Assembly: GCA_963677595.1 (NCBI GenBank)
Contig: OY782041.1
Span: forward strand, 2,080,001 to 2,144,000
Reading direction: 5' to 3'
Length of the DNA: 64,000 bases
DNA from: Spirochaetia bacterium
GTDB lineage: Bacteria > Spirochaetota > Spirochaetia > CAKZLE01
The position numbers were made by a program, and so were the translations under genes. Every line of letters begins with the position of its first letter. Positions within the stretch are counted from its first letter, which is position 1. This document shows, one piece after another, positions 1 through 64,000 of this stretch. The notes beneath the pieces were generated by a model. That model saw only the letters and a program-made list of their open reading frames with translations, had not been told where the DNA came from and ran no database searches.

Positions 1-1053
1 TGGGTCCATGTGGCTGATGTATCGGCTGCCGTGACCCCGGGAAGCGAGGCGGACCTGGAAGCAAAGGAGCTCGGGTCCAACCTCTACCTCCCCAACGGGG
101 TGAGGACCATGCTCCACCCTGATGCAGCCGAGATCTTCGGGATGGGACTCAATGAGACCTCCCCGGCATTCTCCTTCGGGATCGTGCTCGATGGGGAGGG
201 GGAGATCACTGATACGCAGGTCTGTCTCTCAACCGTTAAGGTCACGAGGCTGACCTATGGGGAGGCACAGGAGCGGATGGCAGAGCCCGGCCTTGCCTCG
301 ATCTGGGAGTTCGTAGAGCGGTACCGGAAGAGGCGTGCTGCCTCCGGGGCGATCGAGCTCAATATTCCTGAGGTGAAGACCCGGGTCGATGAGGAGGGCA
401 TCGTCTCTATAACCCCGATCGTCCCCCACCAGTCACGGGACCTCGTAGGGAATGCCATGATCATGGCAGGGGAGGCTGCTGCCCTCTTCGCGGTGCAGCA
501 TGAGATCCCCTTCCCCTTTACCGTGCAGATGCCGCCCGATGTCATCCCTGAGCCTGCAGGCACCATCACAGAGATGTTCAAGATGCGGCGGAAGTTCCGC
601 CCGAGCGAGCTGCGGCTCTCCCCGGATGTCCATTCAGGACTCGGGGTGCATGCCTACAGCAGGGTGACCAGCCCGCTGAGGCGGTACCTCGACCTGCTGG
701 CACACCAGCAGCTGAGGGCATACCTCCAAGGGAGTGAACTCCTGGACGAGGAGACGATCCTCGAGCGGGGAAGCATAGCCTTCGAGGGGGCGAAGCAGAT
801 GCAGCGGGTGGAACGCGAGTCCACCAGGCACTGGAAGCTCGTCTACCTCCTGCAGAACCCGGGGTGGACCGGTACGGGTGTCGTCTTCGAGATCCACAAG
901 AAGGACATCTTCCTCTTCATCGAGGAGCTGGCCATGGAGGTCTCGGTCCCGGCGATCCCGGGTGTCGAGCTCGATGAGGAGCTGCAGCTGACACTCGAGC
1001 ACGTGAACATCCCATACAGGACTGCGACCTTCTCGGCAGAACGGAGATCATGA
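1..1053 (+). CDS. RNB-domain exoribonuclease (RNase II/R family), 5'-truncated by window edge
   Basis: Frame is open from base 1 (WVHVADV). RNB motifs HVADV, LYLP...MLHP and HSGLG-x-AYSRVTSPLRRYLDL. Confidence 0.9.
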   Translation, partial: WVHVADVSAAVTPGSEADLEAKELGSNLYLPNGVRTMLHPDAAEIFGMGLNETSPAFSFGIVLDGEGEITDTQVCLSTVKVTRLTYGEAQERMAEPGLASIWEFVERYRKRRAASGAIELNIPEVKTRVDEEGIVSITPIVPHQSRDLVGNAMIMAGEAAALFAVQHEIPFPFTVQMPPDVIPEPAGTITEMFKMRRKFRPSELRLSPDVHSGLGVHAYSRVTSPLRRYLDLLAHQQLRAYLQGSELLDEETILERGSIAFEGAKQMQRVERESTRHWKLVYLLQNPGWTGTGVVFEIHKKDIFLFIEELAMEVSVPAIPGVELDEELQLTLEHVNIPYRTATFSAERRS

Positions 1054-1835
1054 ACACCATAACCGATGAGCAGGTACGCAGCCTGACCGGCTGGTTCGAT
1101 GCCTATACCACAGGCATCCTCGAAGCAGAAGGTGGGGATGAGCATATACAGCTCAAGATCGACCATACGAGAAGGGTCTGTGATGAGATCCTGATGATTG
1201 GCCGATCAGAAAGACTGGATGAGGCTTCATTGAATCTCGCCTATATCATAGCTCTTTTCCATGATATTGGCCGGTTCGACCAGTTCGCTGCCTATAGGAC
1301 ATTCGTAGATAACGATTCAGTCGATCATGCAGCTTACGGGGTCACTGTTCTTAAGAAGGAGCATGTCCTGAATGAGCTGGGAGATGAAGTCAGGGAGACC
1401 ATCTTCACAGCAATAGAACACCATAACAAGGCGTACCTGCCGGACGAATCGGATGAGAACCTGCTCTACCTGAAGCTGGTCCGCGATGCCGACAAGCTCG
1501 ATATTTACAAGGTGGTCACCGACTACTACGGCAGGAGCGAGGCGAGCGAGAACAAGGTCATCCAGCTCGGGCTCCCAGACTCGGAGGAGATCAGTCCTGC
1601 GGTGATAAATGACATAGAGGAGAAGCACATCGTCCTCTCAGCCCACCTGCAGAACCTCAACGACTTCAAGCTGCTGCAGGCAGCCTGGGTATTCGACTGC
1701 AACTTCACGGCAACCTACCAGGCGATCCGGGAGAGAGGGTACCTGGGGCTCATAGCGTCACACCTGCCGAAGACGGAGCAGGTGAGGGGGATATTCCAAT
1801 CCCTTGATGCCTATCTGGAAGAACGATGTGATTGA
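1050..1835 (+). CDS. HD-domain metal-dependent phosphohydrolase
   Basis: H...HD...HH...D pattern (DHTRRV, FHDIGRF, EHHNK, RDADKLD). ATGA overlap with the RNB gene. Confidence 0.85.
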   Translation: MNTITDEQVRSLTGWFDAYTTGILEAEGGDEHIQLKIDHTRRVCDEILMIGRSERLDEASLNLAYIIALFHDIGRFDQFAAYRTFVDNDSVDHAAYGVTVLKKEHVLNELGDEVRETIFTAIEHHNKAYLPDESDENLLYLKLVRDADKLDIYKVVTDYYGRSEASENKVIQLGLPDSEEISPAVINDIEEKHIVLSAHLQNLNDFKLLQAAWVFDCNFTATYQAIRERGYLGLIASHLPKTEQVRGIFQSLDAYLEERCD

Positions 1836-1938
1836 GGGACAGCTTCCTCTTCCCTGTTCATGATCCGCTTTCTCATGCACATACAGAGATCGGGAATAAA
1901 CCCTCCTCAGGGATATGTGAGGAGGGTATCCCTGGTGA

Positions 1939-4758
1939 TCACGGAATAGCCTCCCATGCATCGATGTTCGCAGTCTCATCGGAGGATCCGATGATGACTT
2001 CCGTAGTATCGAGGAGTGTGTCATCAGCGCTGTTGATTCCTGGTGATGTCTTGTCTCCGGAGGATATGCTGCTGCTGGAATCCAGGTCTGCGATCACGCA
2101 GAGATGATAGGTCCCTGCTGCGATATCCTTGATCTCATAGGCTGCAGTATTGCCTGCTGTGGTTACGACCACACTGTACGCAGGGTGTATGTCAGCATTC
2201 ATCGATACCGTTTCAGAGGTGAACAGGCCGACGAATACCGGTGTATCGTCAGGAGCTGTCAGCGAGATCAATCCAGAGAGTGTTTTGCCGGGTTCCGTGA
2301 ATGTATAGGTCCCGGAGACGGGAGCCGATGCATCCCTGTACACACCGGTCCTTGTCCCTCCTGGTTCTGATCCTTCTCCGTAATCCACGATCTCATCGAA
2401 GGCCACTGCAGTCACCGTTGTCGTATCTCCATATGCGATAGGGAACGTACTTCCAGACCACTCTGTCGTTGTCCCAGCATCATCGATCACCGGCAGGCCA
2501 TCCACTAGGGATACCGCAGGCTCAGACCCGTCAAGGGTGTAGTAGACCTTCATATAGGTGGAACCTTCCTGCTCCTGGAAGGATACCTGTAATCCATCAT
2601 CGAACGGGCTGTCAAGGGGAGCCGGCTGCAGTTTCGGGGGATAGGAGTAGATGCTATAGTATGTGAGGTTATTGGCAACGATCTCGAACCGGGTCAGGCT
2701 GAACCGTATATCAGTCTCAAGCCGGTGATTGTCGGTGCCCTGACCATAGAAACCACGTTGGAGCGGGAACATCTCATCAGTATCGCCCCAGTACATATAG
2801 TCCCCGTCAGAACCTTCTGTTTGCGGGATGAATGAGAGGAAACGGCGGTCGAACTCAAGAGCAGTTACTTCAGATACATCGTCAGTACTTCTCCCAAGGC
2901 AGTCCTCACCCATGCGCATCTCCACATCCATGATTAGCTCGATCTGCACTTCTAGGATCTTGTCAGCGAAGTAGTTCGGATCGTCCTCATTCTCCGGGGG
3001 GTCATAGGAATAGGGTGTTGGGCCGTTATCAGGTGCCCAGCGATTACCCAGGACGCAGAGACGGCCTTTTGCCATATCGAACATAGTCGGGGCTACAGGG
3101 ATTTCAATGAATCCACCAGCCTCAATCTTGCCTTGGTACTTACATGGGCTGTCGTCATAGACATTGCTGATGAGTCCGGAGTCATAGGCATATACCCCAA
3201 AGTTGTCGGTCATATTCGGTCTGGAGATGATCAGGTCAGAAGCTAATCTCGATGTCTCATAGATGAATGTGGACATGTCCTCAGCCCCGAGATGGTAGTC
3301 CTCCTCATGGTAGACCATATTCACCTCAGCAGTCCTGCCTGTATTGTCCACCCCGCCTCTGATGTTTGCCGTGTTCGTCGTATCACCAAGGGTGATCGGG
3401 GTGCTGTCGATCGGGTTCCCGTCATCATCCAGGTCGTATACCCCGTACCCTCCAGGGTTGTTTTCCTTCGTTGGTTCACCATCACCTGTATAATTGAAAG
3501 TTGTTCCAGCATAGTCAGCCTCACAGATATAGGGAGTAAGGAATTGGACATTCTCCTGATCCCAGCCGTTCATCATGGTGCCAGGTATCGTCAGGTACAT
3601 GCTGGATGTTTCAGGATTACTTGGGCGTTTATCACCATTAGTCAGTATTTGCCCTCCGCCCCAGCTTCCTTGTTCCGTAGATGCCATGAAGCAAGGGATG
3701 GATACACTGCTGAAGTAATCCGTGAACTCGTATAAGCCATCATAGGGATGCCAGTTCCAATCTGTATTCCCAGAGTTCCCCTCTGCAGGATCATCGGGAG
3801 CCCAGACCTGGGCATAACCATTAGGAGCAACGGTATACGGGGTTACCGACGGGACTGCTGTCCCGTCGGTAATGTCAGTTCCACTGCTGTCCTTGGGACC
3901 ATCGCCATGTTTGAGGTAGATCCATTTCCAGTCGGACTCGTCGTTCTCTTTGACGCCCAGGTCCCCAGCAATGAAAGGGGGAGTATCATACGGCGGGGCA
4001 TCGTTGAAGTACATCCGTACCGAACCGTAATCCTCGAAGTAGGCTTCAAGGTAGACGAGTTCATAGGCTATACCGGTATAGGTGGTGCCTGGTGTCGGCA
4101 TCTGGTCAACCGTCAGGGAGAATGAGTCCTGGGATAGATCGAACCGCTGGACCGTATCATCGGCACTGCCGTCAAAGAGTACGAAAGCCCCTGCTGTCAC
4201 GTCATCGGTATCCATCGGGGTCCTGGTATCATCCACATAGCCGATGAAGGTGACCTGACTGTCCTCGGTAACAGCCGCGTCGGGATAATGGGAAGTGTTG
4301 ATTCCGGGGAACTGGCTCATGACCCCATCCCCGAAGTACTCATCAAGGTCTTCATCAGCCCAGGGCATGCAGTCAAGACCGGTATGGTAATAATCGCTAT
4401 CGCTGGAGATCCCCCTCCCGTAGAAGTTATGATCGGCCATGTCAAGAACCACTTCATCGGGGATCAGTGCGATATAACTGTATGCAGCATAGAGCCCGTC
4501 CGGGGTGATCCTGTGATCTCCAGCATCTATATCGATCCCCCGGGACCGGGACCTGTCTGCCAGCTGAGTCTCATCACTTACCTTAAGAGAAGATCCCTCG
4601 ACGTCCAGGTCTTCAGGATCCGACCAGGAGAAATCAGGGTTATCATTCCCATCATCATACGGGTCATCTGTCCCATTCGGACAGCCTGTATAGAGGAAGA
4701 GTACCAGTACGATACTTATGAGCATGAATACTACGTTTTGGATTGACTTTCTATTCAT
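1939..4758 (-). CDS. Large acidic lipoprotein, function unknown; C-terminal Fn3-associated/chitobiase-C-like module and Ig-like tail
   Basis: 939-aa ORF, signal peptide with lipobox LYTGC, Asp-rich. YYTLDGSEP motif. C-terminal GTYHLCVIADLDSSSSISSGD. Confidence 0.7.
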   Translation of the reverse strand: MNRKSIQNVVFMLISIVLVLFLYTGCPNGTDDPYDDGNDNPDFSWSDPEDLDVEGSSLKVSDETQLADRSRSRGIDIDAGDHRITPDGLYAAYSYIALIPDEVVLDMADHNFYGRGISSDSDYYHTGLDCMPWADEDLDEYFGDGVMSQFPGINTSHYPDAAVTEDSQVTFIGYVDDTRTPMDTDDVTAGAFVLFDGSADDTVQRFDLSQDSFSLTVDQMPTPGTTYTGIAYELVYLEAYFEDYGSVRMYFNDAPPYDTPPFIAGDLGVKENDESDWKWIYLKHGDGPKDSSGTDITDGTAVPSVTPYTVAPNGYAQVWAPDDPAEGNSGNTDWNWHPYDGLYEFTDYFSSVSIPCFMASTEQGSWGGGQILTNGDKRPSNPETSSMYLTIPGTMMNGWDQENVQFLTPYICEADYAGTTFNYTGDGEPTKENNPGGYGVYDLDDDGNPIDSTPITLGDTTNTANIRGGVDNTGRTAEVNMVYHEEDYHLGAEDMSTFIYETSRLASDLIISRPNMTDNFGVYAYDSGLISNVYDDSPCKYQGKIEAGGFIEIPVAPTMFDMAKGRLCVLGNRWAPDNGPTPYSYDPPENEDDPNYFADKILEVQIELIMDVEMRMGEDCLGRSTDDVSEVTALEFDRRFLSFIPQTEGSDGDYMYWGDTDEMFPLQRGFYGQGTDNHRLETDIRFSLTRFEIVANNLTYYSIYSYPPKLQPAPLDSPFDDGLQVSFQEQEGSTYMKVYYTLDGSEPAVSLVDGLPVIDDAGTTTEWSGSTFPIAYGDTTTVTAVAFDEIVDYGEGSEPGGTRTGVYRDASAPVSGTYTFTEPGKTLSGLISLTAPDDTPVFVGLFTSETVSMNADIHPAYSVVVTTAGNTAAYEIKDIAAGTYHLCVIADLDSSSSISSGDKTSPGINSADDTLLDTTEVIIGSSDETANIDAWEAIP

Positions 4759-4910
4759 CGTGAATCCCCCATGTGCAAAGGATGGCAGGGGACCTGAGCA
4801 CTGGAGAATCAGTATCGGGGGGAAGCCGGCTGCATTCCTACCTTTACATAGTGTATCACAGGGAAGGTGAGGATGACAGGTTGAGAAAGGAATTTTGCAT
4901 ATGCTATCTG

Positions 4911-6158
4911 TTACTTGCTCTCTTCGACGGCCAGGTAGGATTCCCGTTCCTCCAGGTGGTCTGCCTTGGTAAGCAGCCTGTCCTTCGTGAGCGATATCAG
5001 AGCCGACCCGATCGGGGCGGTGATGATGATGCTCATGACTGCTACCGCGAGGATGACCATGCCTGCTTTGGTGTCCATGCCGTTGGCCTGCATGGCGATA
5101 AGCGGGTAGGAGCCGATGGCGGCCTGGACCGTGGCCTTAGGGAGGTAGGAGAGGGTGATGAAGAGCTTCTCCTTCCTGTTGAAGCTGCTTTTCAGCAGGC
5201 AGAACTGCACACCGATGGACCTTCCGATCAGCCCGATCCCGATGACCGCGATACCGTTCAGCCCGGCATCGATCGCCGTGGGGATGTCGACCTCGGCGCC
5301 GATGAGTGCGAAGAGGAGGATCTGCGCGAAGACCCAGACCTTGCCGAGTTTCGATGAGATCTCATGGGCCATGTGTTCGTTCTTCTCGAGGATGAAGAAC
5401 CCGATCGCCATGATCGCGAGCAGTGCTGAGAACGGCAGGAGCGTATTCACCTCGTCCTGGAAGGAGAGCAGCATGATGGCGATCCCCATGACGATGAGGG
5501 CCCGTTTCGTTGCCCTTGGGTCGAGCTTCCTGAAGAGCCAGTAGCAGGCGAACCCGATGGCGGTGCCGACGGCAGCACCGGTGAGTACCGATATTGGGAC
5601 TGAGAGGATGTTCCCTGCCAGGTTCACCGAATCCCCGACATAGATGCCGATGAAGGAGGTGCACAAGACGATAGCGATCGCATCGTCGAAGGAAGCCCCG
5701 GCAAGGACGAGGGTCGGGACCCCGGAGTCGACACCGAGCCCCTCCTCGATCGTCTCGATCATGTGGGGGACGATGACGGCAGGGGAGACCGCACCGAGGA
5801 CGCTGCCGAGCATGGCCGCCTCCATGGTGGTGATGCCGAGGAGCTTGGGGGCGAAGAGGGTGATGATCGTGATCTCGCTGATGCAGGGGATGAATCCCAT
5901 GAGCAGGGCCCTGAACCCCACCTTCTGCAGGGCCTTCCGGCTCAGCTCGAAGCCGGCACGGAGGATGATGACCACCAGCGCAATCATCCTGAGGTCTGTG
6001 GAGACCAGGACGATCTCATCGGTGAGCATACCGAGGGCATAGGGACCAAGGACCATGCCGGTGAAGAGGAGGCCGATAAGCCCCGGCAGGTGAATCTTCT
6101 CAAAGAGCCAGCTGATAAGTAATCCGATCAAAACGAGTTCCGCGATGCCGAATGCCAT
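4911..6158 (-). CDS. Cation:proton antiporter (CPA1, NhaP/NHA-like)
   Basis: About 12-13 TM segments; motifs ILRAG, AVSPAVIVP, ASFDD, PKATVQAA. Start moved to MAFGIAE, which follows GAGGAG. Confidence 0.9.
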   Translation of the reverse strand: MAFGIAELVLIGLLISWLFEKIHLPGLIGLLFTGMVLGPYALGMLTDEIVLVSTDLRMIALVVIILRAGFELSRKALQKVGFRALLMGFIPCISEITIITLFAPKLLGITTMEAAMLGSVLGAVSPAVIVPHMIETIEEGLGVDSGVPTLVLAGASFDDAIAIVLCTSFIGIYVGDSVNLAGNILSVPISVLTGAAVGTAIGFACYWLFRKLDPRATKRALIVMGIAIMLLSFQDEVNTLLPFSALLAIMAIGFFILEKNEHMAHEISSKLGKVWVFAQILLFALIGAEVDIPTAIDAGLNGIAVIGIGLIGRSIGVQFCLLKSSFNRKEKLFITLSYLPKATVQAAIGSYPLIAMQANGMDTKAGMVILAVAVMSIIITAPIGSALISLTKDRLLTKADHLEERESYLAVEESK

Positions 6159-6308
6159 ACTCCATCTCCTCATCCCCCATCCTAGCGGAATGGCAGAGAA
6201 CGTGTCAATGACTGCCATGAGCTGGGAAAATATCTCATTCTGTACATGTCATTAAAAGTGACATATGCTATACTTATCCCATTAGTTTTGAAGTGCAGGC
6301 TGGAATTC

Positions 6309-7241
6309 ATGAAAAAGTTATTAACCGTTAGCCTATTTCTCATAACCTCTCTGGTACTCTACAGTGTGGAGCAGACTCTGATCATCAATGAGGTAGCCTC
6401 GACAGGCCCCTATGAGTTCATAGAGCTCTATAATTCTGGGAACACCCCGCTCGAGCTCGATGAGCGATGGAGCCTTATCGATTCAAAAGAGGGTATAGCC
6501 GATGGGGATAAGCCGATACAGATCCCCGACGGGACGATCCTGGAGGCTGGCGGCTACCTCGTCATAGCCCCGTACAAGGCTCAGCTGCTCTCCAAGGCGG
6601 TCCCGGAGAACATACCCGAGGGAGTCCTTGCGATAGAATCGTTCAAGCTCGGCTCTCTTGATGAGGTGACGCTCCGGTTCAACGGTACGGTGATCGATAC
6701 CGTCTCCTGGGAGACGAGCGTGAACACGATTGGCCGGGACCCGGAGGATCCGGAGAACTTCATATCGGGGATCCTAATTCCGACCCCGGGCGAGAAGAAC
6801 AGGAGGGATCTGGTAAACCAGGGGAAGACCCTGATCATGATCAACGAGGTCTGCTCCAAGGGGATCGATTTCGTCGAGCTCTATAACGGCAGCAGTGCCG
6901 ACTACACCTTCACCGAAGGGGACTGGGAAGTTCATGACAGCAGGAGGGTAGACCGGTTCACCATCCCTGCGGGGACGGTGATCAAGGCAGGGGAATACCT
7001 GGTACTGTATCCAGACCTCCTGCGGCTGCCGCTGTCAGCCCCGAAGGGTTCGCTTGCCTCGACGGAAGGGAGCCGGTTCGGGTTCAGCGAACGTGATACC
7101 GTTTATCTCCGGTATAAGGATGTGATCGCCGACATGACGAGCTGGACGATGCACGTGACGAGCAAGGGGCGATACCCCGACGGTGCGGATACATGGGATG
7201 ATGACCTGGTAATGACTCCGGGAAGGGTAAACAGGGACTGA
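6309..7241 (+). CDS. Secreted protein with two lamin-tail domains
   Basis: Signal peptide MKKLL...; two repeats of INEV..(E/D)F(I/V)ELYN...GR.P....TPG..N. Confidence 0.8.
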   Translation: MKKLLTVSLFLITSLVLYSVEQTLIINEVASTGPYEFIELYNSGNTPLELDERWSLIDSKEGIADGDKPIQIPDGTILEAGGYLVIAPYKAQLLSKAVPENIPEGVLAIESFKLGSLDEVTLRFNGTVIDTVSWETSVNTIGRDPEDPENFISGILIPTPGEKNRRDLVNQGKTLIMINEVCSKGIDFVELYNGSSADYTFTEGDWEVHDSRRVDRFTIPAGTVIKAGEYLVLYPDLLRLPLSAPKGSLASTEGSRFGFSERDTVYLRYKDVIADMTSWTMHVTSKGRYPDGADTWDDDLVMTPGRVNRD

Positions 7242-7243
7242 GT

Positions 7244-9901
7244 ATGCGAAATAAGACTATATTCACCATAGTGCTGACCCTTATCAGTCTCTCATTCCTC
7301 ACCGGCTGTGCCACGATGGAAGAGGAGAAACAGCTGCCAGCCTACACCCCAGAACGGTTCGCCTCGGTGGTCACCAGCCGTACTGCTGCCGTAAAGGAAG
7401 TCGAGCCTCCCACGGTGGTGATCAATGAGGTCTCCCTCTGGAACCACTCGGAGTATGAAGCGCTCGATGGGGAGTTCCCCCACTGGCTGGAACTCAAGAA
7501 CTATTCAGATGTCCCCCAGCAGCTCGAGGGGTGGAAGCTCATCCTCCATGATCAGGACGGGACGGAGTTGAAGTTCCCGGCCTTCCCGGCAGTGGAACTA
7601 AAACCCGGCGGGATCAGGATGATCGTTTTCGTCCCCAAGCTCTCATCGCTGCCGGTCAGGGGAGCCATACGGTTCGGGGCAGACCTCCCTGACACGACTG
7701 CTTCGATCGAGCTGGTCGACGGTACTGGAGTGCAGGTCGACCTCTTCACGATCCTGCCGGGGAAACCCTATGACTGGTATGCACCGATCGAACGGGACTA
7801 CTCCCAGCTGCGTGATGCCCGTCTCCTGAGTGAGGTGCGGATCGGGACGGTCGCTACCCCGGGAATCGAGAACGATAGCGTCATCTCAGGGCCGGGATTC
7901 ACTGCAGACTCAGGCTTCTACCCCGAGATGGTCAATCTGGAGTTCGATACCGAACGGCTTCCCGAGGGGTATCAGATACGGTACACGATCAACGACGGTC
8001 TTGTTTGGGATGATGACATCTACTATGGGAAACGGGACTGGGATTACCCGACCATGGCCAGCGGGATCGAGTATACCGGCCCGGTCACATTGACGGAGAC
8101 ATCAGTAGTGAAGGCAAGGGTCTACTCCCCGACCGGCGCCTGCGGCCCGATGGAGATGAAGAGTTTTTTCGTAGGAGAGGAGACATCGCTGCCGATCGTC
8201 TCATTGACCACCGACCCGGCTGACCTGTGGGATGATGTAGAAGGAATCTATACTGCCGGAACTGATCCGGATGCGCCGAATTATGCAGAGAAGGCCTTCC
8301 GCCAGGTTCATTTCGAATACTTCGGTACTAATACCGCAGCTTCCCCGCTAATTGACGAAGATTATATTTTCAGGATCTATGGTCTCTCCTCACGGGGGTA
8401 TCCTCAGAAATCGATGGCGTTCTATGCGAAGGAGCCGGGGACCACGGACCGGATCCCGAATGAGTTCTTCCACACAGGATCGGCGAAGGATATAGAGTCC
8501 TTCTATTCGATCGTCCTGCGTAACTCGGGCGGTGATAACCCGAGGACGATGTTCCGGGATGCCATGGCAACCGATCTTGCTACCGGGTACGATCTCGAGA
8601 AGCAGGATTACTCACCGATGATCCTCTTCATCAACGGTCAGTACTGGGGGATCTACAACATCCGGGAGAAGATCAACGAGTACTTCATCGAGGACAATAC
8701 CGGGGTAGACCCGAAGGGTATAGACCTCATCGAAGGGTCATACCGTGATTCCATGGAGGTGAAGGAGGGCTCCTTCGATGCCCTTGATGAACTGCTGAAC
8801 CTGACACGGACGGTAGACCCCAAGTTCGCTGTCACCTACAGGATGTATGAGGAGCTCGTCGATATCGATAACTTCATTGATTATGTCATCTTCCAGGTGT
8901 TCATAAACAACGGGGACTGGCCCTGGAGCAACACGAAGATGTGGAGGCCGAGGACAGAGGATGGGAAGTGGCGATTCATCATGTTCGATACTGATGAGAG
9001 CATGGATACCGAGGAGTACAACACCCAGTTCTTCCCTGATGAAGGCTACCCCAAAGGCCGACCTGACTTCGATATGATCTCGTATGTCTACTCAGAGGAG
9101 AACAGCTCGATCGTCAGCAAGCTCTTCAGGCAGCTGATGAGGAATGAGGAGTTCCATGAGAGATTCATCAGCCGCTTCGCCTATTTGCTCGATACGCATC
9201 TCACTGCGGAGATGCTCCAGGGGAAGGTGGATAACCATGTCTCCCTCATCCGGGCAGAGATGCCGCGGCATACAGAACGATGGACATTCACAGATGAGGT
9301 AACCGGTGAAAGTTCATATAAGACCATGGAGATCTGGGAGCATGAGGTCCAGGTGGTCAGGGACTTCTCTGACCAGAGGGGCGGGTATATAACACAGTAC
9401 CTCTCTGATTTTTCCGAACGTGTGCAGCCGTATGAGCAAGTCCTGCTGGCTAATGGTGACTTCGAGGATGAGGATCTCTCGATGTGGAATATGGTCTGGT
9501 CAGAGGATATGGTACACAGCGAGGTCATCGAGGTTGACGGTTCGAGAGTAGGGTACCTGAAGGTCCTGGAGGGCGGTGAGAACCCCTGGGACGCTGTTGC
9601 CTATGTCTATGATGATATCATGGTCGAGGGTGAGGAGCAGCTGAGGCTCTCCTTTGACATGAAGGTCGGCAATAAGCTCAAGGGTGATGAGCTCGTCCGT
9701 GTGATCCTCCTGGAGTCAGACTCCTATGAGACCATCGCAGTGAAGGATTTCTCTCCTACCCAGAAGTGGGATACGTTCCGGATGACCTTCACCTATGAGC
9801 ATCCCACGATCTTCACCGGCCGGCTGCAGTTCCGGATAGGGAACCTGGGGACCGGACAGGAAGTCTTCCTTGATAACATAACGCTTGAAGAAGTGGAGTG
9901 A
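7244..9901 (+). CDS. CotH-family kinase lipoprotein (lamin-tail + Fn3-associated + CotH + C-terminal CBM4/9-like domain)
   Basis: Lipobox LTGC; INEV..WLELKN; RYTINDG. CotH motifs SSRGYPQKS, LRNSGGD, FINGQYWGIYNIREK, NGDWPWSN, KWRFIMFDTD. Tail LANGDFE...VFLDNITL. Confidence 0.88.
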   Translation: MRNKTIFTIVLTLISLSFLTGCATMEEEKQLPAYTPERFASVVTSRTAAVKEVEPPTVVINEVSLWNHSEYEALDGEFPHWLELKNYSDVPQQLEGWKLILHDQDGTELKFPAFPAVELKPGGIRMIVFVPKLSSLPVRGAIRFGADLPDTTASIELVDGTGVQVDLFTILPGKPYDWYAPIERDYSQLRDARLLSEVRIGTVATPGIENDSVISGPGFTADSGFYPEMVNLEFDTERLPEGYQIRYTINDGLVWDDDIYYGKRDWDYPTMASGIEYTGPVTLTETSVVKARVYSPTGACGPMEMKSFFVGEETSLPIVSLTTDPADLWDDVEGIYTAGTDPDAPNYAEKAFRQVHFEYFGTNTAASPLIDEDYIFRIYGLSSRGYPQKSMAFYAKEPGTTDRIPNEFFHTGSAKDIESFYSIVLRNSGGDNPRTMFRDAMATDLATGYDLEKQDYSPMILFINGQYWGIYNIREKINEYFIEDNTGVDPKGIDLIEGSYRDSMEVKEGSFDALDELLNLTRTVDPKFAVTYRMYEELVDIDNFIDYVIFQVFINNGDWPWSNTKMWRPRTEDGKWRFIMFDTDESMDTEEYNTQFFPDEGYPKGRPDFDMISYVYSEENSSIVSKLFRQLMRNEEFHERFISRFAYLLDTHLTAEMLQGKVDNHVSLIRAEMPRHTERWTFTDEVTGESSYKTMEIWEHEVQVVRDFSDQRGGYITQYLSDFSERVQPYEQVLLANGDFEDEDLSMWNMVWSEDMVHSEVIEVDGSRVGYLKVLEGGENPWDAVAYVYDDIMVEGEEQLRLSFDMKVGNKLKGDELVRVILLESDSYETIAVKDFSPTQKWDTFRMTFTYEHPTIFTGRLQFRIGNLGTGQEVFLDNITLEEVE

Positions 9902-10881
9902 ATATGAGCAGAAATCTAGTAAGAGGTATGCTGGCCGCGGCTGTGATCCTGGTCATGCTGGGCTGTGAGACGACCAGGCAGCCAGAAGAAGTAGTGCCGG
10001 CAGAATCTGTGGTCGTGGTCCCTGACCCGATCCCGGCAAGCCCTGAGCTGGTCGTCATCAACGAGGCGGCCTCCATCGGTGATTATGAGTTCATCGAGCT
10101 CTTCAGCCTCTCTGAGGCCCCGCTGGTCTTCTCAGACGGCTGGGTCCTCTCCGATGACGGGAAGGGATACGAGGACGGGGATATCCCCTTCGTCATCCCC
10201 GAGGGGACTGAGATGGCTCCCTACGGCTACCTGCTGATCTGTCCCTTCTCTGCCGAGGATGCCAAGAGTGTGCTCAATGACAAGGACCTGCCCGCGGATG
10301 CCCTCTGTGACATCTCCTTTTCCCTTGGGGACAGCGACTCAGTGACCCTCTACTACGGCACTATGGTCGTAGACTCCCTCTCCTGGACGAGCGATGTAAA
10401 CTCCGCCGGGCGGGTCGAGGACGGGTTCCCGGAACTGAGCACGATGCTCAGGCCTACCCCCGGCAGGGCAAACCGGCCTGAGGGGATCGATGACGATACC
10501 GGCATCCTGATCAACGAGATCTGTTCGAAAGGGGATGACTATGTGGAGCTCATCAACGCCGGCACGAAAGCCTTTACCTTCCAGCCGAACTCCTGGTATC
10601 TCGAGGATGCGAGGAAGAAGCGGGACATCATGATAGCCGGGGGGCTGAGGCTCAAACCGGGGGAAGTGCATCTCATCTACACCGGGCAGGCTGCCGATCC
10701 TCTGAAGCTCGGGAGTGCCGATACCGTCATCCTGCGTCATGGGGATGATATGGTCGACTGGTACGCATGGAGCGAGCATGTGGAGAGTATCGGCCGGGAT
10801 CCCGATGACGTTGGGACCTGGACCGTGATGGCAAAGACCCCTGGTGAGACGAATACGACAGCTGCCACGGAGACTGAGTGA
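9898..10881 (+). CDS. Lipoprotein with two lamin-tail domains (paralog of 6309..7241)
   Basis: Lipobox MLGC; VINEAASIGDYEFIEL and LINEICSKGDDYVEL repeats, each ending TPG..N. Confidence 0.8.
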   Translation: MNMSRNLVRGMLAAAVILVMLGCETTRQPEEVVPAESVVVVPDPIPASPELVVINEAASIGDYEFIELFSLSEAPLVFSDGWVLSDDGKGYEDGDIPFVIPEGTEMAPYGYLLICPFSAEDAKSVLNDKDLPADALCDISFSLGDSDSVTLYYGTMVVDSLSWTSDVNSAGRVEDGFPELSTMLRPTPGRANRPEGIDDDTGILINEICSKGDDYVELINAGTKAFTFQPNSWYLEDARKKRDIMIAGGLRLKPGEVHLIYTGQAADPLKLGSADTVILRHGDDMVDWYAWSEHVESIGRDPDDVGTWTVMAKTPGETNTTAATETE

Positions 10882-11496
10882 TCAATCCCGCCCCTCATAG
10901 TGCTGGACATAGTAGGGATACCTGTTCGCGTCATAGATGACCTCGATCACGGCGGTGTCACGAAGGAAGTTGATGCCGCCGATCTTCACGTCGAGGATCT
11001 CGATGCCCAGGCGTTCTTCCAGGTCCTTGATCAATGCTTCCCTATGCTCCGGCCTGATCAGATCGATCTTCTCATACCGTACGGTAAAATTCCCATGCAT
11101 CCGCTTGAACCAGAAGAGCTCGAGGATGAAGGCGCACAGGAGGATGATGGCATTGACCATGAGGATGATCCAGGTCTGGTAGCCCACTGAGGTGAGGGAG
11201 TTGATCACCGAGAGGGTGATCGACAGGAAGAGATAGGTCATCTCCCGTACCTGTACCGGCAGGGTTCGGTAGCGCATGATGCCGAAGATGGCGAAGAGTC
11301 CCAGTGCCAGGCCGAGCTCCATGTTGATGCTCGAGAGCAGGTAGCAGAGGAAGAAGACCGTCATGCCGACGATGATGTAGGTGAAGACGAACTCCTTCTT
11401 CTTCGACCTCGGGTAGTAGAGGAAGCCTGCGGTGATGATGAGCATGGCGACAGTGATGATGAACCTGATGATCAGGTCTAATATGGCTCCGTTCAT
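10882..11496 (-). CDS. DUF4956 family membrane protein
   Basis: TM helices; signature LGLALGLFAIFGIMRYRT...EMTYLF. Coupled to the VTC gene by ATGA overlap. Confidence 0.88.
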   Translation of the reverse strand: MNGAILDLIIRFIITVAMLIITAGFLYYPRSKKKEFVFTYIIVGMTVFFLCYLLSSINMELGLALGLFAIFGIMRYRTLPVQVREMTYLFLSITLSVINSLTSVGYQTWIILMVNAIILLCAFILELFWFKRMHGNFTVRYEKIDLIRPEHREALIKDLEERLGIEILDVKIGGINFLRDTAVIEVIYDANRYPYYVQHYEGRD

Positions 11497-12281
11497 GATG
11501 ATAACCTCTCTATGAGCATGAGATGCTGCTTGAAATTGTTGTATTTCAGCTTCGGGTCCAGCGAGGCTGAACCGAGGCAGTACTTGCTGAAGGACCCGGC
11601 ATGGATCCCATGGCGTTTAAGTATCTGGCTGAACCCCAGGTGGGGGACCGGCCCCTGGTGCTTGATCTCCGCGATCACGAGACCGGGCACTGAACGGGAG
11701 CTCCTCCCGTCAGCATACTCGAGCATCGTGTCGATGGTGATGCGCTCCTCCCGGTTCGCGTGGACCAGGGTGATACGGGAGAAATCGACCCTGACGGCGA
11801 AAGCGAAGTCGGCAAAGTGGTAGGGGGTACAGCCGGAGACCAGCGCCTCGATCCTGGTAACAGCTTCCGGGTCCTCAAGGCAGGCTGCTATCCCGGTATA
11901 GCCCGTCAGCGGGATGCGCTGCTTGTTCGTCTTCCCCTTGTATTTCTCCTTGACCTCAGCGAAGATGAGGTCGAACCCCGTATAGGAGCGGATCCTGAAC
12001 TTGTACCGGTGTGACTTCCCATTATGGTGGGCCTTGTACAGGGCCTTGTCCGGGGTGTCGTAATACCAGGTCTCATAGGGGAAGAGCTGCCATCCCGCCT
12101 CTGTCGTGACCATATACTCCTCCCGGCAGCTGGAAAGGACTCCCTGCAGTTCTGAGAAGGGGAAGGTGTACTTGGTGTCATACCGGTCGAGCAGCTGGAT
12201 GGAGCTCGTCTCCTTCAGGGAGATGGTCTCGAACCCCTCAAGGAAGCCGGTGATGACTGATCCGGTGATCTCTTCGCTCAT
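11493..12281 (-). CDS. VTC-domain (polyphosphate polymerase-like, triphosphate tunnel fold) protein
   Basis: RYDTKY, YYDTP, RYKFRIRSY, EVKEK, ERITID, IAEIK and FSKYCLG motifs. Confidence 0.88.
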   Translation of the reverse strand: MSEEITGSVITGFLEGFETISLKETSSIQLLDRYDTKYTFPFSELQGVLSSCREEYMVTTEAGWQLFPYETWYYDTPDKALYKAHHNGKSHRYKFRIRSYTGFDLIFAEVKEKYKGKTNKQRIPLTGYTGIAACLEDPEAVTRIEALVSGCTPYHFADFAFAVRVDFSRITLVHANREERITIDTMLEYADGRSSRSVPGLVIAEIKHQGPVPHLGFSQILKRHGIHAGSFSKYCLGSASLDPKLKYNNFKQHLMLIERLSS

Positions 12282-12418
12282 CTATACCTCGCCCCTCTAG
12301 AGTACCATGGGCTGATTTCAAAAATCAAAAGATATATTCCCTGTTCGTGTCGATTTCTTGTGAATCACGCCGGGATAAGAAAAAACTGAAAAAAGTTAAT
12401 CCATATTAATAAAGATTA

Positions 12419-12447
12419 TTGACATGAAAACCAACTAGTGTTAGTCT
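12419..12447 (+). promoter_or_regulatory. sigma70-type promoter of feo operon
   Basis: TTGACA (12419-24), 17-bp spacer, extended -10 TGtTAGTCT (12442-47). Confidence 0.7.
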
Positions 12448-12476
12448 GGTATCACAAAGTTAGAAAGGTATAACTT
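12439..12476. promoter_or_regulatory. Tandem DtxR/MntR-type operator boxes
   Basis: AAGTTA-N8-TAACTT palindrome (12457-76) plus related TGTTAGTCTGGTATCACA (12439-56) over the -10. A DtxR-family gene follows feoB. Confidence 0.65.
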
Positions 12477-12489
12477 CAGGAGATGAGAT

Positions 12490-12780
12490 ATGAGTTTCAG
12501 AGGACGAATGAGAAGAAGGCATGGGATGTGCGGCGCCCATCACCAGGGGCACTGCTGCAGGCTCGAGCATCTGGGTCCGGGTGCCCGGGCGGTGATCGAG
12601 ACGCTCACCTGTCAGGGAGGCTCGAAGCGGAAGCTCCTCTCCCTCGGCATGATCCCCGGGAAAGAGGTGACCTGCCTGCGGGGAGCAGGGGGCAGCGGGC
12701 TCTGTGTACGGGTCGGGACGAGCGAGTTCTTCATCAACAGCGATATGGCAAGACAGATCCAAGTGAGGTATGTATCATGA
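12490..12780 (+). CDS. feoA: FeoA family protein with His/Cys-rich N-terminus
   Basis: KRKLLSLGMIPGKEV FeoA motif; RBS AGGAG. Confidence 0.8.
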   Translation: MSFRGRMRRRHGMCGAHHQGHCCRLEHLGPGARAVIETLTCQGGSKRKLLSLGMIPGKEVTCLRGAGGSGLCVRVGTSEFFINSDMARQIQVRYVS

Positions 12781-13013
12781 TCAGGAATATAGTGGATATG
12801 AACCCGGGGGACATCGCGGTGGTCACGGGATTCCAGGCACGGGGCGGGAGCTACCGGAGGAAACTCCTCTCGATGGGTGTCACGAGAGGTGTGAAGATCG
12901 AGTTCATCAAGGCAGCCCCGCTGGGAGACCCGGTGGAGATCAGGGTGCGAGGCTATTCCCTCAGCCTGCGAAAGGAAGAGGCTGCGGTCCTCGAACTCGG
13001 GGAGGGTGCATGA
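12777..13013 (+). CDS. feoA: FeoA family protein
   Basis: RRKLLSMGVTRG...APLGDPVEIRVRGYSLSLRKEEA; start at ATGA overlap. Confidence 0.92.
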   Translation: MIRNIVDMNPGDIAVVTGFQARGGSYRRKLLSMGVTRGVKIEFIKAAPLGDPVEIRVRGYSLSLRKEEAAVLELGEGA

Positions 13014-15307
13014 TGGGTAAAGATAACCATGGTATTCGCCTGGCCCTGGCTGGGAACCCGAACTGCGGGAAGACCACGATCTTCAACGCCTTCACCGGCA
13101 GCGACCAGCGGGTGGGCAACTGGCCCGGGGTCACGGTCGAGAAGAAGGAGGGGCACTTCTCCTTCGATACGATCTCAGGCTCAGTGATCGACCTGCCCGG
13201 TATCTACTCGCTCAACCCCGATTCCTCCGATGAGGTCGTCTCGAGGAAGTACCTCTGCTCTACCGATTATGACCTGGTGGTCAATGTCGTGGACGCATCG
13301 AACCTCGAGCGCAACCTCTACCTGACGACCCAGCTGCGGGAGATGGACATCCCGGTAGTCGTGGTGCTCAACAAGGGTGACCTGGCACGGAAGAACGGGT
13401 ACACCGTCAATACTGAGGAGCTGGCAAGGGCATTGGATGCCCCGGTGATCCCGATCAGCGCGGTCGTCGAGGAGGACCTGGTATCGCTGGAGAAGGAGCT
13501 CGAGAGGATCCTATCGACCCGTAACCGGCTGGACGGGCGTTTCTCGGTCTCCTATCCTGCGGCAGTCGAGCAGTTCGTGAAGTCTTTCACGGTCCCGGCA
13601 GCTGCCTCTGAGGAGGAGCGGCATATTGGGAAACGGGCACTGGCCCTCTCCCTGCTCGAGCGGGACCCCGTGGTCTCCGCGCTGCTCTCTCACCATGGGT
13701 TAGATATGACCACCCTGGAAGAGGATATCCAAGCCGTGGAGAAGGCCTGCGGCGATGACCTCGATATCATCCTGGCTGAGAGTCGGTATGCACGGATCGC
13801 CGAGCTCCAGGGTGCGATCGTGAACACCGGGACGCAGGAGAAGAAGTTCGACCTGGACAGGGTGATCATGCACCGCTTCTGGGGTGTCCCGATCTTCTTC
13901 GGGGTCATGTACCTGATGTTCGTCATCACCATGACGCTCGGCGGAGCCTTCATCGACTTCTTCGATATCTTCGCCGGCACGATCTTCGTCGACGGGTTCG
14001 GGACCCTGCTCACGTCGGTAGGGTCTCCCGACTGGCTCACGACCTTCCTGGCGGGAGGGATCGGCGGCGGTATCCAGACGATCGCCACCTTCATCCCCCC
14101 GATCTTCTTCATGTTCCTCATGCTCGGCATCCTCGAGGACTCCGGGTACATGGCTCGGGCAGCCTTCGTCATGGACCGCTTCATGCGGTTCGTGGGACTG
14201 CCGGGGAAGGCTTTCATCCCGATGCTCGTCGGCTTCGGCTGTACGGTACCCGCCATCATGGCGACCCGGACGCTCGAGAACAAGCGGGACCGTTTTCTCG
14301 CGATCTTCATGACCCCGTTCATGTCCTGCGGGGCAAGGCTCCCCGTGTACGCGCTCTTCGCTGCGGCATTCTTCGGGGCCAGGGCAGGTTCGGTCGTCTT
14401 CTCGATCTACATGGTCGGGATCATCCTGGCGATCCTTACCGGACTGCTACTGAAGAGTACGCTCTTCAAGGGGGATTTTTCTCCTTTCATCATGGAGCTG
14501 CCTGAGTATAACAGGCCGCACCTGCTGAAATCGGTGAAGTACGGCTGGGACCGGCTGAAGATCTTCATGGTCAGGGCTGGGAAGGTCATCGTCGTCGTAG
14601 TCGTGATCCTCACCGTACTCGGGAGTGTCGGGACCGACGGTTCCTTCGGCAATGAGGACACAGATTCATCCATCCTCTCGGTCATCGGGAAGGGGATCAC
14701 ACCTATCTTCACCCCAATGGGCGTCAGGGAGGAGAATTGGCCTGCGACCGTGGGGCTCTTCACCGGGATCTTCGCGAAGGAGGCAGTGGTCGGGACCTTG
14801 AACACGCTCTATTCAGCAGGCGAGGAGCCGGCGGAGGAAGAGGCCTTCGAGTTCTTCCCCTCGCTCTGGAGCGCCTTCACCGTCCTTGGTGAGAACCTCC
14901 TCGGCGTCTTCTCCGGGGCTGCTGACCCGCTCGGGCTTGGGATCGTGGAGGGCGATGAAGCGAACGTCGCTGCATCAGTTGAGGCAGATGCGGTCGTCTT
15001 CCAGCGGCTGCGGGAGAACTTCACCCCTGTCTCAGGCTATGCCTACATGCTCTTCATCCTGATCTATTTCCCTTGTGTCGCCGTACTTGGGGCGGTCTTC
15101 AGGGAAGCAGGCAGTTTCTACGGGACGCTGCAGGCGATCTACCTCACACTCCTGGCTTGGGTGGTGTCAGTGCTCTTTTATCAGATCGGGGAGGGTCATT
15201 CCCCCGTCTGGATCTCTACGGCGGTGGCGATAGCCCTGGGAATATTCTTGAGCCTGAAGCTTCTCGGCAGGAGGGAGAAGAAGATCCTCGCATCCAGTTA
15301 TCTGTAG
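13010..15307 (+). CDS. feoB: Ferrous iron transporter FeoB
   Basis: GNPNCGKT, VGNWPGVTVEKK, DLPG and NKGD G-domain motifs; membrane domain with GFGCTVPA and FMSCGARLP. Confidence 0.96.
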   Translation: MMGKDNHGIRLALAGNPNCGKTTIFNAFTGSDQRVGNWPGVTVEKKEGHFSFDTISGSVIDLPGIYSLNPDSSDEVVSRKYLCSTDYDLVVNVVDASNLERNLYLTTQLREMDIPVVVVLNKGDLARKNGYTVNTEELARALDAPVIPISAVVEEDLVSLEKELERILSTRNRLDGRFSVSYPAAVEQFVKSFTVPAAASEEERHIGKRALALSLLERDPVVSALLSHHGLDMTTLEEDIQAVEKACGDDLDIILAESRYARIAELQGAIVNTGTQEKKFDLDRVIMHRFWGVPIFFGVMYLMFVITMTLGGAFIDFFDIFAGTIFVDGFGTLLTSVGSPDWLTTFLAGGIGGGIQTIATFIPPIFFMFLMLGILEDSGYMARAAFVMDRFMRFVGLPGKAFIPMLVGFGCTVPAIMATRTLENKRDRFLAIFMTPFMSCGARLPVYALFAAAFFGARAGSVVFSIYMVGIILAILTGLLLKSTLFKGDFSPFIMELPEYNRPHLLKSVKYGWDRLKIFMVRAGKVIVVVVVILTVLGSVGTDGSFGNEDTDSSILSVIGKGITPIFTPMGVREENWPATVGLFTGIFAKEAVVGTLNTLYSAGEEPAEEEAFEFFPSLWSAFTVLGENLLGVFSGAADPLGLGIVEGDEANVAASVEADAVVFQRLRENFTPVSGYAYMLFILIYFPCVAVLGAVFREAGSFYGTLQAIYLTLLAWVVSVLFYQIGEGHSPVWISTAVAIALGIFLSLKLLGRREKKILASSYL

Positions 15308-15338
15308 GAAAAAAGAATAGTATCGTATATGTGTATCT

Positions 15339-15370
15339 GGCCTGGCAGGTAGAGCCGTACCTGCCAGGCC
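15339..15370 (+). terminator. Stem-loop after feoB
   Basis: 13-bp perfect stem GGCCTGGCAGGTA/TACCTGCCAGGCC; short T tail. Confidence 0.6.
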
Positions 15371-15419
15371 GTTTCGGTTATGGATAGAGATCCGATTCTA
15401 TGCTACAGTATGGACAGGT

Positions 15420-16106
15420 ATGACAGTATTGGAATTAGCCCGGCGGTACCCGACGGCGGCAGAGTACATCTCCCAGATCTATCTCATTATAAGAGACTAC
15501 AGCTACTGCAGCAACAGGAGGCTGGCTGAGTTCATCGGGGTCTCTCCCTCGGCAGTGACCCAATCCGCCTCCCGGCTGAAGAAGCTCGGTCTCACCGACC
15601 AGGACAAGTACGGGATGATCAGCCTGACTGAAGAGGGAACTACCCTTGCGGAGCAGATCCTGAAGCGGCATTACCTCCTCGAGTACCTGATGGTCAGGGA
15701 ACTCGGTTTCCCCTGGGACCTGGCAGACAAGGAGGCTGAACACCTCCAGGACAAGATATCATCGGCGTTCCTCGACCACCTCTGCAGCAGGCTCGGGAAT
15801 CCCGACCGATGTCCTCATGGGAATCCCTTCCCGGGGAACCCCCAAAGCAGTGCCATCCTCTCCGCGAAAGGACTCGACCAGTTCAATGCCGGGGACAGGA
15901 TCCGGGTCGTTCGGATCACCGAGGAAGGTGAACGGATCGAAGGCCTGCTCCACCACTGTTATGTGAACCAGGTCATGCCTGACAGCCTCTATACCATAGG
16001 GGATAGGACGAAGACTGAGGTCATCCTGCTCGGGAACGACGATACCACGGTTACCCTGCCCCTGGAATTCATCAGGTTCATAAAGGTCGAGCCGGTACAG
16101 CTATAA
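15420..16106 (+). CDS. DtxR/IdeR/MntR family metal-dependent repressor
   Basis: EY..., GVSPSAVT HTH, RHYLLE, EAEHLQD, PDRCPHGNPFP; FeoA-like C-terminal domain. Confidence 0.9.
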   Translation: MTVLELARRYPTAAEYISQIYLIIRDYSYCSNRRLAEFIGVSPSAVTQSASRLKKLGLTDQDKYGMISLTEEGTTLAEQILKRHYLLEYLMVRELGFPWDLADKEAEHLQDKISSAFLDHLCSRLGNPDRCPHGNPFPGNPQSSAILSAKGLDQFNAGDRIRVVRITEEGERIEGLLHHCYVNQVMPDSLYTIGDRTKTEVILLGNDDTTVTLPLEFIRFIKVEPVQL

Positions 16107-16245
16107 CTGAAAACTGACAGAAGTACCCTATCTCCCAACGATGGAATATGCTACGGTTAGATATAGACAGGTTGTTACATATTGGGAGCCTGTTTGTTAG
16201 TAGTAGTGTATACCTGTGAATCGACAAAGGGACTGGGAGAGGGAC

Positions 16246-17838
16246 ATGAGAAGAATCTTAATGGTAGCATTTTTGTGTGTTACGGCTATATTTTTATTAA
16301 GCCTATCATCATGCGATCTTTTATTTGGCAGCAAACTTACCCCTGAACCGGAGAAGGAATGGACGATCATGGTCTGGATGGATGGGGATAACAGTCTTGC
16401 TTCTGAAGCAGTTTATGACTTCCATGAGATGGAGTACGGGCTGATGCTGGCACAGCAGACTGATCCGGATATCTTGGATGACCTTAGTGTGATCGTCCAG
16501 TTCGACCATCTAACCAATGATAAGGATTACGAAGGGATCTATAAGGTCCTGCCTTCATCCACTTCTGCAAGTTCGACTAGCAGTGCCTTGCCCCTGAACA
16601 ATAAGAGAATAGCATTCTCAGCAGACCCGAATATGGGATCTGCAGAAGAACTGGCGAACTTCATCGATACGGTGAAGTACTATTTTCCCGCAAAGAAGTA
16701 CGCCCTCATCCTCTGGAACCATGGTGGGGGAGTCAGATCGATCAAGGAAGACAATGCACCTGCACGGGCCATCTGCTGGGATGACGGTAATGATGAAGAT
16801 GCATTGTATATCGGGGAGATCAAGGATAATCTGACATCAGATCATAGTGTCGACTTCCTCGGTATGGATGCCTGCCTGATGGGCTTCCTGGAAGTAGCCT
16901 ATGAGTTCAGGCCTGGTACCAATGATTTCGGTGCTGATGCGATCTCCTTCTCTCCGGCAACGGAGCAGGGCGACGGCTGGGAGTATCACAGAATTCTTAA
17001 CAGGTTAGGGGGGGCAGGTAATCAGGAAAATCTGACGGATTATGATGATGGGCATCCGGGTGTCGTTGATGACTGTGTGAATATCGAGACCCTCACTGCT
17101 AACCAGTTTGCCGGGATCGTGGCAAAAGAGTACAAGGATGCGTTCTCTAATGACAGCTGGGAGACACAGACGGCGTTGGACTTGACACAGATCGCGGCAG
17201 TGAAGAGTGCGGTTGACAGTTTTGCTGCTGAGTTGGTTCCTTATAAAACAGAAGTTGAAGATATCAGGGGGTATGTTTCAGATCACTCAATGAATCTGAT
17301 GGCATACTTTAATGAGAGTGATTCCTATTCCTCAAGTATTGATTCGGATGCCAACGAATGGCTGGATTACGCAGGTTTCGATCTCTATGAGTTGGCAGAG
17401 CAGGTTGGATTGGCTGATTTGGATTCAAACGTCAATTCAGCAGCATCCGCTCTGAAGACAGCTGTTGATGATGCGATCATCTATTCCTGGGCTGAGTCTA
17501 GCTATACTGGCTATGGTACAGGGGTCGAATCCGGTAAGAACGGATTGGCGATCTTCTTCCCTGACGGGAATGCGACTTATCAAACAACAGCTAATACCTA
17601 CTGGTATTACCAGGATTGGTATAACGGTGTCGATCATGATGCCTATGTCGATTGGTGGCAGAATGATCTTTTAGCGTCTGGAGAGCCTCAATATGGTGCC
17701 CTCGATTTCTGTACCAGTGATGGAGATGGGACGGTAGAATCCTGGTTCGAGCTGCTACAGTACTGGTATAATCCAAGTACAACACCGGTAGTTGAGAATA
17801 CTACATTTAATGATTACAATCCCAGTTTTTTGGAATAA
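16246..17838 (+). CDS. Clostripain-like cysteine peptidase (C11) lipoprotein
   Basis: Lipobox LSSC; WTIMVWMDGDN; catalytic WNHGGG (His) and DACLMG (Cys). Confidence 0.9.
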   Translation: MRRILMVAFLCVTAIFLLSLSSCDLLFGSKLTPEPEKEWTIMVWMDGDNSLASEAVYDFHEMEYGLMLAQQTDPDILDDLSVIVQFDHLTNDKDYEGIYKVLPSSTSASSTSSALPLNNKRIAFSADPNMGSAEELANFIDTVKYYFPAKKYALILWNHGGGVRSIKEDNAPARAICWDDGNDEDALYIGEIKDNLTSDHSVDFLGMDACLMGFLEVAYEFRPGTNDFGADAISFSPATEQGDGWEYHRILNRLGGAGNQENLTDYDDGHPGVVDDCVNIETLTANQFAGIVAKEYKDAFSNDSWETQTALDLTQIAAVKSAVDSFAAELVPYKTEVEDIRGYVSDHSMNLMAYFNESDSYSSSIDSDANEWLDYAGFDLYELAEQVGLADLDSNVNSAASALKTAVDDAIIYSWAESSYTGYGTGVESGKNGLAIFFPDGNATYQTTANTYWYYQDWYNGVDHDAYVDWWQNDLLASGEPQYGALDFCTSDGDGTVESWFELLQYWYNPSTTPVVENTTFNDYNPSFLE

Positions 17839-17850
17839 GAGGAATCATAT

Positions 17851-18246
17851 ATGAAAAGAGTATTAGGCTTATTAATGATAGCAGGATTAGCACTGATGCT
17901 GTTTACTTCCTGCGCCACCCCGATTTACGCTGCAGGGCAGCAGGAGGTCCCTGTGAGTGATGCCCCGGTCGTCAAGAAGGGGGAGATCTCAGCGCTTCCC
18001 TCGGTCGTATCCCTCAGGGCATTGGTTGAGATCACTGCTGCCGGCGGGGTCTTCCTGGTCGATGATTGGGATTCGAAGAGCAAGAAATCGTACCAGGTCG
18101 TCGGTGATATGGCCAATTTCTTACTCAACTTCAGGGGAGAGGTCGTCGATACCGATGTCATCTTCCTGGAGAGGACGACCTGGAGCGGGTCAGTGGTGAT
18201 CGTTAACCTCAGGCTTCCGGGGAGTAACACCTCGACCATCAAGTAA
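17851..18246 (+). CDS. Hypothetical lipoprotein
   Basis: Lipobox FTSC, RBS GAGG, 12 bp after the peptidase gene. Confidence 0.7.
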   Translation: MKRVLGLLMIAGLALMLFTSCATPIYAAGQQEVPVSDAPVVKKGEISALPSVVSLRALVEITAAGGVFLVDDWDSKSKKSYQVVGDMANFLLNFRGEVVDTDVIFLERTTWSGSVVIVNLRLPGSNTSTIK

Positions 18247-18267
18247 CATGATACTGCAGCATACAGA

Positions 18268-18289
18268 GAGGGTCCCGTTCGGGACCCTC
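18268..18289. terminator. Hairpin between convergent genes
   Basis: GAGGGTCCC-GTTC-GGGACCCTC. Confidence 0.6.
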
Positions 18290-18316
18290 AGCTGTTTCTC
18301 GTGAGTCATTCCGATC

Positions 18317-19675
18317 CTAGACGTATCCCTGGTCGAGCATGGCATTGGCGACCCGCATGAACCCCGCTATGTTGGCGCCGTCGACATAATTGCCTTTGGT
18401 GCTGTACTGGTCGGAGTACTCGATACACATGGTGTGAATCCGTTTCATGATGTTCTGCAGCTCTGCATCTACCCGTTCGCGTGTCCATACCATCCGGGAA
18501 CTGTTCTGGGCCATCTCAAGACCTGATACGGCGACACCGCCCGCATTGGTTGCCTTGGCCGGTCCATAGAGGATGTTGTTGTCGATGAAGAGCTTCACCC
18601 CTTCTTCGCAGGTGGGCATGTTCGCCCCTTCAGCGATCACGGTCACACCGTTATTCAGGAGGTTCTGGGCGTCCTGCTCATTGATCTCGTTCTGTGTAGC
18701 ACAGGGGAAGGCACAGTCTGCCTTGATGTCCCACAGGGGATTGTGAGTTCTTCCGTCCCTGACCGGTGTGTAATGTGCGTGCGGATATTCCTCTTCGTAT
18801 TCCGCGATCCTGCCCCGCTTCACGTTCTTGAGCATCATGATGTACTCGAGCTTCTCGGTATCGATGCCCTCCTCATCATAGATGAACCCTGATGAGTCAG
18901 AGACCGTGACGACCTTGGCGCCGAGCTCGATGAGCTTCTCGATCGTGAACTGTGCGACATTTCCGGAGCCGGAGACAAGGCAGGTCTTGCCCTCTAGGGT
19001 CTCTCCCCTGGTCTCCATCATGTTCTGGGTGAAGTAGATCAACCCGTAACCTGTCGCTTCCGGGCGGATCAGGGAGCCTCCCCATTCACGTCCCTTGCCG
19101 GTGAGGATCCCGGTGAACTGGTTCTTGATCCGCTTGTACTGGCCGAACATGAAGCCTATCTCTCGTGCCCCGACCCCGATATCACCGGCGGGGACGTCAG
19201 TGTTCTCACCGATGTGCCGGTAGAGCTCGGTCATGAAGCTCTGGCAGAAGCGCATGACTTCCAGGTCACTCTTCCCCTTGGGATTGAAGTCAGACCCGCC
19301 TTTTCCTCCGCCGAGGCTCAGGCCGGTGAGGCTGTTCTTGAAGACCTGCTCGAAGGCGAGGAACTTCATGATGCTCTGGTTGACCGAGGCATGGAGCCTC
19401 AGCCCTCCCTTGTAGGGACCGAGGGCGCTGTTCATCTCCACACGGAAGCCCCTGTTTACCTGGAGCTCCTCGTTGTCGTCGACCCAGGGTACCCTGAAGG
19501 AGACGATCCGCTCCGGTTCGATCATGCGCTCGAGTACCCGGTGATACCTGATCGCCGGGAATGCGTCGATAACTTTTTCAAGTGAGTACAGTACCTCATG
19601 TACTGCCTGGTGGAACTCCCGTTCGTTGGGGTCCCGCTGTTCCATCGTAGTTATGATGGGTGAGATAATTGACAT
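18317..19675 (-). CDS. gdhA: Glutamate dehydrogenase (GdhA family)
   Basis: GPYKGGLR, GGGKGGSDF, DVPAGDIGVG, RPEATGYG, GSGNVAQ, NAGGVAVSGLEM. Confidence 0.95.
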   Translation of the reverse strand: MSIISPIITTMEQRDPNEREFHQAVHEVLYSLEKVIDAFPAIRYHRVLERMIEPERIVSFRVPWVDDNEELQVNRGFRVEMNSALGPYKGGLRLHASVNQSIMKFLAFEQVFKNSLTGLSLGGGKGGSDFNPKGKSDLEVMRFCQSFMTELYRHIGENTDVPAGDIGVGAREIGFMFGQYKRIKNQFTGILTGKGREWGGSLIRPEATGYGLIYFTQNMMETRGETLEGKTCLVSGSGNVAQFTIEKLIELGAKVVTVSDSSGFIYDEEGIDTEKLEYIMMLKNVKRGRIAEYEEEYPHAHYTPVRDGRTHNPLWDIKADCAFPCATQNEINEQDAQNLLNNGVTVIAEGANMPTCEEGVKLFIDNNILYGPAKATNAGGVAVSGLEMAQNSSRMVWTRERVDAELQNIMKRIHTMCIEYSDQYSTKGNYVDGANIAGFMRVANAMLDQGYV

Positions 19676-19707
19676 ATACACTACTCCTTACTATGAAAGG
19701 TTTGGAC

Positions 19708-19736
19708 AGTATAGTCAGTGGGGAACCTTGAGTCAA
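19708..19736 (-). promoter_or_regulatory. sigma70-type promoter of gdhA
   Basis: On the minus strand: TTGACT, 17 bp, TATACT. Confidence 0.7.
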
Positions 19737-19956
19737 ATAATAATTATACATATATGTAAAAATATGTATAAATTATGCATAAACATACAGTAATAAAGAG
19801 TATTAAGCGGAGAAGCCGGTAAAATACATTATGATACAGTATGTAACATACCATAAGAGAGAAGCCGTGTCCCGGTAGTGCATGGGGACCATACACTGTT
19901 GGAGGTTTTGTCCTTTACTGATTTACAACGCTATCCCCGCTGAGTAGAATGGTGTC

Positions 19957-20607
19957 ATGAAACAGTACATCGTCATTGCGGGGAACATCGGGGCAGGGAA
20001 GTCGACTCTGGTGAAGCGCCTCTGTGAGCGGGTAGGGTGGAAGCCCTACTTCGAACCGGTTTCGGAGAACCCCTACCTCGAGGACTTCTATGCAGATATG
20101 AGAGGCTATGCCTTTCGCTCCCAGCTCTACTTCCTGACAGACAGGCTGCGAACCCATAAGGAGCTGCAGGACTTCCCCGGTCCCGTGGTGCAGGACCGGT
20201 CGGTATTCGAGGATGCCGAGGTCTTTGCCCGGAACCTCTATGAGCAGGGTGCCTTCAGTGAGCGGGACTACGCCACCTACCGGAAGGTCTATGACCTCTT
20301 CGTCTCCTTCCTCGAGCCGCCCTCCCTGGTGGTCTATCTTGCTTCATCCCTGTCGACACTGCGTGAGCGGATCGCCCTGCGCGGGCGTGATTTCGAGGCA
20401 GATATCACGGATGAGTACCTGCTGGGGCTCAACCGGCTCTATGACGAGTGGATAAGCTCCTACACCCTCGGTCCGGTCCTCACGATCGACACGGCCTCCG
20501 TCGATATCGTGAACCGGCCGGAGGATCTGGAGACGGTCGTGGACCTCATCCGGGAGGCGATGAAGGGGAAGCAGGAAGACTTCTTCGATGTCTTCGAGGG
20601 GGCTTAA
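19957..20607 (+). CDS. Deoxynucleoside kinase
   Basis: P-loop GNIGAGKST, EPV..NPYL, QDRSVFED, RIALRGR. Confidence 0.92.
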   Translation: MKQYIVIAGNIGAGKSTLVKRLCERVGWKPYFEPVSENPYLEDFYADMRGYAFRSQLYFLTDRLRTHKELQDFPGPVVQDRSVFEDAEVFARNLYEQGAFSERDYATYRKVYDLFVSFLEPPSLVVYLASSLSTLRERIALRGRDFEADITDEYLLGLNRLYDEWISSYTLGPVLTIDTASVDIVNRPEDLETVVDLIREAMKGKQEDFFDVFEGA

Positions 20608-21023
20608 GCCAGGCTCTCCTCGAAGGCCTTCCTCAGACGCTCCGGAACCGGGACAGGCTTGTTCTGCTTCACATCGAAAAAATAGCCCGTCTGGGTCCCG
20701 ATGCAGTGGATCTTCCCCTCGCTGGATATCTCGAACTTAGCCGTCCATTTCGCCCTGCCGAGGGAATGCATCCAGCCGATGCCGGTGATCCGGTCAGAGA
20801 GCCGGACGGGGTACTTGTACTCCACCTCGGTCTTCGCCAGGATGGGCGAGATATCGAGAGCCATCATCTGGTCATAGGGATAGGAACGTTCCAGGGCCTC
20901 GGTCCTCAGGTCCTCGAACCACCGGATGTAGACGATGTTGCTCACGATCCCCATCGCGTCGATATCATAGGCTTTCACGGTAATCGGCTGCTCAACCAGC
21001 AGCGCGCGTGGTTCATGTTCCAT
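20604..21023 (-). CDS. Acyl-CoA thioesterase (4HBT/YbgC hotdog family)
   Basis: DIDAMGIVSNIVYIRWFE motif. Confidence 0.88.
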   Translation of the reverse strand: MEHEPRALLVEQPITVKAYDIDAMGIVSNIVYIRWFEDLRTEALERSYPYDQMMALDISPILAKTEVEYKYPVRLSDRITGIGWMHSLGRAKWTAKFEISSEGKIHCIGTQTGYFFDVKQNKPVPVPERLRKAFEESLA

Positions 21024-21120
21024 AACAGTTCTCCTGAATTCAATCTCATTGTACGAAGTAATACTTTAACGAATGCTCGATGTCTGCTATCATCATTACC
21101 ATACCATATGAAGGGGCGGG

Positions 21121-21591
21121 GTGAATACAGTAATGGGAATCGAGGATGTACGGCAGGACTTCACTGCCCGTGGTATAGAACTAGAGATCATGGAGTTCGA
21201 CCAGAGCTCAGCGACCGTGGAACTGGCGGCTGAGGCCCTGGGTACGGAACCTGCGAGGATCGCCAAGACGATGGCGTTCTCCGTAGGGGGGAACCCGCTG
21301 CTGATCGTCCTCAAGGGCTCTGCGCGGGTCGACAACAGGAAGTACAAGGATCGGTTCGGGGCCAAGGCGAAGCTGCTTACCGCTGAGGAGGTCGCTGAGG
21401 TGACCGGCCATAGGATCGGGGGAGTCTGCCCGTTCGCTCTGAAGCAGGAGGTCCCGGTCTACCTTGATGAATCACTCAAGGAGTTCGAGGTCGTCTATCC
21501 GGCAGCGGGGAGTGCGAACTCGGCAGTACGGGTGCCTGTCCCCTATTTTCAGGAACTGGTGAGAGGAGAGTGGGTTGATGTCAGCAAGTGA
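21121..21591 (+). CDS. YbaK/EbsC aminoacyl-tRNA deacylase family
   Basis: TVELAAEALG..IAKT, TGHRIGGVCPF, YPAAGS. Confidence 0.9.
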   Translation: MNTVMGIEDVRQDFTARGIELEIMEFDQSSATVELAAEALGTEPARIAKTMAFSVGGNPLLIVLKGSARVDNRKYKDRFGAKAKLLTAEEVAEVTGHRIGGVCPFALKQEVPVYLDESLKEFEVVYPAAGSANSAVRVPVPYFQELVRGEWVDVSK

Positions 21592-22015
21592 CGGATACAA
21601 TGGAATCAAAGTACAGATAAGCAAGTGGGTTCATGCACACTACTGGGAGCATGACGATAACTGCGCGACCACGATGATCAGCTGCCTCTCGAAACTCTTC
21701 AATATAGAGATCAATGAGCAGGTATGGGCAGCAGCCCTCGGGATGCACGGGGCCGGCGGCTACCGCGGCCAGTGCGGCCTGGTTGAAGGGGGACTCCTCT
21801 TCATCGGGATCTACGGGATCGGTAAGAAGATGACCCGGGAGAGGATCGTATTCCTCTGCAGGAACTATGCAAAGGCTTTCGAGGCGAACTACTCGTCGAT
21901 CTCCTGCTATGACCTGCGGCCTGAAGGGTTCAAGGCGGATGACCCGCCCCATCCCTGCGAGGGGATGACCACCGATTCGGTCTGGTTCTCCTACCAGTGG
22001 ATCCTGAACCTGTAA
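21575..22015 (+). CDS. C_GCAxxG_C_C family putative redox protein
   Basis: NCA...GQCGLVEGG...SCYDL...PC cysteine pattern. Confidence 0.8.
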   Translation: MMSASDGYNGIKVQISKWVHAHYWEHDDNCATTMISCLSKLFNIEINEQVWAAALGMHGAGGYRGQCGLVEGGLLFIGIYGIGKKMTRERIVFLCRNYAKAFEANYSSISCYDLRPEGFKADDPPHPCEGMTTDSVWFSYQWILNL

Positions 22016-22038
22016 GTCACAACCAAGGAGCGATACTT

Positions 22039-22701
22039 ATGAGCAATCCCGGAGTGAAGGAGTCCTTCAAACAGAAGGTCGTGGACGGCGGCAGGGCGAT
22101 GGTGGACCAGGGGCTCACCGTCGGGACCTGGGGGAACCTCAGCGTGAGGGACCCGGAGACCGGCCTCATCTACGTGAAGCCTTCAGCCATGAAGTACTAC
22201 GATATCGTCGCCGATGACGTGGTCGTATTCGACAAAGACCTGAACATCGTCGACGGGCATCGGAAACCGACCATAGAGTACAACTTCCATATCGGGATCA
22301 TGAATGCACGACCCGAGATCAACTACATCATCCATACTCATCCTGTCCATTCAGCCGTATTCGGCGTGATCGGGGAGGACCTTCCCGGTATCTGTGAGGA
22401 CTTCGTCCAGCTCGTCGGGGACCGGATCGTCAACTGCCGGTATGCGCTTCCCGGAACGAAGGAGCTGGCAGCCAACGTGGTAGAGAGCCTCGGCGACAAG
22501 CGGGCAGTGATGATCCCCAACCACGGGACCGTCTGCTGCGGTGAGGACTTCGATACGGCGATGAAGGTCTGCTTCGTCGTGGAGAAATCTGCCCAGGTCT
22601 ATATCCTGGCACGGAGCATCGGCACCCCGAAGCTGATCTCAGCCGAGGATGTCGCAGCCATGCAGGATTTCGCGAAGCACCATTACGGCCAGGATAAATA
22701 G
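22039..22701 (+). CDS. Class II aldolase/adducin family (FucA-like)
   Basis: GTWGNLS, PTIEYNFH, HTHP and PNHG Zn ligands. Confidence 0.88.
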   Translation: MSNPGVKESFKQKVVDGGRAMVDQGLTVGTWGNLSVRDPETGLIYVKPSAMKYYDIVADDVVVFDKDLNIVDGHRKPTIEYNFHIGIMNARPEINYIIHTHPVHSAVFGVIGEDLPGICEDFVQLVGDRIVNCRYALPGTKELAANVVESLGDKRAVMIPNHGTVCCGEDFDTAMKVCFVVEKSAQVYILARSIGTPKLISAEDVAAMQDFAKHHYGQDK

Positions 22702-22715
22702 CCCGGACGCGAAGA

Positions 22716-22737
22716 AAGGCGGGCTTTCGCCCGCCTT
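22716..22737. terminator. Hairpin between convergent genes
   Basis: AAGGCGGGC-TTTC-GCCCGCCTT. Confidence 0.65.
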
Positions 22738-22777
22738 CATCATCAATGATTCCCGCTATCTTTTCTCTCTTCAACCC

Positions 22778-23524
22778 TTATCGTGCGTAGTCAGATGCTG
22801 CAAAGAACTCGGAGTAGGTCTCTACGAGGGTGAAGTTGGTCACCGTCTCGGTCTTGTCCCGCTCAGTGAAGACCTGTGATCCGGTAGTCACCGTCTGTAC
22901 CGGCATCCAGCTCTCCCCATTGTAGTCATAGGTGATCACCTGCGCGATCTCGAGGTTCCCGCTCGTATTGTCATAGATGCTGTATTCCACCTCGGCCTTC
23001 ACGGCATAGCCCTCGTTCTCACTGATCCAAACCGTCCCCTCGACATCCACATCAGTCCCGTTGCTGATCGCTGAGTCGTAGGCGATCTGGTTCTCGTCGA
23101 TCGTGTACTCGAAGGAGTACTCGGCAGCCGACACGCCGTCGATCACCGCTGTCTCCCCGGTAGCCTCATACTCGAGGTCTGCAGCCGCATCGGCGAAGGG
23201 GCTGAAGGCCAGCCCGTCGGTGAAGCTCCCGATCACGGCGAATACATCATCTTCCCCGTACTCGGCTCGGGTGAGCTCATCGTTGCGGTTCTCATCATGG
23301 ATGATCAGTGCCTGCTCGGTGAGCACCGGCTGCCCATCGGCAGTGGTCTCGGTGTAGTTGACTGAGGTGTAGGCCGGCACGAGAGAGGCGCTGTCCGAGG
23401 CGATCGAGTCTGCAGTAGACCACAGGTTCCCGGCGAATGCCCCTGCCATCGAGGCGACGAGTAATACGGCTGCGATGAGCCCTGCTTTCGGTAATCTTCT
23501 TCCATGGTTTCTCTTGTTCATCAT
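22778..23524 (-). CDS. Secreted acidic hypothetical protein (beta-rich, LolA-like appearance)
   Basis: Sec signal ending AGAFA; GTVWISENEGYAVK resembles LolA/DUF-type folds; RBS AGGAG. Confidence 0.65.
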   Translation of the reverse strand: MMNKRNHGRRLPKAGLIAAVLLVASMAGAFAGNLWSTADSIASDSASLVPAYTSVNYTETTADGQPVLTEQALIIHDENRNDELTRAEYGEDDVFAVIGSFTDGLAFSPFADAAADLEYEATGETAVIDGVSAAEYSFEYTIDENQIAYDSAISNGTDVDVEGTVWISENEGYAVKAEVEYSIYDNTSGNLEIAQVITYDYNGESWMPVQTVTTGSQVFTERDKTETVTNFTLVETYSEFFAASDYAR

Positions 23525-23703
23525 TCTTATCTCCTGAGCTAATCTCACGATTAGCTTTGGCAGTTTTTGACCAGTTCACATAGTTGTTACTTCATGCGAT
23601 CAAAAACTGCTCCATGCGTGCTGAGGATCCTGTTCTGGTATCCCGCACATCCAGTTGGCTTCTCTGTTCTGTCGTACTGACTGATTAGAATATAGGGGAC
23701 CCG

Positions 23704-23763
23704 TATGGAGGCTGTATGGACTGTCTATGGAGTTTATGTGAAGTTTTGTCAGGTGGCTGTGGA
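23704..23763. repeat. Six roughly 11-bp-spaced hexamers (probable OmpR-family regulator sites)
   Basis: TATGGA at 23704, 23715 and 23726; TGTGAA 23737; TGTCAG 23747; TGTGGA 23758. Confidence 0.6.
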
Positions 23764-23855
23764 GGTATGATTTCTTGATAGTAGTACTGGAATATGGTGC
23801 TATCGTGTAATACGAAAGCAAACTAGAGACCAGGTGAGAAAGAAGGGGAAGGAAG

Positions 23856-24197
23856 ATGTTGGCGTATAAAGGGTATACCGGACAGGTTGCATATGATGAT
23901 GCGGCCCGGCTGTTTCACGGGGAGGTGCTGCACACCAGGGATGTGATCACGTTCTCAGGAACGACCGTAGATGAGATCGAGCAGGCATTCCGGGATTCCA
24001 TCGATGAGTATCTCGCCTGGTGTGCGGAGGAGGGGGTGCCTGCCGAGAAGCCCTACTCAGGGAAATTCAATCTCCGGATCTCCCCGGACCTGCACAAGGA
24101 GCTCGTAAGGCATGCCAGGCGGGAGGGGAAATCATTGAACAGCTTCGTTGAGGAGGTGCTCCAAGAGCGGGTGACCTACCTGGGATCGAGAAGATGA
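23856..24197 (+). CDS. hicB: HicB family antitoxin (no adjacent hicA)
   Basis: YKGYTG...FHGEVL...SIDEYL...KPYSGKFNLRISPDLH..A...GKSLN (RNase H-like + RHH). Confidence 0.9.
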   Translation: MLAYKGYTGQVAYDDAARLFHGEVLHTRDVITFSGTTVDEIEQAFRDSIDEYLAWCAEEGVPAEKPYSGKFNLRISPDLHKELVRHARREGKSLNSFVEEVLQERVTYLGSRR

Positions 24198-24222
24198 ATC
24201 TTCGTTCCCAGGCAGATGAGTC

Positions 24223-24450
24223 CTACAACATCTGTGCGATGGTGTCTGCGCCGAGGACCTGACCGGTACTGACGACCTTCTCGTCGATGACCAGGGCAGG
24301 GGTGGACATAACCTTGTAGGCCATGATCTGCGCCATGTCGGTGACCTTCGAGACATCGGCAGACTTCCCGGTCTGCTCGAGTGCTTCGAGGGTGTTGCTG
24401 TAGAGCTTCTGGCATTTGGGGCATCCGCCCCCAAGGATCTTTATTTCCAT
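24223..24450 (-). CDS. Small thioredoxin-like redox-active disulfide protein
   Basis: IKILGGGCPKC, VMSTPALVID. Confidence 0.9.
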   Translation of the reverse strand: MEIKILGGGCPKCQKLYSNTLEALEQTGKSADVSKVTDMAQIMAYKVMSTPALVIDEKVVSTGQVLGADTIAQML

Positions 24451-24466
24451 ATGGTTACCTCATTCT

Positions 24467-25450
24467 TTAGAATACGATATTGAATATCCAGCCGGCACAG
24501 GTGAAGAAGACGAGCAGCATGAAGAAGAAGATCAGCAGCAGCTTCGGTTTCATGACCTGTTTGAGCAGGACGAATTCCGGGAAACTCGCCGCCACGGTGC
24601 TCATCATGAGGGCGAGGGTAGTCCCTACAGGGAGTCCCTTGAGCAGCAGCGACTCGGCGACCGGGATCATCCCCGTCGCGTTGGAGTAGAGCGGGATCCC
24701 GACGAGGACCGCCGCGGGGACCGACCACCACTGGCCGCTCCCAAGATTGTCGGTGATGAAGGACTCAGGTACGAACCCGTGGAGGGCGGCCCCGAGGCCG
24801 ACCCCGATCAGCACCCACTTCCAGACCCTGCCGAAGATGGTCTTCACCTCCTGCAGCGCGAAGCTGTGGCGGTCCTTCAGGGTCAGGCGGACCTTCTCGG
24901 TGTTGAAGTCCCCATCGCTCATGCCTGCTGCCATGGCAGTCGCCTGGTTCCCGAGGTCGGTGAGGTGCTTCTCAGCGCCGATGGCATCTAGGAAGATACC
25001 GCCGATGATCCCGGCAGCCATGCCCGTCAGGACATAGATGACCGTGAACTTCACCCCGAGCAGGCCCCCGAGCAGGGCGATCGCGACCTCGTTGATCATC
25101 GGAGAGGTGATCAGGAAGGACATCGTGATCCCCAAGGGGATCCGTGCCGAGGTGAACCCGAGGAAGAGCGGGATACTCGAGCAGGAGCAGAACGGGGTCA
25201 CCACCCCGAAGAGGGATGCGATGAGATACCCGAACCCCCGGGATTTCCCCTGGAGGAAGGAACGTACCTTCTCCGTATCGAGACCGGCCCGCAGGATTGC
25301 GATGAGGTAGATCATGACGACTACCAGCACGTAGATCTTAGATACGTCCTCGATGAAGAAGTGGACTGAGTGCCCCAGTGAGGATTCCGGGGCAAGCCCG
25401 ATCACCCGGTATGTCAGCCAGTCTGCAAGGTCGGTGAATATCTTGAGCAT
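24467..25450 (-). CDS. ArsP/DUF318 family permease
   Basis: TPFCSCSSIP, SPMINE, GIPLYSN motifs; ars context. Confidence 0.88.
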   Translation of the reverse strand: MLKIFTDLADWLTYRVIGLAPESSLGHSVHFFIEDVSKIYVLVVVMIYLIAILRAGLDTEKVRSFLQGKSRGFGYLIASLFGVVTPFCSCSSIPLFLGFTSARIPLGITMSFLITSPMINEVAIALLGGLLGVKFTVIYVLTGMAAGIIGGIFLDAIGAEKHLTDLGNQATAMAAGMSDGDFNTEKVRLTLKDRHSFALQEVKTIFGRVWKWVLIGVGLGAALHGFVPESFITDNLGSGQWWSVPAAVLVGIPLYSNATGMIPVAESLLLKGLPVGTTLALMMSTVAASFPEFVLLKQVMKPKLLLIFFFMLLVFFTCAGWIFNIVF

Positions 25451-25454
25451 GATG

Positions 25455-25883
25455 CTATGCCCGTTCTTCCAGGGATTCGGGGATGGTCATGATGAAGTCC
25501 CTGATCTGGTCACGAACTTCCCGGTAGCAGTTTAGTTTGTTCTCCTCACCCTCGACGGCTTCTGCCATCTTCGGCGGGTCCTGGAACCCGACATGGACCA
25601 CCTTGCTCTTCCCGAGGTAGACCGGGCAGTTCTCATGGGCATGACCGCATACGGTAACGACATAGTCGAAGACCACATCCTTATATACAGTAGCATTCTC
25701 CGACTTGTGGTTCGATATATCGACACCGGCCTCAGCCATGACCTTCACGGCGTTCGGGTTGAGCCCATGGGTCTCGATGCCTGCGGAATAGGCCTCGAGG
25801 ATGTCCCCCTTGAGGGCCCTCGCCCAGCCTTCAGCCATCTGGGACCTGCAGGAATTACCGGTGCAGAGAAAGAGAATCTTCAT
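25455..25883 (-). CDS. arsC: Arsenate reductase (LMW-PTP type)
   Basis: CTGNSCRSQMAE, VTVC...CP and DP motifs. Confidence 0.9.
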   Translation of the reverse strand: MKILFLCTGNSCRSQMAEGWARALKGDILEAYSAGIETHGLNPNAVKVMAEAGVDISNHKSENATVYKDVVFDYVVTVCGHAHENCPVYLGKSKVVHVGFQDPPKMAEAVEGEENKLNCYREVRDQIRDFIMTIPESLEERA

Positions 25884-25897
25884 GATCAATACTCCTC

Positions 25898-25923
25898 TAT
25901 ATTTCTATATATAGCGAAATATA
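25898..25923. promoter_or_regulatory. Putative ArsR operator
   Basis: TATATTTC-N10-GAAATATA inverted repeat between divergent arsC and arsR. Confidence 0.6.
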
Positions 25924-25998
25924 ATATTTAACTCTTGCTTTGTCAACTCCAAATGACTATAGTATATGAGTAGACCATGAGAATTGAGGTAATAAACC

Positions 25999-26346
25999 AT
26001 GAAAGAGACGACACAGATGATGAAGGCCTTAGGGGATGAGAACCGGTTCAGGATCTTCATGCTCGTAGGGGAGAAGCCCATGTGCGTCTGTGAGCTGCTC
26101 GAGATCCTCGATATAGCGGGGTCGACCCTCTCGGCACACCTGAAGGTGCTCAAGAATGCCGGACTCGTGGACCAGAAGAAGGACGGCAGGTGGATCGAAT
26201 ACTTCCTCAACAGCGCCGATGAGCGGGTAGCCAGGCTCTATGAATTCCTAAACACAGATCTGATCACCGATACCGTCCTGCTCGATGCAGACCGTAAGAA
26301 AGCCGCAGGCACCACCCGGGATGCCTGCTGTTCCGTCAAGCTCTGA
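25999..26346 (+). CDS. arsR: ArsR/SmtB family repressor
   Basis: KALGDENRFRI, CVCEL, SAHLKVLKNAGLV; C-terminal CC. Confidence 0.9.
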   Translation: MKETTQMMKALGDENRFRIFMLVGEKPMCVCELLEILDIAGSTLSAHLKVLKNAGLVDQKKDGRWIEYFLNSADERVARLYEFLNTDLITDTVLLDADRKKAAGTTRDACCSVKL

Positions 26347-26362
26347 TTCCTCCCATACATAC

Positions 26363-27772
26363 TCATCTTGGCAGCAGGTCGGTGATCGACCCATCGACGA
26401 TCTCACTGCCCAGGGCGAAGGTCTCGCTCAGGGTGGGGTGGGGGTGGATCGTCTGTGCGATGTCCTCGGCTGCCGCACCCATCTCGATGGCAAGTGCCGC
26501 CTCGGCGATGAGTTCGCCGGCATGGAGGCCGGTGATGCCGGCCCCGATGAGCCTGCCGGTCTCGGTACTGAAGAGGAGCTTGCTTACCCCTGCAGGTGCC
26601 TGTTCGCTCAGTGCCCGGCCGCTTGCCTGCCAGGGGAAGGATCCCTTCTCGTAGGCGATACCCCCCTCTTTCAGCTCGTTCTCCGTCATGCCGACCCAGG
26701 CGATCTCCGGTGAGGTATAGGCGACCGAGGGGATAGCCAGCGGGGTAAAAGCGCTCTTCCTGCCGCTGGCAGCCTCGGCTGCACATTTGCCCTGGTGGAC
26801 CGCCTTGTGGGCGAGCATCGGGTTCCCCGTGACATCCCCGATGGCGTAGATATGGTCGACCGTGCTCCTCATCGCCGTATCAGTCGGGATGATCCCTCCG
26901 GGTGATAGGGTAATGCCGGTATGTTCGATCCCGATCGAATCGGTGTTCGGCTTCCTCCCGACTGCCACCAGGACCGCATCAGCCTCCACCGAGGCGGGGG
27001 CCTTCTTCCCCTCCAGCTGTACGGTCAGGGCCTTCTCCCCCGCCTCGATGCCTGTCAGCTTCGTGGAGGTGTAGATCGCCGCATACTTCTTCCGTGCCGC
27101 AGAGAGAAGCGGCTGCTTGAGGTCCCGGTCAGCCGGGGGGATGAGCTCTTTCATCATCTCGACGATGATGATCTCTGAGCCGAGGCCGTGATAGATCTCC
27201 GCGGCCTCCATGCCGATGATCCCGCCCCCGATGATCACGAGGTGTTTCGGGATCTCCTTCAGCGCGAGCGCGTCGGTGGAGTCCCAGATGCGCGGGTCTT
27301 CTGCCCGTATGCCGGGTATCTGCACCGGCCGTGAACCGGTCGCGATGATGATATCATCGAACTCGATCTCCAGTTCTTTGTTCCCGGTCTTCACCAGCAG
27401 TGACCGTTCGGAGAGGAATGATCCGTATCCCTCGAGCCGCTCCACCGAGCGTGCTTTACACAGGTCATCGAGACCCGAGGTGAGGGTGTCGATGATCCCC
27501 TCCTTGTGGGCCTTTAGCTGCTGCAGGTCGACTGAGACATTCCCGAAGGTGACGCCGGCAGCCCTGAGCCGCTCGGTCTCCTCGAGGACCCCGGTCACAT
27601 GGAGCAGCGTCTTCGAGGGGATGCACCCGACATTGAGGCATACCCCGCCGAGAACCGCATCCTTCTCGACCAGGGTTACGCTCCTTCCCAGGTCAGCAGC
27701 CCGGAAGGCTGCGCTGTAGCCGCCGGGGCCCCCGCCGAGGACGACCAGGTCCCGTTCCAGCTTCTCTCTCAT
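26363..27772 (-). CDS. lpdA: Dihydrolipoyl dehydrogenase (E3)
   Basis: GGGPGGY, GGVCLNVGCIPSK, HPHPTLSE. Confidence 0.95.
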   Translation of the reverse strand: MREKLERDLVVLGGGPGGYSAAFRAADLGRSVTLVEKDAVLGGVCLNVGCIPSKTLLHVTGVLEETERLRAAGVTFGNVSVDLQQLKAHKEGIIDTLTSGLDDLCKARSVERLEGYGSFLSERSLLVKTGNKELEIEFDDIIIATGSRPVQIPGIRAEDPRIWDSTDALALKEIPKHLVIIGGGIIGMEAAEIYHGLGSEIIIVEMMKELIPPADRDLKQPLLSAARKKYAAIYTSTKLTGIEAGEKALTVQLEGKKAPASVEADAVLVAVGRKPNTDSIGIEHTGITLSPGGIIPTDTAMRSTVDHIYAIGDVTGNPMLAHKAVHQGKCAAEAASGRKSAFTPLAIPSVAYTSPEIAWVGMTENELKEGGIAYEKGSFPWQASGRALSEQAPAGVSKLLFSTETGRLIGAGITGLHAGELIAEAALAIEMGAAAEDIAQTIHPHPTLSETFALGSEIVDGSITDLLPR

Positions 27773-28914
27773 AGCAGTACCCTCCTGATGTCATGCAGGT
27801 AGCGGGACAGGTCCCGCGTGAACCTGGCTCCCTCTGCCCCGTCGATGACCCGGTGGTCATAGGAGACGGAGAAGGGGAGGGTATCACCCGGCTTGAAGGT
27901 CTCGCCGTCCCAGATGGGGCTCTTCTTCATCCGTGCGATGCCGAGGATAGCGGTCTGCGGGGCATTGATGATCGGGGTGAACCCCGTCCCGCTGATGCCG
28001 CCGAGGCTTGAGATGCTGAAGGTCCCGCCGGTGATGTCAGCCGGCCTGAGTTTACCGGCACGTGCCCGTTCGCTGAGCTCGAAGAGTTCTTCAGCAAGCG
28101 TGAAGAGACTCTTCTTCTCCGCATCATGGATGACCGGCACGACCAGGCCCTCCGGGGTGTCGACCGCGATCCCGATATGGAATTGCCGCTTGAGGAGGAT
28201 CTCATTGCTCTCCTCGTCGAGCTCCGCGTTGAAGAGCGGGTGCTGCTGCAGGGCGGCTGTCACTGCCCTGATGATGAACGGCAGCAGGGAGAGCTTCCCC
28301 GGCCCGGTGTACTCGGATCTAAGTTCCTTCCTGAAGGACTCGAGGTCGGTGACATCAGCCTCGTCGAATTGGGTGACATGGGGGATGCGCTGCCAGCTGT
28401 CGGTGAGGTGGGGACCTGAGAGACGCTGGATCCGTGAGAGGGGTATGCGCTCACTCTCAGAAGCTGGTTCCTCCCGCTTCGTCTGTACGGGTTCCAGGTC
28501 CTCCCTGCGTATCCTCCCGTGAGGGCCGGTGGGTACCACCTGCGAAAGGTCTATCCCCTGTTCCCGGGCATACTGCCTGACAGACGGGGTCGCATGGTAG
28601 GCGGTGAGCAGCGGGGAAGGTGCGACTGCAGATGCTGCAGTCTCGGCTTCCTGCTTTTTTGGGACAACTTCTGCTTCTGCCGTCTCGATCTCTGCGATCG
28701 GTGTGCCTGCCGATACCAGGTCCCCCTCCGATACGAGGAGTTTCGTAACCGTGCCGGCTGAAGTGGACGGGATGTCCGTGACTGCCTTTGCGCTCTCGAG
28801 GGAGAGCAGCGGGGTCTCAAGCTCTATACGCTGTCCCGCCTTGATATAGACATCGAGTACCGGGACATCGGTGTAATCCCCGATATCGGGGATGGTCAGG
28901 ATCTGTGTTGCCAT
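27769..28914 (-). CDS. aceF: Dihydrolipoamide acetyltransferase (E2), single lipoyl domain
   Basis: Lipoyl site ESAKA; E3-binding ATPSVRQYARE..TGPHGRI; catalytic DHRVIDG. Confidence 0.92.
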   Translation of the reverse strand: MATQILTIPDIGDYTDVPVLDVYIKAGQRIELETPLLSLESAKAVTDIPSTSAGTVTKLLVSEGDLVSAGTPIAEIETAEAEVVPKKQEAETAASAVAPSPLLTAYHATPSVRQYAREQGIDLSQVVPTGPHGRIRREDLEPVQTKREEPASESERIPLSRIQRLSGPHLTDSWQRIPHVTQFDEADVTDLESFRKELRSEYTGPGKLSLLPFIIRAVTAALQQHPLFNAELDEESNEILLKRQFHIGIAVDTPEGLVVPVIHDAEKKSLFTLAEELFELSERARAGKLRPADITGGTFSISSLGGISGTGFTPIINAPQTAILGIARMKKSPIWDGETFKPGDTLPFSVSYDHRVIDGAEGARFTRDLSRYLHDIRRVLL

Positions 28915-28929
28915 GATTCGTCTCCTCCT

Positions 28930-31602
28930 TCAGCTGATACGCGGATTGGGTTTGTCCGCATCGAGGCCGTAGCGACTGATCGCCTCGCTCACGATGGAAG
29001 CCTCGATCGCTCCTTCGTCGGCCAGCCCCTTGAGGGCGGCGACGGCGATGTAATACCGGTCGACCTCGAAGAAGCTCCGCAAGGCTGCCCGGCTGTCGCT
29101 CCTGCCGAACCCATCGGTCCCGAGGACGGTGACGTGCTTGTTCGGGAGGAGCCGCCTGACCTGTTCCGGGTAGGAGCGCAGGTAGTCGGTGCTGATCACG
29201 ACAGGGCCTGTGTGGCCTTCGAGCTGTCTCGTCAAATACGGGACCTGCTGTTCTGTTTCAGGGTGCAGCATGTTGTACCGTTCACATTCCGTCCCCTCCC
29301 GGTGGAGCTGGTTGATCCCCGGGAGGCTCCAGATATCAGCGCCGATCCCGTGATCCCTCTCCAGGAGCTCCGCGGCTGCGATGACCTCCCGGAGGATCGT
29401 CCCGCTTCCCATGAGCTGGACCTTCTTCCCTGCTCCCTGCGGTGCAGCCCTGAAGAGGTAGCCGCCTTTGCGGATCCCTTCCTCTGCGCCCTCCGGCATC
29501 TCTGGTTGGGCATAGTTCTCATTCATCAGGGTGATGTAGTAGAAGATGTCCTCGTTATCATGATACATCCTCCTCATCCCGTCCTGGATGATGACGGCAA
29601 GCTCATAGGAGAAGCTCGGGTCATATGCCTGGCAGGTCGGGTGGGTGGCCGCGATGAGCAGGCCGTGCCCGTCCTGGTGCTGCAGGCCCTCCCCGTTGAG
29701 GGTCGTTCTCCCCGCGGTGGCACCCATGAGGAAGCCTCGTGCCCTGCTGTCCCCGGCAGCCCAGACGAAATCATCGATCCGCTGGAACCCGAACATGGAG
29801 TAGAAGGTGTAGAAGGGGATCATTGCCTTCCCGTGGTTCGCGTAGGAGGTAGCTGCGGCTATCCAGGAGGAGACGGCCCCTGCCTCGGTGATCCCCTCCT
29901 CGAGGATCTGGCCCTTCTCGTCCTCGCGGTACCACATGAGCGATTTCGCGTCCTGCGGTTCATAGAGCTGCCCGGTCGGGGCATAGATCCCCACCTGGCG
30001 GAAGAGGCCCTCCATCCCGAAGGTCCGTGCCTCATCGGGAACGATCGGTACGATCCGCTCACCAATCCCGGGGTCTTTCAAGAGCTTCCCTAGAAGCCGC
30101 ACGAAGGCCATGGTCGTCGAGAGCTCACGGTCACCTGATGAGGTGAGTAGGCTCGAGAACTCCTCCAGCGGAGGTACAGGCAGCTGCTCTGCTGCCGGAT
30201 CCCGGTAGGGGACCGGTCCCCCGAGGGCCTTTCGCTGCCTCACGATGAATTCGTGTTCCTTCGACCCCTCAGGCGGCCTGATGAAGGGGAGCCCCTCGAG
30301 CTCGTCATCGGCGAGGGGGACATGGTAGCGGTCCCTGAAAGCCTTGAGTGAATCAAGGTCCATCGTTTTCTGGTTGTGGGTCCCCATCGCAGCTTCCCCG
30401 ACGGTGCCCATGCCGTAGCCCTTGACGGTCTTCACGAGGATGACCGTCGGGGTGCCTGTGTGCTTCACGGCCTCGCTGAAGGCGGCATAGACCTTCCTCG
30501 GGTCGTGCCCGCCCCTGGTCATCTGCCAGAGTTCCTTGTCGCTCTTGTCCGCGACGAGGGACTGCAGGTAGGGATCATCCCCGAAGAGTTTCTCCCGCAG
30601 GTATGCCGGTCCCTTCGACCTGATCGTCTGGAACTCCCCGTCGACCATGGAGGCGAACCTGTTCAGCAGGACCCCTTTCGTATCACGCTTGAGGATCTCA
30701 TCCCATTCGGTACCCCAGATGACCTTGATCACGTGCCATCCGGCACCGGTGAACTTGCCTTCCAGCTCCTGGATGATCTTGCCGTTCCCCCGTACCGGCC
30801 CGTCAAGCCGCTGCAGGTTGCAGTTCACGACACAGATGAGATTGTCCAGGTGCTCCCTCGCTGCCAGCGAGAGGGCTCCGAGGGATTCGGGTTCATCCGA
30901 CTCCCCGTCCCCCATGAAGATCCAGACCTTCCGATCACCGTTCTCCCTGATCCCGCGGGATTCCAGGTACTTCATGAACCTCGCCTGGTAGATCGCCATA
31001 TGGGGACCGAGCCCCATGGAGACGGTGGGGAACTGCCAGAAGTCGGGCATGAGCCAGGGGTGGGGGTAGGAGGAGAGCCCCTCTCCGGCTGTCTCGACCC
31101 TGAAGTGCTCGAGCTGCTTCTCTGTAAGACGCCCCTCGACGAAGGCCCGGGCATACATGCCGGGTGCCGAATGGCCCTGGAAGAAGATGAGGTCCTGCCC
31201 GTACCTCGCTTCCGGTCCGCGGAAGAACCAGTCGAAGCCGACCTCATAGAGGGCGGAGGCTGAAGAGAAGCTCGCGATATGGCCCCCGAGGCCTTTCCCG
31301 TCCTTGTTCGCCCTCGCGACCATGGCCATGGCATCCCATCTGACATAGGCTGCCACATCCCTGGCAGTGAGGGAATCTTCTTTCGGTATGGTATCGGATG
31401 TATCCGGATCGAGTGTGTTGGCGTAGGGGGTGATCACCCCGGGGGTGGTCTCCACCCCTGCTGACCGTGCGGTATCGGTCAGCTCTCTCAGCAGGTAGTC
31501 TGCCTTCTGTGAACCTTCGTGTGTGATGACACCCTTCAGGGACTCTTTCCAGTCCTCGGTCTCCTCGATATCGGTGTCGATAAAGAACTCTCTTTTTTCC
31601 AT
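28930..31602 (-). CDS. aceE: Pyruvate dehydrogenase E1, homodimeric AceE type
   Basis: GGHIAS, QFPTVSMGLG, TPP motif GDGESDEPE, NGEGLQHQDG, GTDGFGRSD. Confidence 0.95.
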   Translation of the reverse strand: MEKREFFIDTDIEETEDWKESLKGVITHEGSQKADYLLRELTDTARSAGVETTPGVITPYANTLDPDTSDTIPKEDSLTARDVAAYVRWDAMAMVARANKDGKGLGGHIASFSSASALYEVGFDWFFRGPEARYGQDLIFFQGHSAPGMYARAFVEGRLTEKQLEHFRVETAGEGLSSYPHPWLMPDFWQFPTVSMGLGPHMAIYQARFMKYLESRGIRENGDRKVWIFMGDGESDEPESLGALSLAAREHLDNLICVVNCNLQRLDGPVRGNGKIIQELEGKFTGAGWHVIKVIWGTEWDEILKRDTKGVLLNRFASMVDGEFQTIRSKGPAYLREKLFGDDPYLQSLVADKSDKELWQMTRGGHDPRKVYAAFSEAVKHTGTPTVILVKTVKGYGMGTVGEAAMGTHNQKTMDLDSLKAFRDRYHVPLADDELEGLPFIRPPEGSKEHEFIVRQRKALGGPVPYRDPAAEQLPVPPLEEFSSLLTSSGDRELSTTMAFVRLLGKLLKDPGIGERIVPIVPDEARTFGMEGLFRQVGIYAPTGQLYEPQDAKSLMWYREDEKGQILEEGITEAGAVSSWIAAATSYANHGKAMIPFYTFYSMFGFQRIDDFVWAAGDSRARGFLMGATAGRTTLNGEGLQHQDGHGLLIAATHPTCQAYDPSFSYELAVIIQDGMRRMYHDNEDIFYYITLMNENYAQPEMPEGAEEGIRKGGYLFRAAPQGAGKKVQLMGSGTILREVIAAAELLERDHGIGADIWSLPGINQLHREGTECERYNMLHPETEQQVPYLTRQLEGHTGPVVISTDYLRSYPEQVRRLLPNKHVTVLGTDGFGRSDSRAALRSFFEVDRYYIAVAALKGLADEGAIEASIVSEAISRYGLDADKPNPRIS

Positions 31603-31816
31603 TGGACCCTCTCTTTCGCTCATGGGTATGGCACCCGGTGCAGTGGGACGCGCGGAAGTATGGTGTCTCCCAAATCATTGCTCTTTATATACCTATAACA
31701 TCGTACAGAAACCTCTCCCCGTCAAGGATAAACGTATAAAGCCTTAGTAAAACAGTAAGATATAACCACAGGAACCTACCTTTATTGTTCGGTGTCTTGT
31801 GGTGTATACTCAACCT

Positions 31817-32824
31817 ATGCGGAATATATGTATCCTCCTGATAGCCCTGCTGCTCATCACGCTCCTGGTCACCGGCTGCGTCACCGACCGGTGGGACCCC
31901 GAGAACCCCCTGAACAGGGTGGCCGACCTCCCGGAGGGGGTGACCCCTGCTGCCAAGCAGCTCGATGCAGCCTCCACCTATGCGGTCATGCTCCAGGGCG
32001 ATATCTTCAAGCAGCTCGACCGGCTGGAGGCAGACCTCCTGGTCATCGACCGGACCCGGGACGGGACCGGCGTGACCGCCTACACACCAGAGGACCTTGC
32101 CCGGCTGAAGGGGGAGACCGGAGGACAGGTCGTCTCCTACCTGAGTATCGGTGAGGCTTCGTGGTTCCGTGACTATTTCCACCGCTCCTGGCTCAGCCGG
32201 AACTCCCGCCGGATATGGTGGAATACCCCGGACTGGATCTCCTGCGAGGATGCCGAATGGCCGGGGAGCTTTCGGGTGAAGTTCTGGGTCGAGGAGTGGC
32301 AGCAGATCGTGCTGGATATCGCGGACCAGATCATGGAGGCAGGTTTTGACGGTGTCTTCCTCGATCTCGTGGATGTCTTCGAATACTGGGCAGCGCCGGA
32401 CTGCGGGGAGGCGATGGAGCGGGAGGTGACTGCCGGGTATATGGTCGACTTCGTCGTCCGGATCGCTAATCAGATCAGAGAAGTGAACCCCGAAGCGATC
32501 GTCATCGTCCAGAACGCGGAGTATATCATCCACTACGGTGATGAACGGTACCTCGAGGCTGTTGACGGCCTCAACCTCGAGTCCCTCTACTACAAGAACG
32601 GGAAGCCCCGTGATGCTGAACGTACCGAGCGGCGGTTCTCCTATATCCGGGAGTTCCAGGATGCCGGGGCTGCTGTGTTCGCCATCGATTACATCTATTC
32701 CGAGGATGAAGAAGAGGATCTCCGGTGGTACACGGAGCAGACCCGGGCCGACGGTATCACGGGGTACCCCGCAGATGAGGATCTCCGGCTCTCGGAGATC
32801 ACCCCCTTCTGGGTCTATCTATAG
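31817..32824 (+). CDS. GH114/TM1410-like endo-alpha-1,4-polygalactosaminidase lipoprotein
   Basis: Lipobox VTGC; SYLSIGEA, GFDGVFLDLVD, IVQNA, LES. Confidence 0.8.
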   Translation: MRNICILLIALLLITLLVTGCVTDRWDPENPLNRVADLPEGVTPAAKQLDAASTYAVMLQGDIFKQLDRLEADLLVIDRTRDGTGVTAYTPEDLARLKGETGGQVVSYLSIGEASWFRDYFHRSWLSRNSRRIWWNTPDWISCEDAEWPGSFRVKFWVEEWQQIVLDIADQIMEAGFDGVFLDLVDVFEYWAAPDCGEAMEREVTAGYMVDFVVRIANQIREVNPEAIVIVQNAEYIIHYGDERYLEAVDGLNLESLYYKNGKPRDAERTERRFSYIREFQDAGAAVFAIDYIYSEDEEEDLRWYTEQTRADGITGYPADEDLRLSEITPFWVYL

Positions 32825-34036
32825 GATCTCTGCGGTGATCCCCTCTTCGGAGAGGATACGGAAGAACTCCCTCGATACTGAGGGGTCCTGCACGGTCCTG
32901 GTGAAGGTGATGCGGATCACTCCGTCATACCCGATGATCCCGCAGTTCTCATGGTTGATGCTGTTCGGTCCCAGGGTGAAGTCGAACCCCGTGATGAGTC
33001 CGGCCATCTCGTCCGGGATCTCCACCTGCCGCATGTTCGACAGGGTCCCCGAGTGGTAGAGCTCTCCCTGCTCGAACCTGCCGAGCCGGTGGAGCCCGTT
33101 CTGCAGCCGGAGGTGCCGGGTGAAGTTGGTCCGTATCGTTGATGAGATCTGTTTCTTCTGACGGGCATACCGGAGGGAGTGGCAGACGTGCCTGATCAAT
33201 TCAGGGAGGTCATACTCGCCGAGGCCGGTATGGATCTCCGGGCGGATGAAGAGTGAGAAGTTTCGTAAGGTCTCCGTCTCATAGAAGCCCCTGAGGTCGA
33301 CCGGGATACTGAGCCTGATCGGGGTCTCCCGGTTCGATTCCCGCTGCTGGATGCGGTAGAGCGCATACAAGTAGACAGCCCCGAGGTACTCGGTGACAGT
33401 GACCTGGTACTTCTTCGTGGTCTCTTTCAAGGTCTCGGTCGGGATCACGCCGGTGATCCTCCCGAGGCGGTTCGCTTCCAGGGGACGGCCGTCTGTGTGG
33501 AAGGCCCTCCCGGTGAGTTTCGTGGTGGGTATATCCTCATGGTAGCAGGCCCTGAAGGCATCCTCGGTCTCGGAAGGGAGGATGCTGGAGCCCGGCTCCC
33601 GGACCAGCCCGCTTTCCGGGACAGCATGGCCTGCAAGCCTGAGATAGGCGAGGAGCAGGGTCTTGAGCATGGTCAGCACCCCGTGGCCGTCTGTCAGCGA
33701 GGATGAGGCTGCGATACCGATGTACTTCGTGTCATAGACGACCATCAGGGGGAAGGGAAGGTTCCGCCACTTGACCATATGGCCCTTCTGGACGACCCTC
33801 CGTGCCTGGGGGATGTGATCATCATAACGCAGCACCGAGGAGAAGAGGGTCTGCCCCTCCCTGACCCGGATGAAGGGGTACCGGGCAGCCAGAAGGCTGA
33901 CTGCCTCCTGGAGGAGCTCCGGGTCCACGGGTTCCCGCAGGTCTGCTGAGACGCAGAAAGTCGACGGCATCGACTTGATAGCCAGTGAGGGTATGAATGA
34001 TCTTGGGTTCGGTCCGTTCTGTATGCTGTCGCTCAT
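32819..34036 (-). CDS. CoA-dependent acyltransferase/condensation-domain protein (alcohol acetyltransferase-like)
   Basis: DPELLQEAV..L..RYP, SSLTDGHG (HxxxDG site altered), PVDLR, TLRNF, TLSN. Confidence 0.75.
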   Translation of the reverse strand: MSDSIQNGPNPRSFIPSLAIKSMPSTFCVSADLREPVDPELLQEAVSLLAARYPFIRVREGQTLFSSVLRYDDHIPQARRVVQKGHMVKWRNLPFPLMVVYDTKYIGIAASSSLTDGHGVLTMLKTLLLAYLRLAGHAVPESGLVREPGSSILPSETEDAFRACYHEDIPTTKLTGRAFHTDGRPLEANRLGRITGVIPTETLKETTKKYQVTVTEYLGAVYLYALYRIQQRESNRETPIRLSIPVDLRGFYETETLRNFSLFIRPEIHTGLGEYDLPELIRHVCHSLRYARQKKQISSTIRTNFTRHLRLQNGLHRLGRFEQGELYHSGTLSNMRQVEIPDEMAGLITGFDFTLGPNSINHENCGIIGYDGVIRITFTRTVQDPSVSREFFRILSEEGITAEIL

Positions 34037-34112
34037 TTCTCCTTAACCCTATAATCATTTTCGCATTTAGTCTATATTTATCTGTAGATACAGTTCACGA
34101 CGGAGGTAACCA

Positions 34113-34634
34113 GTGATGGATTTCTATGATGCAGTGAAGAACCGTTTCAGTGTTCGCTCGTATGACCCAAGGCCCGTAGAGCAGGAGAAGCTTGACCGGA
34201 TCCTCGAGGCAGCCAGGCAGGCGCCCTCGGCACGAAACCAGCAGGAGTGCCGGTATGTGGTGGTGACCGACCCCGTCAAGCGAGGTCTCCTTGCCGAGGC
34301 GGCATACGGGCAGAAGTTCGTGGGGCAGGCCCCGGTCGTGATCGTCTGCTGCTCGGTCTCCGACGGCAAGCTCATGCGGTGCGGCCATGCACGCTACGGC
34401 ATAGATTCAGGGATCGCCATCGAGCACCTGGCACTGGCAGCTGCTGCTGAGGGACTGGGGAGCTGCTGGATAGGTTCCTTCCAGCCGGAGAGCGTGAAGG
34501 AGATCCTCGGGATCCCCGACGAAGTCATGGTGGTCGAACTGCTCCCGGTCGGGTACGCGACAGCGGATGCCAAGCCGGGAAGGGGCCGAATGCCGGTAGA
34601 GGAACTCGTCTGCTATGACGGGTGGAGTCTCTGA
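34113..34634 (+). CDS. Nitroreductase family
   Basis: RFSVRSY, APSARNQQ, LAAAAEGLGSCWI. Confidence 0.9.
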   Translation: MMDFYDAVKNRFSVRSYDPRPVEQEKLDRILEAARQAPSARNQQECRYVVVTDPVKRGLLAEAAYGQKFVGQAPVVIVCCSVSDGKLMRCGHARYGIDSGIAIEHLALAAAAEGLGSCWIGSFQPESVKEILGIPDEVMVVELLPVGYATADAKPGRGRMPVEELVCYDGWSL

Positions 34635-34640
34635 TTCTGT

Positions 34641-35714
34641 ATGGTCACACTCCGCGAGTTCACACCTGACGATATACCCCTCCTGCTTAGCTGGGCAGGA
34701 GAGGGGGATGAACGGGAACTGCTGCTCTGGGCAGGCCCGTCTTTTACCTACCCGCTGACCGAGAGCAAGCTGAGGGAGTTCCTTGTGACGAAGAGGAACT
34801 CACGTCTCTTCATCATCGAAGATGGGGGGATCGCAACCGGGATCATCGAGCTCGGGTCCATCGACCTGGCCCATCGTAATGCGAGGATCCAAAAGGTCTT
34901 CATCGGGAGGCGGGAAGCTCGTAGTAAGGGCCTTGCAGGCCTTGCCGTGCGGGAAGTGATCAGGATCTGCACCGAGGAGCTCCACCTGCACAAGGTCACC
35001 CTCGGTGTCCTGGCAGGCAACAGGATCGCCTACCGCACCTACGTGGGCATGGGGTTCTCCGTGGAGGGGATCCAGCGGGAGTACCGCTTCTTCTACGGGC
35101 AGTGGTACGACCTCATCACGATGGCGATGTTCCCTGAGCGGGACCTCATACCAGATTCGAGGATCCCGGCCCGGCTCTATGAGACGGAACGGCTCATCGT
35201 CAGGACGGCCGTCCCCGCAGATGCCGATGCCGCCCTCGACTACTACCGAAGGAACCGGGAGTTCCTCTCTACCTTCGGGCCGCTCCGGCCTGAGCAGTTC
35301 TACACCCGGGAGACGCAGGAAGATATCATCCTGCAGGACATGCTGCTCGAGCGGCAGCAGACTGGCATACGGTTCTGGATCGAGAGAATCGAAGAACCTG
35401 GGCGGTTCATCGGGAACATGAGCTTCTCGAACACCGTGCGGGGGTATTTTCAGTCAGCCTATCTCGGCTACCAGCTCGATGCGCAGGAGGTGCGCAACGG
35501 CTATATGACCGAGGCCCTCAGGGTCATGGTCTATTACGGCTTCACTGAGTTCAAACTCCATAGGATCGAGGCGAACATCATGCCGGAGAACGAGGCCTCC
35601 CTCGCGACGATCAGGAGACTGGGATTCACCTATGAGGGAGAGGCCCCTGACTACCTCTTCATCCGTGATGCCTGGCAGACCCACCACCATTATGCACTGA
35701 TCAGGGAGATCTGA
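34641..35714 (+). CDS. Tandem GNAT acetyltransferase (C-terminal RimJ-like)
   Basis: Two GNAT domains (RSKGLA..LHKVTLGV; AYLGYQL..NGYMTEAL..HRIEANIMPEN). Confidence 0.85.
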   Translation: MVTLREFTPDDIPLLLSWAGEGDERELLLWAGPSFTYPLTESKLREFLVTKRNSRLFIIEDGGIATGIIELGSIDLAHRNARIQKVFIGRREARSKGLAGLAVREVIRICTEELHLHKVTLGVLAGNRIAYRTYVGMGFSVEGIQREYRFFYGQWYDLITMAMFPERDLIPDSRIPARLYETERLIVRTAVPADADAALDYYRRNREFLSTFGPLRPEQFYTRETQEDIILQDMLLERQQTGIRFWIERIEEPGRFIGNMSFSNTVRGYFQSAYLGYQLDAQEVRNGYMTEALRVMVYYGFTEFKLHRIEANIMPENEASLATIRRLGFTYEGEAPDYLFIRDAWQTHHHYALIREI

Positions 35715-35735
35715 GGCAACATTTCCTGGTTGAGC

Positions 35736-35776
35736 TTGACAAGAGCTTCATAATGCATTATATTTAGCATATGCCA
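35736..35776 (+). promoter_or_regulatory. sigma70 promoter with adjacent palindromic operator
   Basis: TTGACA, 17 bp, TATATT, followed immediately by TAGCATATGCCA. Confidence 0.7.
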
Positions 35777-35815
35777 ATTAAGGGTGTACGAACAGTACGT
35801 CCGAAGGAGTAAGGT

Positions 35816-36049
35816 ATGCCAAGATTTGATGGAACCGGCCCGAACGGAGAAGGGCCGAGAACAGGTTGGGGATACGGCAGGTGCCCGGTCCCCGCAGGAG
35901 AAGAACAGAAGACAGCAGAGAGCGCAGGGACTGAACCTGCAGCCGTGCCGCAGTACGGTATGGGTCGCGGTCTCGGACGGGGTTTCCGGCCACGAGGCGG
36001 CAGGGGCATGGGACGAGGCTTCGGCAGGAGAGGAGGCGGTAGATGGTAG
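35816..36049 (+). CDS. DUF5320 family Gly/Arg-rich small protein
   Basis: MPRFDGTGP.GEGPRTGWGYG.C signature; GRG-rich tail. Confidence 0.85.
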   Translation: MPRFDGTGPNGEGPRTGWGYGRCPVPAGEEQKTAESAGTEPAAVPQYGMGRGLGRGFRPRGGRGMGRGFGRRGGGRW

Positions 36050-36408
36050 TGGCGATCCCGGTCACGGAAGACCACGGCATGGAGTCCCGGGTGGACCCCC
36101 GTTTTGGCAGGGCGGCAGGATTCATCCTCTATTCGAAGGAGTCAGGGGATCTCTCCTATCTGGCGAACACCCAGAACTATGAGGCAGCCCAGGGGGCTGG
36201 GATCCAGACGGCCCAGAACCTGATAGGTGCGAAGGTGACGACCGTGATCTCAGGCCTCTGCGGTCCGAAGGCCTATGCCGTCCTCTCGAGGGGCGGGGTG
36301 GAGCTCTACTACCGGAAGGGCGGTACGGTGCAGGATGCACTCGAGGAACTGGAGAAGGGTAGGCTGCAGCCGGCAGCTGATGCGAACATCGAGGGCCATT
36401 GGGTCTGA
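36043..36408 (+). CDS. NifB/NifX-like (IPR003731) cluster-binding protein
   Basis: VDPRFGRA, GAGIQTAQ, GPKA. Confidence 0.85.
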   Translation: MVVAIPVTEDHGMESRVDPRFGRAAGFILYSKESGDLSYLANTQNYEAAQGAGIQTAQNLIGAKVTTVISGLCGPKAYAVLSRGGVELYYRKGGTVQDALEELEKGRLQPAADANIEGHWV

Positions 36409-36499
36409 TCCGGTAAAAAATAGCATATGCCGGTATTGGCTATTTCTGCGAAAGTGTGTATAACTGTGACTAAGATGACTGAACTCGGAGGTAAGAGAG

Positions 36500-36838
36500 A
36501 TGAGATATGCCGTACCATGCGTGAATGGGAAGCTCAGTATGCATTTCGGGCACTGCCAGGAATTCGTGCTTGTTGATACAGATGATGAGAAGAAGAGCAT
36601 CACCGGCTCACAGAGCCTGGTGCCGCCCCCCCATGAGCCGGGCGTCCTGCCACAGTGGCTCCATGAGCAGGGTGCGAACGTGATCATTGCCGGCGGTATG
36701 GGCACCCGTGCCCAGCAGCTCTTCACGGCGAACGACATCACCGTCATCACCGGCGCCCCTGCAGGGGACCCGGAAGAGCTGGTGAGCGTCTACATGAGCG
36801 GTGCCCTGGAGACCGGGGACAACGCCTGCGACCACTAG
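36500..36838 (+). CDS. NifB/NifX-like cluster-binding protein
   Basis: HFGHC, PPHEPG, IAGGMG, C-terminal CDH. Confidence 0.88.
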   Translation: MRYAVPCVNGKLSMHFGHCQEFVLVDTDDEKKSITGSQSLVPPPHEPGVLPQWLHEQGANVIIAGGMGTRAQQLFTANDITVITGAPAGDPEELVSVYMSGALETGDNACDH

Positions 36839-36877
36839 TCGCAGCAGCCTGAAACAGGCAGCAGGGGGTGACCTTCG

Positions 36878-37717
36878 TTATTGGGGGTCGCCTTTTTTCG
36901 TATCAGGGGAGACCCCGAGTTTCTGGAGGTAGTTCTTCCGGTAGTTCGTCGGGGCAAGACCCGTATAGGCCTTGAAGGTCCTGCTGAAATGGAACTCGCT
37001 GTAGAAGTGCAGTTTAGCCGCGATCTCCTTGACCGAGAGCGTCGTCTCGGCAAGCATGGCTCCCGCTGCCTCGATCTTCAGCTTCATGTAGTATTTCATC
37101 GGGGTGTTGTGGACCCTCCGGCGGAAGAGCCGGATGAAGTAGGACTCGTTGAGCCTGATATGGTTCGCGATGTCAGTGAGGGTGACCGACCCCATCACGT
37201 TATTCTGCATGAAGGTGATGGCTTTCTCGAGGTGGATGCTCTCCTCCCTGCCGTAGGGACTCACGTCATCCTCGGAGAGCTGGTAGAGGAAGGAGATGAG
37301 CTGGTGGGCAGCCGACATCTGGAGGTTCCGCTGGCCTGAGAGCCCCTTCTCTCTGATCTCCTCGAAGAAGAAGCGACGGTTCGTCCCCACCGTATAGGAT
37401 CCCCGCCTCTCCGTCTCCCCGGCAAGCAGGCTGCGCAGCTCATGATCAGAATCAGGGACCTCGATGAGCACCGCGTAATAGGTGATGGGATCATGGAGGT
37501 CCTGGGCCTGGATCGAATGCTGGGTCTCGGGTCCCGTGACGAAGAGCATCCCCGGTGATAATCTATAATATGTATTGTCGTTCAGGAAGGTCCCCTCGCC
37601 CTGGAGAAAGTAGTGGATCTCATACAGATGCGCACCGTGCTGGTGGAAACGGCCGTGCCACCGGATCTCCTCGACCTCCTTCATCTGGTAGACGAAGACT
37701 GCGTCTATTATCCTCAT
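36878..37717 (-). CDS. AraC family regulator (probable xylose-operon regulator)
   Basis: Cupin N-terminus and C-terminal double HTH (IAAKLHFYSEFHFSRTFK..G.AP). Divergent from xylBA; start uncertain. Confidence 0.88.
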   Translation of the reverse strand: MRIIDAVFVYQMKEVEEIRWHGRFHQHGAHLYEIHYFLQGEGTFLNDNTYYRLSPGMLFVTGPETQHSIQAQDLHDPITYYAVLIEVPDSDHELRSLLAGETERRGSYTVGTNRRFFFEEIREKGLSGQRNLQMSAAHQLISFLYQLSEDDVSPYGREESIHLEKAITFMQNNVMGSVTLTDIANHIRLNESYFIRLFRRRVHNTPMKYYMKLKIEAAGAMLAETTLSVKEIAAKLHFYSEFHFSRTFKAYTGLAPTNYRKNYLQKLGVSPDTKKGDPQ

Positions 37718-37812
37718 AATGTCAATTATATGCATGTCTTATCAATTATGTCCATTCATAAATGGCTATTTTGGGGTGAGAATAGAGCTAACCTTGAGAT
37801 AGGAGCAGGCAT

Positions 37813-39297
37813 ATGAAGACAGTCGCAGGGATCGACACCGGTACCCAGAGTACCAAGGTCGTCGTATATGATTATGAGTCCAAGACGATCGTGGCAGAGG
37901 GCTCAGCCTCCCATGAGCTCGTCAGCAGGAATGACGGCACCCGGGAGCAGGAGGCTTCCTGGTGGATCGATGCGATCAGGGAGAGTTTCTCCCAGATTCC
38001 CGCGGAGGTCAGACAGACGATCGGGGCGGTCGGCGTCTCCGGACAGCAGCACGGGTTCGTGCCCGTGGATGCGGACGGCGAGGTGCTCTACCCGGTGAAA
38101 CTCTGGTGCGACACCTCTACCGCGGCTGAGTGCGGCGAGATCACCGAATCCTTCGGCGGCGGGGACGCGCTGCTGGAGAAGGCCGGCAACCTGGTGCTGC
38201 CTGGGTATACCGCGCCGAAGATCCTCTGGCTGAAGAAGAACCATACGGATCTGTATGACCGGATGGCGAAGATCCTCCTTCCCCATGACTATATCAACTG
38301 GTACCTGACCGGGGAGTACACCATGGAGTATGGTGACGCCTCAGGGACTGCCCTCCTTACCGTCGGGACACGGGAGTGGAATACCAGCCTGCTAGCCGCG
38401 CTGGACCCCGACCGGGATCTCAGCGAATGCCTCCCGAGGCTGATCGGGCCGCAGGAGAAGGCCGGTCTCGTCACGGAGAAGACTGCGGCAGAGTTCGGGA
38501 TCCCTGCCGGCATCCCCGTATCGAGCGGAGGCGGGGACAACATGATGGGGGCGATCGGCACGGGCACGGTCTCCTCCGGTGTACTCACCATGAGCCTCGG
38601 CACCTCCGGTACGATCTACGGTTATTCCGATACCCCCGTCATCGACCGGAACGGCTCGCTCGCAGCCTTCTGTTCCTCGACCGGCGGCTGGCTGCCGCTC
38701 TTATGCACCATGAACTGCACCGTTGCCTCCGAGCTGACGAGAACCCTCTTCGAGAAAGGCGTCAAGGAGTTCGACGGGACTGCTGAGCAGGCTCCTGCCG
38801 GGGCGGAAGGGGTACTCATGCTGCCCTTCTTCAACGGGGAGCGAACCCCGAACTTCCCCAACGGCAAGGGGTGTATCGTGGGTCTCGACAATGCCAACTA
38901 CCGTGAGGCGAACATCTCGAGGGCTGCCATGGAGTCGGCGATCTTCGGGCTGAAGATGGGGCTCGATGCCTTCATCTCCCTCGGCTATGAGCCGAAGGAG
39001 GTCCGGCTCATCGGGGGCGGGGCGAACTCCCCGTTCTGGCGGCAGATCGCCGCTGACATCCTCGACCTGCCGGTCGTCATCCCGGTCGTCAAGGAGGCAG
39101 CAGCCTTCGGTGCTGCCCTGCAGGCGCTCTGGTGCCTGGAAGGCGACGGGGTTTCGATCGAGGCGATCGCCGGGGAGCACATCGGGCTTGATGAGCGCAA
39201 GGGTTGCGTTCCCGATACCGCCGATGCAGCTGCCTATAGGGAAATATATGCACGGTACAGCGCGTATGTCGAAGCCATGACGCCGCTGTTCTCATAG
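37813..39297 (+). CDS. xylB: Xylulokinase
   Basis: GIDTGTQSTK, SGQQHG, DASGT, GGGDN, GERTP; adjacent to xylA. Confidence 0.93.
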   Translation: MKTVAGIDTGTQSTKVVVYDYESKTIVAEGSASHELVSRNDGTREQEASWWIDAIRESFSQIPAEVRQTIGAVGVSGQQHGFVPVDADGEVLYPVKLWCDTSTAAECGEITESFGGGDALLEKAGNLVLPGYTAPKILWLKKNHTDLYDRMAKILLPHDYINWYLTGEYTMEYGDASGTALLTVGTREWNTSLLAALDPDRDLSECLPRLIGPQEKAGLVTEKTAAEFGIPAGIPVSSGGGDNMMGAIGTGTVSSGVLTMSLGTSGTIYGYSDTPVIDRNGSLAAFCSSTGGWLPLLCTMNCTVASELTRTLFEKGVKEFDGTAEQAPAGAEGVLMLPFFNGERTPNFPNGKGCIVGLDNANYREANISRAAMESAIFGLKMGLDAFISLGYEPKEVRLIGGGANSPFWRQIAADILDLPVVIPVVKEAAAFGAALQALWCLEGDGVSIEAIAGEHIGLDERKGCVPDTADAAAYREIYARYSAYVEAMTPLFS

Positions 39298-39333
39298 AGA
39301 TCAAGAAAACACTATGTATAAAGAGGTACTAGT

Positions 39334-40668
39334 ATGACAACACCATTTATCGGAGCAAAGGAATACTTCCCCGGGATCGGGAAGATCGGGTTCGAGGGAA
39401 GGGGTTCTGACAACCCGCTGGCATTCAAGTTCTACAACCCGGACAAGGTCGTTGCCGGGAAGAGCATGCGGGAGCACCTGCGGTTCGCGATCGCCTACTG
39501 GCACTCCTTCTGCGCGAACGGGACCGACCCCTTCGGCAGCGGGACCATCATCTTTCCCTGGGCTGATGCCGACCCCATGACCGCGGCACTGAAGAAGGCA
39601 GATGCGGCATTCGAGTTCTTCACGAAGATCGGCGCGGACTACTACTGCTTCCATGACGCTGACGTCTCCCCGGAGGGGAACAGTGTTGCTGAATACGAGA
39701 AGAACTACCACCAGGTAGCCGAAGCCCTCAAGGAGCGGCAGGAGGCGACCGGGGTGAAGCTTCTGTGGAACACGGCTAATGTCTTCTCCAACCCGAGGTA
39801 TATGAACGGTGCGGCTACGAACCCCGATTTCGACGTGGTCTCACGGGTCGCCGTCCAGGTCAAGAACTGCCTTGACGTGAACGTGATGCTCGGCGGCGAG
39901 AACTATGTCTTCTGGGGCGGACGGGAAGGCTACATGGACCTGTGGAACACCGACATGAAGCAGGAGACCGAGCACCTCGCACGGTTCCTCACCATGGCAC
40001 GGGACTACGGCAGGAAGATCGGCTTCACCGGGAACTTCCTCATCGAGCCTAAGCCGATGGAGCCTACCAAGCACCAGTACGACTACGATGCGGCCACCAC
40101 CATCGGCTTCATCAGGCAGCACGGCCTCGAGCAGGACTTCAAGTGCAACATCGAGAACAACCATGCGACCCTCGCAGGGCACACCTTCGCCCATGACCTT
40201 CAGGTCTGTGCGGATGCCGGGATGCTCGGGAGCATCGACGCGAACCAGGGTGACTACCAGAACGGCTGGGATACCGATGAGTTCCCGACGAACGTCTATG
40301 ACGCGGTAGAGGCGATGATGGTCGTGCTGAACGCAGGCGGGCTCACTTCCGGCGGGCTTAACTTCGACGCGAAGGTCAGGAGGAACTCCACAGATGCGGA
40401 AGACCTCTTCATCGCGCACATCGGCGGTATGGACACCTTCGCCCTGAGCCTTGAGCTGGCAGACAGGATCATCTCGGACGGGAAGATATCGGGCATGAAG
40501 GATGAGCGCTACAGCAGCTTCGCAGGCGGCAAAGGCCTTGCCTTCGCTACCGGTGAGATGACGCTCGAGGATCTCTATGCAGTCGGGAAAGAGGTCGGGG
40601 AACCGGCACGGACGAGCGGCAAGCAGGAGAAGATCCGGAACATGGTCAACCAGTACCTCTTTGGGTAG
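39334..40668 (+). CDS. xylA: Xylose isomerase (class II)
   Basis: [41 protein letters not shown]. Confidence 0.97.
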
Positions 40669-40691
40669 GACGATACTTTAAGAGATAGAGT

Positions 40692-40717
40692 CAAGGTCCG
40701 AGGAAACCCGGACCTTG
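40692..40717. terminator. Hairpin between convergent xylA and OsmC gene
   Basis: CAAGGTCCG...CGGACCTTG. Confidence 0.6.
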
Positions 40718-40724
40718 TTCATCG

Positions 40725-41120
40725 CTACTGGAACGAGACGTCCCAGGACATCTCGGCCACCTTCGCGATGGTGTTGTAGACCGAGCAGTACCTCGTCCCG
40801 ATGTCGCAGGCCTTCGTGATCTTCTTCTCGTCACTCGCCCCGGTCACCGTGATCGCGATATGGCACTCCTTCAGGGTCGCGACCTTCTCGTCGCGCTTCT
40901 CCCCGGAGACTTCCATCTCGAGGATGTCGTAGTCTGCCTGCATCTTCTCGGCTACCGACACGATGGTAGCGTACAGGCACCCCTCGAGGGCTGCGAGGAG
41001 CAGGTCGTAGGGCCTGAAGGACCCTTCGGCCTTCCCGATGTGCAGTGTGCTCCCGTCATCCTTGATGGCTTCCCAGCCTTCCTTCGTGAACCGTGCACGC
41101 ATGTGCTGTTTCTCACCCAT
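40725..41120 (-). CDS. OsmC/YhfA family protein
   Basis: RPYDLLLAALEGC...YCSV. Confidence 0.85.
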   Translation of the reverse strand: MGEKQHMRARFTKEGWEAIKDDGSTLHIGKAEGSFRPYDLLLAALEGCLYATIVSVAEKMQADYDILEMEVSGEKRDEKVATLKECHIAITVTGASDEKKITKACDIGTRYCSVYNTIAKVAEMSWDVSFQ

Positions 41121-41318
41121 GGCATACCTCCTGATACCTGTCACTATACGACGAAGGGGAAGAAAGATAAAGAGCGGATGCCCCTTCGGGGATGGATGGG
41201 TCCCCACCGTTCGCTAACTGCATTGAGCACATGGGTATAGGTTCCTCTTAACAGATTTTTACCCCACCTGTAGTGTAGAATTGATAAAAATTCATATCCG
41301 TAGTACAATTATGGCAGT

Positions 41319-43109
41319 ATGAAAGCAACGACAGTCTATGATGAGAGCAAGATAAAGACGTTAAGCTCACTGGAGCATATACGCCTGAGGACCGGTATGT
41401 ATATCGGGCGCCTCGGGGACGGCGGGAATGCCGATGACGGGATCTACATCCTCCTCAAGGAGGTGGTGGACAACAGCATCGACGAGTTCATCATGGGGTT
41501 CGGCCGACAGGTGGCCGTGGAGATCCATGAGAAGACCGTGAAGGTCCGGGACTTCGGTCGGGGGATCCCCCTTGGCAAGGTGATCGAGTGCGTCTCGGTG
41601 ATCAATACCGGGGCAAAGTACAATGACGAGGTGTTCCAGTTCTCCGTGGGGCTCAACGGGGTCGGTACGAAGGCGGTCAATGCCCTCTCCTCCTATTTCC
41701 ATGTGGTCTCCTACCGTGAGGGGAAGTACTCCGAGGCGGTCTTCGAGCGGGGGACCCTCATCTCGAAGAAGCAGGGGAAGAGCACCCAGCCGGCCGGCAC
41801 CTTCATCGAGTTCATTCCCGATGAGCAGATCTTCGGCGAGTATGCCTATGACATGGAGTTCGTCGAGGAGCGGATCCAGAACTATGCCTACCTGAACGCC
41901 GGGCTCACGCTCGAGTTCAACAAGCGCATGTACCGCTCTAAGAAGGGTCTGCTCGACCTGCTGCAGGCTGAGGTCGGCTCCCAATGCCTCTATGACATCA
42001 TCTACTACAAGGGAGAGCATATCGAGTTCTCCCTCACCCATACGGGGAACTACGGCGAGAACTACTTCTCCTACGTGAACGGCCAGTTCACCAGCAGCGG
42101 GGGTACCCACCAGAGCGCCTTCCGTGAGGGGATCCTCAAGGGGGTCAACGAGTTCTTCAAGAAGAGCTACTCCGGGGTCGATGTCCGCGAGGGCGTCGTT
42201 GGGGCTGTGGCGGTAAAGCTGATGAACCCGGTCTTCGAGAGCCAGACAAAGAACAAGCTCGGGAACACCGAGATCAAGGGCTGGATCATCAATGAGGTGA
42301 AGTCCGCTATCGAGGACTTCCTGCTCAAGAACCAGGATGCTGCCACGCGGCTCAACGACAAGATAGCGAACAACGAGAAGCTCCGCAAGGAGCTCAATGC
42401 CGTGAAGAAAGGAGCCCGCGAGGCAGCGAAGAGGATCTCGATCAAGATCCCGAACCTCAAGGACTGCAAGTACCACCGGGACCACGCGAAACACGGCGAG
42501 AAGACCATGATCTTCCTCACCGAGGGACAGTCTGCCTCCGGGTCGATGGTCTCCACCCGGGATGTCTATACCCAGGCGATCTTCAGCCTGCGGGGGAAGG
42601 TACTCAACGTCCAGGGCAAGAAGCGGACGGAGATCTATAAGAACGAGGAGCTCTACAACCTCATGAAGGCCCTCGGGATCGAGAACGAGCTGGAGAACCT
42701 CCGGTATGAGAAGATCGTCATCGCGACCGATGCCGATTTCGACGGGTTCCATATCAGGAACCTGCTGCTGACCTATTTCCTCAGCTATTTCGAGGAGCTC
42801 GTCCTCTCGAACCATATCTATATCCTCGAGACCCCGCTGTTCCGTGTGCGGAACAAGAAGAAGACGGTCTACTGCTATAACGAGCAGGAGCGCAACGAGG
42901 CGATGGCTATGATCTCCTCGCCTGAGGTGACGCGGTTCAAGGGGCTCGGGGAGATCTCCCCGAAGGAGTTCGGCCAGTTCATCGGCGAGGACATCCGGCT
43001 CATCCCCGTGAGCATCAAGTCGATCCATGAGATCAGGGACACCCTCGAGTTCTACATGGGTAAGAACACGCCGCAGCGAAAAGAATTCATCATGGAGAAC
43101 CTGATCTGA
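41319..43109 (+). CDS. parE: DNA topoisomerase IV subunit B
   Basis: EHIRLRTGMYIG, EVVDNSIDE, GLNGVG; TOPRIM TEG.SA, LRGK, TDADFDG; short ParE-type length. Confidence 0.9.
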   Translation: MKATTVYDESKIKTLSSLEHIRLRTGMYIGRLGDGGNADDGIYILLKEVVDNSIDEFIMGFGRQVAVEIHEKTVKVRDFGRGIPLGKVIECVSVINTGAKYNDEVFQFSVGLNGVGTKAVNALSSYFHVVSYREGKYSEAVFERGTLISKKQGKSTQPAGTFIEFIPDEQIFGEYAYDMEFVEERIQNYAYLNAGLTLEFNKRMYRSKKGLLDLLQAEVGSQCLYDIIYYKGEHIEFSLTHTGNYGENYFSYVNGQFTSSGGTHQSAFREGILKGVNEFFKKSYSGVDVREGVVGAVAVKLMNPVFESQTKNKLGNTEIKGWIINEVKSAIEDFLLKNQDAATRLNDKIANNEKLRKELNAVKKGAREAAKRISIKIPNLKDCKYHRDHAKHGEKTMIFLTEGQSASGSMVSTRDVYTQAIFSLRGKVLNVQGKKRTEIYKNEELYNLMKALGIENELENLRYEKIVIATDADFDGFHIRNLLLTYFLSYFEELVLSNHIYILETPLFRVRNKKKTVYCYNEQERNEAMAMISSPEVTRFKGLGEISPKEFGQFIGEDIRLIPVSIKSIHEIRDTLEFYMGKNTPQRKEFIMENLI

Positions 43110-45100
43110 TGGCACATGTACAGAAACTCTTCAGAAAGAACTTCCTCGAATATGCATCCTACGTTATCAAGGACCGGGCCATCCCGGACATAGCGGACGG
43201 GCTGAAGCCGGTCCAGCGGAGGATCCTCCACTCCCTCTTCGAGATGGATGACGGCAAGTTCCACAAGGTGGCCAACGTCGTCGGGCACTGCATGAAGTAC
43301 CACCCGCACGGGGACTCCTCCATCTACGAGGCGCTGGTGAACCTGGCCAACATGGAGGTCTTCATCGACAAGCAGGGGAACTTCGGGAACATCCTCACCG
43401 GCGACATCGCCTCGGCTGCCCGATACATCGAGTGCCGGCTGCTTCCCTATGCGAGGAAGTCGATCTACAACCCTGAGCTGACCGTCTACGAGGACTCCTA
43501 CGACGGGAGGAACTCCGAACCGGTCGCCTTCCCGGCCAAGATCCCGGTCCTGCTGATCCAGGGGGCCGAGGGGATCGCCGTCGGCATGTCGACGAAGATC
43601 CTGCCGCACAACCTCAACGAGGTCCTCGACGCGATGGCAGCCCGGCTCCAGGGGGAGGTGAAACGGGTCTACCCCGACTTCCCGGGCGGCGGCTACCTCG
43701 ACGTGTCGAACTATGAGGACGGCAACGGGAAAGTGCTCGTACGGGCCAAGCTCAATACCAAGGACCCGAAGAAGATCGTCATCGAGGAGATCCCCTACGG
43801 GGTCACCACCGAGAAGCTGATCGCCTCCATCGAGGCTGCAGCCAAGAAGAACAAGCTGAAGATCTCGGGGATCAACGACTTCACCACCGAGAAGATCAAT
43901 ATAGAGATCAACCTCCCGAGGAACACCTATACCCAGGATGTCGTCGATGCCCTCTATGCCTTCACCGACTGCGAGCAGTCGATCTCGGTGAACCTGCTGG
44001 TGATCCGGGACGGGTTCCCGGTACAGATGACCGTCACCGATGCGATCGCCTACCAGACGGATCGGCTCGTCGAGATCCTGAAGATGGAGCTCGAGAACGA
44101 GCGGGGGCACCTGCTCGATAACCTGCATGCCAGGACACTGGAGCGGATCTTCATCGAGGAGCGGATCTATAAGGCTATCGAGAAGATGAAGACCCAGGAG
44201 ACGGTGGTGAAAGCCGTCTTCCAGGGGTTCAAGCCCTTCCTAGACCAGTTGACGCGGGAGCTCGTTCCCGACGACGTGGACCGGCTGCTCAAGATCCCGA
44301 TCAGGAGGATCTCCCTCTACGACATCGAGAAGGCCCGCCATGAGGTCGAGAAGATCAATGCACGGCTCGAGGAGATCGCCTACCACCTCGCACATATCAC
44401 GGAATATGCCCTGGAGAACATCGAGTCGCTGAAGGTGAGTTCCGGTCCCCGCGCGCAGCGGAACACGATGGTGACCTCGTTCGACAAGGTCGATGTCAGG
44501 GAGGCTGCCAACCGTGACCTCTCCGTACGGTTCGATCCCTCGACCGGCTATCTCGGGTACCAGGTCCGGGAGGGCAGCATCCATTGCGAGGTCTCCCCCT
44601 ACGACCGGCTGCTGGTCATCAAGCGGGACGGCAGCTACTTCGTCACCGAGACCACGGACAAGCTCTTCGTCGGCAAGGGGATGCGCTACTGCTGCATCGC
44701 GGAGAAGTCCTGCCTCGAGGAGACGTTCTTCACGCTGGTCTACCAGCTGAAGGGGACCCGGCAGCTCTACATCAAGCGGTGCCAGATCACCCAGTTCATC
44801 ATGAACCGCTCCTACGAGCTGGTCCCGGAGAACGGGAAGCTCGTGAAGTTCTCCACCCAGGAGAATGCTGAGGTATTCCTGCAGTATAAACCGAAAAAAC
44901 GGCTGAAAGTGCTCGAGGAGAGTTTCCCCTTTGCCGATTATCTGGTAAAAGGTGTGAGGGCTAACGGGGTCCGGCTGACATCGAAGGATGTCCAGTCCGT
45001 CAGGATCCGCAGGGTGGTCCATAAGAAACCGGCAGAACCTGAGCAGCAGGAGCCTGAAGTGCAGAAGCAGCTGCAGCTCGGTATCGAGGATGATGCATGA
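43109..45100 (+). CDS. parC: DNA topoisomerase IV subunit A
   Basis: DGLKPVQRR, YHPHGD, AARYIE (catalytic Tyr); short C-terminus, no GyrA box seen. Confidence 0.9.
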   Translation: MAHVQKLFRKNFLEYASYVIKDRAIPDIADGLKPVQRRILHSLFEMDDGKFHKVANVVGHCMKYHPHGDSSIYEALVNLANMEVFIDKQGNFGNILTGDIASAARYIECRLLPYARKSIYNPELTVYEDSYDGRNSEPVAFPAKIPVLLIQGAEGIAVGMSTKILPHNLNEVLDAMAARLQGEVKRVYPDFPGGGYLDVSNYEDGNGKVLVRAKLNTKDPKKIVIEEIPYGVTTEKLIASIEAAAKKNKLKISGINDFTTEKINIEINLPRNTYTQDVVDALYAFTDCEQSISVNLLVIRDGFPVQMTVTDAIAYQTDRLVEILKMELENERGHLLDNLHARTLERIFIEERIYKAIEKMKTQETVVKAVFQGFKPFLDQLTRELVPDDVDRLLKIPIRRISLYDIEKARHEVEKINARLEEIAYHLAHITEYALENIESLKVSSGPRAQRNTMVTSFDKVDVREAANRDLSVRFDPSTGYLGYQVREGSIHCEVSPYDRLLVIKRDGSYFVTETTDKLFVGKGMRYCCIAEKSCLEETFFTLVYQLKGTRQLYIKRCQITQFIMNRSYELVPENGKLVKFSTQENAEVFLQYKPKKRLKVLEESFPFADYLVKGVRANGVRLTSKDVQSVRIRRVVHKKPAEPEQQEPEVQKQLQLGIEDDA

Positions 45101-45786
45101 GAGACAGTATAAGAGAGAGGATCCTCTTTGAAGATAACCACCTGATCGTGGTGAACAAGCGCCCCTCGGAGATCGTGCAGGGCGATGAGACCCAGGATGT
45201 GCCGCTGTGCGATCATGTACGGGAGTATATCAGGGAGAGATACCATAAGCAGGGGAATGTCTTCCTCGGCATACCGCACCGGCTCGACCGGCCGACGAGC
45301 GGGATCGTCATCTATACCAAGACCGACAAGGCCCTCTCGCGGATGGGTTCCATGTTCCGGGAGAAGAAGGTGAAGAAGACCTACTGGGCTGTCGTTGACA
45401 AGATGCCGCCCCAGTCCGAGGGGGAGCTCAAGCACTACCTTACCCGGAACCGGCAGAAGAACAAGAGCATCGCCTTCGATACGGAGAAGAAGAACTCGCA
45501 GTTCGCCCACCTGAGCTACCGCGTGGTCGGGGCGACCCAGAACTACTACCTGCTCGAGATCGACCTCCATACCGGGCGGCACCACCAGATCAGGGCGCAG
45601 CTTGCCGCGATCGGCTGCTCCATCAAGGGTGACCTCAAGTACGGGGCGAGGCGGTCGAACCGCGGGGGTGGGATCTACCTGCATGCGCGCAAGGTCGAAT
45701 TCGAACACCCCGTGAAGAAAGAATCCCTCACGATCGTCGCGGACCCCCCGTCCGACCCCCTATGGAACTGTTTCAGAAACCTCTAA
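45097..45786 (+). CDS. RluA family pseudouridine synthase
   Basis: HRLDRPTSG, TGRHHQIR, GDLKYG, LHA. Confidence 0.92.
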   Translation: MRDSIRERILFEDNHLIVVNKRPSEIVQGDETQDVPLCDHVREYIRERYHKQGNVFLGIPHRLDRPTSGIVIYTKTDKALSRMGSMFREKKVKKTYWAVVDKMPPQSEGELKHYLTRNRQKNKSIAFDTEKKNSQFAHLSYRVVGATQNYYLLEIDLHTGRHHQIRAQLAAIGCSIKGDLKYGARRSNRGGGIYLHARKVEFEHPVKKESLTIVADPPSDPLWNCFRNL

Positions 45787-45789
45787 CCA

Positions 45790-48726
45790 CTACAGGATAT
45801 CGATGTAGCCCTCTCCCGACTTCCCGTCTATCTTCACGGTGAACGGTCTGTCTGTATGGGAGAGCCTGAGGAACTCCGTCTCCCTCGTGCAGGTCAGTAC
45901 ATCAAGCCGCTCATACGCACAGCTCCCGTCTCCCCGTACCGGATTGATCGTCATGTAGCCGTTGTGGAGCGAGGTGAGATTCTGGAAGAAGTGCGTTCCC
46001 TGGCTTGGCTCCACCTCGAACCCCTTGAGACCCGTCTCGATGATGACCCTCGCCTGGGAGATCTGCGCCCAGGTGGTGGGGATGCCGAGCCAGGGGTCGC
46101 TCGAACCGAGCCTCCCTGCCACCAGGAGGATGTAGCCCCTGTCCTCCTCGGTGAAGGCGGCGTTGATCTCTGCTATCTGCTCTGCCATGAGTACCGTCTT
46201 CGACGGGTCGAAGGCGTCCGGCTTCACGTAGATGATGTCCTGGAGGTCAGAATAGATCCCGTTGCCCATCGCCTTCTTCGAATGGATTACAGCTTTCTGG
46301 GTATCTTCGGGGAGGAACGAGACGTCCGTTGACTCAGCACCCTCGACGATCGGCCTGATCTGCAGGATGCTGAACTCCGGGGGCTTTCCCGCCGGTTTAT
46401 GGAAGTTGCATGCGAACTCGATCTCGATCGGCACATTCATGATATCCTCTCCGAGGATGAGCAGGTCCCTGATGATCTGCACGACCGGGAGGGCATTGTA
46501 TTTGAGAAGGGCGGAGAAGGTGATGATCTTCTTCCCCTTTGCCGACGGGGAGTCGCTCATGGTCCTGTTGCGGATGTCGTAGGTCGAGGCGACATACTTC
46601 AGGGGATTTGGATCATCAAGGTCCCCGACCTGGAGCTTCACCAGGTTGTCCGCATCGAACTCCTCCGGGTCGAAGAGCCTGGTCATATCCAGGGCATAGA
46701 ACTCCTGCTGGGTCTTGCCGGTCATGGGGTCGAGCTGCATCGCCCGTTTCGGGTATCTCGGGGAGAACCGCAGCGAGATCCCATTCTCCACGACCGTCTT
46801 CCCGAACCCGAAGGCGATGTAGGCTACCCCGTCGGAGGGGGACTCCTTCCCGAGGGGGTAGTAGTTCAGCGACCTGGCGACCCCGGAGAGGTTGGGGTAG
46901 CAGTAGTGGCCGAAGGTGGTGCCCGTCACCTGCTGGATGATGACGGCCATCTGCTCCTCCTCGATCATGTGGTTCGTCGCCTTGAGGTAGTCCTTGCTCT
47001 TGCGGTAGTAGGTGGAGGCGTAGACGCACTTGATCGCGTTGCAGATGTCCTTCATCCTCCGGTCGAAGTCCGGGTGGTCGTTGGGGATCATGCAGGTCTC
47101 GTAGATACCGGCGAAGGGCTGGTAGTGTGAGTCCTCCAGCAGGCTCGAGGACCGTACCGCGATCGGTGCACGGAGCACCTTGATGATGGCTTTCAGGTTC
47201 TCCTCGAGCTCGTTCGGCAGTTTCGCCTTGAGGAAGATCTGGAGGATCTCCCCGTCGGAGTAGTCCTTGACGACCTCGGGGTAGAGGTCGTTCTCCTCCA
47301 TGAAGGAGTCGAAGAGTTCGGTCGTCAGGACGATCGTCCTGGGGATGGAGAGGTACATTTCGGGGTACTTCTCGGCCAGGCCGTGCTCCTTGACGATCAT
47401 GCTGATGAAGGCGAGTCCGCGTCCCTTCCCCCCGAGGGAGCCTGAGCCGATCCTGTTGAAGAAGGAGAGCTCGTCGAACCGCTCCTTGCTGAAGAGCGCG
47501 ATGGTGTTCCTCCCCCGCTGGGAGCGGTAGGCCTTGATCGTGGAGATAATGTCGCTGCGAAGCTCATCGGCTGTCCGGTAGTCCTCGAGGCTCTTTGGCC
47601 GGATCTGTTTCGCCAGGTTGAAGTGGGCACGTGCCTTGAGCCATTTCGAGATGTCATTGTTACGCACATGGTACTTGAACGAGTCGAGCGGCAGGGTCGC
47701 CAGGGTGTACTGGAGGTCCCTGAGGTTCTCGGCCTTGGCGATCGGCCGCAGGGTGTCGGGATCCCTGAAGATGAAGTCCCCGAACCCGTAGTTGGTCCTG
47801 ATGTAGGTTCGTATATCGGCAAGGAGGGTCTCGGAGTGCTTGTGGATGAAGTGGGCATGGTGCTTCTCGGCCTCTATGCGGTACTCCTGGCGGGAGGACT
47901 GCAGCAGGATGGGGATCTCGCTGTTCCCCCCCCTGATATACTCACAGAGCTTCAGGCCGGCTTCCCGGTCGACTTCCCCGTCCCGGTTGTAGGTGATGTC
48001 CGAGATGATCCCGAGGGTGTTCCCTTTATAGGTGTCATAGAGCTCGACTGCCTCATTGTAGTTCTTGGCAAGGAGGATCTTCGGGCGTCCCCGCATCCGC
48101 TGGGTCTTGGACCAGTCGTTGAGCCCCTCCGACATGATATACCGGGCCTGCTGGATCAGGGTGGTATAGATGATCGGGAGGTAGGTCGAGTAGTAGCGGA
48201 CCGAGTCCTCCACCAGGATGATGACCTGCACACCGGCAGATGCCGTGTCGAGCGGTGCGTTCATCCGGTCCTCGACCAGCTTGACCATGGCCAGCAGGAT
48301 GTTCGGGTTCCCCTGCCAGGCGAAGATGTAGTCCACCACATCCCGGCTCTCGCTCTTGAGTTCGAGGAGCATCTTGTGGGAGGCCTGCGGGGTGAGGATG
48401 ATGATCGGCTTGTCAGGGTATGTCTCCCTGATCGTCTGTGCCAGGGTCGCCACATGCAGCTCCCCGATGTTGAGCATGGTGATGACCAGTTCGAAGTCCC
48501 GTTCCTCAAGGAGGTCCAGGGCTACCTGGGCTGAGTGGGCATGGGTGATCTTCGGCGGGTAGCGCAGGCCGAGGGAGACATAGTCCTGGAACAGCAGTTC
48601 CTCTATGCGTCCATCCTCCTCGAGCATGAACCGGTCATACCTGCTGCAGATGAGCAGGATGTTCCGGACTCGCAGGGACATGAGATCCCCGAACGGGGTC
48701 TCCGGTATGATCGGTTGTGCAGTCAT
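45790..48726 (-). CDS. Receiver-domain / PPDK_N ATP-grasp fusion protein (PEP-synthase-like, uncharacterised)
   Basis: Two receiver-like domains; GSLGGKGRGL, AVRSSSLLED, FAGIYET, MAVIIQQV, IEIEFA, ILQIRP; C-terminal SQGTHFFQN. Start placed at MTAQP. Confidence 0.85.
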   Translation of the reverse strand: MTAQPIIPETPFGDLMSLRVRNILLICSRYDRFMLEEDGRIEELLFQDYVSLGLRYPPKITHAHSAQVALDLLEERDFELVITMLNIGELHVATLAQTIRETYPDKPIIILTPQASHKMLLELKSESRDVVDYIFAWQGNPNILLAMVKLVEDRMNAPLDTASAGVQVIILVEDSVRYYSTYLPIIYTTLIQQARYIMSEGLNDWSKTQRMRGRPKILLAKNYNEAVELYDTYKGNTLGIISDITYNRDGEVDREAGLKLCEYIRGGNSEIPILLQSSRQEYRIEAEKHHAHFIHKHSETLLADIRTYIRTNYGFGDFIFRDPDTLRPIAKAENLRDLQYTLATLPLDSFKYHVRNNDISKWLKARAHFNLAKQIRPKSLEDYRTADELRSDIISTIKAYRSQRGRNTIALFSKERFDELSFFNRIGSGSLGGKGRGLAFISMIVKEHGLAEKYPEMYLSIPRTIVLTTELFDSFMEENDLYPEVVKDYSDGEILQIFLKAKLPNELEENLKAIIKVLRAPIAVRSSSLLEDSHYQPFAGIYETCMIPNDHPDFDRRMKDICNAIKCVYASTYYRKSKDYLKATNHMIEEEQMAVIIQQVTGTTFGHYCYPNLSGVARSLNYYPLGKESPSDGVAYIAFGFGKTVVENGISLRFSPRYPKRAMQLDPMTGKTQQEFYALDMTRLFDPEEFDADNLVKLQVGDLDDPNPLKYVASTYDIRNRTMSDSPSAKGKKIITFSALLKYNALPVVQIIRDLLILGEDIMNVPIEIEFACNFHKPAGKPPEFSILQIRPIVEGAESTDVSFLPEDTQKAVIHSKKAMGNGIYSDLQDIIYVKPDAFDPSKTVLMAEQIAEINAAFTEEDRGYILLVAGRLGSSDPWLGIPTTWAQISQARVIIETGLKGFEVEPSQGTHFFQNLTSLHNGYMTINPVRGDGSCAYERLDVLTCTRETEFLRLSHTDRPFTVKIDGKSGEGYIDIL

Positions 48727-48939
48727 ACTGATACTGTACCACGATTCCCCGGGATTATCCACGGGTGTTTTTACTGGAGCATTAAGGGGCTGATCGAAAG
48801 AAAATATGTTAAAAAAGTATGAAAACATAAAAATAAATAAAAATATAACTGTATCCATAAGTAAGGAAATAGAAAAACATGCAAAACATAAAATACTATC
48901 ATACAAGATAATATATTTTGTAAAACATAAGAAAATAAG

Positions 48940-48968
48940 TTGACTATTGAGGGATTCGGGTTTACCAT
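48940..48968 (+). promoter_or_regulatory. sigma70-type promoter of second gdh
   Basis: TTGACT, 17 bp, TACCAT, downstream of an A-tract-rich region. Confidence 0.6.
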
Positions 48969-49030
48969 TGCCATATATTTCTGAAATGATTATTGCCTGA
49001 AGGTGATGATCTCCTATTCGGAGGGTGTAT

Positions 49031-50368
49031 ATGTACCATTTTGATTCTTTCATGGCTGAGTTGGAGAAGAAGAACCCCGCACAGCCAGAGTTCATCCAGG
49101 CAGCCAGCGAGGTCATCGAGTCGATCATCGACGTCGTCAATGACAATCCCGCATACCTGAACGCCAAGATCCTCGAGCGGATCACCGAACCCGACCGGGT
49201 CCTTACCTTCAAGGTGGAGTGGGAGGATGACAACGGCGATGTCCAGGTCAACCGGGGGTACCGGATCCAGTTCAACAATGCGATCGGTCCCTATAAGGGC
49301 GGGCTGCGGTTCCACCCGAGCGTCACGCTCGGTACACTGAAGTTCCTCGGGTTCGAGCAGACTTTCAAGAACAGCCTTACCACCCTCCCGATGGGGGGAG
49401 CGAAGGGCGGGTCCGACTTCAACCCGAAGGGGAAGTCCGACAACGAGATCATGCGGTTCTGCCGCTCCTTCATGACCGAGCTCTACCGCTATATAGGGCC
49501 GAGCACCGATGTCCCCGCCGGCGATATCGGGGTTGGGGCACGGGAGATCGGGTACCTCTACGGCCAGTACAAGCGCCTGATGATAGAGAACACCGGGGTC
49601 CTGACCGGCAAGGGCCAGAACTGGGGCGGGTCGCTCATCAGGCCGGAAGCGACCGGCTACGGTTCGATGTACTTCGCCAATGAGATGACCACTGCCATGG
49701 GTGAGACCATGGCCGGGAAGCGGGTCGCCGTATCCGGCTTCGGCAACGTCGCCTGGGGGGCGGTCATGAAGGCTACCGAACTCGGGGCGAAGGTCGTGAC
49801 GATCTCCGGCCCGGACGGGTACATCCTCGATGAGGAGGGGATCAGCACCCCGGAGAAGTGGGACTACATGCTTGAGCTCAGGGCATCGAACAACGATGTC
49901 GTCGAGCCCTATGCGAAACGGTTCGGGGCGAAGTTCTTCAAGGGCCGCCGCCCCTGGGAGGTCCCCGTCGACATGGCATTCCCCTGTGCCATCCAGAACG
50001 AGCTCGATCTCGAGGATGCGAAGAGGCTTGCCGCCAACGGCGTGAAGTATGTGGTCGAGACCTCCAACATGGGGTGCACGACCCCTGCGGTACAGTACTT
50101 CCAGAAGGAAGGGATCTCCTTCGCGCCGGGAAAGGCCGCCAACGCAGGAGGCGTCGCCGTATCGGGACTCGAGATGTCCCAGAACTCGATGAAGCTCAGG
50201 TGGTCGATCGAAGAGGTCGACACCAGGCTCCACGAGATCATGAGGAACATCCACGCCGCCTGTATCCAGGAGGGGACGCTCCCCGACGGCTATGTCGATT
50301 ACGTGAAGGGTGCGAATATAGCGGGCTTCAAGAAGGTCGCTGATACGATGCTTCAACTGGGGTACTGA
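49031..50368 (+). CDS. gdhA: Glutamate dehydrogenase, second paralog
   Basis: GPYKGGLR, GGAKGGSDF, RPEATGYG, GFGNVAW, NAGGVAVSGLEM. Confidence 0.93.
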   Translation: MYHFDSFMAELEKKNPAQPEFIQAASEVIESIIDVVNDNPAYLNAKILERITEPDRVLTFKVEWEDDNGDVQVNRGYRIQFNNAIGPYKGGLRFHPSVTLGTLKFLGFEQTFKNSLTTLPMGGAKGGSDFNPKGKSDNEIMRFCRSFMTELYRYIGPSTDVPAGDIGVGAREIGYLYGQYKRLMIENTGVLTGKGQNWGGSLIRPEATGYGSMYFANEMTTAMGETMAGKRVAVSGFGNVAWGAVMKATELGAKVVTISGPDGYILDEEGISTPEKWDYMLELRASNNDVVEPYAKRFGAKFFKGRRPWEVPVDMAFPCAIQNELDLEDAKRLAANGVKYVVETSNMGCTTPAVQYFQKEGISFAPGKAANAGGVAVSGLEMSQNSMKLRWSIEEVDTRLHEIMRNIHAACIQEGTLPDGYVDYVKGANIAGFKKVADTMLQLGY

Positions 50369-50402
50369 CCAGTATCTCCTACATGAACTTTTTGTTTTTC
50401 TT

Positions 50403-50425
50403 GGAGGGTCCCGTTGGGGCCCTCC
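50403..50425. terminator. Hairpin after gdh
   Basis: GGAGGGTCCC-GTT-GGGGCCCTCC. Confidence 0.5.
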
Positions 50426-50484
50426 ACCTTTAGCAGGAGGCTTGCAGGGCAAGCTAAATCCCTATATAAACCATCAGGCACGTG

Positions 50485-50542
50485 CCGCTAAATGTAGTGT
50501 TATTATTTCGATAAAATAGGAAATAGGTACTATTCATAGTTT
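50485..50542. promoter_or_regulatory. Two NrdR boxes
   Basis: CCGCTAAATGTAGTGT (50485) and GTACTATTCATAGTTT (50527) resemble acaCwAtATaTwGtgt; 42 bp apart, upstream of nrdJ. Confidence 0.75.
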
Positions 50543-50611
50543 GGGTTATGCGGTATGCTGTAGGGCACCGGGTCGGGGTCTCCCCCGCTTCCCGGAAGCC
50601 TGGAGGAACGC

Positions 50612-53104
50612 ATGACACAGAGAACGAATGAACTGAAACCGTTGGGAAGGAAGATCTTCTTTGACCGATACGCTTTGAAGGATGCAAGGAAGGATACCCT
50701 CGGTGCAGGTGACCTCGTAGTGGCAGTCTGCAACACCTCGACCGGACAGCGGGAGATCGGTACCATCGATGCCCTGCTCGAGGACGGGATGGTCTCTGTG
50801 AGGCTCGAGGACGGCACCGATATCGTGGTGAGTTCGGAACATGTGGACAAACCGCTCGAGACGACCCCGGACCAGATGCTCCAGCGTACAGCCAAGGCGC
50901 TCTCCCTGCGTGAGAAGCAGGACCAGGCAGGTTGGGAGGAGAAGTTCAACTGGCTCCTCGATGAATGGAAGTTCGTCCCCGGCGGCAGGATCCTCAGCGG
51001 GGCAGGGACTGACCAGAAACTGACCTACTATAACTGTTATGTCGTACCTTCCCCGAAGGACAGCCGGGGCGGGATCATGGAGACACTCTCGAACATGACG
51101 GAGATCATGTCACGAGGGGGCGGTGTCGGGATGAATCTCTCGACCCTTCGGCCCCGCCATGCCTATGTGAAGGGCGTGAATGGCAGGTCGAGCGGTTCCG
51201 TCTCCTGGGGCGGGCTCTTCAGCTTCGTCACCGGACTGATCGAGCAGGGCGGCAGCCGACGGGGTGCCCTCATGCTCATCCTCAACGTCTGGCACCCGGA
51301 CATCCTTGACTTCATCAAGAGCAAGCGGGAGATGGGGAAGATCGAGAACGCGAACATCAGCGTCGGCATCACCGATGAGTTCATGAATGCCGTGAAGCAG
51401 GACCTCGACTGGACCTTCTACTTCCCCGATACCCTCGACCCGGAGTATGACAGCCTCTGGGATGGGAACCTCGAGGCCTGGAAGGCTGCCGGCAAGGAGG
51501 TCTATGCCTATAAGACCGTCAAGGCACGGGAAGTCTGGAACGAGATCATCGAGAGTGCCTGGGCTTCTGCAGAACCCGGCGTCTTCTTCATCGATCGATA
51601 CAACCATATGAGCAACTCGTGGTACTATACCACGATCGCGAGCACCAACCCCTGCGGTGAGCAGGGACTCCCCCCCTGGGGAGTCTGCAACCTCGGGTCC
51701 ATCAACCTCTCCCGCTTCGTCGAGGAGGGGAAGGTACTCTGGGACGATCTCGGCAGGGCTACCGCCTATGCCGTGCGGTTCCTTGACAACGTCATAGACG
51801 ACACCCCCTACTTCTTCGAGGAGAACCGGGCACAGCAGACCTCAGAGCGGAGGATCGGGCTCGGGACCATGGGGCTTGCTGAGATGCTCATCGGGCTGAA
51901 GATCGCCTACGGGAGTGAGGAGTCCATCACCTTCATCGATGAGCTCTACCGCTTCATCTGCATCGAGTCCTATAAAGCCAGTGCGGCGATCGCAGAGGAG
52001 AAGGGCTCCTTCCCGCTCTTCGATGCGGACAAGTTCCTCGAGAGCGGCTTCATGAAGCAGATGCCTGAGGACCTCAGGTCCATCATCGCCGAGAATGGGA
52101 TCAGGAACGTGACCCTCCTCACCCAGGCCCCGACAGGATCGACGGGGACCATGGTCGGGACGAGTACCGGGATCGAACCCTACTTCTTCTGGGAGTGGGA
52201 ACGGGTCGGCAGGATGGGCTCCCATACCGAGCGGGTCGACGTCTATGCACAGTGGAAGGATGCCAATCCCGACGCGGAACTGCCTTCGTATTTCGTCACG
52301 GCAATGGACCTTGCTCCCGAGGCCCATGTACGGGTCCAGGGTGCGATCCAGAAGTGGGTCGACTCGAGTATCTCGAAGACCTGCAATGCCCCGAACGAGT
52401 ATACCGTGGACCAGGCCAAGGAGCTCTACGAGCAGATGTATGACCTCGGCTGCAAGGGCGGCACCCTCTACCGTGACGGTTCCCGTGATACTCAGGTCCT
52501 CAACCTGAAGGAAGAGGAGGCGCAAGAGGAGGCGGCACCGGTCGTCGAGATCAAGCCGCGTGTGCGCCCGACCATCCTGCGGGGGACCACCTACCGGAAG
52601 GCTACCCCGATCGGGACTGCCTACATCACGATCAACTCTGACGGGAACCATTTCGAGGATCCCTTCGAGATCTTCGTCAACGTGGCCAAGGTCGGCTCCG
52701 ATGTCGCTGCTGATGCCGAGGGTATCGGGAGGCTGATCAGCCTCATCCTGAGGATGGCTTCCCCCCTCACACCGAAACAGCGGGCTGAGGCAGTCATCGC
52801 CCAGCTGAGGAGCATCGGTTCCGGGAGGCAGACCGGGTTCGGCAAGAACCGGATCATGAGCCTGCCGGACGCGATCGCCAAGGCTATCGAGGAGCATATC
52901 GGATCATCGGAGGAGGCACACCTCTATCCGGCCCTTCCCGACGAGGAGGATGAGGTCAAGAACATGCAGATGGACCTCTCCTTCTCCGAGAAGAAACCAG
53001 CTGCCGCCTCCCAGGCTGATATATGCCCGGTCTGCGGGAATGCCACCTTCCTGAACATCGAGGGATGCAAGAAGTGTTTCTCCTGCGGTCACAGCGAATG
53101 CTGA
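50612..53104 (+). CDS. nrdJ: Class II (adenosylcobalamin-dependent) ribonucleotide reductase with TSCPD and Zn-ribbon tail
   Basis: PGGRIL, NCYV, TNPCGEQ, CNLGS, APTGS, SISKT, CKG.T.YRDGSR; C-terminal CPVC..C..C. Confidence 0.93.
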   Translation: MTQRTNELKPLGRKIFFDRYALKDARKDTLGAGDLVVAVCNTSTGQREIGTIDALLEDGMVSVRLEDGTDIVVSSEHVDKPLETTPDQMLQRTAKALSLREKQDQAGWEEKFNWLLDEWKFVPGGRILSGAGTDQKLTYYNCYVVPSPKDSRGGIMETLSNMTEIMSRGGGVGMNLSTLRPRHAYVKGVNGRSSGSVSWGGLFSFVTGLIEQGGSRRGALMLILNVWHPDILDFIKSKREMGKIENANISVGITDEFMNAVKQDLDWTFYFPDTLDPEYDSLWDGNLEAWKAAGKEVYAYKTVKAREVWNEIIESAWASAEPGVFFIDRYNHMSNSWYYTTIASTNPCGEQGLPPWGVCNLGSINLSRFVEEGKVLWDDLGRATAYAVRFLDNVIDDTPYFFEENRAQQTSERRIGLGTMGLAEMLIGLKIAYGSEESITFIDELYRFICIESYKASAAIAEEKGSFPLFDADKFLESGFMKQMPEDLRSIIAENGIRNVTLLTQAPTGSTGTMVGTSTGIEPYFFWEWERVGRMGSHTERVDVYAQWKDANPDAELPSYFVTAMDLAPEAHVRVQGAIQKWVDSSISKTCNAPNEYTVDQAKELYEQMYDLGCKGGTLYRDGSRDTQVLNLKEEEAQEEAAPVVEIKPRVRPTILRGTTYRKATPIGTAYITINSDGNHFEDPFEIFVNVAKVGSDVAADAEGIGRLISLILRMASPLTPKQRAEAVIAQLRSIGSGRQTGFGKNRIMSLPDAIAKAIEEHIGSSEEAHLYPALPDEEDEVKNMQMDLSFSEKKPAAASQADICPVCGNATFLNIEGCKKCFSCGHSEC

Positions 53105-53116
53105 TCGTCCTTGTTG

Positions 53117-53139
53117 AGGGATCTAGGGGATAGATCCCT
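53117..53139 (+). terminator. Hairpin after nrdJ
   Basis: AGGGATCTA-GGGGA-TAGATCCCT. Confidence 0.55.
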
Positions 53140-53220
53140 TCTATACAGAAGAAGTCCCTGAGAGGATGATGCCTGTCAGGGTCTTCCACGGCTCATATCA
53201 TGAATCCCTGATTCTGTGAG

Positions 53221-54471
53221 GTGAGCTCGGGGGTACACCCAGTGAATTCATTGTTCAAGACCTATACAGGATTGGATCGCAGTATCTATGTCCTCTTCAT
53301 CGCACGTATCGTCAACCGGATGGGTGACTTCGTCAACCTCTTCCTCGTCCTCTACCTGACTACCAGGATGGGGTTCTCGGAAGGGGCTGCCGGACGATTC
53401 CTCATGGTAGCCGGGGTCATGAACGGGGTGGGGGTCTTGCTCGGCGGGACGCTCTCAGACCACTTCAACCGGAAGTTCGTCCTCGTCTCCTGCCAACTGC
53501 TCTTCGCCGCCTTCTATATCGCGTGCGGGTTCTATACCACCTCCATGGTCGCTCCCTGGCTGATCCTGGTCTCCTCGATCTTCCGTGGGGCCACCTGGCC
53601 TGCCACCAATGCGATGGTCATCGACCTGACCGAGGGTGACAAGCGTGCCAAAGCCTTCTCCCTGCTCTACCTCGGTACCAACATCGGGGTGGCAGTAGGG
53701 CCGCTGATCGCAGGCTTCCTCTTCAACTCCTACCTGGACTGGCTCTTCTGGGGTGATGCCCTCACGACGGTCTTCGCGGCAGCTGCGGTCATCATCTTCG
53801 TCCCCGACACCAAGCCCACGAACGAGACCATCAAGGAGTTCTCGACCGGCAGGACCGATGGGGAGCGTGCGGAGAAGGGTTCGGCCATCAGCGCATTCCT
53901 GAGGAGACCGGTCCTGCTGGCCTACCTCGGGCTGGGGCTGCTCTCGAGCTTCATGTATGCGCAGATGCACTTCACCATCCCGCTCCACCTCAATGAGCTC
54001 TTCAGCACTGACGGCCCGCGGCAATTCGGGTACATCATGACCTTCAATGCCGTGGTGGTCCTCATCTTCACCGCCCTGGTCACCTACCTGACGGGGAAGA
54101 ACCGGCCGATCGCCAATATAGCGGGATCGTCCCTGCTCTTCACGATCGGGTTCGGGATGCTGCTCGGCGTCTCGGCGATGCCGTTCTTCTTCGTCTCGAC
54201 CTTCATCTGGACGATCGGCGAGGTCCTCATGGTCACCAACTCCAACGTCTTCGTCTCGAAGCATACCCCGATCACGCACCGGGGACGGTTCAACAGCTTC
54301 ATCAACCTCGTCCAGGGGGCGGGGGCTGCTACCTGCCCGTGGATCTCGGGCACCATTCTCGAGCATACCGGCTTCTCCTTCCTCTGGAGCGTCGTCGGCG
54401 GGGTAGGGGTCGTCGCGACGATCCTCTACATCGTAATGTGGCAGGTGCTCAAGAGGAAGGAGACTGCCTGA
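53221..54471 (+). CDS. MFS transporter
   Basis: About 12 TM; motif A GGTLSDHFNRK. Confidence 0.9.
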   Translation: MSSGVHPVNSLFKTYTGLDRSIYVLFIARIVNRMGDFVNLFLVLYLTTRMGFSEGAAGRFLMVAGVMNGVGVLLGGTLSDHFNRKFVLVSCQLLFAAFYIACGFYTTSMVAPWLILVSSIFRGATWPATNAMVIDLTEGDKRAKAFSLLYLGTNIGVAVGPLIAGFLFNSYLDWLFWGDALTTVFAAAAVIIFVPDTKPTNETIKEFSTGRTDGERAEKGSAISAFLRRPVLLAYLGLGLLSSFMYAQMHFTIPLHLNELFSTDGPRQFGYIMTFNAVVVLIFTALVTYLTGKNRPIANIAGSSLLFTIGFGMLLGVSAMPFFFVSTFIWTIGEVLMVTNSNVFVSKHTPITHRGRFNSFINLVQGAGAATCPWISGTILEHTGFSFLWSVVGGVGVVATILYIVMWQVLKRKETA

Positions 54472-54587
54472 TACGCAGGCCTGATTCCCAACTGATACGC
54501 GAGAAGAGAAATAACACCCTCTCTTCTGCTGTGATATATGGTATGATAGAATACTAGGTAAACCGATACCACATAACTTGGGGGGGC

Positions 54588-55517
54588 ATGGTGAAGATAC
54601 AGAAACAACAGATGATGCGCAGTGTGCTCATCGGACTGCTTCCGATGGCTGCTGCGGCGATCTACCTCTTCGGCTGGCGGTTCCTTGCGGTCCTGGCAGT
54701 CGTCCTGGCTGCAGGAACGCTCAGTGAGCTGCTCATGGCCAAACGCTACGGCCTGAAGGTCACGGAGTCGCTCTTCGTGACGGCGATGCTCTTCTCGCTG
54801 TCGCTGCCCCCGGGGATCCCGCTCTGGATGGCAGCCCTCGGCATGGCCTTCGGGATCGTCTTCGGGAAGATGGTCTTCGGCGGGTTCGGCAGGAACGTGT
54901 TCAACCCTGCGATCACGGCACGGGCGTTCGTCTATGTGAGCTTCGGCGTCCCCATGACTGCCCAGTTCCTTGCCCCGGTCTACCGGTTCCCCGGCGGGCT
55001 CGCCCACTGGATCACGCCCGCCGACGCGGTATCGAGCGCGACGCCGTTGGTCACGAAGGCTGCCGGCCTCGGTGAGCTGCTCTTCGGGAGTGTCCCGGGC
55101 TGCTTCGGCGAGACCTCCGCGATCCTGGTCCTCATAGGAGGCGGGTACATCATCTACAAGAAAGCTGCGAACTGGAGGCTGACCGTATCGGCGATCGCCG
55201 CATTCGTCATCGTCCAGGGGATCTTCTGGCTTGCCGGGGTCAAGGAGAGCGTGGACCCGCTCTATGGCCTGTTTGCCGGCAGCTTCCTCCTTGCGGCATT
55301 CTTCATGATCACCGACCCGGTATCATCATCACAGACGACGAACCTCGGGCGCTGGATCTACGGAGCGCTCTTCGGGGCCTTGACCGTCCTCATACGTATC
55401 TTCGCGAGCTGGCCTGAAGGGGTGACCTTCGCCATCCTGCTCGCGAACATGTTCGCGCCGCTGATCGACTACCTGATCAAGGAACAGCAGAAGCGGAAGA
55501 AGGAGGTGCGCTCATGA
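54588..55517 (+). CDS. nqrB: NqrB/RnfD-like membrane subunit
   Basis: GKMVFGGFGRNVFNPA; FMN site DAVSSATP; GETS; TDPVSS. Confidence 0.8.
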   Translation: MVKIQKQQMMRSVLIGLLPMAAAAIYLFGWRFLAVLAVVLAAGTLSELLMAKRYGLKVTESLFVTAMLFSLSLPPGIPLWMAALGMAFGIVFGKMVFGGFGRNVFNPAITARAFVYVSFGVPMTAQFLAPVYRFPGGLAHWITPADAVSSATPLVTKAAGLGELLFGSVPGCFGETSAILVLIGGGYIIYKKAANWRLTVSAIAAFVIVQGIFWLAGVKESVDPLYGLFAGSFLLAAFFMITDPVSSSQTTNLGRWIYGALFGALTVLIRIFASWPEGVTFAILLANMFAPLIDYLIKEQQKRKKEVRS

Positions 55518-56107
55518 AGAAGGAGAGTTTCTACTCACAGCGGGTCTATCCGCTGGTCTTCATGCTGATCGTAACGATCGGCTGCATCTCGATCGTCACC
55601 GGGCTGCACCTCTCTACGAAGGGGCGGGTGGATGCCAATGACAACCTCTTCCTGCGCACGACGGTGCTGGAGGCGGCGGATGTCGCGATCCCGGAAGACT
55701 TCATGGAGGTGAATGCCCTCTATGAACGGATCGTGGAAGAGACCGGGGACTTCTACCGGGTGAACCGCCCGGATGGGAGTGTCTCCTACGTCGTCCCCGC
55801 AGAGGGACCGGGGCTGTGGGGCATCATCAAGCTCATGGTCGGGTTCACCGAGAGCCTTGACGAGCTCACCGGGATCGGCATCTTCTCACAGAACGAGACC
55901 CCGGGACTCGGGGCGAGGATCGAAGAGGAGTGGTATCGTACCCAGTTCACCGGGAAGAAGGGTCCGTTCACCCTCGTGGATGAGGGGACGGGAGATAGCC
56001 CGAACGAGATCGACGCGATAACCGGTGCGACGAGGACTTCACGGGGGATGCTCAGCATCCTCAACAAGGCCTATACCGACGGTCCTGCTCTGGTAAAGGG
56101 GGAATAG
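55514..56107 (+). CDS. nqrC: NqrC/RnfG-like FMN-binding subunit
   Basis: GPGLWG, ETPGLG, FMN site DAITGAT. Confidence 0.82.
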   Translation: MKKESFYSQRVYPLVFMLIVTIGCISIVTGLHLSTKGRVDANDNLFLRTTVLEAADVAIPEDFMEVNALYERIVEETGDFYRVNRPDGSVSYVVPAEGPGLWGIIKLMVGFTESLDELTGIGIFSQNETPGLGARIEEEWYRTQFTGKKGPFTLVDEGTGDSPNEIDAITGATRTSRGMLSILNKAYTDGPALVKGE

Positions 56108-56719
56108 ATGGCAGCGAACAACCTGAAGAAGACATTCCTGACCCCGTTGGGGAAGGACAACCCCGTATTCGTGCAGGTGCTGGGGATCTGCTCCACACTG
56201 GCAGTCACCAACAAGCTGGAGAACACCGTGGTCATGACGATGGGCGTCATGTTCACGACGATGCTCTCGAGCTTCACCCTCTCGCTGATACGGAAGATGA
56301 TCCCATCAAGGATCAGGATGATGGTGGAGACGATGATCATCGCGACCTTCGTCATCATCGTCGATATCGTGCTGAAGGCCTTCATGCCCGATATCTGGAA
56401 GCAGCTCGGGCCCTATGTCGGGCTGATCATCACCAACTGCATCATCATGGGGCGTGCCGAGGCGTTCGCGCTGAACAACAAGCCGTGGCCCTCCCTCATA
56501 GACGGGCTGGCCTCCGGGATGGGCTATGCCTATGTCCTCCTGATCATAGCCTTCTTCCGTGAACTGCTCGGCACTGGTTCTATCTGGGGCTTCAGGATCC
56601 TGGGCGACTGGTGGGTCAACTGGACGATCATGATCATGGCGCCCGGGGCGTTCTTCATGCTGGCGATCTTCATCTGGGTCGTACGTGAAGGGATCATGAA
56701 AGAGAAGAAGGGGGCATGA
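56108..56719 (+). CDS. nqrD: NqrD/RnfE-like subunit
   Basis: QVLGICSTLAVT, VGLIITNCIIMGRAEAFA. Confidence 0.88.
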   Translation: MAANNLKKTFLTPLGKDNPVFVQVLGICSTLAVTNKLENTVVMTMGVMFTTMLSSFTLSLIRKMIPSRIRMMVETMIIATFVIIVDIVLKAFMPDIWKQLGPYVGLIITNCIIMGRAEAFALNNKPWPSLIDGLASGMGYAYVLLIIAFFRELLGTGSIWGFRILGDWWVNWTIMIMAPGAFFMLAIFIWVVREGIMKEKKGA

Positions 56720-56720
56720 C

Positions 56721-57314
56721 ATGAACAGCAGCATCTATCCAATCGCAGTGTTCTTCGCTGCCATATTCACCAACAACATCCTGCTCACCAACTACCTCGG
56801 GATGTGTTCCTTCCTCTCGGTATCACGGGAGCTGAAGACCTCGGTCGGTCTCGGGATCGCAGTGACCTTCGTCATGGCCTCGACGACCGTCCTGAACTGG
56901 TTCGTCTACAACTACATCCTCCTGCCGTTCGACCTGACCTACCTCAGGTACATCGTGTTCATCATCGTCATCGCCGCCTTCGTGCAGCTCGTCGAGATGA
57001 TCATCGAGCGGACGAGCGAGGGACTGTATGCGGCACTGGGCATCTTCCTGCCGCTGATCACGGTCAACTGCGCGATCCTCGGGGTCAGCCTCTTCATGGT
57101 GATCCGGGAGTACACGCTCCTGACCTCCTTCTTCTTCGGCCTCGGGAGCGGCCTCGGCTGGTTCCTCGCAATCCTGGCGATGGCCGGGATCCGGCAGAAG
57201 CTCGCCCGGGCGAAGGTACCGGAGGGTCTCGAAGGGGCAGGGATCACCCTGGTCATAGCAGGGATCATGGCATTGGCATTCACGGGTTTCTCCGGAATGA
57301 TCACGATCTCATAG
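56721..57314 (+). CDS. nqrE: NqrE/RnfA-like subunit
   Basis: LGMCSFL, LPLITVNCAILG. Confidence 0.88.
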   Translation: MNSSIYPIAVFFAAIFTNNILLTNYLGMCSFLSVSRELKTSVGLGIAVTFVMASTTVLNWFVYNYILLPFDLTYLRYIVFIIVIAAFVQLVEMIIERTSEGLYAALGIFLPLITVNCAILGVSLFMVIREYTLLTSFFFGLGSGLGWFLAILAMAGIRQKLARAKVPEGLEGAGITLVIAGIMALAFTGFSGMITIS

Positions 57315-57324
57315 GAGGGATGGT

Positions 57325-58428
57325 ATGGTAACTACGTTTCTAGTCAGCCTTGGCATCATGTCAGCCATCTCCCTGGTGCTGGCACTGCTCATGGTGATAG
57401 CCGATGCCACGATCGGCAACTACGGGGAAGTGAAGATCACGATCAACGAAGATAAGGAGCTTACCGTCAAGGGCGGACAGCCCCTGCTGAAGGCGCTCAA
57501 CGGGGAGGGGGTCTTCATCCCCTCGGCCTGCGGGGGTCGCGGTTCCTGCGGGTTGTGCAAGGTCAAGGTGACCTCCGGTGGCGGGCAGTACCTGCCGACC
57601 GAGCTCCCCTGGATCTCTGACGAGGAGAAGGCTGACAACGTCAGGCTCTCCTGCCAGTTCAAGGTGAAGAACGACATCAGCATCCGGATCCCGGAAGAGC
57701 TCTTCAAGGTGAAGCAGTTCACCGCGAAGGTCGAGAGCCTGCGGGACCTCACCCATGATATCAAGGAGGTCCGGCTCGCCCTGGTCGATCCTCCTGCGAT
57801 CGAGATGACTGCCGGGCAGTTCATCCAGTTCCAGGTGCCCGAGTATGAACTGACCGACGAGGTCGTCTACCGGGCCTACTCCATGGCCTCTGTCCCGAGT
57901 GACACGAAGCATATCGAGCTGGAGATCCGGCTGGTCCCTGGCGGGATCTGCACCACCTATGTCCACAAGTTCCTCAAGGAGGGCGACACCGTCGAGCTCA
58001 ACGGCCCCTACGGGGAGTTCTACCTCCGTGATACCGAACGGCCGATCATCTGTATAGCCGGAGGTTCAGGGATGGCACCGCTCAAGTCCATCCTGCTCGA
58101 CCTCGCCGAGAAGGGGAGCCAGCGGAAGGCCCAGTACTTCTTCGGTGCCCGTTCGGTACGGGACCTCTTCCTCGTCGAGGAGATGAGGGAGCTCGAGAAG
58201 CGGCTTCCCGGCTTCAGCTTCATCCCTGCCCTGAGTGAACCGGCAGCCGAGGACAACTGGGAAGGGGAGACGGGGCTCATCACCGACGTGGTCGCCAGGG
58301 TTGCTGCCGGTCAGTCTGATGCCGAGGCCTATCTCTGCGGTTCGCCTGGCATGATCGATGCCTGCGTCAAGGTGCTGACCGCTATCGGGATCCCGGAAGA
58401 GAGGATCTATTATGACAAGTTCGCGTAA
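57325..58428 (+). CDS. nqrF: NqrF-like 2Fe-2S/FAD/NADH subunit
   Basis: N-terminal TM; SACGGRGSCGLC..RLSCQ, RAYS, GGSGMAP, YLCGSP, YDKF. Confidence 0.88.
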   Translation: MVTTFLVSLGIMSAISLVLALLMVIADATIGNYGEVKITINEDKELTVKGGQPLLKALNGEGVFIPSACGGRGSCGLCKVKVTSGGGQYLPTELPWISDEEKADNVRLSCQFKVKNDISIRIPEELFKVKQFTAKVESLRDLTHDIKEVRLALVDPPAIEMTAGQFIQFQVPEYELTDEVVYRAYSMASVPSDTKHIELEIRLVPGGICTTYVHKFLKEGDTVELNGPYGEFYLRDTERPIICIAGGSGMAPLKSILLDLAEKGSQRKAQYFFGARSVRDLFLVEEMRELEKRLPGFSFIPALSEPAAEDNWEGETGLITDVVARVAAGQSDAEAYLCGSPGMIDACVKVLTAIGIPEERIYYDKFA

Positions 58429-58434
58429 GGAGGG

Positions 58435-58902
58435 ATGCGCATGAAACAGTCTCCGCAGTTCACACGGATACAGGAACAGATGAGACCGGGGGTGATCACC
58501 CTCGAGGGATTCCTCGGGACCGATGAGAGGAACCTGATAGATATCCTCGTCGAGGATGACGGGACCGTCAGGCGAAACGGCCTGAGCCATGAGAAGATCG
58601 CTTCCCGTATGCAGTACTTCCGGGACAAGGGCCTCGACGGGCTCGGGGAGTTCCTCTCCGTCGATGACCACTTCGCCGTGCGGGTCGACTCCGTCCGGGG
58701 CAAGCTCCCATCCCCCTTCGGTGGGCCCGGCATGTACGAGAAGGTCAATACCACGGTGAGGAACCTGAAGAAGGATATCGAGGTCACCTATACCGACATG
58801 CATATCCACTTCGTGCGTGACCACGGGTTCTACGAGGGGAAGGGGTCGACCTTCCGGCTGGAGCCGGAACGGCTCATAGAGACCTTGGAAGTACCCCTGT
58901 AA
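58435..58902 (+). CDS. Hypothetical protein at end of nqr operon
   Basis: RBS AGGAGG overlaps the nqrF stop; typical codon usage; GFLG and HGFYEGKGS motifs. Confidence 0.75.
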   Translation: MRMKQSPQFTRIQEQMRPGVITLEGFLGTDERNLIDILVEDDGTVRRNGLSHEKIASRMQYFRDKGLDGLGEFLSVDDHFAVRVDSVRGKLPSPFGGPGMYEKVNTTVRNLKKDIEVTYTDMHIHFVRDHGFYEGKGSTFRLEPERLIETLEVPL

Positions 58903-59033
58903 CGAGTCTATTCCGTGTGAAGGTCACTATAGTAAACTCTGTTCAATATATGCAATCACCTGTATTTTCCTTGTATTATTATACAATCTGTATCATAATG
59001 TAAAGAAATACATATTTATTAGAGGTGGTTGAG

Positions 59034-60692
59034 ATGAAAAAAGCACTTGCATTCTTTGTTGTGCTGGCACTGCTCGTGTCCCTTTCAGTTTTTACTGGCT
59101 GCGCTAAGGAAGAAGCTCCTGCAGCAGCTGAGAAAGAGACCGTTACAGAGACTCCAGTCGTGAAAGAGGCTGAGAAAGTTGATCCAGATGCCGAGAAGAT
59201 GGGCGGCGTCCTCGTCTTCGGGCGGTCAGGCGATTCCGTAGGCCTGGATCCCGGTCGTGAGACTGACGGGGAATCCTTCTACGGGTCTACCGCGGTCTTC
59301 GATACCCTCGTGGAGTTCGTTCCTGGGGAGACAGCCGTGAAACCTGCACTGGCTGAGAGCTGGGACGTGTCAGACGATGGGCTGACCTATACCTTCCATC
59401 TTCGATCCGGCGTCAAGTTCCATGACGGGACACCGTTCAACGCTGACGCTGTCGTGTTCTCCTTTGAGAGACAGTTCATTGAGGATCATCCCTACTACGA
59501 TCTCGGACCGTGGAAGTACTGGGGCTACATGGATATGGATAATATCCTGGAATCGGTCACCGCTGTCGACGACCTGACTGTCGCATTCAAGCTGAAGAAG
59601 CTCGAGGCTCCCTTTATCGCCAACCTTGCGATGGATTTCGCTTCCATCGTATCCCCGACGGCAGTCGCCAAATACGGGGAAGACTTCCAGAACAACCCGG
59701 TCGGTACCGGCGCCTTCAAGTTCGTATCCTGGACAAAGGACTCCGAGATCGTCTTCGAGAAGAATGCTGACTACTGGGACGGACCGGTCTACCTTGACCG
59801 CCTGATCCTCAAGGTCATCCCGGATGCTACCGCCAGGTGGCTTGCCCTCCAGAAGGGCGAGGTCGACCTGATCGACTTCCCATCAACTGAGGATATACCT
59901 GACATGAAGGCTGCTGCCGACATCCAGGTCATCCAGCAGCCGGGACTCAATGTCGGGTACCTTGCGCTCAATACCGAGAAGAAGCCGTTCGACAGCAAGC
60001 TGGTCCGACAGGCCATGAACTACGCCATCAACAAGGACGAGATCATCGCAGGTGTCTACGGGGAAGCCGGACAGGCTGCGAAGAACCCGCTGCCGCCGAC
60101 CATGTGGTCCTACAACGATGATATAACGGCATACCCCTACGATCCCGCTAAGGCCAAGGAACTGCTGGCAGAGGCAGGCTACGCGAACGGGTTCGAGATG
60201 GAACTCTGGGCAATGCCTGTTGCACGGCCCTACAACCCGAATGCCCGGAAGATCGCTGAGATCATGCAGGCACAGCTTGCCGATGTCGGCATCACTGCCG
60301 AGATTGTCTCCTATGAGTGGGGCACCTACCTCGACAAGCTCGACTATGGCGAGCACCATGCAGCCATGCTCGGGTGGACCGGTGACAACGGTGACCCGGA
60401 CAACTTCCTCTGGGTACTGCTCTCTGAACCCGCAGCGATCCCGCCGGCAGGGAATATCGCTATGTGGAAGAATACTGAGTTCACCGACCTCTGTCGTGAG
60501 GCCAAGGAGACCGCTGACCAGGCAACCCGTGACAGCCTCTACCGACAGGCACAGGTCGTCTTCCACGAGGAAGCTCCCTGGGTACCGATCGCACACTCAG
60601 TCGTGACGGTCCCTGCTAAGGACTATGTTCAGGACTTCGTGATCTACCCGACCGGGAAGCGTGTCTTCAAGCACGTCTGGATCGAGAAATAG
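59034..60692 (+). CDS. dppA: Dipeptide/oligopeptide ABC substrate-binding lipoprotein
   Basis: Lipobox FTGC; [43 protein letters not shown]. Confidence 0.92.
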
Positions 60693-60713
60693 TCACATCT
60701 TACGAAAATCCAT

Positions 60714-60747
60714 GTACAGCCACTTTTGATCAAGAAAGTGGCTGTAC
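60714..60747 (+). terminator. Intercistronic stem-loop between dppA and dppB
   Basis: 13-bp stem GTACAGCCACTTT/AAAGTGGCTGTAC. Confidence 0.65.
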
Positions 60748-60774
60748 TGTACTTTGCTGCAAACAGGAAACCAT

Positions 60775-61791
60775 ATGTTTAAATATATTCTGAAACGGCT
60801 TCTCCTGCTCATACCCACCCTGTTCGGGGTCATCACCCTGGTGTTCTTCATGATCGCCCTTGCACCGGGAGACCCGGCGAGGGTCATGCTCGGGGAACGG
60901 GCCAGTGCGGAGCAGATCGAACAGCTCCGTGCAGAACTCGGGCTCGACAAGCCCCTGATCCAGCAGTACGGACTCTACCTTTCGAGAGTAGCACGGCTGG
61001 ACCTGGGGAAATCCATCACCTCGGGGCAGAGGATCAAGGATGAGATCTCCGAGCGGTTCCCGGCAACGATCGAGCTGGCCATCTGGGCCATGATCTTCGC
61101 CTCGGTGGCGGGTATCATTGTCGGGGTCACCTCCGCGAGGAGGCGCAACTCCTGGGTTGATTACACCGCCATGGGGGGCTCCCTCGTGGGGGTCTCCATG
61201 CCCGTCTTCTGGCTCGGGCTCGTGCTCATCATGGTCTTCTCAGTCTGGCTTGACCTGCTACCCACCGGCGGCAGGATGAACGTCAGGTACTACTTCAAGC
61301 CGATCACCAACTTCTACGTCATCGACGGGGTCATCCTCTGGTTCCGGGAGGGTACGCCGCAGTACCTCGTCTCCGCGCTCCAGCACCTGATCCTGCCGAC
61401 GATCGCCCTCGGGACGATCCCCCTGGCGATCATCGCCCGTACGACCCGCAGCAGCATGCTCGAGGTCCTGCAGCAGGACTATGTCAAGACTGCCCGGTCC
61501 GCAGGTATAAAAGAACGCAGGGTCGTCTACCGGTATGCGCTGCGTAATGCCCTGCTCCCGGTCGTCACGATCATCGGGCTCCAGTTCGGGCTCCTGCTCT
61601 CAGGGGCGATCCTCACCGAGACCGTCTTCTCCTGGCCGGGCATCGGAAAGTGGATCTACGTGGCAATAGGAGCCAGGGATTATCCTGCCGTACAGGGCGG
61701 GATCATCTTCATCTCGACCTTCTTCGTGCTGATCAACCTGGCAGTGGATATCCTCTACTCGGTGATCAACCCGAAGATCAGGATGCAGTAG
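60775..61791 (+). CDS. dppB: Peptide ABC permease
   Basis: PGDPA, EAA-like loop DYVKTARSAG, ETVFSWPGIG. Confidence 0.92.
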   Translation: MFKYILKRLLLLIPTLFGVITLVFFMIALAPGDPARVMLGERASAEQIEQLRAELGLDKPLIQQYGLYLSRVARLDLGKSITSGQRIKDEISERFPATIELAIWAMIFASVAGIIVGVTSARRRNSWVDYTAMGGSLVGVSMPVFWLGLVLIMVFSVWLDLLPTGGRMNVRYYFKPITNFYVIDGVILWFREGTPQYLVSALQHLILPTIALGTIPLAIIARTTRSSMLEVLQQDYVKTARSAGIKERRVVYRYALRNALLPVVTIIGLQFGLLLSGAILTETVFSWPGIGKWIYVAIGARDYPAVQGGIIFISTFFVLINLAVDILYSVINPKIRMQ

Positions 61792-61802
61792 GGGAGGCTG
61801 AC

Positions 61803-62675
61803 ATGGAAGTAGAACGTATTGAGATCAAAGAACCTACCCCCTGGCAGGAGACCTGGTATAACCTGAAGAAGAACAAGGGGGCGATGACCGGACTTGCCAT
61901 CATCGTCTTCTTCATCCTCATTGCTCTATTCGCCCCGGTGATTGCACCGCACGATCCCCTGGAGCAGACGATCGAACTGCGGAAGAGCCCGCCGATGACC
62001 AACGGGTACATCCTCGGCTCGGATGACCTCGGGCGGGACATGCTCTCGCGCCTCATCTACGGAGCCCAGATTTCGATGACGATCGGCGTCGTCTCGGTCG
62101 GCATATCGCTGGTGCTCGGGCTGGTGATCGGGGTCATCTCCGCCTACTTCGGCGGCATGCTCGACAAGGTCATCATGCGCATCATCGACATCATGCTCGC
62201 CTTCCCCTACATCCTGCTGACGATCGTCATCGTGGCGATCCTCGGGCCCTCGCTCATCAACGCGATGGTGGCGATCGGCATCTCCCAGGTGCCGCGCTAC
62301 GCCCGTCTCGTACGTGCGTCGGTCCTGGCGGAGAAGGAGAATGACTACGTCCTGGCAGAGCGTGCACTCGGGGCGGGGGACATGGAACTGATGTTCCTGA
62401 CCATCCTCCCGAACTGCCTCTCCGCGACCATCGTCCAGTCCACCCTCGGGATCGGGGAGGCCATCCTGAGCTCTGCGGGGCTCTCCTTCCTCGGGCTCGG
62501 GGCGCAGCCGCCGACACCGGAATGGGGCCTGATGATCGCGAGTTCCAAGGAGTTCATCACCAATGCCTGGTGGATCGTGACCCTGCCCGGGCTGGCCATC
62601 CTGCTCGCGGTCCTTGGATTCAACCTGCTCGGTGACGGGCTGCGGGACATCCTGGACCCGAAGATGAGGAGCTGA
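61803..62675 (+). CDS. dppC: Peptide ABC permease
   Basis: LGSDDLGRD, LSFLGLG, GDGLRD. Confidence 0.92.
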   Translation: MEVERIEIKEPTPWQETWYNLKKNKGAMTGLAIIVFFILIALFAPVIAPHDPLEQTIELRKSPPMTNGYILGSDDLGRDMLSRLIYGAQISMTIGVVSVGISLVLGLVIGVISAYFGGMLDKVIMRIIDIMLAFPYILLTIVIVAILGPSLINAMVAIGISQVPRYARLVRASVLAEKENDYVLAERALGAGDMELMFLTILPNCLSATIVQSTLGIGEAILSSAGLSFLGLGAQPPTPEWGLMIASSKEFITNAWWIVTLPGLAILLAVLGFNLLGDGLRDILDPKMRS

Positions 62676-62676
62676 C

Positions 62677-63684
62677 ATGAGTGAAGACAGACATACACCG
62701 GACGAGGTCCTGGTCTCGATAGAGCACCTCGATTTCAATTTCGACATCCAGCGCGGTATGGTGCAGGCAGTACGGGACCTTTCGCTCACCATCCGGAAGG
62801 GTGAGACGCTCACCCTCGTCGGGGAGTCCGGCTGCGGGAAGTCGGTGACCGCCCATGCGATCAACCAGCTGAACCCGATGCCGCCCGGCAAGGTCGCCGG
62901 CGGGAAGATCTTCTTCCGGGGCAGGGACCTTCTCTCCCTCCCGAAGAGCGAGATCGAGGCCTTGCGCGGTACCCAGATCTCGATGATCTTCCAGGAGCCG
63001 ATGACGGCCTTGAACCCGGTGTTTACCATCGGGTCCCAGATCGCCGATGTCTATATGACCCATCAGGGTATAAGTAAAAAAGAGGGGCTCGCCAAGGCCG
63101 TGGAACTGCTCGAGCTTGTGAAGATCCCCTCACCTGAGGAGCGTATCCACAGCTACCCGCACCAGCTCTCGGGCGGGATGCGGCAGCGTGCCATGATCGC
63201 CATGGCCCTTGCCTCACCTGAGCCGGGACTCATGATCGCCGACGAACCGACGACGGCCCTTGATGTGACCATCCAGGCCCAGATCCTCGACCTGCTCAAC
63301 GACCTCAAGGAGCGGATCGGCATGTCGATCCTCCTGATCACCCATGACATGGGGGTCGTATCAGAGATGGCAGACCGGGTCGTGGTCATGTATGCCGGGA
63401 GGAAGGTGGAGGAAGCCGATGTCTTCTCGATCTTCGAGGAGCCGAGGCACCCCTATACCCTGGGACTGCTCAACTCGCTTCCTTCCAACCCGAAATACCG
63501 GGGGGCTGCCCGGCTGGAAGCCATAGGCGGGACGGTCCCGGACCTGCTTACGATCGGGGAGGGGTGTCCCTTCGCGAACCGCTGCAGCAGGGTTACCGAA
63601 GAGTGTCTCAGCAGGTTCCCCGGAGAGAGTGTGATCAACGGGGACCATTCCGTATGGTGTCACCATTACAACGAGGGAGAATAG
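62677..63684 (+). CDS. dppD: Peptide ABC ATPase
   Basis: [23 protein letters not shown]-terminal CPFANRC. Confidence 0.92.
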
Positions 63685-63686
63685 GA

Positions 63687-64000
63687 GTGTTTGAAGCTAA
63701 TAAGAAGATAGTTGAGGCGACAGACCTCGTTAAGTACTTTACCGTCACCGCACAGGGCGCGAGTGAGCAGAAGCAGGTAGTGCGTGCCGTGGACGGGGTC
63801 TCGTTCGAGATCGACGAGGGGGAGATCCTCGGTGTCGTGGGTGAGTCCGGCTGCGGGAAATCGACCCTGGGAAAGACCGTCCTCCGTCTCCATGAGAAGA
63901 CTTCCGGGGATGTGCGCTACCGGGGCAGGGATCTCTTCGCCATGAAGGGGGCTGAGTTCAAGGAGATGAGCCGTTATATGCAGATGATCTTCCAGGACCC
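63687..64000 (+). CDS. dppF: Peptide ABC ATPase, 3'-truncated by window edge
   Basis: Read from the sequence: GTG start, [18 protein letters not shown], ends QMIFQD at the edge. Confidence 0.88.

Follow-up and report, generated by a model that had tools for sequence, protein, structure and literature searches.

Five genes occupy positions 6309 to 12281 of the window, the whole stretch of 64,000 nucleotides that was analysed. Three of them lie on the forward strand: gene 1 (6309..7241) encodes a protein with two LTD domains, gene 2 (7244..9901) an LTD-CotH-CBM_4_9 protein, and gene 3 (9898..10881) a second protein with two LTD domains. The DUF4956 gene (10882..11496) and the VTC gene (11493..12281) lie on the reverse strand, with an overlap of 4 nt between the VTC gene and the start of the DUF4956 gene. 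Gene 1 is taken to start at the ATG at 6309; the start given by the ORF tool is 6246. The original prediction placed here a set of exported LTD, LTD-CotH-CBM and LTD genes facing a VTC-DUF4956 pair tail-to-tail, and this five-gene block is borne out. The families that it named (VTC, DUF4956, CotH, CBM_4_9 and LTD) are all matched by Pfam, the LTD domain of gene 2 below the threshold. None of the five genes has an NCBIfam equivalog, and no Rfam match was found at positions 4500-16500 of the window.

The two operons abut at a junction (10879..10884) formed by two stop codons (10881/10882) with 0 nt between them. No terminator-like site was found at this junction, and terminators in the scan are no more frequent than expected by chance. 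A gap of -4 to +1 nt is present at the same junction in four relatives, and gaps of this size separate 63 of the 438 convergent gene pairs of the host genome, as counted with a crude gene caller. Selection of the zero-gap junction as an antisense device was considered and dropped, because such junctions are this common and terminators occur at chance level. Upstream, the LTD-CotH-LTD operon has a candidate promoter of the extended -10 type (6246..6274, forward strand), a consensus match only, from a scan that returned 3 sites against 3.9 expected by chance; the TGCTATA core of the candidate is kept in two relatives. The block is flanked by a cation/proton antiporter and feoAB-dtxR-like genes, and pel genes were not found among the flanking ORFs scanned with Pfam. 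The closest named relatives belong to the Spirochaetia. The host was expected to be non-sporulating, and the failure to find Spo0A_C in its 95.4%-complete genome is consistent with this.

The products of the first operon are predicted to be exported, as judged by a hydropathy and lipobox heuristic. Gene 1 encodes 310 residues (Pfam LTD x2, E 4.6e-25) with a hydrophobic N-terminus that has no lipobox. Gene 3 encodes a predicted lipoprotein of 327 residues (LTD x2, E 2.6e-15), which is 36% identical to the gene 1 product and whose lipobox cysteine is present in all four aligned relatives. An LTD profile found no informative relative in a sequence search of the PDB. The gene 2 product, also a predicted lipoprotein, has 885 residues arranged as LTD-(Fn3_assoc)-CotH kinase-CBM_4_9. 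CotH (PF08757, E 1.8e-47) and CBM_4_9 (E 3.5e-10) exceed the Pfam cut-off; LTD (E 4e-6) and Fn3_assoc (E 0.0019) fall below it. The lipobox cysteine is present in the three of three relatives that have an intact N-terminus.

The CotH domain was modelled from residue 300 to 735 with a pLDDT of 94.7. The model superimposes on Bacillus CotH (5jd9) with a Z score of 35.1 and an rmsd of 2.4 over 336 residues, and Foldseek matches it to 5jda (E 1.2e-16). In an alignment of 75 rows, D558, N563 and D582, the putative equivalents of PKA D166, N171 and D184, are found in 74, 75 and 75 rows, and K389 is conserved; these assignments follow motif spacing against the description in a review (PMC12189002). 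The fold match and the retained catalytic residues suggest that CotH is an intact kinase, as had been proposed. Position 581, immediately before D582, is Phe or Tyr in 71 of the 75 rows and by spacing alone fits W245, which stacks against adenine in B. cereus CotH. The candidate position for the second adenine-sandwiching aromatic (Y142), residue 471, is variable in the 75 rows. Retention of this putative stacking aromatic points to a nucleotide pocket in CotH. Neither the CotH protein nor its profile found an informative relative when searched against PDB sequences; the matches to DZANK1 and to a hexosaminidase span only the Fn3_assoc stretch.

The VTC protein (262 residues, Pfam PF09359, E 8.2e-24) is predicted to be cytoplasmic. 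It is a stand-alone ORF in which Pfam finds only VTC, the SPX and fused transmembrane domains being absent. A single-sequence search of the PDB with it gave no match, and its profile matches yeast Vtc4 (3g3q, E 1.1e-11). Eight of the nine catalytic residues described for Vtc4 (10.1101/2023.01.27.525886) are kept: K37, R96, R98, K111, R169, E205, S232 and K233 align to K200, R264, R266, K281, R361, E426, S457 and K458, and none of the eight varies in the 110 VTC rows aligned. The first strand reads R33-x-D35-x-K37, similar to RQTTK of Vtc4, and does not carry the ExExK motif of the TTM hydrolases. The residue mapping and this motif argue for an active site of the Vtc4 type rather than the ExExK-hydrolase type, in line with the original prediction, and the protein is probably a polymerase, so far as its residues can tell. 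It is unlikely that it makes no chains at all, acting instead as a triphosphatase or forming a short product or nucleotide messenger in response to an outside-in signal gated by DUF4956. Such an activity would fit the Phe (F167) at the position of Vtc4 Y359 (F 91, Y 18 and V 1 of 110 rows), since Y359F is reported to reduce polyphosphate in yeast (10.1101/2023.01.27.525886). It would also fit the acidic third position of the motif (D in 101 and E in 9 of 110 rows), which is shared with ExExK enzymes and is Thr in Vtc4, and the description of TTM enzymes as mostly hydrolases. However, in all 110 rows Arg takes the place of the first Glu of ExExK, as it does in Vtc4, and the K458 equivalent, a Lys described as missing in the inactive Vtc2 and Vtc3 (10.1101/2023.01.27.525886), is invariant.

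The DUF4956 protein has 204 residues (Pfam E 1.2e-49), and its model (pLDDT 78.7) shows five predicted helices followed by a C-terminal ACT-like domain. Positions R75 and R77 are basic in 99-100% and E85 is acidic in 100% of 108 rows; in the model, the conserved basic residues sit mainly in loops and not along a helix. HHalign comparisons, run with reversed and shuffled controls, align class-2 DUF4956 to MgtC (98.7%, E 3e-16, 210 columns; reversed control 0.4%) and class 1, the type found in the window, to class 2 (99.7%), whereas class 1 compared directly with MgtC gives only 1.3%. By way of the class-2 profile, the protein is thus assigned to an MgtC/SapB-related family of transmembrane plus ACT architecture, an assignment drawn from profiles. 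The MgtC family PF02308 is not found above the cut-off in the DUF4956 protein of the window, matches 3 of the 108 rows weakly (best E 0.019) and is not found in the host genome. Alignment to bacterial DUF202, represented by three rows only, stays under 1%, and a profile search of PDB sequences found no informative relative. Foldseek gave no match at E <= 0.001, and a fold search by VIA returned only helical bundles, the best of them (Z 10.9) a designed cage; the absence of VTC and MgtC chains from the matches listed excludes nothing. The proposal that DUF4956 exports polyphosphate together with VTC gains no support from these comparisons: the protein is MgtC/ACT-like, and likeness to the VTC transmembrane fold was not detected.

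What is observed is the anatomy of the genes, the conservation of catalytic residues, the folds and the co-occurrence; every mechanistic step of the following description is inferred from them. The two facing operons may constitute one envelope phosphate module, in which polyphosphate formed at the membrane would be moved to the envelope and feed CotH; we give this reading a probability of about 0.35. Cytoplasmic VTC would polymerise the gamma-phosphates of ATP into polyphosphate. The MgtC-like DUF4956 protein would then hand the chain across the inner membrane, and delivery of polyphosphate to the envelope has about an even chance of being correct. The predicted-exported CotH lipoprotein would use the polyphosphate, directly or after regeneration of ATP, in phosphorylating a substrate in the envelope, which the CBM of CotH and the LTD proteins would likely hold. 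That polyphosphate itself is the phosphoryl donor of CotH is doubtful. Counting for the envelope phosphate module are the Vtc4-type residues, the coupling of VTC to DUF4956, the co-occurrence of the operons, the exported-looking partners, the outer-membrane conduits and the intact CotH. Counting against it are the MgtC likeness of DUF4956, the Phe at the Y359 position, the putative adenine-stacking aromatic of CotH, the failure to find PPK2, which could regenerate ATP, or Porin_O_P in the host genome, the loose CotH-VTC linkage and the kinship among the genomes.

That the two operons occur together in other genomes had been predicted and is confirmed, even where they are unlinked. CotH is found in 12 of 12 VTC-containing genomes among 61 relatives, against 4 of the 49 others. 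Among 301 genomes of the spirochaete phylum it is present in 15 of 17 with VTC and in 24 of 284 without, and the two genes lie within about 6 kb of each other in 14 of the 17; 8 of these 17 come from one genus, so that kin are not independent. Members of the window-type 2xLTD clade are encoded by 11 of 401 genomes of the class; 9 of the 11 also have VTC, compared with 42 of the 390 others. The two genomes of this clade without VTC are 55% and 64% complete. In a sister family (four genomes) the two operons have both been retained but sit on separate contigs, among neighbours that are unrelated, and the VTCs of two of these genomes fall into one 9-row clade with that of the window in a quick tree (SH-aLRT 98). 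Retention of both operons where they are unlinked indicates that the link is functional and not positional. It also speaks, together with the presence of CotH next to VTC in a number of distinct VTC lineages and in various gene orders, against the very unlikely case of two functionally independent operons joined once by rearrangement in one family. What such a chance joining would account for is that tight convergent junctions are common in the host genome, that the convergent layout of the window's own family is syntenic and inherited with the whole neighbourhood, that an LTD-CotH operon without VTC is found on four contigs, and that one relative has three further CotH genes away from VTC.

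The original prediction further held that VTC, DUF4956 and CotH recur together in bacteria. The three do co-occur, but the constant core is the VTC-DUF4956 pair; its exported partner varies between two alternatives, one of which is CotH. In spirochaetes, 41 of 43 VTC loci have a DUF4956 gene no more than 1.5 kb away, and among 80 loci, mostly of Bacteroidota, 73 have VTC beside DUF4956. By counts made with a broader profile, since the first one missed a divergent CotH, 25 of the 43 spirochaete loci carry CotH, 8 carry the beta-helix protein Cthe_2159 and none carries both; 10 have neither, 5 of these near a contig end. The second VTC-DUF4956 locus of the host genome has no CotH. At most Bacteroidota loci CotH is not adjacent: only 13 of 80 DUF4956 loci have it no farther than 6 kb away (12 of the 44 whose flanks are complete). 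Among 80 loci that carry relatives of the window CotH, 7 have VTC at such a distance (2 of the 22 with complete flanks).

In other diderms, outer-membrane barrels or Porin_O_P adjoin the pair. DUF2490 is found at 35 of the 80 mostly Bacteroidota loci, Porin_O_P at three loci, and a weak HlyD match at one. All five Bacteroidota CotH neighbours scanned carry a T9SS tail, which would place them beyond the outer membrane, where presumably only a diffusible product could reach them. The same conduits could serve traffic in the opposite direction: a porin or barrel with DUF4956 would import poly- or pyrophosphate from the environment, VTC running in reverse would recharge nucleotides or free phosphate, and the exported partners would capture the polyanion or its carrier. 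This seems improbable. Its attraction is that Porin_O_P adjoins three loci and that a title in a reference list calls OprO a polyphosphate-selective porin, that Cthe_2159 is described as binding acidic polymers, and that a GDPD and ABC-transporter operon, which we read as ugp-like, adjoins both the second VTC locus of the host and the CotH operon of one relative. An intact CotH kinase, however, has no clear role in uptake, and Vtc4, which has this set of residues, is presented in the literature consulted as a synthase.

PPK1 is present in the host genome and was not found in any of five relatives that share this VTC. An argument by which PPK1 would leave VTC free for export was dropped on these grounds. 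The VTC of these relatives may simply be their cytoplasmic source of polyphosphate, which counts against the envelope phosphate module, as do the findings on the trio of Streptococcus intermedius: deletions (SIR_1592-1594) are reported not to abolish Pel production and aggregation, and the authors expect polyphosphate to remain in the cytoplasm (10.1101/2024.04.20.589940). It is thus conceivable, though on balance not probable, that VTC makes cytoplasmic polyphosphate under an MgtC-like DUF4956 regulator with an ACT sensor, while CotH is an ATP-using envelope kinase of the same phosphate or envelope-stress programme that takes no product from VTC. MgtC is described as a regulator and not a transporter, an MgtC/ACT-like nature is stated also for SIR_1592 (10.1101/2024.04.20.589940), and the likely adenine-stacking aromatic of CotH would suit ATP. 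Such a division of labour leaves unexplained the exported look of the pair's neighbours, the mutual exclusion of CotH and Cthe_2159 (0 of 43 loci shared), the outer-membrane barrels within operons and the source of ATP for an exported kinase.

The CotH-VTC-DUF4956 trio is already in print. Gram-positive pel loci are described as carrying cotH, poly-phosphate polymerase and DUF4956 accessory genes (10.1101/768473; 10.1101/2024.04.20.589940), with a secreted CotH, a cytoplasmic VTC and an ACT-domain membrane protein assigned to MgtC, in a non-sporulating host, as is predicted for the window. The window differs in belonging to a diderm spirochaete, in having two convergent operons instead of one, not contiguous with pelDEADAFG, in its two extra 2xLTD proteins and in the LTD and CBM_4_9 domains of its CotH. 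The pel preprint states that the trio was not found outside pel operons, whereas many such loci are seen here. In locus NELoc-2 of Clostridium perfringens (PMC2879425), CotH and a membrane protein likewise accompany genes with a VTC domain; there the VTC pair is duplicated beside a putative glycosyl transferase, and the organism is a spore former. The yeast VTC complex (Vtc4/Vtc3/Vtc1; 3g3q, 8i6v) shares the tunnel domain and the association with a membrane protein, but its polymerase has SPX and a fused transmembrane domain and Tyr at position 359, and likeness of the window's five-helix, MgtC-like partner to its three-helix pore subunits was not detected. The spore-coat kinase of Bacillus resembles the window CotH in fold and in PKA-equivalent residues, yet it is only 16% identical to this predicted lipoprotein with LTD and CBM domains, found in a genome where Spo0A_C was not detected. 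DUF4956 differs from MgtC/SapB, to which class 2 aligns over its full length, in being almost always coupled to a VTC gene.

Taken as a whole, the original interpretation is supported in part. A broader version of it is rather unlikely: a PPK-independent, VTC-like bacterial machine, formed by a stand-alone Vtc4 homologue and a membrane protein of the MgtC family, would make polyphosphate and thread it out of the cytoplasm, exported CotH proteins would be kinases fuelled by it, and the spirochaete block would represent a periplasmic form anchored by lipoproteins, in which the LTD proteins serve as scaffold or substrate. Should this prove correct, it would explain from where kinases outside the bacterial cytoplasm obtain phosphoryl energy and how bacteria that have no PPK1 make or export polyphosphate, and it would be the first transport role for a protein of the MgtC family. 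As the trio is widespread, the spirochaete locus is not needed for asking these questions; it adds two natural controls, the CotH-free second VTC-DUF4956 locus and the relatives in which both operons are unlinked. At the level of genome presence, all three families are found in each of B. thetaiotaomicron, C. glutamicum and M. acetivorans.

The five genes of the original prediction were all recovered by ORF calls and Pfam at 6309..12281 of the window, in a host that its nearest named relatives identify as a spirochaete and whose genome has no Spo0A_C match. On the plus strand, a 2xLTD protein (6309-7241) is followed after 2 nt by an 885-aa LTD-(Fn3_assoc)-CotH-CBM_4_9 protein (7244-9901), which overlaps a second 2xLTD protein (9898-10881) by 4 nt. 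The CotH and CBM parts of this predicted architecture stand, while the LTD and Fn3_assoc matches in the CotH gene lie under the Pfam cut-offs. The two LTD proteins are paralogues (36% identity), and the second and third gene products are predicted lipoproteins, as a simple heuristic finds a lipobox-like Cys in each. On the minus strand, the VTC (11493-12281) and DUF4956 (10882-11496) genes overlap by 4 nt. The operons meet tail-to-tail, with abutting stop codons. On one side the block is flanked by an acidic protein of 939 aa (1939-4758, minus strand), which starts like a lipoprotein and matches Fn3_assoc/CHB_HEX_C weakly at best, and on the other by a clostripain-family (C11) protein (16216-17838, plus strand).

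Four relatives (G001, G002, G003 and G005) and metagenome contig L123 share the convergent arrangement, the operons again meeting at gaps of -4 to +1 nt. This shared tight junction is weak evidence, because the flanking antiporter and feo genes were inherited along with it and because equally tight gaps occur in 63 of 438 convergent pairs (crude gene caller). No terminator-like site was found at the junction, and the sites scored by the scan are no commoner region-wide than chance. Juxtaposition of the operons by chance would suit such a junction; it is quite unlikely when the distribution of the genes among genomes is considered.

Among 61 relatives, CotH occurs in 12/12 VTC genomes as against 4/49 others. 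In 301 genomes of the phylum, each at least 90% complete, it occurs in 15/17 VTC genomes (eight of the 17 from one genus) as against 24/284 others, and within ~6 kb of VTC in 14/17. The 2xLTD clade is found in 11/401 genomes of the class, and VTC accompanies it in 9/11 of these compared to 42/390 others. A sister family, f20, keeps both operons on different contigs with other neighbours. The anticipated co-occurrence of the two operons is thus borne out, with very small Fisher test values that overstate the link, since kin are not independent. In the reverse direction the CotH-VTC link is loose. Of the 80 top-ranked DUF4956 loci (out of 585), which come mostly from Bacteroidota, 73 have VTC as a neighbour, 35 DUF2490, 13 CotH and two Cthe_2159. 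For relatives of the window's CotH, VTC lies nearby at seven of the 80 top-ranked loci (out of 589). Many contigs in both scans are short.

The spirochaete block is a real, conserved variant of an already known gene trio of predicted biochemistry. In the literature, cotH, a poly-phosphate polymerase and DUF4956 are named as pel accessory genes (10.1101/768473), VTC and CotH genes are listed for NELoc-2 (PMC2879425), and DUF4956 appears in expression tables only (PMC13454231, PMC10434189). Deletion of each trio gene in S. intermedius did not abolish Pel or aggregation, with subtle changes for SIR_1592 (10.1101/2024.04.20.589940). No paper assaying the trio enzymes or proposing export to CotH was found in a search whose coverage excludes most subscription journals.

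Our preferred reading is a possible pathway. VTC would synthesize polyP at the inner face of the membrane, the polymer would pass through, or under the control of, DUF4956, and CotH would use it in the envelope. We give this whole chain a probability of roughly 35%.

The first step is suggested by a 110-row VTC profile, which matches Vtc4 (3g3q) with E 1.1e-11. In the profile alignment, window residues K37, R96, R98, K111, R169, E205, S232 and K233, all invariant in the 110 rows, correspond to Vtc4 K200, R264, R266, K281, R361, E426, S457 and K458. These eight are among the Vtc4 triphosphate and Mn ligands, and K458 is absent from Vtc2 and Vtc3 (10.1101/2023.01.27.525886). The first strand reads R-x-D-x-K, with the Arg of Vtc4, unlike the ExExK of hydrolytic TTMs (PMC9582702). 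The ninth residue differs: Vtc4 Y359, whose change to Phe reduces polyP (10.1101/2023.01.27.525886), is replaced by Phe in the window protein, and 91/110 rows have Phe at this position. Judged by these residues, a Vtc4-like phosphoryl polymerase is more likely than a triphosphatase, yet one not identical to Vtc4. The Phe would also suit a VTC that makes another product, which is rather unlikely given the Vtc4-type Arg of the first strand and the invariant K458 equivalent.

In the DUF4956 model (pLDDT 78.7), five helices precede a C-terminal alpha/beta domain, and fold searches gave no specific match. By profile comparison, the window's class of DUF4956 matches a second class (99.7%), which in turn matches MgtC (98.7%, E 3e-16, 210 columns; reversed control 0.4%, shuffled scores 8-14 vs 111); directly, the window's class matches MgtC weakly (1.3%). 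This link agrees with the MgtC/ACT assignment of SIR_1592 (10.1101/2024.04.20.589940). The near-invariant R75, R77 and E85 lie in a loop after helix 3 that we infer, from the positive-inside rule, to be cytoplasmic. Three bacterial DUF202 proteins gave no match by profile comparison, and there was no sign of homology to the yeast VTC channel. The predicted channel analogy is weakened accordingly, and polyP export by DUF4956, if real, would be an analogy with the yeast channel. An MgtC-like protein would fit a cytoplasmic polyP pool with a regulatory DUF4956; this alternative is possible though doubtful, and it accounts less readily for the exported partners.

The CotH kinase-domain model (pLDDT 94.7) best matches B. 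cereus CotH (Foldseek E 1.2e-16; Z 35.1 vs 13.1 for the next family). D558, N563, D582 and K389 are kept in 74-75/75 rows, and these residues fit the PKA D166/N171/D184 equivalents of CotH kinases (PMC12189002). F/Y581 likely matches an adenine-stacking aromatic, so the nucleotide pocket is probably retained. Since dual ATP/polyP kinases exist, such a pocket is compatible with polyP use. Many CotH relatives carry a T9SS tail. One, P0299, is fused to PF05787, which we take to be the PhoX phosphatase family, making a possible kinase-phosphatase fusion. G001 and G005 have extra CotH genes that do not neighbour VTC (L103, L104, L105, L106). Three of them are paralogues of the window type, whereas in L105 a shorter CotH is paired with a single-LTD gene.

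CotH is also replaceable. The host has a single CotH, and its second VTC-DUF4956 pair lacks one; the neighbours there are a Cthe_2159 protein and, transcribed divergently, a two-component system. Cthe_2159 is described as a beta-helix binding cellulose and polygalacturonate (10.1101/401869). At 43 spirochaete VTC loci (four genomes contribute two each), DUF4956 lies within 1.5 kb in 41, CotH is found in 25, Cthe_2159 in eight, neither in ten and both in none. Many of the VTC operons hold Porin_O_P, DUF2490, unassigned proteins of 320-450 aa or an HlyD-like gene. The constant unit would thus be VTC-DUF4956, serving exported proteins of two unrelated folds over one or two membranes, and a diffusible polyanion fits these partners better than a dedicated kinase fuel. 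Together with the retained pocket, this replaceability leaves polyP as CotH donor a predicted step that is not favoured. The pattern is compatible with flow either way, inward scavenging included; set against the Vtc4-like polymerase residues, scavenging is unlikely.

The second VTC locus (L004:1246-12613; G000:C1, ~1.890-1.902 Mb) holds a distant VTC lineage, Cthe_2159, a further beta-helix protein, IS66 within an Abi_2-like gene and the divergent response regulator/histidine kinase. A GDPD, ABC transporter and GHMP kinase operon adjoins it (L004:12618-18503), and one of the same type lies directly upstream of the G005 LTD-CotH operon (L107:52-4918). The ABC transporter looks ugp-like, and the arrangement may be a phosphate-scavenging link or chance. 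In three other spirochaetes Porin_O_P lies inside VTC-DUF4956-CotH operons (L113:5975-7081, L212:5166-6164, L214:4811-5812), and a 400-450-aa gene without a Pfam match directly follows DUF4956 in L016, L118, L211, L213, L215 and L218.

PPK1 is present in the host and was not found in five relatives; PPK2 was not found in the host genome. In the translation of L247:2625-6955 (G000:C1, ~1.953-1.957 Mb), ppk1 is followed by a 494-aa gene and by one that looks ParA-like.

Divergent from VTC are feoA-feoA-feoB and a DtxR-family repressor (12282-16106). TTGACAT and GTTAG-type boxes in the shared intergenic region are kept in 5/5 aligned genomes; we read them as a candidate DtxR operator, and VTC may be co-regulated by Fe or Mn. 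A fluoride riboswitch (RF01734) precedes the cation/proton antiporter in 4/4 relatives scanned (L012:4514-4579, L013:1593-1658, L014:4921-4985, L123:5886-5950) and is absent from the window. There, the aptamer is reduced to its first 11-12 nt (6159-6169, minus strand), joined to the antiporter start codon (likely start 6158) with ~80 nt missing, and the antiporter is likely no longer fluoride-gated.
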